64,000 nucleotides of DNA from an uncultured Thermodesulfobacteriota bacterium (GTDB lineage Bacteria; Desulfobacterota; WTBG01; CAIYCZ01; CAIRTM01): the NCBI GenBank assembly GCA_964621615.1, contig CAZUMW010000003.1:19914-83913 (forward strand), read 5' to 3'. A program made the position numbers and the translations under genes. The notes under the pieces were generated by a model that saw nothing but the letters and a program-made list of their open reading frames with translations, was not told where the DNA came from and did not search any database. How positions within the stretch are numbered: the first letter of the stretch is position 1; each line of letters begins with the position of its first letter. This document shows positions 1 to 64,000 of this stretch, piece by piece.

Positions 1-361
1 TGCGGCTTTCCCCTGCCCGTGCAGCCTCATCTGCCGAGCGGCTTCGCGCGGCACCCGCCTGCATGCCGATTGCGGGAAGCCGGTCGGCAAACGCAATGCG
101 CGCCACGGCGCGGGCTTCATCAACCCGTGCCATGGCGTGTTTCAGCTCACGGTTGTGGGCAATGGCCTCTTGTTCGATCCGGCTAAGTACAGGGTCGCGA
201 AAAACAGTCCACCACTGAGCAGCGATAAAGGGAGCGGCCAGCGATGCTGCGTTGTCGCTTCCCTGGGGTAATTCCTGTACAGGCCGCATATAGTCAGGCC
301 CGAGCGCGCACCCTGAAAGCAGAAGCAAGAGAAAAAATAAAAAGCGACAGTCTTCCAGCAT
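1..361 (-). CDS. Efflux outer-membrane factor (OprM/NodT family) lipoprotein, 5' part; runs off the window edge
   Basis: Not in the ORF track. Manual translation from ATG 361 gives MLEDCRFLFFLLLLLSGCALGPDYMRP...QWWTVFRDPVLSRIEQEAIAHNRELKHAMARVDEARA, with lipobox LSGC and the WW..F.DP.L motif. Directly downstream of the RND permease. Confidence 0.9.
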   Translation of the reverse strand, partial: MLEDCRFLFFLLLLLSGCALGPDYMRPVQELPQGSDNAASLAAPFIAAQWWTVFRDPVLSRIEQEAIAHNRELKHAMARVDEARAVARIAFADRLPAIGMQAGAARSRSADEAARAGESR

Positions 362-364
362 ACC

Positions 365-3300
365 TTAATTCCGTTTTTCCGGCCTGTATCTGTTCCTGCC
401 GGGCAAAGCCGGCAGCAGAAAAACAGGCCTGAATGCTCCGAGGCGCTCTGCAAAGCGCATGACGCCCACAAAAAACAGGGGCACAAAAAAGGTTGCGATA
501 AAGGTCGAGGCAAGCATGCCCCCCACAACGCCCGTGCCGATTGAGTGACGGCTCGCGGCGCCGGCGCCTGAGCTGATCGCGAGCGGCAGGCAGCCAAGAA
601 TAAATGCCAGAGAGGTCATGACAATCGGCCTGAAGCGCTGCCGGGCTGCCTCGACAGCGGCCGGTATCAGCGCCGTTCCGCTCAGGTGTTTTTTAAGGGC
701 AAACTCGACAATCAGAATCGCATTTTTGGCCGACAGCCCGATAAGCGTTACCAGCGCAATCTGAAAGTACACATCATTGGGAAGACCCCGCATCCAGATA
801 AGCCCTATAGCCCCGAACATGGAAAAGGGAACCGAGATAAGCACCACAAAGGGCAGCGACCACTTTTCATACTGGGCTGCAAGGATCAGAAACACCACGA
901 TGAGCCCCATGATAAAGGCAAGCAGCGATGCGCTGCCGGCAAGCTTTTCCTGATAGGAGCTGCCGGTCCAGGCCAGGGTGTAGGTGCCGGGGAGGGTTTC
1001 CAGAGCGAGCTCCTCCATTGCCAGCAGGGCCTGGCCCGAGCTGTACCCGGGCGCGGGCGCGCCGACGATTTTGCCGGCCGGAAACACATTGAAGCGCTCC
1101 ACGATGTCGGGCCCCACGATGGGCGCCAGCCGCACCATCGATGACAGCGGAATCATATCACCATCCGCCGTGCGCACGAACACCTCCCGCAGGTGTTCGG
1201 GAATGCTCCTGAACGCTGCGTCCGACTGCATCATAACCCTGAAGGTGCGGCCCGATTTGTTGAAATCGTTGATGTAGTAGTCGCCGAAAGTTGCCTGCAT
1301 GGTGGTGAAAATCATGTCTTTTGAAATTCCGAGCGCATAGGCTTTCTCGAGGTCTGGCTTCACCCGGTACTGCGGCGCTGCAACGCGAAAGGTCGTGTCG
1401 ATGCGGGATATTTCAGGCCGGGCGACGGCGGCCTCCAGAAAGCGGTCGATCTGCCGGCCCAGCTCCGCGCTTCCGTCGTCGCCGCGATTCTGGATGTAGC
1501 CCTCGAACCCGCCGGTCAGGCTCATGCCTTCAATCGGCGGCGGGCTGAAGATAATGAAGCGCGCATCAGGTATGCTCTCCCCGGCCTCCCGCATAAGCTC
1601 TGCGGCGATGCGCTCCGGCGACTGGGACTCATCCGGGCGCTTGTCCCAGTGCAGCAGCGGCATGAACACCGAGGCAGAATTGTTCTTCATGGCGCCGGAG
1701 AGCAGGTCGATGCCGGCATAGGTCTCGATGTCGTCGATCATGGGATGCGCGAGAGCGATTTCCGTAAAGGCGTCCATGGCCCGCTCGGTCCGCTTGAGCG
1801 AGGCGCCTTCATCCAGATTGGCAAACCCGAAAAGGTGAGCCTGATCTTCATTCGGGACAAGGCTGCCCGGAACGGTACGGAACAGCACATATGTCAGGCC
1901 TGTCATGAGAAAGAAAACAACCAAAGCGGCCGGTGCGTGACGGATAACGGATTTGACAAGGCGGATATAGCCGTTTGTGCACGTGCCGAACCAGGCATCA
2001 AACCGCTCAGGCAGCCCCTTTCCTGACCCGTCACCTGGCTTCAGCAGAAGCGCTGAAAGGGCGGGAGTGAGGGTCAGGGCGACGATGCCTGATATGATGA
2101 CCGAGATGCTGATGGTAATGGCAAACTGCCGGTACATGGTGCCGGCCAGCCCCTGCATGAAGGCAACCGGCACGAAAACAGCGCACAGCACGAGCACAAT
2201 GGCGATAATGGGCCCGGTGACCTGCTGCATGGCCTTTATCGTGGCATCCCGGGGGTTGAGCTTCTCGTCCCGCATGATGCGCTCGACGTTTTCAATGACG
2301 ACAATGGCGTCATCGACCACGATGCCGATCGACAGCACCAGGCCGAACAGCGTCAGCGTGTTGATTGAGAACCCGAACGCATACATCCCGGCAAAGGCCC
2401 CGACAATGGAAACCGGCACAGCCAGGCACGGGATGAGGGTTGCCCGCAGGCTCTTGAGGAAGACAAAGACGATCAGAAATACCAGCACCGCAGCCTCGAA
2501 CAGGGTGATGACCAGCTCATTTATGGAGATGCGCACGAATGTGGTCGTGTCATAGGGGACGCCGTAGTCGACTCCCGGTGGAAAGCGTTTTTTCAGCTCC
2601 TCCATGCGTGCCAGCACCGCATCCGCGGTTGCGATGGCGTTTGCCCCGGCAGAGAGATTGATGATGATCGGCACGGCCAGGTTCCCGTTCATTTTGCCGG
2701 TAAACTCGTAGACCTGCGCGCCCAGCTCCACCTCGGCAACGTCTCTGAGCCGAAGGCAGCTGCCGTCGGGATTGGCGCGCAGGATGATGTCGCCGAACTG
2801 CCCGGGGGTGTCCAGGCGGCCGCGCACGATCAGGGAGTGGACCCGGCCGGTGTCCTTTCCTGTCGGGGGCTGGCCGAGCTTGCCGGCAGCGTACTGCATA
2901 TTCTGCGCGCGCACTGCCGTGGCAATATCGGATGCCGTGAGCCCGAGCTGGGCCATTTTGTCGGGCTTGAGCCAGATGCGGATGGCATAGTCGCGTGCGC
3001 CCCACAGCCAGGCCTGCCCCACGCCGGGAATGCGCTTGAGATCGTCCATTACGTTGATGAGCGCATAATTGCTCAGGTAGGTGGTATCGTACACGCCGCC
3101 CGGAGAGAGCAGTGTTATTACCAGAAGGATTGTCGGCGACTGCTCCTCGACCGTGACCCCGAACCGGCGCACGTCCTCCGGCAGGGTCGGGAGCACTGTC
3201 TGCACGCGGTTGTTAACATCGATTGTGGCCTGGTCGGGATCGGTCCCCACGGCAAAGGTTACTACAATCTGCAGCTTTCCGTCGCTTGAGGCGAGCGAGT

Positions 3301-3538
3301 TCATATAGATCATGTCATCGACGCCATTAATGGCCTGTTCAAGCGGGGCGGCAACGGTCTGTCCCACCACTTCGGCGCTGGCGCCGGTGTAGGTGGCGCG
3401 GACCGACACCGTGGGCGGAACCAGGTCGGGGAACTGCGAAACGGGAAGCCGGCTGAGGGCGATGGCGCCTGCCAGGACGAACAGCAGGGATATGACGCTG
3501 GCAAAAATAGGTCTGTCGATAAAAAAGCGCGAGATCAT
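365..3538 (-). CDS. RND efflux permease subunit (AcrB/MexB, HAE1 family)
   Basis: 1057 aa; MISRFFIDRPIFA start, GIVVDDAIVVIENVER, KNAILIVEFA, RFRPIVMTSLAF. Confidence 0.97.
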   Translation of the reverse strand: MISRFFIDRPIFASVISLLFVLAGAIALSRLPVSQFPDLVPPTVSVRATYTGASAEVVGQTVAAPLEQAINGVDDMIYMNSLASSDGKLQIVVTFAVGTDPDQATIDVNNRVQTVLPTLPEDVRRFGVTVEEQSPTILLVITLLSPGGVYDTTYLSNYALINVMDDLKRIPGVGQAWLWGARDYAIRIWLKPDKMAQLGLTASDIATAVRAQNMQYAAGKLGQPPTGKDTGRVHSLIVRGRLDTPGQFGDIILRANPDGSCLRLRDVAEVELGAQVYEFTGKMNGNLAVPIIINLSAGANAIATADAVLARMEELKKRFPPGVDYGVPYDTTTFVRISINELVITLFEAAVLVFLIVFVFLKSLRATLIPCLAVPVSIVGAFAGMYAFGFSINTLTLFGLVLSIGIVVDDAIVVIENVERIMRDEKLNPRDATIKAMQQVTGPIIAIVLVLCAVFVPVAFMQGLAGTMYRQFAITISISVIISGIVALTLTPALSALLLKPGDGSGKGLPERFDAWFGTCTNGYIRLVKSVIRHAPAALVVFFLMTGLTYVLFRTVPGSLVPNEDQAHLFGFANLDEGASLKRTERAMDAFTEIALAHPMIDDIETYAGIDLLSGAMKNNSASVFMPLLHWDKRPDESQSPERIAAELMREAGESIPDARFIIFSPPPIEGMSLTGGFEGYIQNRGDDGSAELGRQIDRFLEAAVARPEISRIDTTFRVAAPQYRVKPDLEKAYALGISKDMIFTTMQATFGDYYINDFNKSGRTFRVMMQSDAAFRSIPEHLREVFVRTADGDMIPLSSMVRLAPIVGPDIVERFNVFPAGKIVGAPAPGYSSGQALLAMEELALETLPGTYTLAWTGSSYQEKLAGSASLLAFIMGLIVVFLILAAQYEKWSLPFVVLISVPFSMFGAIGLIWMRGLPNDVYFQIALVTLIGLSAKNAILIVEFALKKHLSGTALIPAAVEAARQRFRPIVMTSLAFILGCLPLAISSGAGAASRHSIGTGVVGGMLASTFIATFFVPLFFVGVMRFAERLGAFRPVFLLPALPGRNRYRPEKRN

Positions 3539-4701
3539 GGGCTCTCCGTGCCGGCAATCGCCTCAGGGGGGGCCGCGCGAACCGTCACGCCGGGGCGGAC
3601 TTTCACCATGCCGGCGGTAATTATTGTTTCACCGTTTTTCAGGCCCGAGGAGATAATGCTGCGGCTTCCGATGGAAAAGCGCTCGGAGACCTGCCGCATG
3701 GCGGCTTTCATCTCATGGTCCACAACGTAGACCGACGGCCCCTGCTGGGTCGTGAAGATTGCCTGGCGCGGTATGTACACCACGTTTTTGAGCCGCAGAC
3801 CCCTGAGCCTGACGCGCACGAACTGGCCGGGCATGAGCGCTCTGTCCGGATTGGGCACCTCGGCTTTTGAGCGAACCGTTGCGGTGCGGGGATCCTCGAC
3901 GCTGTCGGTGAACACCACAGTGCCCGGCTGCGGGTGAGCGCGCCCGTCGGGATAGACAATTTCCACCTGCTGCTTTCCCGCCGACCGGGTGAGTATGCCC
4001 TCGCGCTGGAGTTGGCGTATCAGATTAAAGTCTGTGCCGGGAATGGAAAAGTTTACATACAGCGGGTCAACCTGCACCATGGTGGTCAGGAGGCTTGCAT
4101 CGGTTGTGGTCGCCACCAGCGTGCCGACAGAGCAGGACTCCTTGCGCACAATTCCTGAAATAGGAGCATTCACTCTGGTGTACTCGAGCTTAACGCGTGC
4201 GTCATGCATGTTTGCCTGAGCAACCTGCAGATCGGCCCTGGCAGCCTCGTATGCCATTTCAGCCGCATCCCGCTCTTTTTCGCTTACCGCATCTTTTTCA
4301 AATAGCGGAGCAATTCGCCTATACTCGCGCCGTGAGCGCTCAAGCGCGGCTCGTGCCTGTGCCAGCTGCCCCTCTGCGCGGTCACGCGCTATCCGGTACG
4401 GGACGGGATCTATCTGGAAAAGCCGGGTGCCCTGCTTGACAAGCTGTCCTTCCTCAAAGAGCCTCTTTTCAAGAATTCCGCCGACCCGTGCCCTGATCTC
4501 AACTTCAAGATACCCTGCTGTCTGACCGATGAATTCAGGTGCCCAGTCAACGTTTTTTGCCGTAACAACCGTTGTTTCCACAAGCGGAGGAGGCGGGGCG
4601 CTTTTACGAGTGGTGTCTGAGCAGCCTGCTGCTGCCGATAAAACAACAAAGACTACAAGCAGTGCGCCTTTATCGAGCAATGAGACTACCGTTGTTTTCA
4701 T
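3535..4701 (-). CDS. RND periplasmic adaptor (membrane fusion protein), lipoprotein
   Basis: Lipobox AAGC; VEIRARVGG, LFQIDP, APISG, LMPGQFVRV; 4-nt overlap with the permease start. Confidence 0.95.
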   Translation of the reverse strand: MKTTVVSLLDKGALLVVFVVLSAAAGCSDTTRKSAPPPPLVETTVVTAKNVDWAPEFIGQTAGYLEVEIRARVGGILEKRLFEEGQLVKQGTRLFQIDPVPYRIARDRAEGQLAQARAALERSRREYRRIAPLFEKDAVSEKERDAAEMAYEAARADLQVAQANMHDARVKLEYTRVNAPISGIVRKESCSVGTLVATTTDASLLTTMVQVDPLYVNFSIPGTDFNLIRQLQREGILTRSAGKQQVEIVYPDGRAHPQPGTVVFTDSVEDPRTATVRSKAEVPNPDRALMPGQFVRVRLRGLRLKNVVYIPRQAIFTTQQGPSVYVVDHEMKAAMRQVSERFSIGSRSIISSGLKNGETIITAGMVKVRPGVTVRAAPPEAIAGTESP

Positions 4702-4908
4702 CTCTATATGCCTTTTAGAGGTGTATGTAATTACTAATAGTGCAGTCGTATCGTGAGATTAAACAGATGTGCTTACGGCATGGCGGTGAGGCATGCTGCA
4801 ACGTACATGTTTATTGAGACCCCGAAGGCGGGGCGGTTTTATCGATACGATACGTTTCGTTTTGAATCTTAGCCAAAGCTTACCAGCGTGTCAAGACAAA
4901 TCGGATTC

Positions 4909-4947
4909 AAAAAAAGGGGGCGGCATATATCGTTTGCCGCCCCCTTT
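4909..4947 (-). terminator. Rho-independent terminator of the CoA-transferase gene
   Basis: AAAGGGGGCGGCA-N9-TGCCGCCCCCTTT stem, followed by a U-tract on the minus strand. Confidence 0.8.
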
Positions 4948-4991
4948 ATGTTTGCGGAGCAATGATGGTGAATTACGTGTGCTGATACAGC

Positions 4992-6260
4992 TCAGTTTTT
5001 GCTTTTTTCCGCTGCAGGCTCTTTGTAAAGGACGTTTGCCCCGTACAGGGAGGTGATCCGATCGGTGCTGTACCCGAGGGTGTTTGTTAAAATTTCTTCA
5101 GTGTGCTCGCCGAGAAGCGGCCCGTGCCCCTTAACGCCGCAGGGGGATTCTGACATCTTAAGCGGGCTGCCGTACATTCTCATTTTACCCACAAACGGCT
5201 GCTCAACATCCACCATCATTTCCCGTGCCCTGATATGCGGATCATCGTCGGCAAGCTCTTTAATGGAGCGGCAGCGCAGGCAGGGCACCCCGTGCTCGGT
5301 GAGAATGCGCTCTGCTTCCTCGACCGAGTCCTGTGCCATGACCCACTCTTCGACAATTTTGTGGATAAACGGGGCGTTTTCCTGGGTGCAGCGCGTTGAC
5401 ACGCTCTCTGCCCGCGGATCGTCTCTGAGCCATTCATAATCCTTGCCCAGCGCGTCAAGAATGCCTATCCAGCGGGGCTGGGTGAGGCTGGCGATAACGA
5501 TAAGCCCGTTTTTACCCTTGTAAATGCCATAGGGGGCATATCCGGGGTGCAGCCGTCCGATTCTCGGCGGCTCAACCGGCTTGTCCAGGGCGCTCGAGAG
5601 CAGATACCAGGGCAGCGTGTTTTCGTGGAGCGAAAAAAGGCAGTCCATCATGGAAATATCAATATACTGTCCTTTGCCGTGCGTGGTGCGGTAGTACAGG
5701 GCTCCCAGTATGGCGGTGGTTGCATGAATGGATGCGGTCATATCGCCGATGGAAACCGGGGCGATCTGAGGATTTTCATTCTGGTCGGTCCAGCCGCTGG
5801 CGCCCTGCGCGATCATATCATAGCCGGGCAGCTTGCTGTAGGGCCCCGAGTTTCCAAAGCAGGAAACAGAGCAGTAAATAATATCCTCTTTTATCTTCTT
5901 TACGCTCTCATAGTCGAGGTCGAGCCGCTTCATAACCCCGGGAGCGAAATTTTCGATAATAACGTCACTTTTCTTAATCAGCTCATGAATCAGCTCTTTT
6001 CCCTTCGGCTCTTTGAGATTGATGCAGATGCTTTTTTTGCCGCGGTTGCAGTTGATATTGTATGAGCTCTGCTTAACGGCTTCATGGGTTTCCATAATGA
6101 GGGGCAGGTGGCGCTCATTGGTGCCGTCCTTGTAGCGCTCGACTTTTATGACATAGGCTCCCATATCGGCAAGCGTTCGTGTGGCAAACGGCCCGGCCAG
6201 CACCCAGGTGAAGTCAAGCACAGTTAGACCTTCCAGCGGCCCCGGTTTTGTTTGTTCCAT
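4992..6260 (-). CDS. Family III CoA-transferase (CaiB/BaiF)
   Basis: GPLEGLTVLDF, LAGPFAT, NRGKKSI, ENFAPG, PGYDMIAQ, GD active-site motif; start placed at MEQTK after GGAGG. Confidence 0.95.
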   Translation of the reverse strand: MEQTKPGPLEGLTVLDFTWVLAGPFATRTLADMGAYVIKVERYKDGTNERHLPLIMETHEAVKQSSYNINCNRGKKSICINLKEPKGKELIHELIKKSDVIIENFAPGVMKRLDLDYESVKKIKEDIIYCSVSCFGNSGPYSKLPGYDMIAQGASGWTDQNENPQIAPVSIGDMTASIHATTAILGALYYRTTHGKGQYIDISMMDCLFSLHENTLPWYLLSSALDKPVEPPRIGRLHPGYAPYGIYKGKNGLIVIASLTQPRWIGILDALGKDYEWLRDDPRAESVSTRCTQENAPFIHKIVEEWVMAQDSVEEAERILTEHGVPCLRCRSIKELADDDPHIRAREMMVDVEQPFVGKMRMYGSPLKMSESPCGVKGHGPLLGEHTEEILTNTLGYSTDRITSLYGANVLYKEPAAEKSKN

Positions 6261-6426
6261 GTGTAACCTCCGCAATTAGTTTGTCATTGTATTACCGTAA
6301 TCGGTTTGTTGATGGAACCATAAAATGTACTAAATAAGTTAGTAAATGTCAACATTTCAAAATGTTTACAATATGTTGCGTTTTCAGGGGGGAAGGCATT
6401 TCGTCTGCACGCCACCGGCCGGACGT

Positions 6427-7251
6427 CTACCGGCCTTTCCGGAAGTCGTCGATGGACTTTCCCCGGATGCATTCGGCAAGCTCCCACACATAATCATACA
6501 GGTGCAGCCCCTTTGAAGAGGCGATCATCGCACCGTCATCAACGCCGATCTCCGAGGCGATGTATTCCTTCATGACCTGAATGCCCGCCAGGTTTGCGGG
6601 CATGCCTCCCCAGAGATCCCAGGACCTGAAATAAATGATAAAATGGAGCTTGCCGTCCTGTATTCTGGTGTCGATGCTGCGAAGGCAGGGCGGATCGGCG
6701 AGCAGCATATCGCACGGGTGGGCTACCTGAAGAACCATCTGGTTGTTCCGGAAGCCTTTGTTTTTATAGGTCCATATCAGCAGCTCTATCTGGTTGAGGT
6801 ACAGGTTGCCGTTTTCGCGCACAATAATGTTTTCATTTTCCCAAATATCGCGTTCCTGTACCAGAATATCGGCATTGGAGCTGCTGCTGTAGTCATGATA
6901 TTCAGGAGGAAGCGGATATTTGCATATGCGCTGACCATAGGTGTACGACTCCCCCGGCTTGAGCGCCCCGGTCATCAGATACGGTACGTAATCGTCAAGA
7001 TAGTCATCCCCGACAGGGTTGGGCAGCCCGTAGTGGCCGGGAATCCGGGGAAGCAGCGGCCGCACGCCGGGGTATTTAATGTGCAGCGTTATGTAATCGA
7101 ACTCGAGGCGCTTTTGGCCTTCATAGGAGCCCCGGTCTATTGTGTGGTCTCGGCCGGTTTCGATGCATTTGTATACCGCCTGAAACCAGGCGTCGGAAAG
7201 CGAGGTTGCTTCGATGTGAATCGGTGAAAATGCTGCTGCCTGTGTGCTCAT
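6427..7251 (-). CDS. thyA: Thymidylate synthase (ThyA, short archaeal-like type)
   Basis: YTYGQR, catalytic PPCL, FRSWD, PAN, LHLYD. Confidence 0.85.
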   Translation of the reverse strand: MSTQAAAFSPIHIEATSLSDAWFQAVYKCIETGRDHTIDRGSYEGQKRLEFDYITLHIKYPGVRPLLPRIPGHYGLPNPVGDDYLDDYVPYLMTGALKPGESYTYGQRICKYPLPPEYHDYSSSSNADILVQERDIWENENIIVRENGNLYLNQIELLIWTYKNKGFRNNQMVLQVAHPCDMLLADPPCLRSIDTRIQDGKLHFIIYFRSWDLWGGMPANLAGIQVMKEYIASEIGVDDGAMIASSKGLHLYDYVWELAECIRGKSIDDFRKGR

Positions 7252-7367
7252 TGGATCATGCTCCCTGATTCGTCTGAAGGACTATAGCAGTGTTTGCTTT
7301 TTACTTCGCGCGCACAGTGCACGGTATCTGTCAAACAGCTATACGGTTCCGTTTCAACTGCATAAGC

Positions 7368-8738
7368 CTAAAAGCCGGGGCCCGTATCATCCGGCATTGT
7401 CAGCGTATGCGCACTATCGGCAAGCGCTGCTGCAGGCAGTACCGGCAGGTGATCATATGCCGGTATGACGGCTGCCCACAAGGGGGTGCGTATGTCGTTG
7501 TTGCCGATAAAACCGCTCTGAGCGTCGAAATATCCGGGGTTGCCAAGCTGTACAATAAACAAAATATTGTCGATGTCATCGGTGTTGGCGCTGCGGTCCG
7601 CAAGGTGGCTTTTTATATCCTCAAGCGCATCAAATATTTCCTGAGTGGTGGAATCCGGGGAAACAGTGATATCCGAGTCCGCCCGGCTCAGTATCCGGTT
7701 AAGGACTTCCGTGAGCGCCTCACCGTCAAGCGTGCCGGCCCGTATCCATTCTGCAATGGCTTCCCGGTACAGCGCGGCCACGCTCCAGCTTTCAAACAGG
7801 CCGTCAGTGCTGTTGTCCGATGCGGGTGCAAGTGCCAGGTCAACCGCGCCGCGATTGTCTGCACGAACAACTGCGCCGCGGTAGATATAGTTTGCCGCTA
7901 CGGATGTTTCTCCGTCAACAAAATCCTTTCCCCCGCTTAAAATCGACATAAGATAGGGGTAAAAGGCGCTGCCCTCGGCAACAGCCACGTTGGTGTAGCT
8001 GATGTTGCCCGACATGTAGAAGGTGCTGTTATCCTGAGACACTTCAAGCCACAGGGCGGCAGGGATATTTTTCGCTGAATCCTGTGAGGCATCCCCGGAA
8101 TCGAGATTGGCTGCGCGCAGCTCCATTAGATGCCCGCGGCCCGGATCCTCAGTGTCAAAGGTGAGGCGGTACAGCGGGGAGCCGTATGCGTCACCCTTCA
8201 GGTCTCTGGCATAGATAGTTCCTGCATACCGCTGCTGCTCTTTTGTGAAGCGCATATCGAGAACCTTGACCCATGAGCCGGGCTCCTCCCACAGCTCGAT
8301 TACGTAGCCCTGCTCCAGGGCGGAAACCTGTATTTTTTCGCTGCCGCTGTCTGATGTCCACAAAATGATTCCCGTTTTGTCCAGAATATCCATGAGCAAT
8401 TGATTGGAAAAAATGGATGTCTGGATTGATTTGAGAAGATCCTGTGTAAAGGCGATGGCTTCGGCTGCCAGTGGGTTATACGTATCGCGTACCGGATTGT
8501 AGATGGCTGCGATTTCATCAAGAACAGCCTGCTCGGATATTCGTGCCGCCGCTGCGCTTTCGTTGTCCCCGCCGTGCGAACCGCTTTGTGCGGGTGCGCT
8601 CACCGCCTCCGGCAGTGAAAGCAGTGTGTCATCGAGCTGGATTTTTCCCTGTTCTGGCTTCGGGTCATGCCTGTCGCAGCACAGCAATGAAAAAACAAGC
8701 ACAGAGATTTTCAGGACTGCACGGTACCGGTACATCAT
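7368..8738 (-). CDS. Hypothetical exported/lipoprotein
   Basis: Long acidic ORF with N-terminal hydrophobic stretch ending LLCC; no family recognised; start uncertain. Confidence 0.7.
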   Translation of the reverse strand: MMYRYRAVLKISVLVFSLLCCDRHDPKPEQGKIQLDDTLLSLPEAVSAPAQSGSHGGDNESAAAARISEQAVLDEIAAIYNPVRDTYNPLAAEAIAFTQDLLKSIQTSIFSNQLLMDILDKTGIILWTSDSGSEKIQVSALEQGYVIELWEEPGSWVKVLDMRFTKEQQRYAGTIYARDLKGDAYGSPLYRLTFDTEDPGRGHLMELRAANLDSGDASQDSAKNIPAALWLEVSQDNSTFYMSGNISYTNVAVAEGSAFYPYLMSILSGGKDFVDGETSVAANYIYRGAVVRADNRGAVDLALAPASDNSTDGLFESWSVAALYREAIAEWIRAGTLDGEALTEVLNRILSRADSDITVSPDSTTQEIFDALEDIKSHLADRSANTDDIDNILFIVQLGNPGYFDAQSGFIGNNDIRTPLWAAVIPAYDHLPVLPAAALADSAHTLTMPDDTGPGF

Positions 8739-8844
8739 GGTGAGCGTCTCGCTTTCTAAAAGGCGGATAAAGAGTATATCCGGATTTCGTGAAAGATACA
8801 ACCCGAAAGTATGCACAGAGCATCATGGCTCGTTGGTAATATTA

Positions 8845-8881
8845 TTGACATAAGTTGATTATTGGTTAGAATATGTTCTAA
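8845..8881 (+). promoter_or_regulatory. Candidate sigma70 promoter of the porin operon with a palindrome over the -10
   Basis: TTGACA (8845-8850), 16-nt spacer, TAGAAT (8867-8872); palindrome TTAGAA-TATG-TTCTAA at 8866-8881. Confidence 0.45.
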
Positions 8882-8909
8882 TTTGTCAATATATGCAAAG
8901 AAGGTATCT

Positions 8910-10328
8910 ATGGCCCGTTTCCCGCGCTTTGTTTTGTGCCTCTTTCTGTCCCTTATATGTGTTCTTTCACTTGCCTCGTTCTGCCATGCCGGTCCGCTTG
9001 CAGATGAGAAGCTTCTTGAAATACTTGAAAAAAAAGGTTTTCTGACCCCCGGGGAGGTCGAAACGGTCAAGGCCCTCCTGGTGAAGGAAGAGCAGGCGGC
9101 CAAAAAGGACAGCGACAAAGAGGTTGAGGTCGTGTTTGAAGAGGGCCTCCGGATACGTACAAAGGACAGAAAAACATTTACCGCCCGGATCGGCGGCGTC
9201 ATTCAGTCCGATCTCATTATGTTTGACAGTCACTATCCGGTTGACAATGATTTTGATATCCGGCGCGCGCGTATTTTTATTGAGGGCCGCCTGTATGATT
9301 ATTTTGCCTATAAGTTTGAGGCGGAGCTTGAGGGCAGCTCAAGCAATCGTCTTGTAGATGCGTATATCAACTTTGATTATTTTCCCTGGCTTCAGCTTCA
9401 GCTGGGGCAGTTCAAGGAGCCGTTCAGCCTTGAGCACCTCATATCGGATAAGTACCTGCCGTTTAACGAGCGCTCGATGGGATATTACCTGACTCCGGCC
9501 CGGGATGTTGGCTTTATGGTGCACGGCGCGCTGCTGGGAGATTCAGTGCATTATGCGCTCGGCTATTTTAACGGTGACGGCCGGGATGCGAACAGGCGAA
9601 GCCAGAAAGACGATAAAGAGGTAACCGGGCGGATTGTTGTGCAGCCGTTCCGACACTGGGGGGGCCGTCTGCTGCGGGGGCTCTATGTCGGGGGCTCCGG
9701 ATCATATTCTCGGCTTGATACGTCTGATTTCAACTACAAAATGCGCACCCCGGCGCGCACCACGTTTTTTACCGTGCAGGCGCGGGCTAAATTTCACATG
9801 ACCCGCGAGGTGGACACGCTTGAGCGCTATGCAGCCGAGCTTGCCTATACGTGGGGGCCGCTGCTTGTGACGGGAGAGTATTTCCGCAACAGGTTCAGCG
9901 ATGTGAAGCTGGCGGACACGACCGTATTTGATTTTGACATGAGGGCCTGGTATGCGGGGCTTCTTGTTATGCTGACCGGGGAGCGTCCGGTTATGAAAGG
10001 AGGTGTGCTGCAAAAAATACGTCCTCGACACTGTTTCAATATCCGGAAGCGAACCTGGGGGGCGTTCGGCATAGGATTCCGATTCCAGGAGTTCGAGGCC
10101 GGCCGGGTTGTGTACCGGTCGCTGGTGCAGGAGGGGCTCAGCGTCCGTGAGGCGGAGGCGTTTACCATTGCGCTTAACTGGTATCTGAACGATATGATGC
10201 GCTTTTCGTTCAACTACAGCCGGACGCATTTTAAAGACCCGCTGTATCTCGGCACGCACTGGAAGGGATATTCCTATTACGAAGACACAGAGCATGCGTG
10301 GACAACACGGTTTCAGCTGGAATTTTAA
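8910..10328 (+). CDS. OprO/OprP-family (phosphate-selective type) porin
   Basis: Signal peptide; FDIRRARI, LVDAY, GQFKEPFSLE, ALNWYLN; C-terminal RFQLEF. Confidence 0.85.
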   Translation: MARFPRFVLCLFLSLICVLSLASFCHAGPLADEKLLEILEKKGFLTPGEVETVKALLVKEEQAAKKDSDKEVEVVFEEGLRIRTKDRKTFTARIGGVIQSDLIMFDSHYPVDNDFDIRRARIFIEGRLYDYFAYKFEAELEGSSSNRLVDAYINFDYFPWLQLQLGQFKEPFSLEHLISDKYLPFNERSMGYYLTPARDVGFMVHGALLGDSVHYALGYFNGDGRDANRRSQKDDKEVTGRIVVQPFRHWGGRLLRGLYVGGSGSYSRLDTSDFNYKMRTPARTTFFTVQARAKFHMTREVDTLERYAAELAYTWGPLLVTGEYFRNRFSDVKLADTTVFDFDMRAWYAGLLVMLTGERPVMKGGVLQKIRPRHCFNIRKRTWGAFGIGFRFQEFEAGRVVYRSLVQEGLSVREAEAFTIALNWYLNDMMRFSFNYSRTHFKDPLYLGTHWKGYSYYEDTEHAWTTRFQLEF

Positions 10329-10357
10329 CGATACCGCAAAAAGGGAAGGAGGGTTCA

Positions 10358-12181
10358 ATGAAAAACGCAATCGTAACGACGGCAGTATCAGGATTTTTTC
10401 TGGTGGCGGGATTCTGCTGCACTGCATTCGGTGCATATCATCACATGGATGAGCAGGACTCGCCCAAATTTCAGCAGGCATATCCGGCCTATGCAGGAAC
10501 GAAGCTCGATGACTGCGCGCTGTGCCACAGCGGTGGCGAGTATGAAAAAAAGCCCGGCAAGTTCAAATCTGTGGGCAGCTGCCAGTGGTGCCACATGACC
10601 TATGGGTATGACGGAAGCGGGGATATTTCAGAGACGCTCAACGGCTACGGCGAGGATTATCTCTCGGCTGGCAGAAGCGTGAGCGCCTTTTCCTCAATCG
10701 AGTCGATGGATTCAGACAATGACACCTACAGCAACAAGGATGAGCTGCAGGCCATCCGGTATCCGGGGGATCCGGACGATGACCCCAGCAAGGTTCCTGC
10801 CCCGCGCATTGTGTATACGCTTGATGAGCTCGAGGCCATGGATACGCACATCCAGTTTATGCTCATGAACACCAGCCGGGGCGGAACGGATGCCTGTGAC
10901 TATTATGCCCAGTATACGGGCGTTACGCTTGAACATCTGCTCGACGTTTCCGGCATGCGCAGCAAAGCGGAAGGCATTACCGTTTTTTGTGCTGACGGGT
11001 GGTCGCAGACGTTTGACCTCGAGCCGGGAGGCGAAAGCTACTATGTGAACGGCACATACCCGGAAGCAACCTATTATTACGATGCCGAAGCGGACGTGGC
11101 AAACGGCGGCTGGGTTGATTATTCCTCTCCGGGCTGCCAGGGGAGGGAAGACGGTCAGATAATCAGCAATGAGAGCGGCCTTCGCTGCATGCTGGCCTAC
11201 AAGCACGACGGCGCATATCTTGAGCCGGGGCAGCTTACCAGCGAAAACAAGCTTGATGGCGAAGGACCCTACCGGGTTGTTCCTCCACAGAAAACGCCGG
11301 GGCCGCCCGATCAGCTTTCAACCGCTGCGAACCAGAACGTTATCTGGCCCTATGACGAGGATGAAGATGAGACAGATCATAATGCGGGCGGTTCGCCCAG
11401 AACCTCAACCGCAATCCGCGTGGATCCGCTGCCGGACGGGACCACGGATTTCAACTGGAACGAAGGCGGCTGGGATTATGTTGACAACAAGCAGATTGTG
11501 CTCTACGGCCTGCTCAGAAACGGTGACATTCAGGGCGCTATTACGGATAACAGTACGGGGCAGCCGGTTGAGAACGCAAAAATAAGCACGGACCGGGGAG
11601 GATATGTCGCTTTTACGGATGAGGACGGCAGCTATTCACTGAGCGGCGTTGTGTGCGGTCCGGATACCGCGACCTATACGCTGACCGTATCGGCAAGCGG
11701 CTACTCCTCTGCAAGCAGCCAGGTGACCGTTTTGAACAAGGAAACGATTGTTGCCGATTTTTCTCTGAAAGAATCGGACAATGCGACCTGTCCGGCTGAG
11801 CTTGCAGCCGGAAGCAAAATCGATCTCCTGTCTGTCTACCGTCAGCTGAGGGACCGGGTCCTTTCCGAAAGCAGTGCCGGCCGGATGTATGCGCGCCTGT
11901 ATTACCGGGTTGCTCCCGAGATAATGGCGCAGGCCCTTGGTTCAAAAGAGCTGAGAGCGGATATGCTTGACGTGCTTGAAAGCTTTTCACCGGCGGCAGC
12001 CTCCCTTGCTGCGGGAACGGGCGCGGACGTATCACGCGCACAGCTGGCAAAGCTTTCAGTCCTTATCGATGCGCTTAGACAGAATGCAAGCCCGCTGCTC
12101 AAACGAGTTCTGGATATGCTGGAGCGCGACATAAACAGAGGAGCGTTTGAATCGGCATTTCCGGTATCGATTCAGCGCTGA
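10358..12181 (+). CDS. Secreted diheme c-type cytochrome with GEGP motif, carboxypeptidase-regulatory-like domain and CFI-box-CTERM-like tail
   Basis: Signal peptide; CALCH and CQWCH; GEGPYRVVPPQ; GQPVENAKI..TDEDGSYSL; tail CPAE..LRDRVL..GRMYARLYYRVAPE. Confidence 0.8.
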   Translation: MKNAIVTTAVSGFFLVAGFCCTAFGAYHHMDEQDSPKFQQAYPAYAGTKLDDCALCHSGGEYEKKPGKFKSVGSCQWCHMTYGYDGSGDISETLNGYGEDYLSAGRSVSAFSSIESMDSDNDTYSNKDELQAIRYPGDPDDDPSKVPAPRIVYTLDELEAMDTHIQFMLMNTSRGGTDACDYYAQYTGVTLEHLLDVSGMRSKAEGITVFCADGWSQTFDLEPGGESYYVNGTYPEATYYYDAEADVANGGWVDYSSPGCQGREDGQIISNESGLRCMLAYKHDGAYLEPGQLTSENKLDGEGPYRVVPPQKTPGPPDQLSTAANQNVIWPYDEDEDETDHNAGGSPRTSTAIRVDPLPDGTTDFNWNEGGWDYVDNKQIVLYGLLRNGDIQGAITDNSTGQPVENAKISTDRGGYVAFTDEDGSYSLSGVVCGPDTATYTLTVSASGYSSASSQVTVLNKETIVADFSLKESDNATCPAELAAGSKIDLLSVYRQLRDRVLSESSAGRMYARLYYRVAPEIMAQALGSKELRADMLDVLESFSPAAASLAAGTGADVSRAQLAKLSVLIDALRQNASPLLKRVLDMLERDINRGAFESAFPVSIQR

Positions 12182-12195
12182 AACAGGCAAACGAC

Positions 12196-12227
12196 AAAAA
12201 AGGGGGCGCCGCCATGCCCCCTTTTTT
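12196..12227 (+). terminator. Rho-independent terminator (bidirectional type)
   Basis: AAAAAAGGGGGC-N8-GCCCCCTTTTTT. Confidence 0.8.
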
Positions 12228-12245
12228 GTTATGTGGAGGATATGA

Positions 12246-12641
12246 ATGAAAGATAGACTGTGTATTCGTGCAGGGCTGCGTGCTGTATTTGCTGCTGCCT
12301 GTGTGTGGTTTCTATTCGCCTCATCAGCATATGCCCAGCAGGTCACCGGGAAAAGCTACACCACCTTTATTTATTCCGATCTGGTTGAGGAACCCTCAAC
12401 TGAAATGTCGTTTCAGGAAAACGGGTCCCTGCATATTGATGCTTACAGCGGCGTGGGGCTGTACGCGGCTGCGGGGCCGGTTTTTGCCGGAACGTTTTCC
12501 GCACCGAATTTCACTGAAACAGAGGACCTTTTTCTGATGATTGCCGGAGCGGTGGTGACCGATTTTATCGGCGGCATCGGCCTTGCGTTTGTCGATGGAG
12601 CGATTCGCGACCAGTTTGTTTTTTTCGGCTACGCCCGGTAA
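12246..12641 (+). CDS. Hypothetical secreted protein
   Basis: GGAGG RBS; signal peptide ending AYA. Confidence 0.65.
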   Translation: MKDRLCIRAGLRAVFAAACVWFLFASSAYAQQVTGKSYTTFIYSDLVEEPSTEMSFQENGSLHIDAYSGVGLYAAAGPVFAGTFSAPNFTETEDLFLMIAGAVVTDFIGGIGLAFVDGAIRDQFVFFGYAR

Positions 12642-12790
12642 TGTTGACAAATAACAGTATACAATGGGGTGCCACGGATAAACCGTGGAAGGAAAAAAAA
12701 GAGAGCCTCTTCAATTAGTAGCCACCAAGTCGATATATGTGCTTTTTTGAGTGATGCACCCGCAAAAGTATCCCCCTGCGCTGGAGGAAT

Positions 12791-13726
12791 ATGATTATAC
12801 GTTATATGTGTGCAGGAATATGTCTTATTATGTTTGTTTCGGCATCCTCGTGCCGTGATGGTAACCCGGAAAAACATCTTATTATCAAGCCCGCAGACAA
12901 TACTGAGTGTAGAGGCGGGGAATCGATAACCTTTGAGGCGTCCGTTCCGGAGGCGTTCGGGCCGGTTTCTTCAGCCCGATGGCGATTCGGCGACGGTGTT
13001 TGTGCCGATGGCATGGCCGCAGCGCATGCGTATGATTCAAAAGGTCGGTATACCGTTTCATTTACCGCGACAAATGAGTTCCGGGAGCAGATGAGCGACA
13101 ACCGTACCCTGGATATAACCACAAGCCGGTTTGTAAAGCTCGATGAACAGGGATTGCCTGTTGCAGATAATGCCTCAATCTGGGCTGCGGTGTATGACGA
13201 CAGCACCGGGCTGGTGTGGGAGGTGAAAAACGATTTTGACGGGATCGCTGACTACAGCGATCCCGGCGATGCTGATAACACCTACACCTGGTATGACAGC
13301 GACCGGCAGACAAACGGCGGCGATGCCGGAACCCCCGGTGATGGTACCGATACACAGGATATGATCAGCGCGCTGAACCAGAAATCGTGGGCCGGGTTTA
13401 CTTCCTGGCGCATGCCGACATGTGAGGAGCTTGCCGGGCTGAGGGATGCAGGCCGGTTCAACCCGGCTGTCAATGCACGCTATTTCCCTCAGACGGCCCC
13501 CTGGTATTACTGGTCATCCACAAGCTACGACCCGCCATTCCATTATGCCGCCTGCCACATAGATTTTCTGGGCTCTTCTGATAGGCAGTGCCCCGCCCTG
13601 ATAACCAGTTTTAACCATTACGGCATGAAGGATCTGCGCTACCACGCGCGCGGAGTTGTGCCGTGCCCCGCACTTTCGTCTGGAGCGACGTCATCGAACA
13701 CCGCCGCTTGCTTGCATGCACAATGA
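12791..13726 (+). CDS. PKD domain + DUF1566 (Lcl C-terminal-like) lipoprotein
   Basis: WRFGDG..HAY...GRYTVSFT (PKD); DSTGLVWE, WRMPTCEEL, YWSST (DUF1566). Confidence 0.85.
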   Translation: MIIRYMCAGICLIMFVSASSCRDGNPEKHLIIKPADNTECRGGESITFEASVPEAFGPVSSARWRFGDGVCADGMAAAHAYDSKGRYTVSFTATNEFREQMSDNRTLDITTSRFVKLDEQGLPVADNASIWAAVYDDSTGLVWEVKNDFDGIADYSDPGDADNTYTWYDSDRQTNGGDAGTPGDGTDTQDMISALNQKSWAGFTSWRMPTCEELAGLRDAGRFNPAVNARYFPQTAPWYYWSSTSYDPPFHYAACHIDFLGSSDRQCPALITSFNHYGMKDLRYHARGVVPCPALSSGATSSNTAACLHAQ

Positions 13727-13775
13727 TGCACGATTGATTTTATGCTTCCAGCATTAATATGCATCCATGACCCTG

Positions 13776-14069
13776 CTACGCGGTCCACGTATATCTGCTT
13801 CGAGCTGTGTGCCGGTATCGAACGTCATGCCCGGTATTGTTTCCGTGTATACGGTTTTTCAACTGGCGAAGCTCTTGTACAGCGTTCTGAATAAGTTTCC
13901 AGTGGTGGTATGCCGCAGTAACATGTTTGAATTTTTCTTCGCTTTCTTTGTTTCCCGGCATGACATCCGGATGATGAATATGGGCAAATCTTCGAAAAGC
14001 TTTTTTGACAGTTTCTGGGGATGCGTTATTATCTATCCCCAAAAGCTGAAAAATGTTTTTACATTCCAT
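13776..14069 (-). CDS. Small J-domain protein
   Basis: LLGI..NAS...VKKAFR...HHPD...EEKFK. Confidence 0.85.
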   Translation of the reverse strand: MECKNIFQLLGIDNNASPETVKKAFRRFAHIHHPDVMPGNKESEEKFKHVTAAYHHWKLIQNAVQELRQLKNRIHGNNTGHDVRYRHTARSRYTWTA

Positions 14070-14175
14070 CGCGCCTTTCTCTCCCCGTATAAATAGAGTA
14101 TCTTCTGATTTCTTTTAATCTATCATCAGGAGTTCAAGGGTGTATAAGGGCTTTGTAAAGTTTTGGTAAAGAAGG

Positions 14176-15240
14176 TTAGCGAGGCAGGAAAAACCAAACC
14201 GCGGTTTGTTTGTCGCTGCTGTCAGCACCGACCCGGCCTCCATGGGCCTCAACAAAACCTTTAACTATAGCCAGGCCGATGCCTGCACCGCCACGGTCAC
14301 GATTTCGCGAAACATCGACACGGAAAAAACGCTCAAATATAAAGGGGAGTCTATCGTTTGGTATTTTTTTACCCGTGTTTGCAACAGCAACACGCATGCC
14401 CGATGGTTCCATAGCCGAAGAAACAGTAATTGTTCCTGATCGAGGGGTATATTCAACGGCATTTTGTATGAGATTTCTAACGACAAACAACATTAAGCGC
14501 CCGTCTGCATGAATAAACTGTTCGCTGTCTTGCATGTCGGTTACAACACTCAGGTTTTTTTTCGCAATCGTATCCTCGTAATATCTTAGGACTTTATCGA
14601 TCAGGGGCTTTAGCAGGAATTCGGTTTTGCGGATATTGTCCTTGGCATGATCTGCCTTGGCTAGCTGTACAACATTTTCAACGAGGTTTATAAGACGCAT
14701 TACTTCCTCATGGAGCAGTGTAAGCGTCTCCTGTGAGGAGGGGACTATGCTTCCGATCATTCCTTCTATATACCCCCGGAGGTTGGTTAGGGGCGTGCGC
14801 AATTCATGAGCGATGTCTGCAAGCATGACCCTTCGAAGATTTTCGATTTTTGCTATATCCTCAACCATGTGCTCAAAAATGGCTGAGATCTCTTCCAGTT
14901 CATTGTTTTTAAGGGTGGCGATTGTTTGCGCGGAATGGCCGGCTTCTATGTTGCGGATCAGCAATTTTATCTTTTTTATCGGTTTCAGCATTCGTCGGGT
15001 AAGCATCCCGAAAAGAAAGCCTGAAATGAGCCCTCCAACGAGAATGCCAAGCCAAAAATACGGCTGGATCGCCTTGAGGAAGAGCTCCGGTGTGATCCTG
15101 GTGGAAATGCTGTGCCTGCTGGAAAGTTGTGCAAAAGGGTCGGTTAGAAAAAAGAATAAAGAAATCTCTATGACGATAACCAGAACAGTCAGCGACAGCA
15201 TATTGACGATCAGCAGTTTGCCTGTCAGAGATTTCACCAT
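14176..15240 (-). CDS. Membrane sensor histidine kinase (BaeS-like, HAMP)
   Basis: Two TM segments; AHELRTPL, NLIQNA, IFERFFR, GAGIGLAI. Confidence 0.95.
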   Translation of the reverse strand: MVKSLTGKLLIVNMLSLTVLVIVIEISLFFFLTDPFAQLSSRHSISTRITPELFLKAIQPYFWLGILVGGLISGFLFGMLTRRMLKPIKKIKLLIRNIEAGHSAQTIATLKNNELEEISAIFEHMVEDIAKIENLRRVMLADIAHELRTPLTNLRGYIEGMIGSIVPSSQETLTLLHEEVMRLINLVENVVQLAKADHAKDNIRKTEFLLKPLIDKVLRYYEDTIAKKNLSVVTDMQDSEQFIHADGRLMLFVVRNLIQNAVEYTPRSGTITVSSAMEPSGMRVAVANTGKKIPNDRLPFIFERFFRVDVSRNRDRGGAGIGLAIVKGFVEAHGGRVGADSSDKQTAVWFFLPR

Positions 15241-15960
15241 TCAGCCAGGCTGCTCCCCCTTTTCAATAAATTCATACCCAAGCCCTCTGACTGTTCGGAT
15301 GTAGCGGGGTGAGGAGAGATCGGATTCGATTTTTTGTCTGAGCTTTCCGATATGGACATCGATTACCCGGTCAACAACCGCCGTGCGGGCGTTTGGGTAC
15401 AGATGATCAAGCAGCTCAGCCCGGCAGAATATTTTCCCCGGCCGCCGCATAAGCGCCGAAAGCAGAATATATTCATGTGAGGTGAGCGATACGGGCCGGC
15501 CGCCAAGGGTTACTTTGCGTTTTTCCGCGTCGAGCACCAGGCTGCCTGAGCTATAAAAATTGTTAGGCTGCCGGTGGTTTCGGCCACAGCTTCTGCGGAG
15601 AATTGCCCGTATCCGCGCTACCAGCTCGCTGGGGCTGAATGGCTTGACGACGTAATCATCAGCACCCATCCGTAGACCCGAAACTCGATCAATCTCATCG
15701 CTGCGAGCGGTCAGCATCAGAACAGGCACATCACTGGCTTTGCGGATCTGCCTGATAACATCCCACCCATCTGCTTCGGGAAGCATAAGGTCAAGTATAA
15801 TGAAGTCAGGTTTGTGGCGCGAAAACAGAATTAAGGCCTCGGCGCCGGAGAAGGCCGCTATGGTGTGAAACCCCTCATGATCGAGATATCGGGTTATAAG
15901 ATCATTTGTTTTTATATCGTCTTCGACGATGAGAATGGATGCGGTGGCCGGGGACATCAT
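15241..15960 (-). CDS. OmpR-family response regulator
   Basis: ILIVEDD, LDLMLP, MLTA, GADDYVVKPF, IDVHIGKLR, TVRGLGY. Confidence 0.95.
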   Translation of the reverse strand: MMSPATASILIVEDDIKTNDLITRYLDHEGFHTIAAFSGAEALILFSRHKPDFIILDLMLPEADGWDVIRQIRKASDVPVLMLTARSDEIDRVSGLRMGADDYVVKPFSPSELVARIRAILRRSCGRNHRQPNNFYSSGSLVLDAEKRKVTLGGRPVSLTSHEYILLSALMRRPGKIFCRAELLDHLYPNARTAVVDRVIDVHIGKLRQKIESDLSSPRYIRTVRGLGYEFIEKGEQPG

Positions 15961-16459
15961 TATATTACTTTCTTTTTTGAAAATTGTAATTAGGGTATGC
16001 AATGTGCATAACAAATATGGGGTCTGCCCGACTTTGCCGGGTATCTGGTGTGTCAATTACGGCAATACCTGGCTTTCCTGGTGACTGTATACGTATAGTG
16101 GGGTTATGGTAAAATGGATTACCGTCTACACATGCAGTAGTAAATAAAGAAACCAGATAACAGCTGTAACCGCCTTATACGTTCAGACGTTCCAGTGTGA
16201 TTCCGGCAATTAAAATAGTGTACATTTAGATACGCCGGAGAAGCTATTGTGCCGCACAACAGGGATTGTTACAGTTGTTGTCCGTGTAGGCGCGGGTATA
16301 TGTGCCGCTTTGAGCGGCTCCTCATAGAGTCTCCGGCTTTATCTGAAAGGGCTTTTGTTTTATGTATAATGAGTTTGCCGGGGGGTGTCAAGGGCAGTGC
16401 TCGCCGGAAGTAAACATTTGTGTTACGGTTAAAAAATTCTTCAATAAAAGGGAAGTAAC

Positions 16460-16657
16460 ATGGAAAAACAATGTACGGGTAATCATGAAATACATATATG
16501 TGAAATGGCTTCCCGGGATAAGTTTGAAGAAATTCGGAGCTTAGTTGATAAGCCGGAATATGTCTGCGGAAACTGCGGACGGATTGCCAATCTAGACAAA
16601 AATCTTTGCCGGCCGATACCTCTTGATGATGTTCTGCCTAAGCTTTGTCTCGATTGA
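16460..16657 (+). CDS. Small Cys/His-rich hypothetical protein
   Basis: 65 aa; HxxHxC...CGNCGR...NLCRP; purine-rich RBS. Confidence 0.7.
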   Translation: MEKQCTGNHEIHICEMASRDKFEEIRSLVDKPEYVCGNCGRIANLDKNLCRPIPLDDVLPKLCLD

Positions 16658-16921
16658 AAATCATATCTCTATAAAACAAAAGCAATTATGAGCCATCGCT
16701 TGTGTGCTTTTGCTGAAACGCTGCTGCTTATTGTCTCTTTCGGGAAGCAAAGCCCTCGGCTTCCCTGACATGCGGTCGGAATCTTCGCTCCGCCCCGGCG
16801 AGATCTTCGACGGGCGAAGGCTTCACGTTAAGGGCCGTAGACATTGCAGCCGTGGAGTATCTGGTTCATCCTTCAGGCAATTGACTCATATTCCTTCAGC
16901 GCTTTGCCGGCAACAGAAACA

Positions 16922-16955
16922 CCGGAATCGCCGCTGAGTTCGGCGGCGATTCCGG
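16922..16955 (-). terminator. Strong hairpin, probable terminator of the His-rich outer-membrane gene
   Basis: CCGGAATCGCCGC / GCGGCGATTCCGG perfect 13-bp stem between convergent genes. Confidence 0.65.
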
Positions 16956-17001
16956 ATGTCCATGGCTTTCGATTATGGTACAATAAAAAGTTCCTTCGTC
17001 T

Positions 17002-18339
17002 CTAATGCTCATCTTCCAGATGGACATGCCTGCCGAGCGTAAACACCCACTGGAGAAACACCTCATTTGAGTCCTTGTCGTGATTGCGCTGCGTATTTTT
17101 AAACTGGAGGCGAAGCCGGTTGCTTTTTGTATAGTCGTGAGTCAGATAGGCAGAATATTCGGTTATGTGATCGCGTGAGCGCAGGGGTCGCTCAGCATAG
17201 TCGTAGCGCAGGCCGGCGATCCAGCGCGGGGCAAACGACCAGTCGAGAAAGCTGTAAAGGCCATATGAGCGCTCCCAGCTCGAGCCTTCTTCTATCTGGG
17301 CGGCGATAAGCTCGGACTGCCACCGGATGCGCCGGTGCGGATCGTCAAGCGGTCGCCACAGCACGGTCAGATCGCCTGCCTCATAATAAAAGCGCGGCGA
17401 GTCGGAATCGTCTTCGAACCTGCCGGTAAGGCCGGACAGGCCCCAGCATACTTTCACCGATTCGGTTTCGGGAAGGGTGTTTGTCAGCCGGGCGACATAT
17501 ACAAGATCGTCATAATCCTTCAGGCGCCGGTCATCATCCGCATCATCGTGATCGTGCAGGACGAGGTCGTCATCATGGCCGTGGTGATGCCGGTTCCCGT
17601 TAAGCATCTGCAGGGTATAGGTAAACGGAGTCCCCCACAGCGACGGGAATGTGCCGCCGATGCCCACGCCCTCATCGATATAGCCTTCATGCCCCAGATA
17701 TTCGCGGTACATGAGCGGGTAGTCAACCTGGGGAAGCGCATGAGGATGGATGGTGTTCAGAAGTCCGAAGTTGACCCTGAAACGGCCAAGCTTTGCATCG
17801 GTGCCCAGCGGCAGCAGGTCGTATACATCAAGAAATCCCTCTTCAAGGCTCACATCGTCGTCGTGATACGCAAAGTTGAACACCGCCCGGGCGACGTTAT
17901 CAATGGTGCCGGTAAAAGTCAGATCGACCCCCCGCAGATCGAACCGGTCATCATAGGTTCGCAGGTGATGGTCCTCGGAAAGATTTGCAACAAAGTCGCC
18001 CGTGACGCTGATATTGGGCTTAAGGCCGGACAGCAGCTCATGGAGATCGGCTGAATGACCATCCTCAGGCTTATTCATATCGTGTTCCTCGGATTGTGCA
18101 ACGACATGGTCCCCGGATCCCGGTACAATTTCAGTCTGATGACCGCGAAGCCGCTCAATGGTTTTGCTTTGATCTTTTATAATATTTTTCAAATCGCCGA
18201 CGAGTGATTTTAACTCCTGCATTTGTTTTTTCAGCGCTTCAACTTCTGCGCGGCTCGCATAATCCTGTGCCCATGCAGCAGTCGATGCGAAAAAAGCCAA
18301 TAACAGACAAAATGTAGCTGCCGTGGCTGTCTTTTTCAT
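17002..18339 (-). CDS. His-rich outer-membrane beta-barrel protein, putative metal uptake
   Basis: Signal peptide, coiled coil, FGLLNTIHPH, loop HHHGHDDDLVLHDHDD, C-terminus LGRHVHLEDEH. Confidence 0.75.
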   Translation of the reverse strand: MKKTATAATFCLLLAFFASTAAWAQDYASRAEVEALKKQMQELKSLVGDLKNIIKDQSKTIERLRGHQTEIVPGSGDHVVAQSEEHDMNKPEDGHSADLHELLSGLKPNISVTGDFVANLSEDHHLRTYDDRFDLRGVDLTFTGTIDNVARAVFNFAYHDDDVSLEEGFLDVYDLLPLGTDAKLGRFRVNFGLLNTIHPHALPQVDYPLMYREYLGHEGYIDEGVGIGGTFPSLWGTPFTYTLQMLNGNRHHHGHDDDLVLHDHDDADDDRRLKDYDDLVYVARLTNTLPETESVKVCWGLSGLTGRFEDDSDSPRFYYEAGDLTVLWRPLDDPHRRIRWQSELIAAQIEEGSSWERSYGLYSFLDWSFAPRWIAGLRYDYAERPLRSRDHITEYSAYLTHDYTKSNRLRLQFKNTQRNHDKDSNEVFLQWVFTLGRHVHLEDEH

Positions 18340-18388
18340 GTTCGGTCTCCTTAGCAAACAAATAGTCAATTTTTGTGAGGGATATGTT

Positions 18389-18739
18389 TTAGACTATGGG
18401 GAATATATTTTTTGGAGGTGCCCGGGCAAAAAGGCCAGTGTAGCGTGTGTTTTTATGTATCCTGGAGGCAGTGGCGATGAGGATAATGGATCGACTGCCG
18501 GGAATGACCGCAGTCATGCATGGGCAGGGAAGGGTGGCCGGTGCGTGCGGGCCTGCTGTTTTATCTCTGAACAGCTTGCCGTCTTTTATGCATTTGCACG
18601 CGGCGCTGTGCTCAAGCCCGTGTGCTTTGTGGCTGCAGGCTATGTGCACCATCGGCGCAAACAGCCCGGTGCCGGCAAAGAGGGCCAGGACGAAAAAAAG
18701 GTAGGCTATTGAATAAAAATAAGAATCGGTTCGCTTCAT
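18389..18739 (-). CDS. Small Cys/His protein ending in an ARAPP motif (DUF2946-like)
   Basis: TM/signal segment, several His/Cys, CPC, C-terminal ARAPP; upstream of the His-rich OMP; start uncertain. Confidence 0.5.
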   Translation of the reverse strand: MKRTDSYFYSIAYLFFVLALFAGTGLFAPMVHIACSHKAHGLEHSAACKCIKDGKLFRDKTAGPHAPATLPCPCMTAVIPGSRSIILIATASRIHKNTRYTGLFARAPPKNIFPIV

Positions 18740-18969
18740 GGGTAGAAAATTGCCGCTTCTATTGAAGCTCTCATAATACCACAATCCCCAGATAAAAAAA
18801 CAGTTTATTAGCGGGCAGGAGTTTTTACAAAAAAACGGCAAAATTGCGTATAGTCAGTAATGACAAGTATTGTGGTAGTAGTACCCGGCAAGGCATTCAA
18901 TTATGTATTGATATTCCAAATTATTTTTGTAAACACCATAATTTTTATTGATTTTACTTTGTTTTTTAA

Positions 18970-18998
18970 TTGACATATGTGGACCATTGTTATATAAA
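18970..18998 (+). promoter_or_regulatory. Candidate sigma70 promoter of metK
   Basis: TTGACA-N17-TATAAA. Confidence 0.55.
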
Positions 18999-19059
18999 GA
19001 TATGATACGCTAACGTCAGACGAGCAAACAGCAGATGAGGAGGAAAACAGTATATGTCG

Positions 19060-20217
19060 ATGAAAAATTATTTGTTTACATCCGAGTCGATTACGGAAGG
19101 CCATCCGGATAAAATTGCAGACCGGATTTCGGACTCCGTGCTCGATGCAATTATTGGGCAGGACAAGAATTGCCGGGTCGCCTGTGAAACGCTGGTAACA
19201 ACAGGGCTGGCGCTTATTGCCGGTGAAATAAGCACGGACTGCTATGTGCATCTGCCTGACATAGTGCGCAACGCCATTAAGGAAATCGGCTATGATGATG
19301 CGTCAATGGGCTTTGACTGGGAAACCTGTGCCGTTATGAATTCTCTTGACAAGCAGTCGCCGGATATCGCGATGGGCGTGGATGAGTACACCGGTCATGA
19401 GCAGGGTGCAGGCGACCAGGGGCTTATGTTCGGCTTTGCCTGTGATGAGACCCCGGAGCTTATGCCCATGCCGATTCAGTTTGCCCACGGCCTTACCAAG
19501 CGCCTGGCCTTTGTCAGAAAAAACAACATCCTTGATTTTCTCCGGCCTGACGGGAAATCACAGGTGACCATTGAGTATGATAACAAAAAGCCGGTACGTG
19601 TTGATGCCGTGGTTATCGCTACACAGCATACCCCTGAGGTAAAAGACAAAGCCCTTAAGGAAGGAATTATCGAAGAGGTTATTAAAAAGGTTATTCCTGA
19701 AGGCATGATGGATGACAATACCAAGTTTCATATTAACGCAACCGGACGCTTTGTCGTGGGCGGCCCGCAGGGTGACTGCGGCCTTACCGGACGCAAGATT
19801 ATCTGTGATACCTATGGCGGTCAGGGAAGCCATGGCGGCGGTGCCTTTTCAGGCAAGGATCCCTCCAAAGTCGACCGGTCGGCATCATATATGGCCCGCT
19901 ATGTTGCCAAGAACATAGTCGCCGCTGAGCTGGCAACGCACTGTGAGGTGCAGCTGTCCTATGCAATCGGTGTTGCCACCCCGGTGTCTATCATGATCAA
20001 TACGTTCGGTACAAGCAAGATTTCGCCCGACAGAATTGCCGAAATCATCAACGAGGTATTTGATTTCCGGCCGGCTCAGATTATCAAGAAGCTCAGGCTG
20101 CTGCGGCCGATTTATACCAAGACATCATCATACGGTCATTTTGGCCGCACTGATGAGGATTTTTCCTGGGAAAAAATCGATATGGCTGAAGCTATTCGCG
20201 AAAAAGCCGGTATATAA
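19060..20217 (+). CDS. metK: S-adenosylmethionine synthetase
   Basis: [34 protein letters not shown]; alternative start 19054. Confidence 0.98.
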
Positions 20218-20244
20218 GTTTCTGGATATATGTTTTGACATTAC

Positions 20245-20280
20245 AAAGGGGTTTGGGTTTTTGCTCAAACCCCTTTTTTT
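20245..20280 (+). terminator. metK terminator
   Basis: AAAGGGGTTTG...CAAACCCCTTTTTTT. Confidence 0.85.
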
Positions 20281-20303
20281 ATAGGTGAATAGCGGATCAT
20301 TAA

Positions 20304-20367
20304 ATTATTTTGGACACCAGTGACGTATGGTATATCATAATTGAGGTTCACTGGTGTCCAAAATAAT
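20304..20367. repeat. Perfect 20-bp inverted repeat with 24-nt spacer
   Basis: ATTATTTTGGACACCAGTGA (20304-20323) / TCACTGGTGTCCAAAATAAT (20348-20367). Confidence 0.9.
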
Positions 20368-20373
20368 GTAACG

Positions 20374-20596
20374 AAGCCGGTTCGGGCGGGTCTCTGCGCA
20401 GCAGCCGCCATATGAAACCTCACTTCATGGACGGCCCGATACCGCTCACTGTACTTATGAACGGGCATTTTGCAGGGATTGTTGCAAACAGCAACTTCCT
20501 CCGGGCCGTGTATCTGCTGAAATGTAACGGTACATGCCGCTGCATAACCTCTTTACGTGTTGCGGGGGCTTTGCAGAGCCCCGTCCGAACCGGCTT
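20374..20596 (+). other. 223-nt multi-stem structured segment (candidate ncRNA or MITE relic)
   Basis: 17-bp closing stem plus nested stems; see findings. Confidence 0.45.
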
Positions 20597-20718
20597 TTGT
20601 TTAATGCTTTAATTTATTTTCGACACGTTTGATTGCGGTTATATAGTTAACAATTTCAATCCGTGGCGCGCGCTGTCTGACAGTTTTCAGCTGCACTGCC
20701 ACATACGGTTTCGGATTA

Positions 20719-22629
20719 ATGTGCGGCATTTGCGGAAAAATTTATTATGACCGGTCCCGGCCGGCCGAGGCTGAAGTCATTGAGCGCATGGTTGATGCGC
20801 TTCGCCATCGCGGCCCCGATGACAGGGGAGCGTATGTGCAGGGAAACGTCGGTCTCGGGCACTCGCGGCTCAGCATAATCGACCTTTCTGCTGCGGGCCG
20901 GCAGCCCATGGCAAACGAGGATCAAACTGTGCGGCTTGTCTGCAACGGGGAAATTTACAATTACCGGGAGCTGCGCGCTGATTTGACCAGCCGTGGTCAT
21001 GTGTTCTCTTCGCATACGGATACGGAGGTAATTATCCACCTGTATGAAGAAAAGGGCATTGAGTGTGTGGGGCAGCTTAGAGGGATGTTTGCCTTCGCCC
21101 TGTGGGATTCCCGTCTGCAGCGGCTGATGCTTGCCCGGGACCGGGCGGGCCAGAAGCCCTTACTGTATGCTGAGGCTGCTGATGCTTTTGTTTTTGCTTC
21201 AGAGCTGAAGGCCGTGCTGCAGGATCCCGCTCTTGGGGCAGAGCTGAACCATGAAGCCGTACACCACTATTTGACCTACCAATACATCCCCGGATCCATG
21301 AGCATTTACAAAGGAATCAAGAAAGTGCCGCCCGCACATGTGCTTGTCTGTGAAAAGGGCAGGACCTCGCTTTCCCGGTACTGGGATCTGTCTTATAGTG
21401 CTAAGCTCCGGTGTGCCTCCGATGAAGCATATGCCGAAAAGCTGCGCGAGGTTTTCGGGGAAGCCGTCAGGCTCAGGCTTAGAAGCGATGTGCCGCTGGG
21501 GGCTTTTTTGAGCGGGGGGCTTGACTCGAGCGCTGTGGTTGCGGCCATGAGCGGCTATATGGACAGGCCGGTTAAGACATTTTCCATTGGATTTGAAGAC
21601 GGTGATTATGACGAGCTGGCGTTTGCCAGAGCTGTTGCCGATCGCTACCGGACCGAGCATACAGAGTTTGTGGTGAAGCCTGATGCGATCGCCATACTGC
21701 CCGAAATTATCCGGTGCTATGATGAGCCGTTTGCCGATCCCTCTGCCATACCGACCTATTATGTTTCACAGCTCACACGTCAGCATGTTACGGTTGCGCT
21801 GAACGGAGACGGCGGCGACGAGTCCTTTGCGGGATATGAGCGCTATCTCGCAAACACGCTTGCCGCTGCGTATGCGCGCCTTCCGCGAATCATTCGAGAG
21901 CACGTGATCAGGCCCGCAGTCAATATGCTTCCCTACCGCGAATACCGGTGGAGCGTCATCAGGCGCCTTAAGCGGTTTATTAACGGGGTGTGCGATGACC
22001 CTGCAGAGCGCTATGTTCAGTGGCTGTGCTATTTCACCCCGGAAATGAAGGATGCGCTTTACACCTCTGATTTTATCCAGCAGACGGCAGGAAGCGACTC
22101 GGTCAGGCTGCTTGCCGATATATTCAACCATGCCCCTGCAGAAAGCCTGCTTGAAAAGAGCCTGTATGCGGATGTGATGCTGTACCTGCCCGGAGATCTT
22201 CTGGTGAAGGTTGATATCGCCAGCATGGCACACAGCCTTGAGGCGCGCTCGCCGTTTCTGGACCATAAGGTGATGGAGTTTGCAGCATCCCTGCCTCCGC
22301 ATCAGAAGCTGCGCGGCACGCAGACAAAATATCTGCTCAAAAAATCGTTTGCAGATATGCTGCCGCCGGACATACTGTACCGGAAAAAAATGGGGTTCGG
22401 CGTCCCGCTGCACCGGTGGTTTCAGCATGAGCTGAAGCAGGCGGTCTATGATGTTCTGCTGGACAGCCGCACCACCCGTCGCGGCTTTTTCCGGAAAGAC
22501 TATGTGCAGGCCCTGCTTGATGAGCACGTGCAGCGCAAAGCCGATCACAGCTACCGCATCTGGGCGCTGTTTTATTTTGAGCTGTGGCAGCGGATGCATA
22601 TAGATAAAAGCGATGTGCTTGGGATATAA
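20719..22629 (+). CDS. asnB: Asparagine synthase (glutamine-hydrolysing) family amidotransferase
   Basis: MCGI, HRGPD, NGEIYN, LSGGLDSS, GDGGDE, LEARSPFLD. Confidence 0.93.
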   Translation: MCGICGKIYYDRSRPAEAEVIERMVDALRHRGPDDRGAYVQGNVGLGHSRLSIIDLSAAGRQPMANEDQTVRLVCNGEIYNYRELRADLTSRGHVFSSHTDTEVIIHLYEEKGIECVGQLRGMFAFALWDSRLQRLMLARDRAGQKPLLYAEAADAFVFASELKAVLQDPALGAELNHEAVHHYLTYQYIPGSMSIYKGIKKVPPAHVLVCEKGRTSLSRYWDLSYSAKLRCASDEAYAEKLREVFGEAVRLRLRSDVPLGAFLSGGLDSSAVVAAMSGYMDRPVKTFSIGFEDGDYDELAFARAVADRYRTEHTEFVVKPDAIAILPEIIRCYDEPFADPSAIPTYYVSQLTRQHVTVALNGDGGDESFAGYERYLANTLAAAYARLPRIIREHVIRPAVNMLPYREYRWSVIRRLKRFINGVCDDPAERYVQWLCYFTPEMKDALYTSDFIQQTAGSDSVRLLADIFNHAPAESLLEKSLYADVMLYLPGDLLVKVDIASMAHSLEARSPFLDHKVMEFAASLPPHQKLRGTQTKYLLKKSFADMLPPDILYRKKMGFGVPLHRWFQHELKQAVYDVLLDSRTTRRGFFRKDYVQALLDEHVQRKADHSYRIWALFYFELWQRMHIDKSDVLGI

Positions 22630-22753
22630 GCAGGCGTCAATACCCGGCGTGATAATACGCACAGAAGCATCTGGATAGCCAAAACCGGGATATTTTTAAT
22701 CGGGACCACTGGAAACATACCCTCTCAATCACTATAGTGTCAACAGATACCGT

Positions 22754-23170
22754 ATGAAACCCTATGAGCTTTTGGACCACACAGCCGACCTGGGCCTGCG
22801 TATTTACGGCGCATCCTGCGCCGAATTGTTCCAGAACGCAGGCCGGGCACTTTTCGATGTGATAACCGGCATCGACCGTGTCCGACCGATGGACACGAAG
22901 CGTTTTTCGGTTGAGGCCGCATATGCTGATGAGCTCCTGGTTGCCTGGCTGGGCAGGCTTTTATATGTGTTTGATACAGAACTTATGGTGTTTTCCCGCT
23001 TCAGGCTGATATCCTTTCGGGAAACAGCGCTTGTTGCCGAGGCTGCGGGCGAGCAGCTCGATGATCAGCGCCATGATATAAAAACCGAGATCAAAGCGGT
23101 CACCTATCACGGCCTTCAGCTTGCCGAGCACAACGGCATCTGGGAAGCAACCGTGATACTGGATGTGTGA
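22754..23170 (+). CDS. Archease
   Basis: LDHTAD, IKAVTYH, C-terminal ILDV; directly upstream of rtcB. Confidence 0.95.
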   Translation: MKPYELLDHTADLGLRIYGASCAELFQNAGRALFDVITGIDRVRPMDTKRFSVEAAYADELLVAWLGRLLYVFDTELMVFSRFRLISFRETALVAEAAGEQLDDQRHDIKTEIKAVTYHGLQLAEHNGIWEATVILDV

Positions 23171-23220
23171 GCGTCTGCACTATGAAGTGGGTATGTAAAC
23201 AATAAGAGCGGACAGCATCG

Positions 23221-24657
23221 ATGCAGTTTGAAAAAATAGACGATTACCGGTGGCGTATACCGCGCCGGGAAAATATGAAAACGGACGGGCTCATATACGC
23301 CGATGCAGCAATGCTGGACGTGCTTTCAAAGGATCAGAGCCCGGTTCAGGTAGCCAATGTTGCCTGCCTTCCCGGCATTGTCGGCAGCTCGATGGCCATG
23401 CCTGACATTCACTGGGGCTATGGCTTTCCCATCGGCGGGGTTGCCGCTTTCGATCTGAAAGACGGCGTGGTTTCTCCAGGCGGTGTTGGCTATGATATCA
23501 ATTGCGGAGTGCGTCTGTTCAGGACCGGCTTGTCGCGCGCCGATATAGCGCAAAATATGGCCGCCCTTGTTGACGGATTGTATGCAAACATCCCCGCCGG
23601 TGTCGGGTCGAGGCGAAAGGATTTCACGCTGAAGCAAAAGGACTACAAGGACGTCCTGGTGAATGGAGCGCGCTGGGCGGCCCGAAAAGGTTTCGGCGAA
23701 GAAAGTGAGCCGGAGCATATTGAGGACGGCGGCCGCATTGCCGGTGCGGATCCGGATGCTGTTTCAGAAAGAGCGTTCGAGAGGGGCAGAACTCAGCTGG
23801 GTACGCTGGGGTCAGGAAACCATTTTGTGGAAATCGATTATGTTGATGCGGTGTATGACCGGGATTGTGCGGATACCCTGGGACTTTACCCTGATGGCAT
23901 TACGGTGACCATCCATACCGGGTCCCGGGGGTTTGGCTACCAGGTGTGTGATGATACAATAAAAAAAATGCTTGCGGCATCGCGAAAGTACGGCATTGAG
24001 CTTCCTGACCGTCAGCTGTGCTGCGCGCCGCTCAGCTCGCCCGAAGGCACGGCATATCTTGCAGCAATGGCCTGTGCCGCAAACTATGCCTTCGCAAACA
24101 GGCAGATTATCGGCCATTGGGTTCGTGAGACTTTTGAGCGGGCGCTGTCCATATCCCCTGCAGCGCTTGGGATGCAGCTCGTGTACGATGTGTGCCATAA
24201 CATTGCAAAAATTGAAAATCATGTTGTCGGCGGGAAGCCTGTGCGTCTGTGCGTACACCGCAAGGGAGCAACCCGGGCATTCCCCCCCGGGCATTCCGCG
24301 GTGCCTGCAGACTACCAAAAGACCGGTCAGCCGGTGCTTATCCCCGGAGATATGGGACGGACCTCATACGTGCTGGTGGGAACCCATCGGGCGCTTGAGG
24401 AAACATTCGGCAGCACCTGCCACGGGGCGGGCCGCATGCTGAGCAGAAATCAGGCAAAAAAAGCAGCACGCGGCAGATCCATAGCACGGGAGCTGCAGGA
24501 CCGGGGTATCTATGTCAGAGCTGCGGGCAGAGGAACGCTGGTTGAGGAAATGTCCGATGCGTACAAGGATGTGGAAAAAGTCGTTGACGTTGTGCATGCT
24601 GCCGGCGTGGGGAAAAAGGTTGCGCGGCTGGTTCCGCTTGGGGTCATAAAGGGGTAA
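23221..24657 (+). CDS. rtcB: RNA ligase RtcB
   Basis: MPDIHWGYGFPIGG, GYDINCG, GSGNHF, HTGSRG, HRKGAT, PGDMG, HGAGR. Confidence 0.97.
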   Translation: MQFEKIDDYRWRIPRRENMKTDGLIYADAAMLDVLSKDQSPVQVANVACLPGIVGSSMAMPDIHWGYGFPIGGVAAFDLKDGVVSPGGVGYDINCGVRLFRTGLSRADIAQNMAALVDGLYANIPAGVGSRRKDFTLKQKDYKDVLVNGARWAARKGFGEESEPEHIEDGGRIAGADPDAVSERAFERGRTQLGTLGSGNHFVEIDYVDAVYDRDCADTLGLYPDGITVTIHTGSRGFGYQVCDDTIKKMLAASRKYGIELPDRQLCCAPLSSPEGTAYLAAMACAANYAFANRQIIGHWVRETFERALSISPAALGMQLVYDVCHNIAKIENHVVGGKPVRLCVHRKGATRAFPPGHSAVPADYQKTGQPVLIPGDMGRTSYVLVGTHRALEETFGSTCHGAGRMLSRNQAKKAARGRSIARELQDRGIYVRAAGRGTLVEEMSDAYKDVEKVVDVVHAAGVGKKVARLVPLGVIKG

Positions 24658-24666
24658 AATGGTTTT

Positions 24667-25920
24667 TTGGGGAAGCCGATGATTTCCGGAAAATGTGAAA
24701 CCTTTCTACTTCGGCAGGCCGGCTGGGATACAGACAGCCTGCCGCCCGCTAAAACGCTTCAGCAGCTTGCCCAATCAGTAAAAACGCTCTCCGACCACTA
24801 TATCTCATCACATGTTGACCCAGGCCGTGTTTATACAGACAGCGCGCTGCTGCAGGCCTATCTGCTGTATTATGTCCCGGCAAACATCATTAAGCTCACG
24901 CCGGTTCTCGATGAGGTATGCCGCTGCCCGGCGCTACGCCCGCTGGGCACCCGCGATGGCTTTTCCATGCTGGATCTGGGCTGCGGCCCGGGGACCTTCA
25001 CGCTCAGCGCGCTTGATTATTTGTGCCGCTGCTGGCGGAATTCAGCCAGCTCATTTCCCCGCACCATAAATCTGCAGGGGATTGACGCTGCCGGAGATCA
25101 TGTCAAGGCGGCGCGGCAACTGGTAGGCAGCTACAGCTCCGGTTTGCTCTTTGCAGATTGTACCCATACCTCCGTTCGTTTTGAACAGGGCCCATTGCTT
25201 TCAGCCTCTCTTGCGCGCCGTTTTTCAAAGATGCGCGATTGTTTTGATCTTATCGTTGCCGGAAATGTGTTTAACGAAATGCCCGGCGAAGAAGCTGTTT
25301 CGCTGTGCTGCTGCCTTGAAACGCTGCTTGCCCCGCATGGTGTGCTTGTCTTTATCGAACCGGGTACCCGGCGATCGTTTTTGAATCTCATCGGCATACG
25401 CGATGCTGTCATGGAGAATACCGTACTTTCTTTGTACGCACCCTGCATGAGCGAACATCCCTGTCCATCCCGCGCGTCGCCCCATCACTGGTGTCATGAG
25501 CGGCTGGGCTGGAATCCCCCTGCTTTCATACAGGCAGTCGATCGATATACGGGATTTGCAAAGCAGAAGGGCGTGACCTACACGTACTGCACCTTCTCAA
25601 AACAGCCGCACAATGTTTCAGAAACCGTCGCTGCTCCGGAGCATGGCTGTCTGTGGAGAGTTGTCAGCTACCCCATACAGCAAAAAGGACGTGAGCTTCT
25701 CTATGTCTGCAACGGCAAAGAAAGAAGGCTTCTCAGGCGGCTCACCAGGCATGCCTCAGCGGGTAATGCCGATTTCGGCCGTGCCGGCCGGGGGGATATT
25801 GTTTCAGTGACCGGCTGCCGGGATCATGGTGATTTTTATGACATTGCTCCGGACAGCAGGTTTGCTGTCTGTTCTGCTGCCGACAGGATGCCTTTATCCC
25901 GTGTAAATGAATTCCCTTGA
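24667..25920 (+). CDS. Rsm22/METTL17-like SAM-dependent methyltransferase
   Basis: AYLLYY, LDLGCGPGT, IEPGT, APCxxxxxCP..WCH; start 24667 (TTG) or 24679. Confidence 0.75.
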   Translation: MGKPMISGKCETFLLRQAGWDTDSLPPAKTLQQLAQSVKTLSDHYISSHVDPGRVYTDSALLQAYLLYYVPANIIKLTPVLDEVCRCPALRPLGTRDGFSMLDLGCGPGTFTLSALDYLCRCWRNSASSFPRTINLQGIDAAGDHVKAARQLVGSYSSGLLFADCTHTSVRFEQGPLLSASLARRFSKMRDCFDLIVAGNVFNEMPGEEAVSLCCCLETLLAPHGVLVFIEPGTRRSFLNLIGIRDAVMENTVLSLYAPCMSEHPCPSRASPHHWCHERLGWNPPAFIQAVDRYTGFAKQKGVTYTYCTFSKQPHNVSETVAAPEHGCLWRVVSYPIQQKGRELLYVCNGKERRLLRRLTRHASAGNADFGRAGRGDIVSVTGCRDHGDFYDIAPDSRFAVCSAADRMPLSRVNEFP

Positions 25921-27646
25921 TCTTAATCGTTGGTTGAGAAAAGCATGCAGGAGGGATACCGTTATGAACAGCGTTGCCCGCGTGATGAAAACATGGCCTT
26001 CCCGCCGCTCTTTGTTTGCGGCAGGGACACTGCTGCTCATGCTGTGCTGCGGTGTTCATGTGTCCGGCACTGATGCAGGTGCGGCACAGGCTGCGTGCAC
26101 AAACTGCATCGATGTGTTCGAGCATGATATGCTTATGGCCGTGGGAGACAGCCTGACCCATGGTACGATGAACGGCACCAATAATGAAACCAACACCCGG
26201 AATGCCTACCTGCAGCAGATCTATGAGTCCCTGTCAGCGGTTGCCGGCATTTCTTTTTTCCAGCCGTATTTGGATATTACTGAGAGCCGAAAAAACCCCT
26301 TTGCGATTCCGACCAACCTTGGCGTTGACGGATCGGATATTTTTTCCGCTGAAGGTGTTGAATACTACAAGCGGGGAGGGGCTGAATTCTCATATACCAC
26401 ACGGGCGTATCTGTGCGACAGGCTCCTTCCCGGCAGATTCAGCGATTTGTATGACAGCGTTCTGTATCCCCTCAATATCGTTGAAAAAAAAGCGGTGTCT
26501 CAGATTGATGCAGCTGTCCGGCTGCTGCAGTCTGCTGCAGGGACTGACAATGCAACCCGTGCTGTATTTGTGTTCTGGATGGGAAACAATGACTCTTCAA
26601 ATGCTACGCTCGGCATGGGCACACGGAACCCCGCCTTTATCCCGCTTCCGTTTGATCTGATCGCGCCGCACCTGAAGCCGATGGCGAGGCAGCTTATGTC
26701 GTGGGGCGAGCAGGCCGGTGTGCTTTCTTTTACGCCCTATACGCTTGAAAATATAACGCGAAATCTTACCGAGCCGGTCGATTTTCAAAAACAGTATGAC
26801 CGCGTCGTGAATCGGCTGCTGAGTGATGTTTCTTCATTTGATGACCGGGCTGACCTGTTTTTGTGTACGCTTCCCTATTACAGCTCTGTGGGATATTTGT
26901 TTGACGCGGAGGACATTGAATTTTATCTGCAGCAGATCAATCCCGGATACTCTGTCCCGACGAGCTTCAGCCGCGGCGCTCAGGGGGACGGCGTGCCGCT
27001 GAATGGTATTCAGGGCGACCGCGTGCCGCTGTTTACGTTTTTGTGCATGTACGCGTTATTGAGTGAAGGCGCGTCGGTCGATATGGTCAACTGTGCACTT
27101 GAAACGGACGGGGTGCAGCGGGACGGGCTTGTCCTGTCAGCAGCCGAACAGCAGTATATCCGCACACGGATTAACAGTTTCAATACATCAATCAAAGAAT
27201 CTGACGCCCTTTCACACCGCTCGGTGCATCTTGTCAATACCGGTCAGTACATAAACGATATTCTGGGCGGCCGTGAGACCGTTGTGATAAACGGCACCAC
27301 ATTTACGCGCCGCTGGGGCCGGGGCGGCAGCTTTTGTCTGGACGGTGTGCATCCGGGCTACACTGCCCAGGCGGTTATTGCAAATTATATACTTGAGCGG
27401 ATAAACAGCGTATGCGGATATGGTGCGCCCGAAGCTGATTTGGCTGATGTGTATAAAAATGATCCCTATATCGACCGTGACGGTGACGGCTGGGTGCCGG
27501 GGCCCGGTTATGAAGCTCCGGGCATCCCGTCTGTGCTTTTGCTGTTTGCCGATCCCGATGACACAGACCCTGCGGCAGTGCCTGTTTTGCCGGATAATGT
27601 CTGGGACAGTATCTCGGAAATTCTGCTTGAGGAGTTTTTGCTGTAA
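25907..27646 (+). CDS. Secreted SGNH/GDSL-type hydrolase
   Basis: GDSL, GNND, DGVHP; start probably a downstream Met. Confidence 0.75.
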   Translation: MNSLDLNRWLRKACRRDTVMNSVARVMKTWPSRRSLFAAGTLLLMLCCGVHVSGTDAGAAQAACTNCIDVFEHDMLMAVGDSLTHGTMNGTNNETNTRNAYLQQIYESLSAVAGISFFQPYLDITESRKNPFAIPTNLGVDGSDIFSAEGVEYYKRGGAEFSYTTRAYLCDRLLPGRFSDLYDSVLYPLNIVEKKAVSQIDAAVRLLQSAAGTDNATRAVFVFWMGNNDSSNATLGMGTRNPAFIPLPFDLIAPHLKPMARQLMSWGEQAGVLSFTPYTLENITRNLTEPVDFQKQYDRVVNRLLSDVSSFDDRADLFLCTLPYYSSVGYLFDAEDIEFYLQQINPGYSVPTSFSRGAQGDGVPLNGIQGDRVPLFTFLCMYALLSEGASVDMVNCALETDGVQRDGLVLSAAEQQYIRTRINSFNTSIKESDALSHRSVHLVNTGQYINDILGGRETVVINGTTFTRRWGRGGSFCLDGVHPGYTAQAVIANYILERINSVCGYGAPEADLADVYKNDPYIDRDGDGWVPGPGYEAPGIPSVLLLFADPDDTDPAAVPVLPDNVWDSISEILLEEFLL

Positions 27647-28052
27647 GGTGCTGTGGTGTGAAAAATCCTCTGCTCCAACGGTGATCAGCACGTAGTGCAG
27701 GTTTGTTTCCCTCAGGTGTTCAGAACACCTTTTGCTTCGTTTTTATCCTTATAGCATCTCTCGATTATTCGCAGGTGTATGTGTTGTTTCTTTAAGGGAT
27801 TGTTCTTAGCCGGCGATATCTTTATAAGAAAAACTGTATTTTAAGGGTAAAAATGATAATAAAAAATAAAACTATTTTGCGTGCTAACCATAAAATTTAA
27901 TATAAAGTTGAAATAGTATATAAACACCGAAAGCATTATCTTGACAACTATTGATAAATTAAGTACTACGTACACAACAGGGAAACTTCAAAAAATAAAC
28001 TATTATCGAAAATAAAACATTAATGCCGAAACCGAAAAAGGAGGGCGCTGGT

Positions 28053-29093
28053 ATGAAAAAACTGTTAACATCGTTTTTTATTTTAGTATGTTCATGTGCC
28101 GTAAGTACCTGCGTGTATGCAGGCGGCAGCGAGCCTGAACCTCCGGGTCAGCCGTCTGCCGGTTATGGCTCTTCTGCCAATTACATTTCCCCGGCAATTG
28201 ATTATCATGATGCCATAACGATCGGCGATAAAGAGGATGGAACCAGGACATGGATTTTTGTGCCGCAGAACCTTAAAAACGGATCAACCGCACCGGTTGT
28301 GCTTTATATGCACGGGTTTATGGTACCGGTTCCGCCGGTGTACCAGGGACAGATCGATCATCTGGTCAAACAGGGCATCATTGTCATTTTCCCGCAATTT
28401 AACCTGAATGGATTCGACGGCATTTTTAACGATACCGATCAGTACCAAATGCTTGACCGTGCAGTGCAGTCAGTCGATGCAGCCCTTGGGCTGCCTGAAG
28501 TGAGTGCCGTTGCACAGATGGACAATATTACGCTTGCCGGTCATTCGCTGGGCGGGCTGCTGGGCCTGTGCTGGGCTGCCCGCGGCGGTGTTGAGGTGAA
28601 AAATATGGTCCTTCAGCACCCCAATATTTCGCTTGAAGCAATTCCGGGCTTTGTCAGGGATCTGTTCCTCGGGGATATGATTACCCTTGATTATGAAACC
28701 ATGGCCCGGGAAACGACCTGCCCGGTCATTCTCGTTGGCGGCGAGGATGACACTATTGCCAAGCCCGAACACGTTCAGGCGGCATATGATTCCCTCACCA
28801 ATGTATCCACGAAAGTATATTATGAGTTCAAGACAGATGAGCATGGCGATCCGGATCTTGATTCAGACCATATGGCCGCCTGTCAGGACGACGGCGCGAT
28901 ACCGGGCTGGCTGCTTGATCTCATGGGCGGTATGATGGGATTTGGCGCCATGGAAGAAGATGCGATAGACTTCCGCGTTGAGTATGCATCCGTTGATGCG
29001 GCAGTTGATGATCAGGCCCGTGTTTCCTTTGACATGGGCGAGTGGAGCGACGGCACGCCGGTAAACGGAGTTGAGCTGGTTGCCGAGCAATAA
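28053..29093 (+). CDS. Secreted alpha/beta hydrolase
   Basis: Signal peptide; HG oxyanion motif, GHSLG, candidate Asp and His of the triad. Confidence 0.85.
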   Translation: MKKLLTSFFILVCSCAVSTCVYAGGSEPEPPGQPSAGYGSSANYISPAIDYHDAITIGDKEDGTRTWIFVPQNLKNGSTAPVVLYMHGFMVPVPPVYQGQIDHLVKQGIIVIFPQFNLNGFDGIFNDTDQYQMLDRAVQSVDAALGLPEVSAVAQMDNITLAGHSLGGLLGLCWAARGGVEVKNMVLQHPNISLEAIPGFVRDLFLGDMITLDYETMARETTCPVILVGGEDDTIAKPEHVQAAYDSLTNVSTKVYYEFKTDEHGDPDLDSDHMAACQDDGAIPGWLLDLMGGMMGFGAMEEDAIDFRVEYASVDAAVDDQARVSFDMGEWSDGTPVNGVELVAEQ

Positions 29094-29114
29094 AAGCGAT
29101 AAACAGATTGGACC

Positions 29115-29148
29115 AGAAAAGGGATGCCGCATGCGGCATCCCTTTTCT
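29115..29148. terminator. Bidirectional terminator between convergent genes
   Basis: AGAAAAGGGATGCCGC-AT-GCGGCATCCCTTTTCT. Confidence 0.85.
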
Positions 29149-29201
29149 TATGGAGCAAATGTAGTCAGGCACTACGCCATACGGTGTCCGGCAATGTTGG
29201 T

Positions 29202-30971
29202 TTATGGGGAATACGATAGAATGAGCTCGTTTCCGACGATGAATATGTCAGCTGAAGAGCATCCCCATATATCAAGAAGAGAGGTGTTTACTTGTGCCGC
29301 TAACGACCAGGAGGTTCCATTGTAGTGATATACTGCCCCCTGGCCGCTTATGTTCTCTCCCACAGCATATACATTATCAACAGCTGTTCCCCATACCCCC
29401 TTAAGCGTATATGAGGTGTCTATAGCCATCTGCGACCAGGTTGTACCGTTGTCTGTCGAATGAAGCACGGCCCCGTTTGCAGAAAACGTATTACCACCGA
29501 CAGCAAATATTTCCTCTGTTGTTCCCCATACGGCAAAAAGCGGTACAGTGCCGTCATAGCTGGAGGACCACGGGGCAGAGCCGGTAAAGCTCAGTATTTT
29601 ACCGGAGGGGGATGTCGGTGAGTGGACTCCGCCAAAGGCAAAGACATTTGCCGCAGATGTGCCCCAGACGTCTCTCAGATCATAGTCTTCTGAGCCGCCA
29701 ACAGGTGCTGAGGGCAAATTTAATGCGGGATTATCCAGGTTTGAAGTGTGCAAAATTAGCCCGTTGCCGCCCACGGCAAATATTTCACTTCCAGAATTGC
29801 CCCACAGTCCGTACAGCGGGTCATCTATTGAGGACACACTTTGATCAGACCATGCGCTGCCGTTGTAATACACATATGCAGCGCTGCTGCCGGCAGCCCC
29901 GATATTGCCGGCAGACGTGCCCCATACGCAGTAAAGCGTTTTTGATATGCCGCTTTCCTGTTCGGCCCAGCTGCCGCTTCCGTTATAATGCAGAATTTTT
30001 CCCGAGCTGCACACTGCATACACGTCAGTTGCCGAGCTTCCCCAGACAGCTTTTGGGTAGAAACCCTCAGTGCCGCTCATAATAGACCAGCCGGGTATTG
30101 TTGAGGTTGTGGTCGAGCTCGAGGTGGATGATGAGGAGCTGGAGCTCGAGGATGACGAGGAGCTGGTGCTCCCGGACGTGCTTGTGGTGGTTGATGAGCC
30201 GGCTGATGTTGTTGTGGTCCCTGCTTCCGGTGCAGTGGTGGTCGACGATGAGCTGCTCGATGATGTGATGCTGGTGGTTGTCGTAAGCGCAGGATTGCCG
30301 ATAGTGATGCGGACCATGTCTTGATGACGCGCGCCTGATGAATCAGTTGCGGTTGCGGTTATGATGTGGTGAGCAACTGACAGAGATTCCGCGGCAAACG
30401 GAGTGCCCTGTCCGATGAGCCCGTCTGTGTCGGAGCGCCAGCTTATTGAGCCTGCTGAGAGAACCCCATCTTCAGGATCCTGTGCCTGTGCGGTAAAGGT
30501 AACCGGTACTGTTGCATCGAATTCAGTGCCGTTGTCCGGGCTGATGATTATTATTATCGGTGAGGCGTTTCCTATAAAAATGGACACGCTGTCATATGAG
30601 GTGTGTCCGTCTTCAGAGGTGGCGGTTACCGTAATGGTATGATTGCCTGTCGAAAGATCATCGCGGTAAAAAGTGCGCCCTGTACCGATGACTCCGTCAG
30701 CAGACGATTTCCATTCTATGGAGCCGGCAGTAATTTTTGTGTGCCCGGTGTTTTTCCCGGCATCGCCTTTCTGTGTCTGCGGTCTCTGCGCTGCTCCCGG
30801 CTGTTGAAATTCGATCTCAGGGTCAAAGGCCACACATGAAAAGCGGATGTTGTCCCGTACCCTAAATGTGCCGCTGTCGCGCGGGGTAATGATTTCGACA
30901 ACCGGTTTGCACCCCAGCACAAGAGAACACAAACTCAGGAGCACTGAATAGCGAAATAAATATGTCCGCAT
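29202..30971 (-). CDS. Surface lipoprotein: two Ig/PKD-like domains, Ser/Thr linker, beta-propeller-like repeats
   Basis: Lipobox LGC; WxSxxDGxIGxG twice; S/T-rich tract; about 7 VWG(S/T)S..(V/I)(Y/F)AVG repeats. Confidence 0.85.
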   Translation of the reverse strand: MRTYLFRYSVLLSLCSLVLGCKPVVEIITPRDSGTFRVRDNIRFSCVAFDPEIEFQQPGAAQRPQTQKGDAGKNTGHTKITAGSIEWKSSADGVIGTGRTFYRDDLSTGNHTITVTATSEDGHTSYDSVSIFIGNASPIIIIISPDNGTEFDATVPVTFTAQAQDPEDGVLSAGSISWRSDTDGLIGQGTPFAAESLSVAHHIITATATDSSGARHQDMVRITIGNPALTTTTSITSSSSSSSTTTAPEAGTTTTSAGSSTTTSTSGSTSSSSSSSSSSSSSTSSSTTTSTIPGWSIMSGTEGFYPKAVWGSSATDVYAVCSSGKILHYNGSGSWAEQESGISKTLYCVWGTSAGNIGAAGSSAAYVYYNGSAWSDQSVSSIDDPLYGLWGNSGSEIFAVGGNGLILHTSNLDNPALNLPSAPVGGSEDYDLRDVWGTSAANVFAFGGVHSPTSPSGKILSFTGSAPWSSSYDGTVPLFAVWGTTEEIFAVGGNTFSANGAVLHSTDNGTTWSQMAIDTSYTLKGVWGTAVDNVYAVGENISGQGAVYHYNGTSWSLAAQVNTSLLDIWGCSSADIFIVGNELILSYSP

Positions 30972-31363
30972 AAAAGCACCCTGCAACTGTTGTTTTCTTT
31001 AGTATACGATAATTAGCGGACCGGGCGCAAGTGAACTGCATTGCAAAATCTTTTCCGAAAAGTCTGCAATGGTATTAGCATAGAGTGAACCGCATCACAT
31101 TTTATGTGAAGTTTGGTAAAAAAAGTTTTTTATCAATCAGAATGAATAAAAAATAATAAACGTATCAATACACTGCTGTAGGCAGTCATTCTAAAAAGGG
31201 ACAAATAGTGCTTCCCTGATATTATGTGATGAGGCGTTTTTGCCATTGACTTTGAAGGTAAATTTTTTTAAGTCTTTAGAGACCGGTGTCGATAATTCAT
31301 AGAAATGCCGCGCGGCAGCTTGTTTTACCATTACTTGACGTGTAATTTACCGATTCGGGAGTA

Positions 31364-32026
31364 ATGTACATGCAAACACCATTTTATTTTTATACCGGCC
31401 TCAGCCTTGTGGAGCTTACCGGCAGACGCGCCCGCAATCTTCAGGACCTTTTGGACGAGCTTGAGTCTCTTCCGGGGTCATCGATCTATTATCACACGCA
31501 CCGCTTTTTGCTGCAGCACCATTACCTGGAATCAGAGCCGCTTAATGATTTTGCCTTCTGGATTATAAATATTTTACAGGAAGCGCTGCTTGGCGAGCGG
31601 GTTGCCAGCATCGATATCATGCAGTTTGCCAGCATACGGCAGATCCGCGAGCAGTTTATTGAGCTTATTGAAAATTACCTCAAAGAAAACAGGGAGCTGC
31701 GCACCGCCCCCCCGGGGCAGGAATTTCACTTCATGAAATGCCGCACCTTTGTGCTGCCCACACCGCACAGCGCCTCAAACCTTGAGGAGTTTGCCGAAAC
31801 CATCAAAAAAGTCAGCAGGCATTCGCTTTATTTCCATGTGTTTGAATCACGTCTGAGGGTGGAAAATGAGTGGAACGATTTTTCCTACTGGCTTGAATCA
31901 AATCTCGGCGAAAAGCAGCTTGCAGATAAAATTGCAGGACTTGACCCGTACACGCACACACTGGAAGGCCTGCGAAAAAAAATCTATTCGCTGGTGCAGG
32001 CCAGAATACAGGAAGGAGCACGCTGA
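31364..32026 (+). CDS. DUF5752-like protein (internally duplicated)
   Basis: Two repeats of S(I/L)Y(Y/F)H...NDF..W; precedes the TreT-like gene. Confidence 0.75.
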   Translation: MYMQTPFYFYTGLSLVELTGRRARNLQDLLDELESLPGSSIYYHTHRFLLQHHYLESEPLNDFAFWIINILQEALLGERVASIDIMQFASIRQIREQFIELIENYLKENRELRTAPPGQEFHFMKCRTFVLPTPHSASNLEEFAETIKKVSRHSLYFHVFESRLRVENEWNDFSYWLESNLGEKQLADKIAGLDPYTHTLEGLRKKIYSLVQARIQEGAR

Positions 32027-32027
32027 T

Positions 32028-33290
32028 ATGGAAGGAATCAGGGATTATGTCCCGGTTGTCGGACAGAGCATTATAGATGAGCTGTACCTTCTTGCTGAGC
32101 GCCTCGAGGGTAAAACCATTCAAACAATTAATTCCACTGCAGTCGGGGGCGGTGTAGCGGAAATTCTTAACCGCATGGTGCCGCTGATCAACGAGCTCGG
32201 CGTCAACATGTACTGGGATCTGATCAAAGGCGGTGAGAATTTTTTTAATGTGACAAAAAAATTCCACAATGCGCTGCACGGCCGCGACGAGGAAATTACC
32301 GACGACATGCTGGATATTTTTATGGACACCAGCATGCAGAATGTCGAACACATGAAGATGAACGGCGATATTATTCTTGTTCATGATCCGCAGCCGATTG
32401 TGTTAATAAAGAATAAGCATAAGCTGCCTGAAAGCCATTGGATCTGGCGATGCCACATTGATGTTTCCAATCCCGACCGGAAGCTGTGGCGGTTTTTGCG
32501 GCAGTTTATGATGGACTATGACGGATGCATCTTTTCCGCGCCGGTGTTTTCGCAGAGGCTTTCCGACATCGACACCGGCAGGCAGGTGCCTCAATTCCTC
32601 ATTTCTCCCTCTATTGATCCCCTGAGCGCAAAGAACAGGGAAATACCACGGGAGGCTATTGACGACGTTCTGGAAAAATACGGAATCAGCAACGGTAAGC
32701 CGATTGTTTCGCAGATATCGCGCTATGATTATCTGAAAGATCCTGTGGGCGTAATCAAGGCATTCAAGCTGGTCAAAAAGTATATCGATTGCCAGCTCGT
32801 GCTGGCGGGAAATGTTGCATCGGATGACCCTGAACACGACAAGGTTTTTTCCGAGGTTCGTGAGCACGCCGACGGCGATCCCGATATTCATCCGCTGGTG
32901 ATCGACCCTGCGCACAACGATATCGAAATAAACGCTCTTCAGCGTGCATCCGATGTCGTGGTTCAGAAATCACTTCAGGAAGGGTTTGCGCTGACGGTGA
33001 CTGAGGCTCTGTGGAAATCAAAGCCGGTTGTGGCAAGTGCGGTCGGCGGGATTCCTCTGCAGATAACTCATGAGCACTCCGGCATTCTCACGCGCACCAT
33101 CGAAGGCACGGCGCGGGCGATACGCCAGGTTCTCCAGTCGCCCGACTACGCAAAGCGCCTCGGCGAAAACGGCCACCTGCACATAAAGAACAATTTTCTC
33201 ATCACCAGGCACATACGTGATTATCTGCTGCTGTTTCTGTCCTGCTTTCATAAGGGGGATGTGGTCAGCTTTTATCCGTCGGGAGAGTAG
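32028..33290 (+). CDS. treT: GT4 glycosyltransferase, trehalose synthase TreT-like
   Basis: NSTAVGGGVAEIL, HNALHG, HDPQP, WRCHID, QKSLQEGFALTVTEALWK. Confidence 0.85.
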   Translation: MEGIRDYVPVVGQSIIDELYLLAERLEGKTIQTINSTAVGGGVAEILNRMVPLINELGVNMYWDLIKGGENFFNVTKKFHNALHGRDEEITDDMLDIFMDTSMQNVEHMKMNGDIILVHDPQPIVLIKNKHKLPESHWIWRCHIDVSNPDRKLWRFLRQFMMDYDGCIFSAPVFSQRLSDIDTGRQVPQFLISPSIDPLSAKNREIPREAIDDVLEKYGISNGKPIVSQISRYDYLKDPVGVIKAFKLVKKYIDCQLVLAGNVASDDPEHDKVFSEVREHADGDPDIHPLVIDPAHNDIEINALQRASDVVVQKSLQEGFALTVTEALWKSKPVVASAVGGIPLQITHEHSGILTRTIEGTARAIRQVLQSPDYAKRLGENGHLHIKNNFLITRHIRDYLLLFLSCFHKGDVVSFYPSGE

Positions 33291-33303
33291 GGCAATAGCA
33301 CGC

Positions 33304-35964
33304 TCACTGCCCATCAAGAACGCGCCTGACTGCCCGTGCAAGCTCGGAACGCGTGCTCGGCTTCGGGATAAATGATTTTACCCCGCTTTGTTTTATCCGC
33401 TCGCTGTCGATCATATCATTGTAACCTGTCATGAGAATCACCGGAATATCCGGACGGGCGGCAAGCACTTCAGCCGTCAGCCGGTCACCGGTAAGGCCCG
33501 GCATGGTGAGATCGGTGATAAGCAGGTCATAATCAGAGGGTGATTGATGGAACCGCTCCAGTGTTCTGATGCTGTCGGTCAATCCCTCTACCGTATAGCC
33601 GAGGTGCTCGAGCATCTCTTTCATTGTGTAGACAACAGACTCTTCATCATCGACAATAAGGATTCTCTCGATACCGCCCTGAATGTCAGCCGCTGTATGC
33701 TCGGTCTCGTCAGCTGCCCCCGGTTCTACTACCGGTAATACAACAGTAAACACGGTTCCTTTGCCCGGCTCGCTCTCAACCGATATTGCCCCGCCGTGGT
33801 CCCGTATGATGCCGTCGACAACCGATAATCCCAGGCCGGTACCTTTGTTTGTTTCTTTGGTGGTAAAAAACGGGTCAAAAATACGATCGATAATATCCGG
33901 TTCTATTCCGGGGCCGGTATCGCTGACAGTTAGCTGTACATAGTTTCCCGGCTTGATATTGTGAAAAAGCAGTGCCGCTTCTTTGTCCAGATAAACTGAA
34001 GAAAGGGTAATTTCCAGGACGCCGCCCGTTTCCTCCATAGCATGGACTGCATTGGTGCACAGGTTCATGCCGACCTGCTGCATCTGGGTCGCATCGGCCA
34101 TAACCGTACCGGCGTGTTCGTCAATAGCTGTTTTTATTTCTATATTTGCGGGAATGATATTGCGGAGCATATTCAGCTGTTCAATTAGTGATGGGTGTAC
34201 CTGATGCGGCATTTTGTTGACTGTGTTTTTGCGGCTGTAGGCGAGCATTTGCCTGACGATATCCCGTGCGCGCCCGCCCAGCTTCAGTATGCTGTCAAGA
34301 AATGTATATGCAGCGCTGTCCGGCGATATTTTATCTTTAGCCAGTTCGGCATACCCCATTATGCCGGCGAGAATGTTATTGAAATCATGTGCGACACCCC
34401 CGGCGAGGGTGCCGACCGCTTCCATTTTTTGTGAATGATATAATTGCTGCTCTATTTTTTTATCGTGGGTGACGTCACGGTTGATGGAGCTGTAAAATGT
34501 CTGACCGGCAATTTCCCAACACGACACCGAGCTGCTGACATACAGTTCTGACCCGTCTTTTCTTTTCGTGACTGATAAAAAAGTCTCCCCCGGCTGCGGT
34601 AAGGTCTTTTTCCTGAAACGCTCGTCGTCCTGATTGCGTTTTTCCGGAGAGACCAGCTTGGTTACCTGCTTGCCTGTCAGCTCCTCCGGCTTGTAACCGA
34701 ACACCGTTTGCGTTGCGGGGTTGCAGGATATGACCGTCCCCTGACTGTCGGTAATAATGATAGAATCGGCAGAGGAGTTGAAAATCGCCCTGAACTGTTC
34801 CTCAACCTTTTTCAGTTCAGTAATGTCATAAATTATTGCACAGAAATAAAACTTTCCCTCGTTCTGCCAGCTTGAAAGGGTAAGCTCCAGCGGGAACACG
34901 GTGCCGTCTTTTCGCCGGGCATAGGAGCGGCCCGCCGATTCGAATACCGGCGATTCTCTGATGTCATCATACGCTTCAAATGCATTGTCTTTTGATTGTT
35001 TTTCATTGTCCAGCAGAAGAATGTCCACCGAATGGCCTAAAATTTCCTTTTCAGTGTAGCCGAATATTTTCTGTGAGGCTTTATTCCAGTAGATGATTGT
35101 TCCATCTTCGTCGGTCAGGAAAATAGAAGCAGAGGTATGCTCAGCGACAGCCCGAAACTGCGCCTCACTCTCCCTGAGATCGTTTTCGGCACGCCGTTTG
35201 TCGGTAATGTCCCTGAGAAACGCAAAAAAGCACTCCTCAAACTCTGATTGATATTGAACGCTCACCTCAACATGTATAATGTCACCATCTTTTCTGCGGT
35301 GTCTGGTTTCAAAGCGGTCTTCACCCAGCGCTTGTATGTTCTGGCTGCGCGCCAGAATAGCTTCCGGTGTTTCAGTTGCTTCCAAATCAGCGATGTTCAT
35401 GTCCAGAAGTTCATGCTTGGTGTAGCCGGTCATGTTACAGTAGGCATCATTTACTTCTTTCAGGCGTCCGTTGGCATCCATTAAAATAAATCCATCCATG
35501 GCAGTTTGCAGTATTTTTCTGTGTTTTTTCTCGCGTGCCTGCAACGCCTCCTCAGCCTGTTTGCGCTCTGTGATATCCAGATGTGTCCCGCATGCTCTAA
35601 CCGGTCTGCCCCGGTTATCCCACTCGATAACCTTCCCTCGGGACAGCACCCACACCCATTGGCCGGACTTGTGCAGCATCCGGAACTCCGCTTCATAATA
35701 TGGGGTTTTCCCCTCTACATGGGCATCGAGGCTATCCTCTGCGTTCGGGAAATCGTCCGGGTGAACCAGCTTTTTCCAACTGCTCAAAGTGGGCGTTATT
35801 TCGTGCAGAGCGTATCCCACCATTTCTGTCAGGCGTTCGTTGTACTGTACATCATTTGTTTTCAGGTTCCAGTCCCAGGTTCCCAGATCAGCGCCCATCA
35901 ACGCCAAGCTCAGCTGCTCTTCCCTTTTCAGAAGTTCCTGTTCGACCTGTCTGCGTTCGGTCAT
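33304..35964 (-). CDS. Cytoplasmic hybrid histidine kinase with four PAS domains and a receiver
   Basis: PAS/PAC repeats, AGGVAHDFNNIL, DPFFTTK, GTGLGL, ILIVDDE; start uncertain. Confidence 0.93.
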   Translation of the reverse strand: MTERRQVEQELLKREEQLSLALMGADLGTWDWNLKTNDVQYNERLTEMVGYALHEITPTLSSWKKLVHPDDFPNAEDSLDAHVEGKTPYYEAEFRMLHKSGQWVWVLSRGKVIEWDNRGRPVRACGTHLDITERKQAEEALQAREKKHRKILQTAMDGFILMDANGRLKEVNDAYCNMTGYTKHELLDMNIADLEATETPEAILARSQNIQALGEDRFETRHRRKDGDIIHVEVSVQYQSEFEECFFAFLRDITDKRRAENDLRESEAQFRAVAEHTSASIFLTDEDGTIIYWNKASQKIFGYTEKEILGHSVDILLLDNEKQSKDNAFEAYDDIRESPVFESAGRSYARRKDGTVFPLELTLSSWQNEGKFYFCAIIYDITELKKVEEQFRAIFNSSADSIIITDSQGTVISCNPATQTVFGYKPEELTGKQVTKLVSPEKRNQDDERFRKKTLPQPGETFLSVTKRKDGSELYVSSSVSCWEIAGQTFYSSINRDVTHDKKIEQQLYHSQKMEAVGTLAGGVAHDFNNILAGIMGYAELAKDKISPDSAAYTFLDSILKLGGRARDIVRQMLAYSRKNTVNKMPHQVHPSLIEQLNMLRNIIPANIEIKTAIDEHAGTVMADATQMQQVGMNLCTNAVHAMEETGGVLEITLSSVYLDKEAALLFHNIKPGNYVQLTVSDTGPGIEPDIIDRIFDPFFTTKETNKGTGLGLSVVDGIIRDHGGAISVESEPGKGTVFTVVLPVVEPGAADETEHTAADIQGGIERILIVDDEESVVYTMKEMLEHLGYTVEGLTDSIRTLERFHQSPSDYDLLITDLTMPGLTGDRLTAEVLAARPDIPVILMTGYNDMIDSERIKQSGVKSFIPKPSTRSELARAVRRVLDGQ

Positions 35965-36399
35965 AATCGGCCACCTGAAATAGTTGCAGTAAGGAATAAT
36001 CACCACGCACAGAGAGGGCCATCCGGTTTGCATGATACGTGCGGGATATCACTGAAATGGGGTATATGTTCAATGTGCCTGTGTACCCTGTGTCAACGGA
36101 AAGCCTTTCCCTGCACGTTCCAGAAACAGTAGAGTATATTTATATCTGAAGTTCTTTTTGATTACACCCTAACGCAATATCATATTTACTATCGGAACAA
36201 AAAAACAAAAATTAAAACAGATAATTTTATTTTTACATAAAACAAGATCAACCTGTTTTTTTTAAGGTGTTTGAAGCATTTTTGCGGTTCTCATTGCAAA
36301 CGTATAGGAGAACGTTTGAAGGAGAAAGCATTTTGCCAGCGCACCGAATTTTCCTGAAATAGTTCTCATTCGTACATACTTTAAAGACGATTTCAGAAA

Positions 36400-36437
36400 G
36401 CAGGCCGGACATTTTTTTTGTCCGGCAATAATAACTG
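36400..36437 (+). repeat. REP-like palindrome, copy 1
   Basis: GCAG-GCCGGACA-T7-TGTCCGGC-AATAATAACTG; matches the copies at 45136 and 48587. Confidence 0.8.
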
Positions 36438-36725
36438 AATTTCAGCTGCAACGGTGATGACCTTACCGGCATTACCGAGGCTGCCGGCCGAAAGAGAGAA
36501 GTTGAGTGCCGGGACGGTAAAATACCAAGGATCATTTACCCTGACGGCGATAGCTCGTGGACATATAATTATGAGGGTGATTATCTTATCAGTGCCGTTT
36601 ATAAGGCAGTACGTAGAGTGGGCGAACCCAAGCAGAAGCCACCATTGCAGGGCCTGCTCAGCGCGGATCTCCTGGGGAAAATCGAATGGATTAAGACTCC
36701 AATTGAGGGTGCAATCAATTTTTGA
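36435..36725 (+). pseudogene. RHS/YD-repeat-like fragment without ATG start
   Basis: Open frame reads NGDDLTGITEAAGRKR...DGKIPRIIYPDGDSSWTYNYEGDYL. Confidence 0.45.
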
Positions 36726-36809
36726 CTTACCTATAAATCAAGGCATTATGACACATCCTGTTCCAGATGCCGGCCATGCTGTGTTGTGTGACACACGTTA
36801 AATCAGGCG

Positions 36810-37640
36810 CTACTTCACCTCAGCCTGTATTTCTCCGACAGTCGTTTCCGCGCTGATCCAGCCGTCGCCCGTGCCGAGGGTGAACGTCGCCGTTGATCCG
36901 GTACCATCGCTGCTCTGCTCATACTCATCGATTCCGCTGACGGAAATGCTGCCGACTTCTGTTGTCAGATCGACGATGCAGGAGAGATTTTGCGAAAGGC
37001 CGATATCGATTGCGCCGGTGGCGGTTTGTGCCGAACCGTTGACAGCGCCGGAACCCGTCACATACACGCTGATGTTCCCTGCCGAGGTCTCCATGTCGAA
37101 GCTGTCACCCGAGAAGGAGTCGATATCGATGGCCCCGGCCTCGGATAGCACCGTCAGATCACCCTCCGCCTGCTGGACGGAGACCGAACCCGCGGCTGCC
37201 GTGATATAGCCGCCGGTAATGTGTTCACAGTTTACAAGGCCCGCTTCAGTGTCGATGGTAACTCTTTTCTTCGACATGTTGCTGAAGGTGATAGCAGCTC
37301 CGCCTGCTGCAAACGGCGGCCCGCCCCCGTCGTCCCAGGGCGTATTTACGGTCACGCTGCAGGTGTCGCCGTCGCGCTCAACTGTGACTTCGATTTGTTC
37401 AAGCACTGCCCGCGCAGCAGATTCTGATAGGGCGCTGACCTGTTTCTCGACGGTCAGGCTGATCTCGCTTGCGTTGTCTGCGCTTTCATCAGTCCTGATA
37501 GTTATGGTGCCCGCCGTATTGCTGACGTACAGCGAGCTGAAATCGTTTGTTGTTGTATACGTTTCCGTTTCGGTTTCCTGGACACGTTTGCAGGCTGACA
37601 GTAAAAGACCAAGCATACAGATAATAACGGCTTTTTTCAT
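36810..37640 (-). CDS. DUF4097-like beta-strand-repeat lipoprotein
   Basis: Lipobox LSAC; repeated TxxGxI motifs. Confidence 0.85.
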   Translation of the reverse strand: MKKAVIICMLGLLLSACKRVQETETETYTTTNDFSSLYVSNTAGTITIRTDESADNASEISLTVEKQVSALSESAARAVLEQIEVTVERDGDTCSVTVNTPWDDGGGPPFAAGGAAITFSNMSKKRVTIDTEAGLVNCEHITGGYITAAAGSVSVQQAEGDLTVLSEAGAIDIDSFSGDSFDMETSAGNISVYVTGSGAVNGSAQTATGAIDIGLSQNLSCIVDLTTEVGSISVSGIDEYEQSSDGTGSTATFTLGTGDGWISAETTVGEIQAEVK

Positions 37641-37982
37641 AACGCACCCCCGATGGCTGTTCTCAGCAGCAATTTTCTGAACTCATGTTGTTTCCGCTCA
37701 GGCGTTTTTGGGCACAATTTTAAATTATAATTCACGTTATTGCAAACACTTAGCTTAGTCCGACCCCGGTATGGCCGCACCATGGGGGCCTTATTCTGTG
37801 AAGGTGCGTTTTGTGGATTGCTTATGTTTAATCGGTCTTCCGAACTGACGAATGCATAAGTAAAAACAAAGCCCCTGAATCCACTCGCTGCGGCATAAGT
37901 GCCGATTCCTCAAATTTGCGAATAGCCTCGCGTAAAATTCGAGGAACAGCGCTTCCCCAAAAGCAGTGCCTGCTGTTTTATA

Positions 37983-38011
37983 TTGACATAGCCCCGATAA
38001 CCGCCTACACT
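37983..38011 (+). promoter_or_regulatory. Candidate sigma70 promoter of the DUF166-like gene
   Basis: TTGACA-N17-TACACT. Confidence 0.55.
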
Positions 38012-38055
38012 TTTCGCTTCGAATACAGATTAACAGAACAGGGCAGCCGTTCGAA

Positions 38056-38820
38056 ATGAAAATTCTTGTTATTGTTCAGGGCGCCTACGGCGAGCGTATT
38101 GTCGACAATCTGAAAAACCGCGCGCCTGCCGAGTGGGAAATAGTTTCTGTTCAGTTAACGCCCGGGCTTCCGCACATCATCGATCACCCTGCAGACTTTC
38201 TGCCGCCCGACATTCCCGGGTGTGACCTGCTGCTTTTTTTGAGCGAGTCGGACGCATCGGCCCAGCTCATTCCCGAAATAGCCAGGCAGGCACGTGCAAA
38301 AGGCGTTATTGCACCGGTTGAAAACTCCGACTGGCTTTCCCAGGGGCTGAAGGGACAGGTGCAGCGGGAGCTCGAGCGAGCCGGCATCGGAAGCGCGTTT
38401 CCAAAAAATTTCTGCACATTGACCCGGAGCACCTACGGCTACCGTGGCAGGGCCGAATCCTATGACTGCCCGGTCATATCGCAGTTCGCAGAACACTTCG
38501 GGCAGCCCGAATTTAAAGTCGAAGTGGACCATCGGGGAGTCATTAAAAACATCACGGTCACGCGCTGTTCTGCCTGCGGAGCAACCTATCACGCCGTCAA
38601 CAAAGTAATCGGCAAGCATGTGGATGAAGTCATTCCCAATGCGGGCCTGCTCAGCATGCAGTTCCCCTGTCTGGCTTCAATGCAGATGGAACATATCGAC
38701 AAAGATCTGTACAACACCCTCATGCATCTTTCAGGGCAGATATTCAACGACCAGCTTGAGCCGCACATCGAGCCGTATTACTCAGAAAATCGACGCAAAA
38801 AAAAGGGGGAGGAAGGGTAG
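38056..38820 (+). CDS. DUF166-family protein
   Basis: G.YGERI, PKNFCTL, FGQP, RCSACGAT, FPCLASM. Confidence 0.75.
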   Translation: MKILVIVQGAYGERIVDNLKNRAPAEWEIVSVQLTPGLPHIIDHPADFLPPDIPGCDLLLFLSESDASAQLIPEIARQARAKGVIAPVENSDWLSQGLKGQVQRELERAGIGSAFPKNFCTLTRSTYGYRGRAESYDCPVISQFAEHFGQPEFKVEVDHRGVIKNITVTRCSACGATYHAVNKVIGKHVDEVIPNAGLLSMQFPCLASMQMEHIDKDLYNTLMHLSGQIFNDQLEPHIEPYYSENRRKKKGEEG

Positions 38821-39308
38821 GACGTTGCTTCTGGCATTTCGAGCGTGCACATAAAACCTTATCACTGCACCCCCGGAACTTCTCGTCGATGCAGAGGTAA
38901 GACCGTTAATCCCGCGGATTGCTCATGATCATCACCGTGCTCGGTCATACTTTCATCCAAGACCCTATATCATCAGGAAAAGAGCTGCGATTCCTGTAAG
39001 GGACAAGCGGCGCCGCGTACCACGGGCTATGCTCAAAGCACGCCCGTGTAAGAGCCGGTTCTTTCCGATTTTCTTTGAACTTTTTTTATCGGCAAGCATT
39101 CTGCTTGGACGGTACACCCCAAAAACTGCTGTTTATTGGTCTCGCTGCATATCATGTTCACCAGTCGCGCGGCAACAGGTATTTTATGACTTGTCGGTTT
39201 GCGCCGCATGGTAGAAATTGAAATGGCCGGTCAGCCTGCATTGCAAGCATATCCAGAAAATTGCACTTCGTCCCGTCAACCCACACAACAGCCGTATATT
39301 TAATATTT

Positions 39309-39322
39309 AAGATGTGACCCTT
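39309..39322. repeat. Solo copy of the terminal repeat of the 44.0-44.2 kb element
   Basis: AAGATGTGACCC identical to 44214-44225. Confidence 0.5.
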
Positions 39323-39335
39323 GTGCCCTTTTGTT

Positions 39336-42302
39336 TCACTCGCAGGTATGGTATACAGACACCCCCCGTCTTTCGAGCTCGGGAATATATACTGTGCAGG
39401 ATGCCGTGTTTAATTCGTTGTCGCGCACAGATACTGTGTCACCGGTGCTTAAGCCGGAGTTTGCCGTAAGGACGTAAATGTCTGCTATCTGATTGTTATC
39501 CAGGTAAAGATACTGCAGGTTCAGAAGTTCGGAAAGCGCGCTGATGTCCGCTATCCGGTTGTCCTGCACATAAAGGTATCTCAGATTTACCAGTGCGGAA
39601 AGCGGGCCTATGTTTGCTATCCGGTTATATTCCAGGCTAAGCCAGTACAGGTTAACCAGCCTGGAAAGCGCGCTGATGTCCGCTATCCGGTTGTCCTGCA
39701 CGTAAAGGAACCTCAGGTTCTCAAGCCATGAAAGCGGGCTGATGTCTGCTATCTGATTGTTGTCCAGGTAAAGATACTGCAGCTTCGCCAGTACTGAAAG
39801 CGGACAGATATTTTGTATCTGATTGTTCCCCAGGGTAAGGGACTGGAGGTTTGCAAGCGCTGAAAGCGGGCTGATGTCTGCTATCTGATTGTTATCCAGG
39901 TAAAGGGTCTGCAGGTTCCTCAGTCCTGAAAGAGCGCCTATGTCTGCGATCTGGTTGTTCCCCGCTGTAAGGTAGCGCAGATTCGCAAGCCCAGTCAGCG
40001 GGCGTATGTCTGATATCCGGTTTTCATTCAGGACAAGCCTCTGGAGGTACACAAGCGCTGAAAGCGGGCTGATGTCTGCTATCTGATTGTCAGCCAGGAC
40101 AAGCCTCTGAAGATTCACACAATACTCAATCCCCGCGATGTTCGAAATACCCTGCGAAGATGCATACAGTGTTGTAATCGATAGCAGATCGCTGCTGAAA
40201 ATATCTTCACCCTCATGTTTCCCTGTCGCATCCCGTATTGCCGCTTCCAGGGCGGGATCGGGAAACGCAACCGATTCATCAGCGCAATAATTGTTCACGG
40301 AGACACCCCGCTCCTCCAGCTCAGGTATGTACATCCAGCAGGAGGCCGGGCTTAACGGATTGATGCTCAAATCGATCACATCGCCCGAACCTATGCCGGA
40401 ATTTTCAACAAGACTGCGGATGTCCGTTATCTGATTAAAGCTCAAGCGAAGCGTCTGCAGGTTGACAAGCCTTGACAGCGCGCTGATGTCTGCTATCTGA
40501 TTGTGATATAGGTTCAGGTACTGCAGGTTCTCAAGCCCCGCCAGTGGGCGTATGTCGGGTATGTGATTGTTGAGTAAGCTAAGGTTCTGCAGGTTTATAC
40601 AATACTCAATCCCTGTAATGTCTGTAATACCCTGTGAGGATGCATACAGCGTTGTAACCGATAGCAGATCGCTGCTGAAAATATCTTCGTCTTCATATTT
40701 CCCTATCACATCCCGTATCACCCCTTCCAGAGCGGGATCGGAAAACTCAACCGATTCGTCAGCGCACAAATGGTGTACCCTCACCCCCTGTGCCTCCATT
40801 TCAGGTATATACAGCCAACAGGAAGCCGGGCTTAACGGGTTGTACTCCAAATCGATCACATCGCCCGGATTTATACCGGGATTTTCTGTAAGGGCGTAAA
40901 TGTCTGCTATCTGATTGTCCGCCAGGATCAGCGTCTGTATATTAACCAGCTTTGAAAGGGTGCCGATGTCTGTTATCTGATTGTAGTGCAGGTAAAGCGT
41001 CTGCAGGTTGGCAAGCCCTGACAGCGCGCGTATATGTGCTATCCGGTTGTGAGCCAGGTGAAGCGTCTGCAGATTCGTCAGCCTTGAAAGCATGTAAATA
41101 TCTGCTATCTGATTGCCTGTCAAGATAAGCGTCTGCAGGTTGACAAGGCCTGACAGCGCACATATGTCTGAAATCCGGTTGTAGTGAAGGTACAGGATGT
41201 TCAGCTTCACAAGCCCTGACAGCGCGCTGATGTCTGCTATCTGGTTGTCAGCCAGATGAAGCGTCTGCAGGTTCACACAATACTCAATCCCTGTAATGTC
41301 CGAAATACCCTGTGAATTTGCATGCAGGGTTGTAATCGATAGCAGATCGCTGATGAAAATATCTTCATCTTCATGTTTCCCTATCGCATCCCGTATCACC
41401 GCTTCCAGCGCAGGATCGGGAAACTCAACCACCTGATCGCCATCCCCTCCAGGCAGGGCGGAGGTTGTTGCAGGAGAGCCGCCGCCGTCTCCACCCGGCG
41501 GCACGGCAGTGGTTGTGGTTGTAGTGGTCACAGGAGAGCTGCCGCCGCCTCCGGATGAGGCGGTGGTGGTCGAGCTTGATTCAATGACTGTCGTGGTAGT
41601 CGGCACAGGCGTTTCTTTGCCTGATTCCACAGCAACATTTACCGAATCATACGCTTTTGAGCCATCAGCACCCGTAGCTGTAATCATGTATGTTGTGGTT
41701 TCTCCCGGAGACACCTCGATGCTGCCCGAGGTCCCCACCTCGCCTATGCCCTGATCTATGGATGCGGCGACAGCATTGTCCGATGTCCAGCTGAGCGTCG
41801 ATGTCCCCCCTTTTTCTATTGTGAGGGGATCCGCGCTGATACGTACCGAGAGCTCAGCGGGAGGCGCTTTCGGCGCCCCGGCCACAGCGAAATTGCAGCT
41901 GATCGTCTTTTGAAAAACCCCGAGGCGGATTTGTTGCGGATTGTTTGACCTGCACTCATTGCTGTTAGCGGATGTGTACTCCACAATGTAATTGCCCGCC
42001 CGGAGGTTTGAAAAGGAGTATTCACCGTCGCTTTCTGTCGTTGCAGTATCTATTTTGACCGGGAATATGAAAAAGATTAATTTTTCAAGTGATATTTCTG
42101 CCCCGGAAAGGCCCTCCTCCTGCAGATCCATCCGGCCGTTTTCGTTCTCGTCAATGAAACAATAGCCTGAGATCTGTCCCCGTAACAGTGGTTGGGAGGA
42201 TATGTCTCGGCTGTCGGCGCCGTAGAGGGTGAGCGGCAACAACACGGCTGAAACCACTGCGGTACAAAGGAAATATTTTATTGTGTGAGCTTTAATAATC
42301 AT
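39336..42302 (-). CDS. Secreted internalin-like LRR protein with SdrD B-like and Ig-like domains and three capped LRR modules
   Basis: FIDENENG..EEGLSG (SdrD B-like), Thr/Gly linker, three FxDPALE caps, nineteen 22-aa LRRs. Confidence 0.93.
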   Translation of the reverse strand: MIIKAHTIKYFLCTAVVSAVLLPLTLYGADSRDISSQPLLRGQISGYCFIDENENGRMDLQEEGLSGAEISLEKLIFFIFPVKIDTATTESDGEYSFSNLRAGNYIVEYTSANSNECRSNNPQQIRLGVFQKTISCNFAVAGAPKAPPAELSVRISADPLTIEKGGTSTLSWTSDNAVAASIDQGIGEVGTSGSIEVSPGETTTYMITATGADGSKAYDSVNVAVESGKETPVPTTTTVIESSSTTTASSGGGGSSPVTTTTTTTAVPPGGDGGGSPATTSALPGGDGDQVVEFPDPALEAVIRDAIGKHEDEDIFISDLLSITTLHANSQGISDITGIEYCVNLQTLHLADNQIADISALSGLVKLNILYLHYNRISDICALSGLVNLQTLILTGNQIADIYMLSRLTNLQTLHLAHNRIAHIRALSGLANLQTLYLHYNQITDIGTLSKLVNIQTLILADNQIADIYALTENPGINPGDVIDLEYNPLSPASCWLYIPEMEAQGVRVHHLCADESVEFSDPALEGVIRDVIGKYEDEDIFSSDLLSVTTLYASSQGITDITGIEYCINLQNLSLLNNHIPDIRPLAGLENLQYLNLYHNQIADISALSRLVNLQTLRLSFNQITDIRSLVENSGIGSGDVIDLSINPLSPASCWMYIPELEERGVSVNNYCADESVAFPDPALEAAIRDATGKHEGEDIFSSDLLSITTLYASSQGISNIAGIEYCVNLQRLVLADNQIADISPLSALVYLQRLVLNENRISDIRPLTGLANLRYLTAGNNQIADIGALSGLRNLQTLYLDNNQIADISPLSALANLQSLTLGNNQIQNICPLSVLAKLQYLYLDNNQIADISPLSWLENLRFLYVQDNRIADISALSRLVNLYWLSLEYNRIANIGPLSALVNLRYLYVQDNRIADISALSELLNLQYLYLDNNQIADIYVLTANSGLSTGDTVSVRDNELNTASCTVYIPELERRGVSVYHTCE

Positions 42303-42475
42303 TTTTTTGCATTGCGGAATGAAGCTGTGACATTGACTTGTCAGCAGCAGCCTGCGGCGCGCTTGTGCTGCCGGTAATTAAATAAAAATTAAGATCGCGG
42401 GGGCACAGCTCTGAAACGTTGAGCGCGTTCGATATCCTGCAGCAAGCACCGTGCAGTCATGCAGTATAGCTTTTG

Positions 42476-43753
42476 TTAGTGGAGCTCATCGTACAGTATG
42501 TTTGGCAAGGAATCATATTGAGAGGTTACGTTATTGTACATGCCGGTCCAGTCACCATCTGCGGGAGCGCTGAGCGCACCGTCCGCGTTGGTGTCGCCAC
42601 CGTGAAGATCGTCCTTATATGAAGTAAAATATACTCCCTGCGCATCGTGATTGTGAATATTGCCGTAATGGATTATTTCGCTATCCCGCATAAATTTAAC
42701 AATGACGTTGGGAGCAAGAGTAAGCGATGCGGTTTCTTCCACCCAAAGGTCGTTATCGTCAACCACAAACGGCACCTCTTTTTCCTCCCAGGATACCCGG
42801 GACACAAAACGATGCGGATAATCCAGAAATATGCCGTTGTAGGTATTTTTTCGGGAGGAATTGTCAGGGTCATGGAAGCTGTTTGACGCATTGAGGTCAA
42901 AGGTGGTGTTAATGAACAGCGGCTTTGTGTTGTCATAGAAAATGCAATTTTTAATTATTGTCCCGGCAGCAGCATCGGATGCATCGAGCGCTCCGGCTGT
43001 CAGCCCGTCATTGCCGGCGAATGTGCAGTTGTCCAGCGTGGCCCGGGCATCCCATATTTCCATAGCGGTGTCAGCATAGGAGAACCGGCAGTGAGAAAAA
43101 ACAGACCCGCTTGACTGAATAAATACCCCGGACCAGTCACCGGATACCGGAGCGGTATTGGAGCCGTCACTGTTTGTGTCGCCTCCCCACTCATCATCAC
43201 AGTACGTTGTCCACACTATGGGGTGAGCTGCTGTTCCGTTTGCCAGAATGGTTCCGGCATTCCCCACGCTCAGCGCGGGTCCCTCGTCCGGGTCAAATTT
43301 AATAATGGCCCCGGGCTCGATTTCAAGCGTGGCGTTTACCCAGCAGTCCCATGCTTTTATCACATATATGGTGCATTTTTCCCAGGTGGTATTTGTTTCG
43401 ATGTCCTGAGTAACTTCAACGACGGGTGGCGGATCTATAGTAATGGTTATGGCAGCCTTGCCGATTTCACCGTTTGTGTTTGTTGCGGTCAGCGTTATGT
43501 CATGTGTCCCCGGAGAAAGGCTGCTTTTGGTAAAATCGGTGCCTGTGCCAAGCAGCCCGTCAAGCGATGATTCCCACACCATATTTTCTGTTATATCGCC
43601 GTCCGCCTGGTCTATTGCTTTGCCGGAAAAGAATATCTCTTCACAGTAGCTGTAGCGGTCCAGCGGCTGAGGCGAAATGATCACGGTCAATGGTTTGCAT
43701 CCGGCCGTCAGCGCTATTGAAAAAAGTAAAAAAGCAGCATATTTTTTCAGCAT
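42476..43753 (-). CDS. Lipoprotein with Ig-like domain and right-handed beta-helix repeats
   Basis: Lipobox AGC; WESSLDGLLGTG; ATLEIEPGAIIKF; duplicated DD..GGDTN.DG....P..GDW. Confidence 0.85.
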   Translation of the reverse strand: MLKKYAAFLLFSIALTAGCKPLTVIISPQPLDRYSYCEEIFFSGKAIDQADGDITENMVWESSLDGLLGTGTDFTKSSLSPGTHDITLTATNTNGEIGKAAITITIDPPPVVEVTQDIETNTTWEKCTIYVIKAWDCWVNATLEIEPGAIIKFDPDEGPALSVGNAGTILANGTAAHPIVWTTYCDDEWGGDTNSDGSNTAPVSGDWSGVFIQSSGSVFSHCRFSYADTAMEIWDARATLDNCTFAGNDGLTAGALDASDAAAGTIIKNCIFYDNTKPLFINTTFDLNASNSFHDPDNSSRKNTYNGIFLDYPHRFVSRVSWEEKEVPFVVDDNDLWVEETASLTLAPNVIVKFMRDSEIIHYGNIHNHDAQGVYFTSYKDDLHGGDTNADGALSAPADGDWTGMYNNVTSQYDSLPNILYDELH

Positions 43754-44018
43754 GACTCCCCCCTGTCATATGTGTTTAACAGTTGCCGGAAAAGGCTAAC
43801 ATATTCCTGCACCCCCCTATTTAAAAAATATAGAAAATATATTTTATATGTCAATCAAAGATTATTTTTTATTTTAATTTGTTAAATTTAAAACATAGAT
43901 GAGCGCCCATTTATATGCAGTCCAAAAAGAAACGGAGGAATAAACGCTATTGTCGGGGTGATTGGTCGATTGCCGGGTGACAAAATAACCGTATAGCCCT
44001 GTGCAGTCCAGAAGGACC

Positions 44019-44249
44019 AGGGGCACATCTTCATATGTCAGATTATTACTTGGGGAATTTTATCGGTCTTGAAAATAGGGCGCTGTTCATTGCCTTTGGA
44101 TAGGACATGATAGTAGGTTTCGGGATAATCTATGCGAAGTGGCCGTGGTGGCGCTTCAATGCGTAGTACTGTGCGCGGCCGGCTAATACTTGCCGATCGT
44201 TATATGACATATGAAGATGTGACCCCTTTTTCCCTGACCCCTTTTTCCC
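44019..44249. mobile_element. Non-autonomous TIR-bounded element carrying a Y1 (RAYT/TIRYT-like) transposase remnant
   Basis: Inverted repeats 44019-44040 and 44205-44227 (one indel); 15-nt tandem duplication TGACCCCTTTTTCCC at 44220-44249. Confidence 0.8.
44059..44148 (-). pseudogene. N-terminal fragment of a Y1/HUH (REP-associated-type) transposase
   Basis: Translates PRPLRIDYPETYYHVLSKGNEQRPIFKTDK, resembling the family start M(P/A)RPLRI.YPGA.YHV.SRGN.R..IF. Confidence 0.8.
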
Positions 44250-44274
44250 TTTTTCCCTCATTTGAACATTCCCG

Positions 44275-45120
44275 TCAGCGCCTTCTTTTGAACAGCCTTT
44301 TGCGCTCCCCCGGCTTTTTCAGCCGCTTTCCGAATTTTCCGCCGGTTATAAGCTGGACTATGTTTTTACACTCTATGTAATCTTCAGGTATTTCAAATAG
44401 CCGTTCATCAGGCACTTTTTTCTGTATGTTCGTGAATCGTACCCTTGTTGTACCCTCCACGCCTTTTGCCGTAGTAAAATCATTGATTATTTTAATCGGA
44501 AACCGGTTCAGCTCCTGTGCAAGCCATGCATGGATGTCACATTTCATGCCGCTGGCAAGTGTCATGACAAGGTGTATTTTTTCACACGTATAGCCGTCCA
44601 GAGTTTCTGTGCCCAGCTTTTCCTTGTGCTCTATTTTTGCACGTTTGTCATCATAGCGTTCTTTCATTTCGCCCAGCAGCTCACGGGTTCGCTCCGGATC
44701 GAGCTCCATGTAGGTTTTTTTTGCAGGAAGGACGAGGTAGGCCTCCTTTTCAAGGGGATAGCGGAGCATGTAGGAACCGCTTAGCATGACCGGCTTTTCG
44801 GCCCAGGGAATGTCAAGCGTGCTTTTATTATCGATGCGCACGCCGGTGATGCTTTTCTTGTAGACACGTGAGTCTGTGGTGACAGTTGCTCCCAGCGTTT
44901 TTGTCGCGGTCGACATATCGGCAACAAGCGACACATTGACCGTTTCCCAGTCCAGATAGCCGGTCACTTTTTCCAGGTTCAGATCGACCCCCAGCGTTTT
45001 CAGCGCTTCTTCAGCACCGTACTGTTCGAGCTTTTTACCGATGTCCCCAAGGTCGAAACACCGGCCGGTAGCGGGAATGAGCAGCAGCATAAAAAGCACT
45101 GTTCCGATCCATTTTTTCAC
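44275..45120 (-). CDS. DUF4412-like secreted protein
   Basis: GTG start after GGAGG; KKTYMEL, LGTETLDGYTCEK, WLA.EL.RFPIK, LFEIPEDY. Confidence 0.8.
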   Translation of the reverse strand: MKKWIGTVLFMLLLIPATGRCFDLGDIGKKLEQYGAEEALKTLGVDLNLEKVTGYLDWETVNVSLVADMSTATKTLGATVTTDSRVYKKSITGVRIDNKSTLDIPWAEKPVMLSGSYMLRYPLEKEAYLVLPAKKTYMELDPERTRELLGEMKERYDDKRAKIEHKEKLGTETLDGYTCEKIHLVMTLASGMKCDIHAWLAQELNRFPIKIINDFTTAKGVEGTTRVRFTNIQKKVPDERLFEIPEDYIECKNIVQLITGGKFGKRLKKPGERKRLFKRRR

Positions 45121-45135
45121 GCAGCCTCCTTTGGG

Positions 45136-45175
45136 CAGCATTATTGCCGGACAGGCTTCGCTTTGTCCGGCCTAC
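45136..45175 (-). repeat. GTAG-type REP palindrome, copy 2
   Basis: Minus strand GTAG-GCCGGACA-AAGCGAAGCC-TGTCCGGC-AATAATGCTG. Confidence 0.8.
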
Positions 45176-45375
45176 AGCTGGTCTTGGCTTGACTCACCAT
45201 TTGGCATTAATTTGAAAGGGGGCGGGAGGGATTTTACCTCCATCAGCCCGGCGAAGCCGAAAACGCAAAGTACGGCATTACACATTCCAATAACCTGTAG
45301 AGTAGAAAACTATTCAGTAACTAAGAACGAACCCGTTAAAATCAATGGTGTTCGGTTGCAGATTTTCAATCCGGA

Positions 45376-46482
45376 TCACAGATATATAAGTGAGGCAAAA
45401 AACGTATCGTAAAATTCTTTGAAGCGGTTGTTTTTAACAGCGTCGCGCATATCTCTGCAGAGGGAGAGGTAATAATGAATGTTGTGGATCGTCATCAGAA
45501 TTACGGCGGTAATTTCATTTGCCATGAAGAGATGACGGATATAGGAGCGCGAAAAATGTCTGCAGGTATAGCAGGCGCAGGTCTCATCGATCGGCCGCAT
45601 GTCATCCCGGTGGCATGCGTTTTTTATGCGCAGCCGGCCCTCGCGGTAGAAACACATGCCTGTCCGGGCGCAGCGGGTGGGCAGCACACAGTCAAACATA
45701 TCGATGCCGAAGCTTACTGCGCGGACGATGTCTTCGGGGAATCCGATGCCCATGAGATAGCGGGGCTTGCCGGCGGGAAGCAGCGATGCGGCATATTTGA
45801 TAACCGGGTAGCTTTCCTGCATGTTTTCCCCGACCGAAAAGCCGCCGAGGGCATAGCCCGGCAGATCAAGTGAGATAAGGGACTCGGCGCTTTGCCGGCG
45901 GAGATCGTTGTGCAGGCCGCCCTGTACAATGCCGAACAGTGAAGATTCGGGGCTGGACCACGCAGCGCGCGATTTTTCTGCCCAGAGCGCGCTGCGGCGT
46001 ACGGCAGCTGCGATATCTTTTTTTGCGGCATCGGCGGGTGGGCATTCATCAAGCTGCATCATAATATCCACGCCGAAGCTCTCCTGTGTTTTCACCACAT
46101 TCTCAGGCGTGAAAACAAAAGTAGAGCCATCGATGTGTGATTTAAACGATACCCCTTCGTCTGACACGCTGCGCAGATCGGCAAGGGAATACACCTGATA
46201 GCCGCCCGAGTCGGTCAGGATGGGGCCGTCCCAGGCAATATAGTTGTGCAGGCCGCGGGCTTTTGAAATAATGTCGCATCCCGGGCGCAGAAACAGATGG
46301 TAGGTGTTGCCCAGGATGATGCCGGCGCCAAGATCTGAAAGGTCGCGCGGAGTGAGGGCTTTTACCGTGCCCTGAGTCCCGACCGGCATGAACACCGGTG
46401 TTTCGACGACCCCGTGCGGGAGCGTTAATGTACCTGTCCGGGCACCGGTGTTGCTGTCTGATGTGGTGCAGATAAAATCCAT
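45376..46482 (-). CDS. tgt: tRNA-guanine(34) transglycosylase
   Basis: TPVFMPVGT, NTYHL, TDSGG, GIVQGG, DMFDCVLPTR, CxCxxC..H zinc site. Confidence 0.97.
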   Translation of the reverse strand: MDFICTTSDSNTGARTGTLTLPHGVVETPVFMPVGTQGTVKALTPRDLSDLGAGIILGNTYHLFLRPGCDIISKARGLHNYIAWDGPILTDSGGYQVYSLADLRSVSDEGVSFKSHIDGSTFVFTPENVVKTQESFGVDIMMQLDECPPADAAKKDIAAAVRRSALWAEKSRAAWSSPESSLFGIVQGGLHNDLRRQSAESLISLDLPGYALGGFSVGENMQESYPVIKYAASLLPAGKPRYLMGIGFPEDIVRAVSFGIDMFDCVLPTRCARTGMCFYREGRLRIKNACHRDDMRPIDETCACYTCRHFSRSYIRHLFMANEITAVILMTIHNIHYYLSLCRDMRDAVKNNRFKEFYDTFFASLIYL

Positions 46483-46705
46483 TGTTATGAGGTCAGAGAT
46501 ATGTGTAATTTGGCAATTGACAGGGAACCATATGCGGCGGGCACCGGTCTGCTTTGCCTTGGAAAGCATAATACCAAAAAAGCGGGCCGGGAATCAAGCA
46601 CGCGTATCTATAAGGATACACGGTAACATGATTTCGAATACAGTGAAGCCGGCACCCCTGCCAGCGGGGGGATAGATGTGCAAGCGGAGCTGCCGGAGCG
46701 TACTG

Positions 46706-46909
46706 TTATAACGATTGCAGCAGTGGCGATTTTTTGTCATCAACAGCACTGAATGGGTGCTCTGCTGTTTTTTTCGCTGCGGGTGTGTAGGGGGCTCTCT
46801 GAGCATCCTGCAGGCTGAGCGTAGCGGACAGATTCAGGTTGTGATCTCCCGGTTTTTCAAGCAGCGCGCATGCTGCAAAAGCAGCTGCAATAATAAGTAT
46901 CTTTTTCAT
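46706..46909 (-). CDS. Small hypothetical exported protein
   Basis: MKKILIIAAAFAACALL signal-like start; short. Confidence 0.35.
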   Translation of the reverse strand: MKKILIIAAAFAACALLEKPGDHNLNLSATLSLQDAQRAPYTPAAKKTAEHPFSAVDDKKSPLLQSL

Positions 46910-47233
46910 GGGCATACCTTTCTGTAACATGTCTATATATTGTAGTATATTTCTTTTTAAATTCAATATGTAGTATTTTTAATTAACAAAAAAAAACTTT
47001 TAGGTGTCCTGCAGTTCCATGAACCACAGACTTATACACAAGTATTGCACATGGGTGTGACAGATGAGGTCACAAGGGGGAATTTTTTTTATCTTTGGTG
47101 GCGTCAAGGCTATATGATAGTATAAAAATAAACAATCTTTTATTATTAAATTTGATATAATATCAATATAATTTTTGCTATAAACTTTGAATATGCGGAA
47201 CAACTTTTTAAAAAACCAGCATGGTATTGGTTC

Positions 47234-48583
47234 ATGAATCGCATTTTTCAGATAAGCAAATATGTTCTTCTGGTCGGGTTGCCCTGTGTGCTGGGAGTAT
47301 GCCTTCTGGTACGGCAGCGCTATCCCGATATAGAAGCCGCTCAGTGGGTATTTGTCATCGCACTGGCCGGGTTTGTGGGGATCAGCACCAACACCATAGC
47401 CATCAGGATGCTGTTTCGCCCCAAAGAGCCGACGTTTTTCGGCAGGCAGGGTATCATTCCGAAAAACAAGATCCGCATTGCACAGAAGATCGCCGATGAA
47501 ACCGAAAAGCGGCTGCTCAATGTTGAAACCATTATGGTTCACATTGAAAAGGGGAGGGTAATCGAGGAAACCGTGGGCACATTCTCCCGGGCTCTTGAAC
47601 AATATCTCGCAGATCCTGAAAACAGAAAAACAATAGCCGATACGATACGAAAGTATTATGCCGCGTATGCAGACAGCCTGTTTACCTGGGCAACCACCGC
47701 CAGCGAGCGGTACCTTGCCGATCTGATCGGGAAACAGCTTACCGTGGAAACGGTCTGGAGCTGGATCAAGCCCCGGCTCAAGACCTTTTTTGAATCACCG
47801 GGGCTCAGGGAACGTGCATCCCGGTGGATTATCGACAATCTGACGCGCAGGATACCTGAGATAGCCGATATGCTTTCCGCGATGCTTGATCGCTATATCG
47901 ACAATCAGGTCCGGTGGAAGCGAACGCTTTTGAAAGTGGTAAAGGAAGTTTCCGGCGTCAGAAAAGAGATTATTGCAGACACCATCCGAGACATTCTCAA
48001 CAGCCCGGAAACCTACCACTATATCGTGAAAATTGTCGAACAGAATCTGGATAACATCGAGGAATATTTCGAACAGCCCGATATCCAGCAGAAAATAGAA
48101 CGGATGCACCATACCCTGAAAACCTATTTCCTCCAGACCACACGGGAAAAAGCCATCCCCTGGGCGCGCCAGCGGATCGACAGCTTTCTTGAGAGCGAAC
48201 AGTCCTGGGTGATTATCGACCGGTATATGGTTCGGGTGCTGAATTCGCTTTCAAGCGCGTTTAAAGCATATCTCCAGCGCCCCGAGCATGTTGAAACCAT
48301 CCGCAGGTTTATCCCCGGCGTTATCGACAAGTTAAATATTACACAAATTGTTAAGGAAAACATTGAGGGACAGGATACGGAAGAATTCGAGCGAATGATT
48401 ATGAAAATGACCGGTGAAAATTTTGCTGCAATCGAAGCGCTGGGCGGTATTCTGGGTATGCTGGCCGGTCTTGCGATCAAAGCGCCCCTGTTTCTCATCA
48501 TTTTGCCGTCGGGCATTGCGGCATTTCTGGGTGTGGAATATGTGCTGATGAAGATTAAAAAAATATTCTTGGATCGCCGGTAG
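47234..48583 (+). CDS. DUF445-family membrane-anchored protein
   Basis: GISTNTIAIRMLFRP, QGIIPK, C-terminal GGILGMLAG. Confidence 0.85.
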   Translation: MNRIFQISKYVLLVGLPCVLGVCLLVRQRYPDIEAAQWVFVIALAGFVGISTNTIAIRMLFRPKEPTFFGRQGIIPKNKIRIAQKIADETEKRLLNVETIMVHIEKGRVIEETVGTFSRALEQYLADPENRKTIADTIRKYYAAYADSLFTWATTASERYLADLIGKQLTVETVWSWIKPRLKTFFESPGLRERASRWIIDNLTRRIPEIADMLSAMLDRYIDNQVRWKRTLLKVVKEVSGVRKEIIADTIRDILNSPETYHYIVKIVEQNLDNIEEYFEQPDIQQKIERMHHTLKTYFLQTTREKAIPWARQRIDSFLESEQSWVIIDRYMVRVLNSLSSAFKAYLQRPEHVETIRRFIPGVIDKLNITQIVKENIEGQDTEEFERMIMKMTGENFAAIEALGGILGMLAGLAIKAPLFLIILPSGIAAFLGVEYVLMKIKKIFLDRR

Positions 48584-48586
48584 AGG

Positions 48587-48623
48587 GTAGGCCGGACAAT
48601 TGTTTGTCCGGCAATAATAACTG
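48587..48623 (+). repeat. GTAG-type REP palindrome, copy 3
   Basis: GTAG-GCCGGACAA-TTGT-TTGTCCGGC-AATAATAACTG, 3 nt after a stop codon. Confidence 0.8.
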
Positions 48624-48718
48624 CCGGCCTAGGACAGCATATCTGGAGGTTTTTTGACTTTTTGATATATGAGGAAGATATGAAAAAAATTACTTTTGAT
48701 TCGAAAATGGACAAAAAG

Positions 48719-49843
48719 TCATTCAGGTATATGAGACGTGTTATTGTGATTCAGTCTCTTTACCAGATAATGCACCGCAAGCCCGGCAAGAAAACCGTAT
48801 GCCATATTGCTCGCAACCGACACAACAACCGTTGCCCCCAAAGGTGCTGCGTCTTTTTTCAAACGCACATCTTTTGCAAACTTGATGAGCTCTATTCCGA
48901 CCAGAAACATCATGGCACCGATAATGGCGGTGGGGAACGCGGCAAACAGCGCCGCAATCGACGAGCACAGAAACAGGCCCAGCAGGATTTCGATTGCCCC
49001 TTCCATGATGTTTGCCCCGCCTGAGCGCGCGCCGAAGTAGTACTGGCCGGCAAGCCCGCCTGCGCCGTGACACATCGGCATGCCCCCGAACAGCGGCAGA
49101 ATGAGATTCATGATTCCCATATTAAACGAGAGCTGCTTTTCGCTCACCTGCCGGTCGGGCCAGTAGGTTTTTATCAGCAGCGCAGTCGCAATTACTGCAT
49201 TGGTTGCAGTGAGGGGAATTTGTGCAAACCCCGCCAGCACCATTGATCGCCACATGTCTGCGGGGTGAAAGCCGGTAAATTCCGGGACGCAGATCTCCGG
49301 GGCACCAATGATGCCGAGATTCCTTTTGAGAGCGATAATACATGTGCCAAGGATAACGAGGATAATTGCTGCAGGGGCATAGCGGTTTTGGCGCAGCAGC
49401 ACTACGATAACTAATGAAACCGCGCCCAGAGCCCACCAGGTCGACAGCATTGAAAATGCCTCAACGCTCAAGAGAGTGCCGAGCGCAATCTGGATGCCCC
49501 GTATCACCGAAACAGGGGTGATGTCGGCGATCCGGCCTATTACGCCGGTGACCCCCAAAAAAAGCCATATAATGCCCATGGCAAAGCCTGATGCATATAT
49601 CATCGAGGGCGTCCACTGCTGGGCAATGGCGATAACGGCAATCACCTTCATCGGCTGAATGGGTATTGGAATGCGGTATACAATACCGGTTGCGATATTT
49701 GCTATTCCCAACATAATAAGAAGCCCGGCGGGATTCAGGTCGCAGACGACGATGTAGCCAATCGCCAGCGGTAACAGTGTCCCGAAGTCGCCCATTGAAC
49801 CGGCAAGCTCCCGCATATTGAATTCAAACGACCCTGCTTTCAC
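48719..49843 (-). CDS. MOT1-family molybdate/sulfate transporter
   Basis: GSMGDFGT, PIQPMK, GGMPMCHGAGGLAGQYYFGAR. Confidence 0.9.
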   Translation of the reverse strand: MKAGSFEFNMRELAGSMGDFGTLLPLAIGYIVVCDLNPAGLLIMLGIANIATGIVYRIPIPIQPMKVIAVIAIAQQWTPSMIYASGFAMGIIWLFLGVTGVIGRIADITPVSVIRGIQIALGTLLSVEAFSMLSTWWALGAVSLVIVVLLRQNRYAPAAIILVILGTCIIALKRNLGIIGAPEICVPEFTGFHPADMWRSMVLAGFAQIPLTATNAVIATALLIKTYWPDRQVSEKQLSFNMGIMNLILPLFGGMPMCHGAGGLAGQYYFGARSGGANIMEGAIEILLGLFLCSSIAALFAAFPTAIIGAMMFLVGIELIKFAKDVRLKKDAAPLGATVVVSVASNMAYGFLAGLAVHYLVKRLNHNNTSHIPE

Positions 49844-50063
49844 AAGAATTTCCTTTACCCTGTACCGCTTGACGGCCCGATAGAATTACTGCTGATAATT
49901 GAGAAAATACCATAATCCGGGTTTCTATGAAACAAAGACGTTCTCTGTGCGTACTGTACAACGGCTGAACAGTAGCGCAGACATCGCAATTGCAAGATAC
50001 TCTGAAATAGACTATATTTTTTAAGTATCATCAGACTGCACGTTTTACAGCAGGTGCTTTTGT

Positions 50064-51308
50064 ATGAGCTCCATCATACATCCCGCAGCAGGCTATACCG
50101 CAGTCACCAGGCATGGATACCTGCGCGGTTTTCCCAAAGCAAAAAAGGCACAGACCGTTTCCGGTTTTGAGCGTTTTTCATCGCTGCAGAGGACCCCCGG
50201 CAGTTCCGCAGCCATTCAGCGTGCTGTGTCGCTTTTGTCCGAAAAAACAAGCAGCCTTGCAGCTGCGCTTGCTATGTTTTCTTTTCCTGCCGGCGCATCA
50301 GCACTGCAGTATCGCTCCGCAACGGTATCGGACTCAGAAAAAGCATCGGCCCGCGCAGCGGCCGGCGCGGAGGAAAAAACCTATACGCTTGACATCGATG
50401 CGGTTGCCTCGAAGAAAACGGTGAACAGCAGTGTGCTGGTCCGCGATGCCGCTGCAGCGGTATCCGACGGTTCGCACGCTTTTGTGCTGACTGTTGACGG
50501 CGAGGAGCATACCCTGAAGATCGACGTTAATAAAAGCGGCGATTCGCCTGATACCAACCGGGACGTGCTGAGAAAGGTTGCCCGCGCCGTTGAGTCCGCA
50601 AGCAGCGCGCTTGAAGCGTCGGTTCATGAATCAGAACGCAGCGCCTACAGCGCTATCGATGAAGATCTGACCGAAACGCTTGCCTATCTTACCATACAGG
50701 CTGCCGAGGCAGGTGAAGAAAACGATTTCAGCCTCGAGGATGCTGCCGGCGGAAGTCTCCTCGCCGATCTCGGGCTTGACCACGTCACAGTTTCGGGAAA
50801 AAATTCATCCTATTTGCTGAATAAAAATCGAGCAGCATCTGACAGCAATACGATTACTGCAGACAGCGGCCTGCTCGAATTTACTCTGCTTGAAAAAACC
50901 GGTGATCCGATCGAAATAACCGTAGCCGGCGGCGCCGATGAGCTTGCAAAAGATATTACCGGTCTTATCGCAGGATACAACGCCTATATTTCCTGGTTAG
51001 ATGAAAACAGCGACCGCATTTCATCCGAGCTGAAAAACGCGCTGAGCCGCGATGTGCAGGCTATTTCTCGGGATCTCTCAGCTGCGGGTTTGAAGGTAAC
51101 TGCAAACGGGATGGTGGGCGTAAGTAAGCAATTCGGGGAGATTCTGGAAGCCGAGACCGGCTCAGTTCGTGCGGCCCTTACCGGTGATACCGGGCTGTTC
51201 ACCATCGTAGCATCTCACCTGGAAACAGTGCAGGAGCTTGGTGCGTCGTCATATGCAGTCAGCTCAGATGAACAGACACAGGGGTTTGTCATCGATGTAT
51301 ATGCATGA
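50064..51308 (+). CDS. FliD-like (flagellar cap-like) protein
   Basis: RSATVSD...ARAAAGA...YTLDI..VA; ASDSNTI; LIAGYNA; LSAAGL; C-terminal DVYA. Confidence 0.55.
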   Translation: MSSIIHPAAGYTAVTRHGYLRGFPKAKKAQTVSGFERFSSLQRTPGSSAAIQRAVSLLSEKTSSLAAALAMFSFPAGASALQYRSATVSDSEKASARAAAGAEEKTYTLDIDAVASKKTVNSSVLVRDAAAAVSDGSHAFVLTVDGEEHTLKIDVNKSGDSPDTNRDVLRKVARAVESASSALEASVHESERSAYSAIDEDLTETLAYLTIQAAEAGEENDFSLEDAAGGSLLADLGLDHVTVSGKNSSYLLNKNRAASDSNTITADSGLLEFTLLEKTGDPIEITVAGGADELAKDITGLIAGYNAYISWLDENSDRISSELKNALSRDVQAISRDLSAAGLKVTANGMVGVSKQFGEILEAETGSVRAALTGDTGLFTIVASHLETVQELGASSYAVSSDEQTQGFVIDVYA

Positions 51309-51340
51309 GATGGATCCTGGGGGAGCCGCTTTCTTTTTTA

Positions 51341-52120
51341 TCACCGTGGAGCGGGGAAGCCGATCTGCCTCCTGACGTTTCGGTATTGTGCAGTAAAACC
51401 CAGATCCCTGTTTCGGATAGTCAGGGTTTCCTCTTGCTTTGCTTCAGCCGTTTTCCCTTTCACAAAGCTGAAAAGCGATATGAGCGAGGGCTTTCCCGCA
51501 CGGGGAACGACATGAATCTCTCGCTCACAGGAAAACCCTGTCGTTTCTGCTGCGTTGATAACCCGCTCTGTGTATTGATAGGGGTACACGGTTATGAAAT
51601 GCCCTTGTGGAACACACAGCCGGGATGCTGCATCAAAATAGTCATGAATCGACCCCTTGAGCTCAAAGCGCACCCTCGCCCGGTCAGTATGGGGGCTGAC
51701 CGGGCCTTCCTCCGGCTGATAATAGGGAGGGGATGAGGTGATGAATTCAAAAGAGCGCTTCAGGTGCAGGCGGCGCAGGTCTCCGTTTATCAGCAGAAAA
51801 CGGCTGTCAAGGGCGTTTGTGGCAAGCGAGCGGCGGGCAAGCCGTGACCGCTGATTTTGAATTTCGACCCCGATGCCGGCAAGCCCGGGAAATGACCACA
51901 TCACGATCATGGGAACGCTGCACAGGCCAGATCCCAGGTCAATAAACATGTCCGGAATTGAGCTCATCCGCCTAAGCGTGCGTACCGCCATCCAGCCGGC
52001 AAGCATGTCATCGGTAGTGTAGCGCTGGCCCTCCCGGGGCTGATATATGACATAGCCGCCCGACAGGGTATCACAGCGGATGTGCAGGTTTCTTTTTGTG
52101 CTTTTTGAGATTTTGTGCAT
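51341..52120 (-). CDS. tRNA1(Val) A37 N6-methylase-like (TrmN6/YfiC family) methyltransferase
   Basis: YQP..GQRYTTD, DLGSG, SPPYY (NPPY-like motif), RFEL. Confidence 0.75.
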   Translation of the reverse strand: MHKISKSTKRNLHIRCDTLSGGYVIYQPREGQRYTTDDMLAGWMAVRTLRRMSSIPDMFIDLGSGLCSVPMIVMWSFPGLAGIGVEIQNQRSRLARRSLATNALDSRFLLINGDLRRLHLKRSFEFITSSPPYYQPEEGPVSPHTDRARVRFELKGSIHDYFDAASRLCVPQGHFITVYPYQYTERVINAAETTGFSCEREIHVVPRAGKPSLISLFSFVKGKTAEAKQEETLTIRNRDLGFTAQYRNVRRQIGFPAPR

Positions 52121-52249
52121 TTTTCATATAGTAACGGAGAACGTGCTGTGTCAGCAACAGGAAAAATTTATTGTGTGCTGGATAGCGACTTTGCTCGGCG
52201 GATATTTTTTTTTGCTTTTTCCAGTGACTTTAAATAAAATCGTTTAATT

Positions 52250-52537
52250 ATGGATACCGTTGAAAAACTGTGTGATCTTCTTGTTGACGTTGAAGCTGCC
52301 TATCTTTTCGGCTCGTGCGCCTATGGCAGGGAAGATGAGTACAGCGATCTGGACATTATGATTGTTAGCGAAACAAACGAGGATTTTTTCCACCGGCATA
52401 AAGAGTTTCCACAATTGTATGAACTTGGCCGTCCCATCGATCTTTTCGTCTACACACCCGAAGAATTCAAACAAATGAAAGAAGCCAAAAACCCGTTTGT
52501 AATGAATATACTCAAAACAGGAATACGGATTAGATGA
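52250..52537 (+). CDS. Minimal nucleotidyltransferase (MNT)
   Basis: LFGS-X10-DLD, IDLFVYTPEEF; stop overlaps the HEPN start (ATGA). Confidence 0.92.
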   Translation: MDTVEKLCDLLVDVEAAYLFGSCAYGREDEYSDLDIMIVSETNEDFFHRHKEFPQLYELGRPIDLFVYTPEEFKQMKEAKNPFVMNILKTGIRIR

Positions 52538-53109
52538 AAAACAGTACGGAAGAATCACGGCGCTGGCTGGCGCAATCGCACAATGATCTTAAATTTGCAC
52601 AGCTGGCATATGCGGAAAAGTATTATTCACAGTGCTGTTTTATTGTCTCCTTCGGGGTTTAAAACCCTCGCCTTTAGGCGAAGAATGATTATTGGCTCAG
52701 AACGTGCTGTTCGTATAGGGTGCTTACCCTCAGGAGAATTTTTGTAGTTATGTGTTTTTCCTTTAGTCCCGACACGTCGGGAAAACTGAATCCACCGGCT
52801 TGTAGCCGGTGGTATTTCAATTCCCAGCAGTCGGCAGAGAAAGCAGTTAAGGCTGTGCACTACGGGAGCGGTGAACGGTTTGTAACCGGACACTCGATTT
52901 TTAAATTGCTCAGCACTCTCCAGCAAAAGGTTTCCGGTGATATAATTGAGAAAGCAAAAGTGCTTGATCAGTTTTATATCGCAGCCAGGTATCCAAACGG
53001 GTTGCCCGGAGGTGCTCCATATGAGGTGTTTACGCAGTCGCAGGCAAATGAGGCGCTGGAACATGCACAGCAGGTGTATGCCTGGGCACATAATGAGCTG
53101 AAAGGATAA
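52534..53109 (+). pseudogene. HEPN-domain gene interrupted by a 177-nt insertion
   Basis: 5' part MKNSTEESRRWLAQSHNDLKFA...YSQCCF joins 3' part ISQQSAEKAVKA...GHS...ARYP into a 132-aa HEPN once 52644-52820 is removed; in-frame TAA at 52660 inside the insert. Confidence 0.9.
52644..52820 (+). mobile_element. Miniature non-autonomous IS200/IS605-family element
   Basis: Inserted 3' of TTAT with no TSD; left end AAAA + hairpin TCGCC-TTTA-GGCGA; right end GAAT + CCACCGGCT-TGT-AGCCGGTGG + TATT-TCAA. Confidence 0.88.
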
Positions 53110-53145
53110 AAGATATGTGATTCACGTTTCCAAAAAGGGACATGC

Positions 53146-54315
53146 TCACAATATCTTATTTGCAATATAGCCCAGTATGAGAACCTGAGGAACTGCGGCA
53201 ATCGGCAGAAAGACAGCGGTTTTTTTGCCGACATTTGACCAGAGCAGCCCGATTTCGGTATAGTCGGTAACGACTCCGGCCATGAGGAATACAAAGCTGT
53301 TGCCGACGGCGCCGGTTTGTTTGAAGATTTCAAAAGCGATCGGCGCCGACCCTTCCGAGCACACCTCAATCACCGTGGCAAACGCAAGCGTTATAATAAG
53401 GCCCATCAGGGTCGGCCCCATGTAGTTCATGAAAAAATCGGATGGAATATATGCGCCGGCAAGAGCGGCCAGGCCCATGCCGATAAGAATCCACCACAGC
53501 ACCATGTTGCCCAGAGATACCGCCCCGCTCCAGATGCCGCTTAGATCCTTATGCAGTCGATCCATGGAAAAACAGTATCCCCGGTACCGCTGCTTTATGT
53601 CTGCGACGATAGAGAACTCTTTTCCCACCTGAACGCTGTTCGGGTTTTGTTCGATAACACCTGCTCGCTCCAGGATCTGGTAGATGAACCCGGTTATCAC
53701 GGCTATCAAAATTGCCGCGCCGATTATATAAAAGGCTTTCAGTCCGAAAAAGCCGATAAGCAGGATGGTAAGCGGCATGTTCGCCCAGGGGCTTGCAAGT
53801 AAAAAGGCCACAACTGCAGCATTTGCCGCTCCTTTTTTGTGAAGCTGGATAGAAAGGGCGAGAATACCGTGGGAGCATGTGCTCATTAAAAAGCCGGTCA
53901 CAACAGCATACGGTATTGTTCTTTTGAGCGGCCGGGCAAGAATGTGTGAAATATACTCGCGGGGAATAAAGTGATCGATCAGGCCGCCGATACCCAGCCC
54001 GAGCAGCACCGCCCACCAGAGTGTGGATACATACATCATCAGCCGAGACCGGAAGGGGGCAAGCAGCGGTATCGGATAGGATGCAAGCACAAGGATCAGC
54101 AGCGCGCCTGAAATAATAATGGTTTTATTTGTGTACCAATGCTTTTTGTGGTGCCCGGCCCGTGCATCGGCCAGCTGCTGCTCGGGAATGTAGTAGTCGC
54201 GGGCGAATTTTTCCATGCACCGGGGGTTGCAGAAATAATAATCAGTGCCGCTGTATGACAATCTGAGGCCGGTTTTTTCATCCACCTGCATGCCGCAGAC
54301 AGGATCCTGTGCCAT
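53146..54315 (-). CDS. YHS-domain + ArsP/DUF318-type predicted metal permease
   Basis: DPVCGM..YYFC..C (YHS); TCSHG, AFLLASP, EVCSEGS; start at MAQDPV after GGAGGG. Confidence 0.85.
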   Translation of the reverse strand: MAQDPVCGMQVDEKTGLRLSYSGTDYYFCNPRCMEKFARDYYIPEQQLADARAGHHKKHWYTNKTIIISGALLILVLASYPIPLLAPFRSRLMMYVSTLWWAVLLGLGIGGLIDHFIPREYISHILARPLKRTIPYAVVTGFLMSTCSHGILALSIQLHKKGAANAAVVAFLLASPWANMPLTILLIGFFGLKAFYIIGAAILIAVITGFIYQILERAGVIEQNPNSVQVGKEFSIVADIKQRYRGYCFSMDRLHKDLSGIWSGAVSLGNMVLWWILIGMGLAALAGAYIPSDFFMNYMGPTLMGLIITLAFATVIEVCSEGSAPIAFEIFKQTGAVGNSFVFLMAGVVTDYTEIGLLWSNVGKKTAVFLPIAAVPQVLILGYIANKIL

Positions 54316-54743
54316 GTGTTTTCCCTCCAAGAGCAATTCACTTTTTTTTGCTTGCTCCAAAGAGCGCAGCATCCGCTGCTGCGTAATAAAGTGAAAAAAA
54401 AGGGTACCCTGCAACGTGATCCGGCTTTGTATGGATACCTTCGCGGCACGATTGTAGCCGGCGAGGCGCCAAACTCGCCGCTGCAGGCGGGGGCTCATAG
54501 ATTCCGCCCTTTTGACCCGGCTGCACTCGGCTGCGTTGCAATAGGATGAGTAAAGACCACACAGGGGCGGAGCATCCATCCTGCGTAGCAGGCTGTAGTA
54601 GAGGACGCAAACCCAACCGCACCTGTTCTGTCTGTTCTAACAAATAATTCCAGGAGCAAGAAAGTTCAAGGTGGTTTAGCAGTCGCTATTTAAATTTTAT
54701 AATCCTGAATTTTTTGAAAAGGGTATAAGGGGGGCAAGCGGGT

Positions 54744-54778
54744 AAAAAAGGCAGCAGACGAAGCGTCTGCTGCCTTTT
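54744..54778 (-). terminator. Terminator of the redox operon
   Basis: AAAAGGCAGCAGACG-AAG-CGTCTGCTGCCTTTT. Confidence 0.85.
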
Positions 54779-54800
54779 GTGAACGCTTTTGAGAGGGATG

Positions 54801-56135
54801 TTACGACATGCTGTCGCTGAGCGTCCGCGACTGCTGCTTGCAGATTTTTTCCCATATTTCAGGGCGCTCACGCTGTATCTGGTCATCCTTTTTGTGAATC
54901 TCACGCCACATCATGCGCGGCGAGTCATACTGGCTCCAGCTGCCGTTCATGGTTACATCATCAAGAAGCGAGAACAGGTACACGACTTCTTCATCGGTAT
55001 AGTACGGGATAAGGGCATAGCCGCTGGTAACCTGCATCATTCCGTCATCGTTAAACTCAAAGGTTTCAAGCCAGGTCTTCGTATACTCTTCAAAGCCGGG
55101 CTTTCCTTCAAGCTCTTTTTCAATGGCGTCAGCCGCCCAGTAGGCGCAGTTAAGCGCTCCCTGTGCCTGGGTTTCAACAAATGCAGCAGCGTCGCCGATC
55201 ATGAGGCAGTTACCCTTGTACGGCTTTTTAAGCGGTGAAAAAGCCTTGGTGCAGCAGCAGTGGGACTGCTCGATTTTTGCGTTTTCAAACATATAGGCAA
55301 CAGGGCTCTTTTTAGTGAAGAACTCAAAAAGGTCCCCGGGCATCTGCTTGGGGTGCCCGATGAGAATGACGTCCGCCCAGTCAAAGTGCCCCGCAGGGCC
55401 GGTTCCCAGAAGAGGAGCGAAGTTGGAGCCGTAGCACAGGCCCCAGAAGCCGCGCCACTCATGAGGGCTGTAGTCACGTACATTTGACATATACACAGCA
55501 AGGGTAAGCGCTGAGGCAAAGTATACCCGGTCCTCGTTCATGCCAAGCGAGTTTGCAATCTGTGCGCTGGCTCCGTCTGCGCCGATCAGCTTTCTGGCAT
55601 GCATCCTGAACCGTTTGCCCTTGCTGACGCACTTGAGCTCAACGCCGTCGGCGGAGTCAATTACATCATAGCAGGTGGTCTCATTTATGTAATCAATCCC
55701 GAGCGGCAGCACTTCGTCGAGAAGCTGCTGAAGCAGCCCCGCCTTGTCATATTTCCAGGCAAAGGGGCTTTTGTCCGGCCAGGCATAGTGGGCGTTGTGC
55801 TCGAGCTTTGCAGAGTGATACAGCTTATCCGTCACAGGACACAGGGGGCCGACATAGTCCACTTCCCAGTCGAAGCGCGATGATTTAATCTTGTTGTGGC
55901 TTTTTTCGCTGACAAAGCCGTCCGGTCCGATCGGCTCGCCCGGCTCAACAATGATTGTGTCGCCGTTGTAGCCCTCGTCCAGAATAAAGTGCTCGCTGCA
56001 GTAGCGGGTCATTTTTGAAATATCGGCACGCTTTTCAATCACGGCAACCTTGAGCCCTTTTTTGGCCGCCCATTTTGCCGCGTGCAGCCCGCCGGGTCCG
56101 GCTCCGACGATCGCAAGATCATAGACAACAGACAT
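54801..56135 (-). CDS. FAD-dependent oxidoreductase, geranylgeranyl reductase/FixC-like
   Basis: YDLAIVGAGPGG, IGADG, IGDAA; start at MSVVYD after GGAGG. Confidence 0.85.
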   Translation of the reverse strand: MSVVYDLAIVGAGPGGLHAAKWAAKKGLKVAVIEKRADISKMTRYCSEHFILDEGYNGDTIIVEPGEPIGPDGFVSEKSHNKIKSSRFDWEVDYVGPLCPVTDKLYHSAKLEHNAHYAWPDKSPFAWKYDKAGLLQQLLDEVLPLGIDYINETTCYDVIDSADGVELKCVSKGKRFRMHARKLIGADGASAQIANSLGMNEDRVYFASALTLAVYMSNVRDYSPHEWRGFWGLCYGSNFAPLLGTGPAGHFDWADVILIGHPKQMPGDLFEFFTKKSPVAYMFENAKIEQSHCCCTKAFSPLKKPYKGNCLMIGDAAAFVETQAQGALNCAYWAADAIEKELEGKPGFEEYTKTWLETFEFNDDGMMQVTSGYALIPYYTDEEVVYLFSLLDDVTMNGSWSQYDSPRMMWREIHKKDDQIQRERPEIWEKICKQQSRTLSDSMS

Positions 56136-56167
56136 GTCTGTTTCCTCCTTACTGAATAAGTGTTGTA

Positions 56168-57106
56168 TTAGCTTATTGCGCCAACCGGGCAATAGATTTC
56201 ACAGGTGTGACAGGCCATGCAGTTGTTCTGAAACACCATGGATTTTTTATCATAGCCGCCTTTGTCCTCAAGCTCAAGCGCGCCCACCGGGCAGTTTTCC
56301 ATACAGGAGCCGCACCCGAGGCACTTGTCGGTGTCGATCTCAGGGTACTTTCTGCATGAGGGGCACAGGTTGAAAAACTGCGGCAGAAAATGAAACTCTT
56401 TGGTCAGCTTGTCAAGGTGCGGGACCGGAGCGTACGGGTTTCCGCACTTGGTACAGGTTTTCAGCGGATATTCCACCTGCCAGTTAAGAATTTCCCGCTT
56501 CGGCCCTTCCTGCTCACAGCCCTCGGGAGAGCAGGCTGCCGAAGATTCAAGATCGTTTTTCTTGATAATTCCGGTCGGGCAGACGAACGCGCACGATCCG
56601 CAGGCGATGCAGTCTTCAGCAGACTGATGAAACGGGCTGTCAACAACCTTTTCTGCCCCTTTGCCGGCAAACTGAATTGCCGCTGCGCCGACGACCTCGT
56701 TGCATGCCCTGACGCACAGTCCGCAGAGAATACAGTATTCATTGTCTTTGCCCCACTCTGCTGAGCTGTCCGCGAGGCCGTATTCCTGTGCAAGCTGCTG
56801 AACGATTTTCACATTCGGGCAGCGGGCGAGCAGCAGCTCCAGCACGAGCTTGCGGCCTTCAATGACCCGCGGGCTGTCGGTTTTAACGATCATGCCGTCC
56901 TCGACCGGATAGGTGCACGATGCTTCGATTGATTTGCGTTTGTTTTTTTCTATTTCCACGATGCACAAACGGCAGGCCCCGTAGCCTTCAAGGGCGTCGT
57001 TGTAGCAGAGGGTGGGGATATCGATGCCGTTGGCGCGTGCAGCCTCGAGCACCGTCGTTCCTTCCTGTGCTTTGATCTTTTTTCCATTAATTGTCAGTTT
57101 AACCAT
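56168..57106 (-). CDS. NuoG N-terminus/HoxU/BamI-like Fe-S protein with extra 2x[4Fe-4S] domain
   Basis: IPTLC, GACRLC, ASC ([2Fe-2S]); CILCGLC, CIACGSC..CP; CTKC..CPSC; CLGCGSC..CP, CMACHTC..CP. Confidence 0.9.
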   Translation of the reverse strand: MVKLTINGKKIKAQEGTTVLEAARANGIDIPTLCYNDALEGYGACRLCIVEIEKNKRKSIEASCTYPVEDGMIVKTDSPRVIEGRKLVLELLLARCPNVKIVQQLAQEYGLADSSAEWGKDNEYCILCGLCVRACNEVVGAAAIQFAGKGAEKVVDSPFHQSAEDCIACGSCAFVCPTGIIKKNDLESSAACSPEGCEQEGPKREILNWQVEYPLKTCTKCGNPYAPVPHLDKLTKEFHFLPQFFNLCPSCRKYPEIDTDKCLGCGSCMENCPVGALELEDKGGYDKKSMVFQNNCMACHTCEIYCPVGAIS

Positions 57107-57133
57107 CGGTCCTTCCTTTATCCCTGTTGGTGA

Positions 57134-59131
57134 TTACTGGTTTATTTTTTTAAGCATCCGGCTGTTTACGTCTTTGGGAAAGTGCTTGATGACGCTCAGT
57201 ATCGGAGCTGCGGCGGTTTTGCCAAGCGCGCAGAAGCAGGTGTTGTTCATTGCATCGCCCATTCGCTTGATAACGGCGATCTGCTCCTTAGTGCCGCGCC
57301 CTTCTGCCAGAGTGGTTACTATTTCGCTTATGCGCTTTACGCCCTCTCTGCAGGGCGTGCACTTGCCGCACGATTCCTCAAGAAAAAACTCGGTTAGAAA
57401 CCGCGCCAGCTCCACAACATCGGTGTCTTCGTCAGCAACCAGCAGGCCTCCGGAGCCCAGCAGCGTGCCCGCTTTTGCAAGCGCATCGTAGTCGAGCTTT
57501 GTTTTGAGCGATTTAGCGGGAAGCACTCCGCCGGAAGGGCCTCCTGTCTGAAACGCTTTCACCTTTTTGCCGCTCGCGGTGCCACCGCCGAAGGTGCTGA
57601 TTATGTCCTCGATTTTTATGCCCATGGGCACTTCGACCCAGCAGGGCTGAGCGACGTTTCCTGAAAGTGCGACTATTTTAGTTCCTTTGCTCGACGGGGT
57701 GCCTATGCCGGCAAACCACGTGCCGCCCTTGAGGACGATGGCCGGGATATTTGAAAGCGTTTCAAGGTTATTGACAACTGTCGGCTTGCCGAAAAGTCCC
57801 CTTTCAACCGGAAGCGGCGGGCGGGGACGGGGCTCGCCGAAGGTTCCTCCAAGAGAGTTTAAAAGCGCGGTTTCCTCTCCGCACACATAAGCTCCGCCGC
57901 CGCGCTTAACGGTCAGGTCAAAAGAAAAGCCGGTTCCCATAATGTTGCGGCCCAGAAGGCCCATGCTGCGCGCCTGGTCTGCTGCTGCCTGGACGCGCTC
58001 TGCTGCAAGCAGGTAGCGATCGCTCAGGTATACATAGCCGTGCTGTGCGCCAACCGCATAGCCGGCGAGCATCATTCCCTCTATCAGCATGTGCGGATCC
58101 GACTCCAGATAGCTTTTGTGAAGGCCGATTTCAGGGTCGCCCTCGCTGCCGTTGCACACAATGTATTTAACGTCGCCGTCTGCTTTGCTGCAGGCCTCCC
58201 ACTTAATGCCGGCGGGAAAGCCGGCGCCGCCGCGGCCGCGAAGCTTGGAGGTTTTTACTTCTTTCACCACGTCTGCAGGCTTCATGCCGGTAAGGGCTTT
58301 TGTCAGTGCGCTGTAGCCGCCCAGCGCTATATACTCTTCAATGCGCTCGGGGCTTACGGTGCCGCAGTTTCTGCTCACTATCTGTTCCTGCGATTTATAG
58401 AAATCGTGTTTGCTCTGTTCCTTTATGCCGGTGAAGGATTTCGGAAGCGTGCCTTTTGAATAGGTGATTGAATCGGAAACCACATCGGATTTCACTTTGT
58501 CGCAGCGCATGAGCGCCAGGTCCTCAACCACTTTTCCGCTGGATATTGACGATACGATATCGGCAGCGCGATCGGCAGTGACGTTTCCGTAGGTGATCCG
58601 CGGCTTTCCTTCCTTAATGACGCTCACCACCGGCTCGGCAAAGCTCATGCCGTTGCTGCCCACCAGCACCACGTCCGCTTTCACTTTCTTTTTTTTCAGC
58701 TCAGCCTGAAGTGCCGCGGCAACGGATGCCGATCCCTTTGCAAGCCCGCAGCTCGCCGCGCCGACGGTTATGCGGGTGGTTTTCGGCACCAGAAGGTCCA
58801 TGCCCTGCTTTTTGATTTTATCCAGATCGGCAGGCGATGACACTTTGCCCTTCGGCTTCCAGCTTACTTTTGTCGATACCGGAGAGTCATTTTTCGCTGT
58901 CTGCTTTTTATCGATCCCCAGAGCAGCCATGAGCGCGCTGCGCTGCGGCTCGGGCAGGTCCTCGGAAACAAAGGTCTCAACCAGCTTTTTGCTCACCTTC
59001 TTTCCGGCTGCTTTATTTGTCAGCATTTGAAGCAGCTTCGGCTTGACCGCCGCGCGCATCCCTTCGGGCACTGCAGCAATCACCTTGTCAAATGCCTTTT
59101 GTCCGTCAGGTAACCACTTAATATCTGCCAT
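57134..59131 (-). CDS. NuoF/HydB/BamH-like flavoprotein, divergent
   Basis: LRGRGGAGFP, YVCGEETAL, GGPSGG, ESCGKCTPCREG, FCALG. Confidence 0.92.
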   Translation of the reverse strand: MADIKWLPDGQKAFDKVIAAVPEGMRAAVKPKLLQMLTNKAAGKKVSKKLVETFVSEDLPEPQRSALMAALGIDKKQTAKNDSPVSTKVSWKPKGKVSSPADLDKIKKQGMDLLVPKTTRITVGAASCGLAKGSASVAAALQAELKKKKVKADVVLVGSNGMSFAEPVVSVIKEGKPRITYGNVTADRAADIVSSISSGKVVEDLALMRCDKVKSDVVSDSITYSKGTLPKSFTGIKEQSKHDFYKSQEQIVSRNCGTVSPERIEEYIALGGYSALTKALTGMKPADVVKEVKTSKLRGRGGAGFPAGIKWEACSKADGDVKYIVCNGSEGDPEIGLHKSYLESDPHMLIEGMMLAGYAVGAQHGYVYLSDRYLLAAERVQAAADQARSMGLLGRNIMGTGFSFDLTVKRGGGAYVCGEETALLNSLGGTFGEPRPRPPLPVERGLFGKPTVVNNLETLSNIPAIVLKGGTWFAGIGTPSSKGTKIVALSGNVAQPCWVEVPMGIKIEDIISTFGGGTASGKKVKAFQTGGPSGGVLPAKSLKTKLDYDALAKAGTLLGSGGLLVADEDTDVVELARFLTEFFLEESCGKCTPCREGVKRISEIVTTLAEGRGTKEQIAVIKRMGDAMNNTCFCALGKTAAAPILSVIKHFPKDVNSRMLKKINQ

Positions 59132-59156
59132 TTACCCTTCTCCTTTCAGGGATAGA

Positions 59157-60074
59157 TTATCCGTTTAATATTTCTTCCAGCTTTGCCTGAGCCTGAACGC
59201 CGGAATAAATTTCCCCGTCGATCATAACCGCCGGCTCGATGTTGGCGCATCCGAGATCGCGGGCGGTTTCAAGCGTTACATCGGCGCCGGACTGCTCGAT
59301 TTTTTCCTTGATCTGCTGCAGCAGGGCCCCGCCTCCATTCACCTGAGCTGCGGTGGAGGTTGAGACGGTAATCCTGTGCTTGCCCGGCTTGTCGAGGCTG
59401 AACGCGCTGTAGGAGGTCGCCAGCCGGTACATGGTGCTCAGCGGAATATCTTTTTTCTGTGCAATGAGCACCAGCGCCTCTTTTGGAATATAGCCGAAGG
59501 CTTCCTGGGTCCGGTGCAGAATGCTGAACACGGCTTCCTGGCCGCCGGGGGTGTTTTCGATCATCTGCTCGACCTGGCTGAGGTCGACGCCGCCCATTGT
59601 GGCAAAGGCTTTGAGAATGTTTGATTTAAACGGATCCGGAACGATTTCTTTTACGATGGAAACCACGTGGGCTTCTGTAATGGGGCCGCCCTGGGCTTTT
59701 TCATTGGCAATGCCCATCAGCTTGCCGCGGAAAACCTCCCGCATCATGTCGGGAACTTCCTGGAGCATGCGCTCGAACATGGCTTCGCTGTTGCCTTCCC
59801 ATCCGGCAGCGGCCTGCGCGGGGGCAGCCTCCTGCTTGGCGCCGCCCTCGGGCTCCATGCCCAGAGCCTTCATGAGCGCGCTGCGCTGCGGCTCCGGCAA
59901 ATCCTCTTTTACCCAGGTTTTTACCAGGTCGGCGCTTACCGGCTGGCCTGCTGCTTTTCCGGCGAGCATCTGAAGCAGCTTCGGCTTGATCGTATCGCGC
60001 ATGGCTTCGGGTATGGCGGCCATAACTTTGTCAAACGTTTTTTGTCCGTCAGGTAACCATTTGATATCTGCCAT
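59157..60074 (-). CDS. NuoE/HydC/BamG-like subunit, degenerate, with two N-terminal helical repeats
   Basis: ILH..QEAFGYIP, ATSYSAF...PGKH.I.V, P.VMIDG; Cys ligands replaced. Confidence 0.85.
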   Translation of the reverse strand: MADIKWLPDGQKTFDKVMAAIPEAMRDTIKPKLLQMLAGKAAGQPVSADLVKTWVKEDLPEPQRSALMKALGMEPEGGAKQEAAPAQAAAGWEGNSEAMFERMLQEVPDMMREVFRGKLMGIANEKAQGGPITEAHVVSIVKEIVPDPFKSNILKAFATMGGVDLSQVEQMIENTPGGQEAVFSILHRTQEAFGYIPKEALVLIAQKKDIPLSTMYRLATSYSAFSLDKPGKHRITVSTSTAAQVNGGGALLQQIKEKIEQSGADVTLETARDLGCANIEPAVMIDGEIYSGVQAQAKLEEILNG

Positions 60075-60118
60075 TATCCTGATCTCCTTTAATCATTATG
60101 CTATAGCAACGCAGCCGG

Positions 60119-60808
60119 TTACTCTGCCGGCTGAATGTTTTCAAGCAGTTTTTTGTATTCCTTTTCGACCGTGCTCTGTGCCGATTTAATGTCTTTGTCG
60201 GTTGCCGAGCTGAAGCGTCCCTGTGCGCGGATGTATTCTGAAACGGGACGCGGATTCATCGTTGTTACGGTCAGGTTGTAGTAGCCGCTTCCCACCTCAT
60301 ACAGCGGGAAGGCCCGGGATTCGACTGCGCTGAAGCCCACCTTGACCGTATCCTCTGTCGGATACTGCCATGCTGCAGGGCAGGGGCACAGAATGTGTAT
60401 GTAAGCGCTTCCGTCTGCTTCAAGGGCCCGCTTTGCTTTCTCAAGCAGATCGAACGGATAGCTCGGGCAGGCGGTAGCCACGTATTTGACCCCTTCGGCG
60501 ACAGCGACAGCGGGCAGATTTTTATGTACCGCCTGCTTCAGCGTGCCCTCGGGCTCGTCATCCAGGCAGATAATCAGCTCTTTTTTGCCCTGCTTTATTT
60601 TCAAGACTGCTGCGTCGGTCGTGCAGCCGAACAGCGCGCTGCCGGTTCCGCGCTCACAGCTTGCTTTGCCGAGAAGATTTTCCGCGGCTTTTCCCACAAG
60701 GCGGACGGCAAGCGATACGCCGCACCCGATGCAGGTTTGATTGTGCTTTGAATCAAAATATTCCCCGGCGGGCAGAAAATTCGGTACATAGAGACTGTAT
60801 TTATCCAT
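60119..60808 (-). CDS. 2-oxoacid:ferredoxin oxidoreductase beta-subunit-like protein (short, lacks the TPP motif)
   Basis: CIGCG, YVATA.PSYP.DL..K, YIHILCPCP..W, AVES..FPLYE. Confidence 0.8.
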   Translation of the reverse strand: MDKYSLYVPNFLPAGEYFDSKHNQTCIGCGVSLAVRLVGKAAENLLGKASCERGTGSALFGCTTDAAVLKIKQGKKELIICLDDEPEGTLKQAVHKNLPAVAVAEGVKYVATACPSYPFDLLEKAKRALEADGSAYIHILCPCPAAWQYPTEDTVKVGFSAVESRAFPLYEVGSGYYNLTVTTMNPRPVSEYIRAQGRFSSATDKDIKSAQSTVEKEYKKLLENIQPAE

Positions 60809-60811
60809 AGA

Positions 60812-61093
60812 TTAGCCCTCCTCAACCATGCTGACAACGCCGAACCAGCACTCACGATGACAGATGCCACATCCGGTGCATTTGTCTTTGATTACATCAA
60901 AAAAACCGTCATCCTGTCTGTACACCGCGCCGTGAGGGCAGTATACATAACACACGCCGCATCGTATGCAGCGATCCTTGTCCCATTCAGGCAGTGCCGC
61001 CCGCGGGCCGCCTTTTTTAAAGGGCTGTGCGATACCGCGTGTTACCGCTGTGCACTGTACTGTTTTTTTTGAGCCTTTTGCCGTTGCTTCCAA
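60812..61093 (-). CDS. PorD-like 2x[4Fe-4S] protein
   Basis: CIRCGVCYVYCP, CTGCGICHREC; TTG start after AGGAGAGG. Confidence 0.85.
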   Translation of the reverse strand: MEATAKGSKKTVQCTAVTRGIAQPFKKGGPRAALPEWDKDRCIRCGVCYVYCPHGAVYRQDDGFFDVIKDKCTGCGICHRECWFGVVSMVEEG

Positions 61094-61142
61094 AACCCTC
61101 TCCTTTCATTCAGACTGTGAGTTAGGTGCATCCATTGATGTT

Positions 61143-61313
61143 TTATACTTCTTCCGGAGCTTTCATTGGGCATACTTTTACACATGTTTTACACTCAAGG
61201 CACAGTTCGTTGTCGATGCATGCGCGGTCTTTCACAAAACGAATTGCCGTTCTCGGACAAAGATCAACGCACCCACCGCAGCCTACACATTTTTCTCGGT
61301 CGATTCTAATCAT
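61143..61313 (-). CDS. 2x[4Fe-4S] ferredoxin (56 aa, below the ORF-track cut-off)
   Basis: MIRIDREKCVGCGGCVDLCPRTAIRFVKDRACIDNELCLECKTCVKVCPMKAPEEV; AGGAGG upstream. Confidence 0.92.
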   Translation of the reverse strand: MIRIDREKCVGCGGCVDLCPRTAIRFVKDRACIDNELCLECKTCVKVCPMKAPEEV

Positions 61314-61826
61314 TTCACATGCCTCCTTTTATGAGAATCACTGATTTAATTAATAAGTGGGGAAATTTGCAGTAAGTATGTGCGGCACCAAACATACAAA
61401 CACTTGAATTGTTTGGCCGCTAACTTTTTGCGAGCTATTATTATATATATATTTAATAAGATATGTCAAGCGTAATGAACAATAGAGCGGTATCGAAACC
61501 AGCTTGATAAACTTTTTCAATAATTTGAATTTTCTTGTCTTTTTCTGTCCGGCGGCGTCAGGCCGTCAATGCTGCTGCTCGCCTCGGCGGGGATTTTCCG
61601 CTTTCCGGCAGCGGTGTGCGGAACATTTCCGTACCGTAAGATTGTATATAGTCCGCCGGTAATAGACCTTGACAGATATACGCGTTTAAATTTATACTTT
61701 AAAATTAAGCGATTTTTCTTTCAGATCATACTCCCATCCTTTGCCCTCCAGAGGAATGGTAAGAGCATAGCCGCGCTGCAGAACGTTCGCAGCATTGTGT
61801 TTTTATCTGCCGTTACGGACACGCAC

Positions 61827-64000
61827 ATGAGTTTTGACACCAGCCACCGCACAGATGATTACGGTAAGCACCTTTTTCATTCCGCAAATGAGGGTATTTT
61901 TTTTGCTGACCGGGAGGGGCATATTACCCGGATCAACCCTACCTTTACCGAGATGCTGGGCTACACCCACGATCAGATAGCGGGCAAGCTTTTCAGCGAT
62001 ATCGTTCACCGGAGCAAAAAAGTTCAGAAGCTCACCGCATTTAACAAGCTGTATCATTTTATTCAGTCCGAGCAAAGCGCGATCGAGATGATGGTGATTG
62101 CAAAAGACGGCACCAATGTGCCGGTCAGGCTCCGCTCGGCGCTCATTAAAGATGATGCGGGACAGGTTCAGGAGGCAATCGGTATGCTTGCCCCTGTCCC
62201 TCAGGAGGACGGTAAAAAAACCATCGACCAGAAAACCTGGGAAGCGCAGCAGGATTTTGCAAATGTTTTAAAATACTCCGGGGACTCTATCATTATATGT
62301 GACGTGAGCGGTACGATAAAAACCTGCAGCGAGCAGCTGGAGCATATGCTTCACTACTCTCAGGAGGAGCTTCTGGGAAAGCACCTGATAGAGCTGTCCC
62401 CTTTTGAGGGTATCTATACTACGACAGTAGGCGAGGAAGTTACCATTGACGAAGAGTATGTTACCTATCAGGTCAGCAAAGCAGAAGAGCTGTTTGTGCA
62501 CGGGCGCGTTACCGGGTACCAGCTCTACTTTATTAGAAAAGACAATGTGCTGGTACCGGTCGAGGCAACGGTATCGGTGCTGAAGGACCGGGACGGCGAG
62601 CGCCGCGGCTCGATAACCATCTGCCGGGATGTAACTGAGCGGAAGGTCTCCGAGCGCAAGCTGCTGGAGGCGAATCAGAAGCTTGAGGGTACTAATCAGG
62701 TGCTTCAGATCGCAATACAGCAGGCGCACAGCATGGCGCAGGCTGCAGAGCAGGCCAACCTTGCGAAAAGCGAGTTTCTTGCAAATATGAGCCATGAGAT
62801 CCGAACCCCTATGAATGCGGTAATCGGGTTTACCGATATGCTTTTTGACACCGGCCTCACCGAGGAGCAGGGCGATTATGCCGGTACCATTAAGCGAAGC
62901 GCCGAAGCCCTCCTTTCCCTTATAAACGACATACTTGATTTTTCAAAGATAGAAGCGGGGCAGATCGACTTTGAGGATATTGAGCTCGATCCCGAAATCG
63001 TTGCCTATGATGTCTGTGACATGATACGGCCGAAGGCGGATGAGAAGCCCATAGAAGTGCTGTTCAGGGTAGGTGACAATGTGCCCCCCGCCGTTACGGG
63101 CGACCCGTATCGCATCAAGCAGGTTTTGATAAACCTGATGGGCAATGCGGTCAAGTTTACCGAGGAGGGGGAGATTGAGCTTTCCCTTGACATCGAGGAA
63201 GAAAAAGACGACGCCGCAAAGCTTCATGTCCGTGTTCGCGACACCGGCCTCGGCATACCGAAGGACAAGCTCGAGACGATATTTGAGGCGTTCAAGCAGG
63301 CAGACGGGACGACAACACGCCGCTACGGGGGAACCGGCCTCGGCCTGTCCATCTCAAAAAAAATAGCGCAGCGTATGGGCGGGGATACCTGGGCTGAAAG
63401 CCGGCAGGGCAACGGCAGCATTTTTCACTTTACCGCGTGGGTCGGCAAGCCGGAAAAGCGGCCTGCGAGGCGGCTGAACCTTCAATCCATTGTCGGCAAA
63501 AAAGTGTTTGTCGTCGATGACAACTGGAACAACCTCGCCATTATGGAACATATTTTAACAACTGCCGGGATGCGGCCCGTGATAGCCGACAGCGGTGAGC
63601 GTGTCGCCGATATTTTCAGGGAGGCAGCATCAGCCGGCGATCCGTTTGACATCGCCATTCTTGATATCCAGATGCCCCGCGTCAGCGGCTATGATGTGGC
63701 ACGGAAGATACCAGCGCTTGATCACCCCCGCACTCCGCTTATTGCCTGCTCATCCCTGGCCGAGCGCAATGCAAAAAAATGTGAGGAAGCAGGCTTTGAC
63801 GGGTTCCTGCCGAAGCCGGTAATGCGGCACAAGCTGCTGCGCATGATGGAGTTTCTGCTCACTGAAGATGCTGCACAAGAGCCGGGATCGCAAAAGGAAC
63901 CGATACTAACACAGCACTCTATGCGGGAGCGGGCAAAGCAGTCGGTATCGATTCTCCTCGCCGAGGATAACCCCGTCAATCAGAAGCTTGCCAAAACAAT
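61827..64000 (+). CDS. PAS-domain hybrid histidine kinase (BarA-like), runs off the window edge
   Basis: Manual translation: PAS start ANEGIFFADREG, AKSEFLANMSHEIRTPMN, GDPYRIKQVLINL, YGGTGLGL, receiver VVDD, second receiver LAEDN. Confidence 0.93.
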   Translation, partial: MSFDTSHRTDDYGKHLFHSANEGIFFADREGHITRINPTFTEMLGYTHDQIAGKLFSDIVHRSKKVQKLTAFNKLYHFIQSEQSAIEMMVIAKDGTNVPVRLRSALIKDDAGQVQEAIGMLAPVPQEDGKKTIDQKTWEAQQDFANVLKYSGDSIIICDVSGTIKTCSEQLEHMLHYSQEELLGKHLIELSPFEGIYTTTVGEEVTIDEEYVTYQVSKAEELFVHGRVTGYQLYFIRKDNVLVPVEATVSVLKDRDGERRGSITICRDVTERKVSERKLLEANQKLEGTNQVLQIAIQQAHSMAQAAEQANLAKSEFLANMSHEIRTPMNAVIGFTDMLFDTGLTEEQGDYAGTIKRSAEALLSLINDILDFSKIEAGQIDFEDIELDPEIVAYDVCDMIRPKADEKPIEVLFRVGDNVPPAVTGDPYRIKQVLINLMGNAVKFTEEGEIELSLDIEEEKDDAAKLHVRVRDTGLGIPKDKLETIFEAFKQADGTTTRRYGGTGLGLSISKKIAQRMGGDTWAESRQGNGSIFHFTAWVGKPEKRPARRLNLQSIVGKKVFVVDDNWNNLAIMEHILTTAGMRPVIADSGERVADIFREAASAGDPFDIAILDIQMPRVSGYDVARKIPALDHPRTPLIACSSLAERNAKKCEEAGFDGFLPKPVMRHKLLRMMEFLLTEDAAQEPGSQKEPILTQHSMRERAKQSVSILLAEDNPVNQKLAKT

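Follow-up and report, generated by a model that had tools for sequence, protein, structure and literature searches.

In the window, the 64,000-nt stretch of contig from an uncultured Thermodesulfobacteriota bacterium that was analysed here, a HEPN gene is interrupted by a 177-nt insert with exact boundaries (Table 1), and this insert is very probably a non-autonomous element of the IS200 group (IS200/IS605 family) that went in 3' of a TTAT and thereby knocked the gene out. The element is a PATE, a known kind, and involves no new mechanism. A preliminary description of the locus had already called the insert an IS200/IS605 miniature, and this assignment stands, as it is borne out by the TTAT target, the lack of a target site duplication, the hairpins, the covariation of the guides and the existence of autonomous relatives with a TnpA.

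Table 1. Features of the interrupted HEPN locus (window coordinates)
Feature	Position	Strand	Basis
MNT gene (minimal nucleotidyltransferase, 95 aa), intact	52250..52537	+	ORF; PF01909, PF18765
HEPN 5' piece, 36 codons and 2 bases of the split ATT codon	52534..52643	+	PF05168; N-termini of P0003 and P0004 match
TTAT, target / left cleavage tetranucleotide, in the flank outside the element	52640..52643	+	copies and empty sites
Non-autonomous IS200-group element (PATE/MITE), 177 nt	52644..52820	+ (top strand)	copies, no TSD, autonomous relatives
Long-range helix, 5' strand and 3' strand	52646..52656, 52727..52737	+	inverted repeat I3
AAAA, inferred left guide (G_L), abutting the CCCTCGCC arm on its 5' side	52661..52664	+	covariation with flank
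Left imperfect palindrome (IP_L), CCCTCGCC TTTA GGCGAAG	52665..52683	+	consensus fold
Alternative ORF, 119 aa (P0001), that opens within the element (ATG) and continues through the HEPN 3' piece	52750..53109	+	called protein of the source genome
Penultimate hairpin, TCCCGAC AC GTCGGGA	52767..52782	+	sequence; compensated stem variation among copies
GAAT, right guide (G_R), 4 nt 5' of the IP_R foot	52788..52791	+	same as IS608 G_R
Right palindrome (IP_R), 9 bp, CCACCGGCT TGT AGCCGGTGG	52792..52812	+	inverted repeat I5, 100% complementary
TCAA, right cleavage tetranucleotide, last bases of the element	52817..52820	+	same as IS608 C_R
HEPN 3' piece: final base of the split codon, then 95 codons and stop	52821..53109	+	PF05168
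R-x4-H motif RFVTGH of the HEPN domain	52876..52893	+	sequence reading

Across its two junctions the interrupted gene reads TGC TGT TTT AT / TGTCTCC...TATTTCAA / T TCC CAG CAG. The insert amounts to 59 codons, and the first in-frame stop, a TAA at 52660, lies only 17 nt into the element, which is why I consider the HEPN gene knocked out. Removing the insert in silico (by script) yields a HEPN frame of 132 aa, just as the preliminary description had it, and this restored protein aligns with the intact 131-aa homologue P0003 at 61.8% identity (E 5.9e-64) without a single gap, since the 131 columns span residues 1-131; the insert-bearing version gives an alignment of 190 columns at 42% identity. 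P0003 and P0004 read ..YSQCCFISQQAAEKAVKAVHY.. across the junction, and the frame is recovered only with the 177-nt boundaries, so the sequence that preceded the insertion is recovered exactly. Both pieces of the gene match PF05168, the 5' piece (52534-52641) over profile positions 2-29 of 117 with an E of 0.056 for this short piece alone, and the 3' piece (52822-53106) over positions 31-114 of 117 (E 2.3e-17), with 134 homologues at E <= 1e-5. The R-x4-H motif, which is kept in all eight intact homologues shown (P0003-P0008, P0011 and P0024), has the form of the R-x4-6-H signature that marks catalytic HEPN RNases.

It could be argued that the element did not destroy the gene but remodelled it, by supplying a new start for a protein of 119 aa that joins 24 residues from the element to the C-terminal 95 of the HEPN, R-x4-H included. 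An ATG at 52750 indeed opens such a frame, the gene caller of the source genome lists the product (P0001), and an AGGAGA is found about 13 nt upstream of this ATG. However, that spacing is long, the first 36 HEPN residues (PF05168 positions 2-29) are missing from the product, and among the proteins fetched its N-terminus occurs in P0001 only, which makes a remodelled gene very improbable.

The MNT gene upstream was described as intact, rightly so: its 95-aa ORF is covered end to end (residues 4-94) by PF01909 (5.9e-11) and PF18765 (4.9e-11), and its stop codon overlaps the HEPN start (ATGA). This arrangement, with the MNT upstream of and overlapping the HEPN gene, resembles that of HepT-MntA (HEPN-MNT), a type VII toxin-antitoxin system, as do the R-x4-H of the HEPN and the nucleotidyltransferase fold of the MNT. 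However, the MNT scores 38.7 bits against the NCBIfam model MntA_antitoxin (NF047752), under its cut-off of 60, and the HEPN is of the PF05168 type and matches none of the NCBIfam models. HepT is a DUF86-type HEPN that is neutralised by AMPylation. On these comparisons the putative toxin-antitoxin module of the preliminary description is not confirmed as a HepT/MntA system. That the toxin-like gene is broken and its antitoxin-like neighbour is not is accounted for by a clean hit of a mobile element, and hits of this class are tolerated by a cell because the MNT partner was left intact.

The insert belongs to a dispersed repeat that has 26 full copies, each 175-203 nt long, in the source genome (105 contigs, 96.94% complete), besides at least 10 fragments or pieces at contig ends. 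The element has no ORF of its own, and it brings stops into the host frame. Three sets of copies (of 3, 2 and 3 members) are identical at different loci, which indicates recent movement of the family. At the HEPN locus the element ends in the 8 nt TATTTCAA; of the remaining 25 full copies, 22 end in TAGTTCAA, with a G in place of the T that the HEPN copy has 3 nt beyond the right hairpin. Known RNA families, HEARO and the IS605-related models included, can be dismissed, as an Rfam scan of 52000-53400 gave no hit close to any gathering score (best 23.6 vs 60 bits).

As predicted, the other copies follow the same target. TTAT lies directly 5' of 23 of the 26 copies in the source genome, and TT directly 3' of all 26. 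TTAT also precedes 11 of the 14 copies read in relatives and 12 of 20 in other genomes; in the remaining copies there the variant either covaries or is a one-off. The paralogous sites read ..CATTAT/TTTGGACACC.. when empty and ..CATTAT(element)TTTGGACACC.. when occupied, so that the two differ by exactly the element. These sites belong to an unrelated repeat, and of 17 copies found of it 9 carry an uninterrupted TTAT/TTTGGACACC; five miniatures sit in this repeat precisely between TTAT and TTTGG, three of them in those 17 copies and two in further ones where the repeat end differs. At these empty and filled sites no target is duplicated, in agreement with the family assignment. When the element is redrawn as AT-TGTC...TCAA, TT stands on both of its sides, as would befit a MITE with terminal inverted repeats and a 2-bp TT duplication. 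But the empty sites are CATTATTTTGG and not CATTTGG, hence nothing was duplicated, the element has no terminal inverted repeats, and any other boundaries fail to restore the HEPN frame. Neither is the insert an artefact of assembly, for the runs X1 and X2, assembled independently, have contigs that cross from unique sequence into the element at either border (51900-52667 and 52785-53400). I therefore reject both the TT duplication and the artefact, the chance of which is negligible.

The ends of the element carry the structures that are expected of an IS200-group element. In an alignment of 42 copies from 5 genomes, the left palindrome, of 5-6 bp with a bulge, is paired in 37-41 of 41-42 rows of the consensus fold and shows CG to TA changes; in copies of 199-203 nt its loop holds an extra hairpin of 22-26 nt. 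The long-range helix is backed by compensatory changes from CG to AT (8 rows) and from TA to CG (8 rows), and compensatory changes are seen for the right palindrome in relatives too. TCAA is terminal in 25 of the 26 copies of the source genome. The right end had been described as GAAT..TCAA, and both motifs are in place.

In IS608, according to PMC5934647, A+16 pairs with T-3 and A+17 with T-4, the guide AAAG (G_L) going with the cleavage site TTAC (C_L) and GAAT (G_R) with TCAA (C_R); the values quoted in the preliminary description are thus those in print. Following this scheme, I scored three Watson-Crick positions, G1:C2, G2:C1 and G4:C4. Within the source genome all three are satisfied by AAAA/TTAT in 21 of the 26 copies, and by GAAT/TCAA in 19 of the 26. 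Left ends were read in 20 copies of 17 further genomes: 12 combine AAAA with TTAT, 2 more have AAAA and a flank with a single deviating base, AAAT is always accompanied by TTAA (5 of 5) and AAAC by TTAG (1 of 1), and the rule fits 18 of the 20. At the right end the combinations CAAG/TGAC (relative G024, 3 of 5 by script) and AAAC/TTAG (element L122) follow the rule as well, the exception being the relative G004, where CAAT is found with TCAA in 5 of 7 scored copies and one of the three pairs is broken. This scoring ignored 9 copies of relatives with a mis-set left boundary and dropped L064 and L069; for six of the nine (L062, L066, L067, L070, L071 and L072) the flanks were read directly from the sequence, and L061 and L105 were left out of the right-end count. 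The preliminary description had guessed from a single sequence that AAAA pairs with T-T-x-T and so matches TTAT, and the natural covariation supports that guess. In the fold, AAAA is separated by 2-3 nt from the left hairpin, whose foot is 3' of it, and the register of the left guide is therefore set by the covariation and by analogy with the right end, not by the fold. The family offers a natural example of DNA-guided target choice, in which A, T or C at guide position 4 corresponds to TTAT, TTAA or TTAG within one conserved left end. The same swap of guide and target has been engineered in IS608 in the laboratory.

With IS608 of Helicobacter pylori the element has in common the insertion 3' of a tetranucleotide without a duplication, the subterminal hairpins with 4-nt guides 5' of their feet, an identical G_R (GAAT) and C_R (TCAA), and the same pairing positions of left guide and target. 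It differs in its TTAT (AAAA) where IS608 has TTAC (AAAG), and in its spacing: the left arm is 21 nt away from its cleavage site and the right hairpin 8 nt away from the end, whereas the cleavage sites of IS608 are 19 nt (5' side) and 10 nt (3' side) away from the feet of its hairpins (PMC3201880). It also lacks tnpA and tnpB, no TnpB occurs in the source genome (0 matches to PF07282 and PF01385), and the TnpA of its autonomous relatives is of the IS200 type. A further difference is the strong preference for TT 3' of the site (43 of 47 copies), which falls outside the IS608 rule, where only a preference at +1 is documented. PATEs are gene-less IS200/IS605 derivatives, described from Haloquadratum and Geobacillus stearothermophilus (PMC10055086; see also PMC3119063). 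The present elements resemble them in being short, in lacking genes, in retaining both transposon ends, in having many copies and in presumably being mobilised in trans; unlike them, they derive from a lineage of tnpA-only IS200 elements. Given such an origin, the family has neither an omega-RNA nor a TnpB partner, and an omega-RNA would find no partner in the source genome, as the two profiles without a match attest.

If the mechanism of the family applies, the element would insert as single-stranded DNA 3' of TTAT, and a dimer of the Y1 (HUH) TnpA would bind both subterminal hairpins. AAAA at the left would pair with the TTAT of the flank and GAAT at the right with the terminal TCAA, the top strand would be cut after TTAT and after TCAA, and the element would exit as a circle while the flanks are rejoined without a scar. 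All cis features for excision are present in the copy at the HEPN locus, which is therefore excisable in principle. This was the ground for proposing a reversible ON/OFF switch, in which TnpA in trans scarlessly excises the element and re-arms the HEPN, such that the population varies between HEPN-off and HEPN-on. The recent movement indicated by the identical copies fits this proposal, and according to PMC10055086 excision within the family has scarlessly restored an interrupted reporter in E. coli.

However, a cognate tnpA is absent from the source assembly, which at 96.94% completeness may have missed one. PF01797 has 10 matches there, two of which are ISx (contigs C28 and C48) and the others large Y1+DnaA_C proteins or fragments; a remnant of 26-30 aa lies at C15:85204-85293. 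The only intact TnpA of the IS200 type is that of ISx, which has 27-31% identity with the cognate type. I discarded ISx as a mobiliser, because its ends are not significantly similar to those of the miniature: of 2000 shuffles, 263 and 1514 score as high. On its 5' side ISx is flanked by TTTG, ATTG, ATTA and CTTA. Among the IS200-type hits inspected in five relatives that bear the miniature, no transposase with the miniature's ends was found either, so that the recent movement has no evident mobiliser in the sequences inspected. The 10 of 30 loci that were inspected, mainly the higher-scoring IS200-type hits, come from G004, G006, G011 and G024 (the loci of G005 are not among them) and have other left ends. 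Hits to the left end only in relatives were without exception miniatures that have diverged or are cut off by a contig end.

Excision products are equally missing from the assembled sequences, although contigs drop rare variants and do not prove absence. The source assembly has no empty HEPN site, and the joint 52643>52821 is not seen in the contigs of X1, X2, X4 and X5, of which X4 has no coverage at this point. For X5, which represents a relative (about 93-97% identity), one contig ends at 52644 and another at 52821, a pattern that either two alleles or the repeat could produce. A circle junction, from right to left end, was found neither in the source assembly nor in the contigs of four runs, with the same caveat about rare variants. 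The combination of ON and OFF alleles with an enzyme to interconvert them is thus not found in the source assembly, and the empty allele is implied only by a foreign protein, P0002 from a metagenome. P0002 represents a near-identical allele with an uninterrupted junction, a point in favour of a switch, but an empty allele of this kind looks the same as one that was never hit. Moreover, P0002 crosses the junction out of frame, returns to the HEPN frame near 52866-52870 and is altered in the conserved EKAVKA stretch, so that the empty-site allele seems to be broken too; this frameshift is read from the protein alone, and a search of metagenome contigs with P0002 gave no relative. Finally, another copy of the element, one of an identical pair, splits an unrelated ADP-ribosylglycohydrolase gene (PF03747 on both halves), which argues for untargeted mutagenesis.

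In view of the lacking tnpA, the lacking empty and circle junctions in contigs, the hit in an unrelated gene and the apparent frameshift of P0002, I regard a functional switch as very unlikely. Still a little less likely is the more far-reaching idea of a natural, TnpA-dependent phase switch formed by the PATE, in which a HEPN gene for a toxin or for defence is re-armed in part of the population by a TnpA that comes in on a plasmid or phage or from an IS copy missed by the assembly. The preliminary description had itself named such absences as signs of simple inactivation, and to this the outcome points: most likely the insertion simply knocked out the HEPN gene. As assembled, with no matching transposase gene in the assembly, this is a stable knockout of a putative toxin gene.

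A tnpA with matching ends, which the source assembly does not provide, does exist in other genomes of the phylum. L117, of about 538 bp, encodes a 146-aa TnpA between a left end TTAA/TGTCCC..AAAT-CCCTCGCC.. and a right end ..GAAT-hairpin-TTGTTCAA, and L112 encodes one of 143 aa; these proteins score 142.5 (L117) and 158.6 bits (L112) against NF033573 (cut-off 55). Together with L122 they are tnpA-only IS200 elements that share with the miniature the left end TGTC[C/T]C..TTCGGGG..CCCTCGCC TTTA GGCGAAG, the layout of the right end (guide, 9-bp hairpin, T-GTT-cleavage site) and the guide rule. They differ from it in having a TnpA (143-146 aa), in their length of about 540-570 bp and in their guides and targets (AAAT/TTAA or AAAC/TTAG), and L117 has no counterpart for the internal 90 nt or so of the miniature. 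The right end of the miniature furthermore resembles that of a tnpA-bearing IS200 of G006, with a local score of 22-25 as compared with 12.5 +/- 2.1 for shuffled sequences, of which 1 in 2000 reached it. With two candidates scored per genome, the family is present in no fewer than 32 of the 401 genomes and 24 of the 255 genera that were sampled from the phylum, with a conserved left end of 41 nt, and in most of the genomes looked at the gene-less miniatures are its sole representatives.

The HEPN gene was said in the preliminary description to be split by a 177-nt insert and to be intact on its removal, and this proves exact to the base (see the table). The insert equals 59 codons in length and brings a TAA stop 17 nt inside, and the two HEPN pieces abut in the PF05168 profile. 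Removing the insert in silico with a script gives a frame of 132 aa, which aligns without a gap to all 131 residues of P0003, an intact homologue of 131 aa (61.8% identity, E 5.9e-64); the junction region reads YSQCCFISQQAAEKAVKAVHY in P0003 and in a further homologue, P0004. The R-x4-H motif, RFVTGH, is kept in all eight intact homologues displayed. The MNT scores under the NCBIfam cut-off for MntA, the HEPN is of the PF05168 type with zero NCBIfam matches, and the pair is no more than a predicted toxin-antitoxin system. Mis-assembly as the origin of the insertion is ruled out, as independently built contigs from two public sequencing runs contain both flank-element borders (51900-52667 and 52785-53400).

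Features of the interrupted locus and of related elements (window positions unless a contig or locus is named)
Feature	Position	Description
MNT gene	52250-52537	NTP_transf_2/Polbeta over whole length (Pfam)
HEPN gene, 5' piece	start 52534, broken after 52643	PF05168 profile positions 2-29
Insert	52644-52820	177 nt, splits HEPN gene
HEPN gene, 3' piece	to 53109	PF05168 profile positions 31-114
Left end, HEPN copy		TTAT, 17 nt, AAAA, CCCTCGCC TTTA GGCGAAG
Right end, HEPN copy		GAAT, 9-bp perfect hairpin, then TATTTCAA
Long-range helix	52646-52656 with 52727-52737	extreme left tip to segment ahead of right-end hairpins
Copy in ADP-ribosylglycohydrolase gene	C4:154572-154746 (L006:1501-1675)	175 nt
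Complete tnpA-bearing relative	L117	~538 bp; left TTAA|TGTCCCTTTCGGGG..AAAT-CCCTCGCC..; 146-aa TnpA; right GAAT-CCCTCGGCT TAT AGCCGAGGG-TTGTTCAA
Decayed classical IS200	C15:85090-85400	left-end hairpin, 5' UTR, first 26-30 tnpA codons, then stop
tnpA remnant of classical IS200	C15:85204-85293	26-30 aa
ISx	C28:1-520; C48:29540-30030	intact tnpA, 127 bits to PF01797; right end missing from the C48 copy
ISx miniatures	C13:17517-17651; C24:63513-63647; C65 around 2915-2942	deletion derivatives
Y1_Tnp + DnaA C-terminal helix-turn-helix protein	C1:37052-38104 (L034:1390-2442)	330-350 aa
Other abundant repeat	20296-20640 (C3:40209-40553)	~270-290 bp; inverted ends ..CCCGCCCGAACCGGCTT..ATTATTTTGGACAC(CAGTG)
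Truncated miniature	C1:323280-323390	left 60-odd nt and loop hairpin

By BLAST, the genome that the window comes from (4.9 Mb in 105 contigs, completeness 96.94%) contains 26 full-length copies, which measure 175-203 nt, besides contig-end and partial pieces; the longer copies have an additional hairpin of 22-26 nt within the loop of the left palindrome. Unique copies show a median identity of 95.4%, and three sets of identical copies at separate loci (3, 2 and 3 members) point to recent movement of the family. As predicted, the copies follow TTAT: it lies directly 5' of 23 of the 26, the remaining three being off by one or two bases. TT lies directly 3' of all 26, and in five genomes of 43 out of 47 copies (window 52821-52822 and equivalents). 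This conserved TT could mean that the right end has been drawn 2 nt short, or that insertion had duplicated TT as its target. Five copies lodged in another abundant repeat of the same genome exclude both readings: there, uninterrupted repeats read ..CATTAT TTTGGACACCAGTG (nine exact cases among the 17 listed) and filled ones ..CATTAT[TGTC...TCAA]TTTGGACACC.., with zero bases duplicated. The element is thus exactly TGTC...TCAA, inserted without a target duplication, as the preliminary description states of IS608, and TT is part of the target. IS608 and ISDra2 are known to favour a certain base directly behind the cut (TTAC|C and TTGAT|G, respectively), but the preference documented there concerns one base only (PMC5934647), while that of the miniature is a strict two-base one.

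In IS608, TnpA is described as binding subterminal imperfect palindromes and as cleaving at two sites, TTAC (19 nt upstream of the foot of the left hairpin) and TCAA (10 nt downstream of that of the right hairpin); two 4-nt guides, AAAG and GAAT on the 5' side of the hairpins, read these sites through the pairs A+16:T-3 and A+17:T-4, and the donor is resealed with no gain or loss (PMC3201880, PMC5934647). The right guide and terminus of the HEPN copy are identical to those of IS608. On this copy alone AAAA is weak as a left guide, because the folded stem begins 2-3 nt further on. However, natural covariation among 20 copies, fetched from 17 further genomes within the phylum, rescues the proposed pairing of AAAA with TTAT: 5' of CCCTCGCC, AAAA goes with flank TTAT in 12 copies and with CTAT or TCAT in two, AAAT with TTAA in five of five, and AAAC with TTAG in the single case, so that all three Watson-Crick positions can pair in 18 of the 20. 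A mere lengthening of the hairpin, judged by the consensus fold of aligned copies, cannot explain the change at guide position 4. At the right end, GAAT/TCAA is found in 19 of the 26 copies of the own genome, and the rule also fits CAAG/TGAC (genome G024 and a tnpA-bearing IS200 of genome G006) and AAAC/TTAG (locus L122); an exception is genome G004, where five of seven copies combine CAAT with TCAA and break one pair. Absent from the IS608 model is the long-range helix, which shows double compensatory changes among 42 aligned copies (8 rows with CG to AT, 8 with TA to CG); it could hold the two ends together while the DNA is single-stranded, or it may act at the RNA level.

In the miniature-bearing relatives first examined, no transposase lies behind the left end and the IS200 copies inspected have different left ends, though the right end of the G006 IS200 is significantly similar to that of the miniature (1 of 2000 shuffles reaches the score). 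In a sample of the phylum with two candidates scored per genome, the 41-nt left end occurs in at least 32 of 401 genomes and 24 of 255 genera. Five of the 20 fetched loci carry or begin a tnpA; L112 and L122 hold elements resembling that of L117, and the TnpAs of L117 and L112 score 142.5 and 158.6 bits against NCBIfam transpos_IS200 (cut-off 55). The shared ends indicate a gene-less internal-deletion derivative, and judged by sequence the insert is a PATE from a compact, tnpA-only IS200 lineage. The IS200/IS605 assignment made beforehand therefore holds, on TTAT target, lack of duplication, guide rule and tnpA-bearing relatives with the same left end. Gene-less derivatives of this kind (PATEs), their trans-mobilisation, scarless donor joints and a lacZ off-to-on switch through TnpA excision are already in print (PMC10055086). 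New is one more member of this kind, an IS200 lineage that spans the phylum and is mostly met as miniatures; its guides and targets form a clean natural series of pairs, TT is strictly kept behind the cut, and a covarying helix links left tip and right-end region.

The HEPN copy is intact in TTAT flank, both guides, both hairpins and TCAA terminus, and seems excisable in cis as far as its sequence can tell; three bases past the right hairpin it has T, at a position that is G in 22 of the 25 remaining full copies. For a supply of transposase in trans the assembled genome offers nothing convincing: the expected tnpA with matching ends was not found among its ten PF01797 matches (assembly 96.94% complete), and TnpB is absent from the genome. 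Two of the matches belong to ISx, a second element of IS200/IS605 type whose TnpA shares 27-31% identity with the cognate type; large Y1 + DnaA_C proteins or fragments make up the remainder. ISx has hairpins CCCCGC(C/T)GC TT GCGGCG.., 5' flanks TTTG, ATTG, ATTA or CTTA and TT after the right end; hairpins and flanks differ from those of the miniature, to which it is unrelated, and it has its own miniatures. In G. stearothermophilus, several families whose ends resemble each other are reported to be excised by one TnpA, which does not excise IS608 (PMC10055086), so cross-mobilisation by ISx should not be assumed. The Y1_Tnp + DnaA_C proteins, present at four or more other loci (C55, C13, C36, C1:233957) and common in relatives, show no connection to the miniature.

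The preliminary description saw in the insertion a possible reversible switch rather than a plain knockout; the evidence leans against this. The assembly has neither an empty HEPN site nor an RE-LE circle junction, and contigs of four runs, which cannot show rare forms, have no joint across the element. An ADP-ribosylglycohydrolase gene, on the strand opposite to the element, is split by a copy identical to the one at C11:34830 (its two halves, of 201 aa and 91 aa, both match PF03747), so genes are hit regardless of toxin-antitoxin function. An insert-free allele does exist in P0002, a metagenome homologue known from its protein sequence alone, yet this allele seems to carry a frameshift and changes to the conserved EKAVKA stretch: its last 79 residues are 97% identical, its first 32 (84% identity, E 6.7e-18) align in a different frame across the empty junction made in silico, and the HEPN frame is regained near 52866-52870. 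The toxin-like partner may simply be a site where the cell survives an insertion, in which case the location needs no special explanation.

In run X5, which contains a relative at ~93-97% identity, the end of one contig falls precisely on 52644 and that of a second precisely on 52821, unlike the contigs of the probable source runs X1 and X2, which extend 24-36 nt into the element; the X5 ends could reflect two alleles in the sample or merely a repeat effect. The truncated miniature adjoins the TTTGGACACCAGTG end of the other abundant repeat, which suggests a deletion between the two. That repeat, perhaps a TIR-type MITE but perhaps something else, has about 70 further genome sites and a 10-mer core with 148 occurrences; five of the 26 miniature copies lie in it, at TTAT|TTTGG close to the tip, which makes this site a hot spot.
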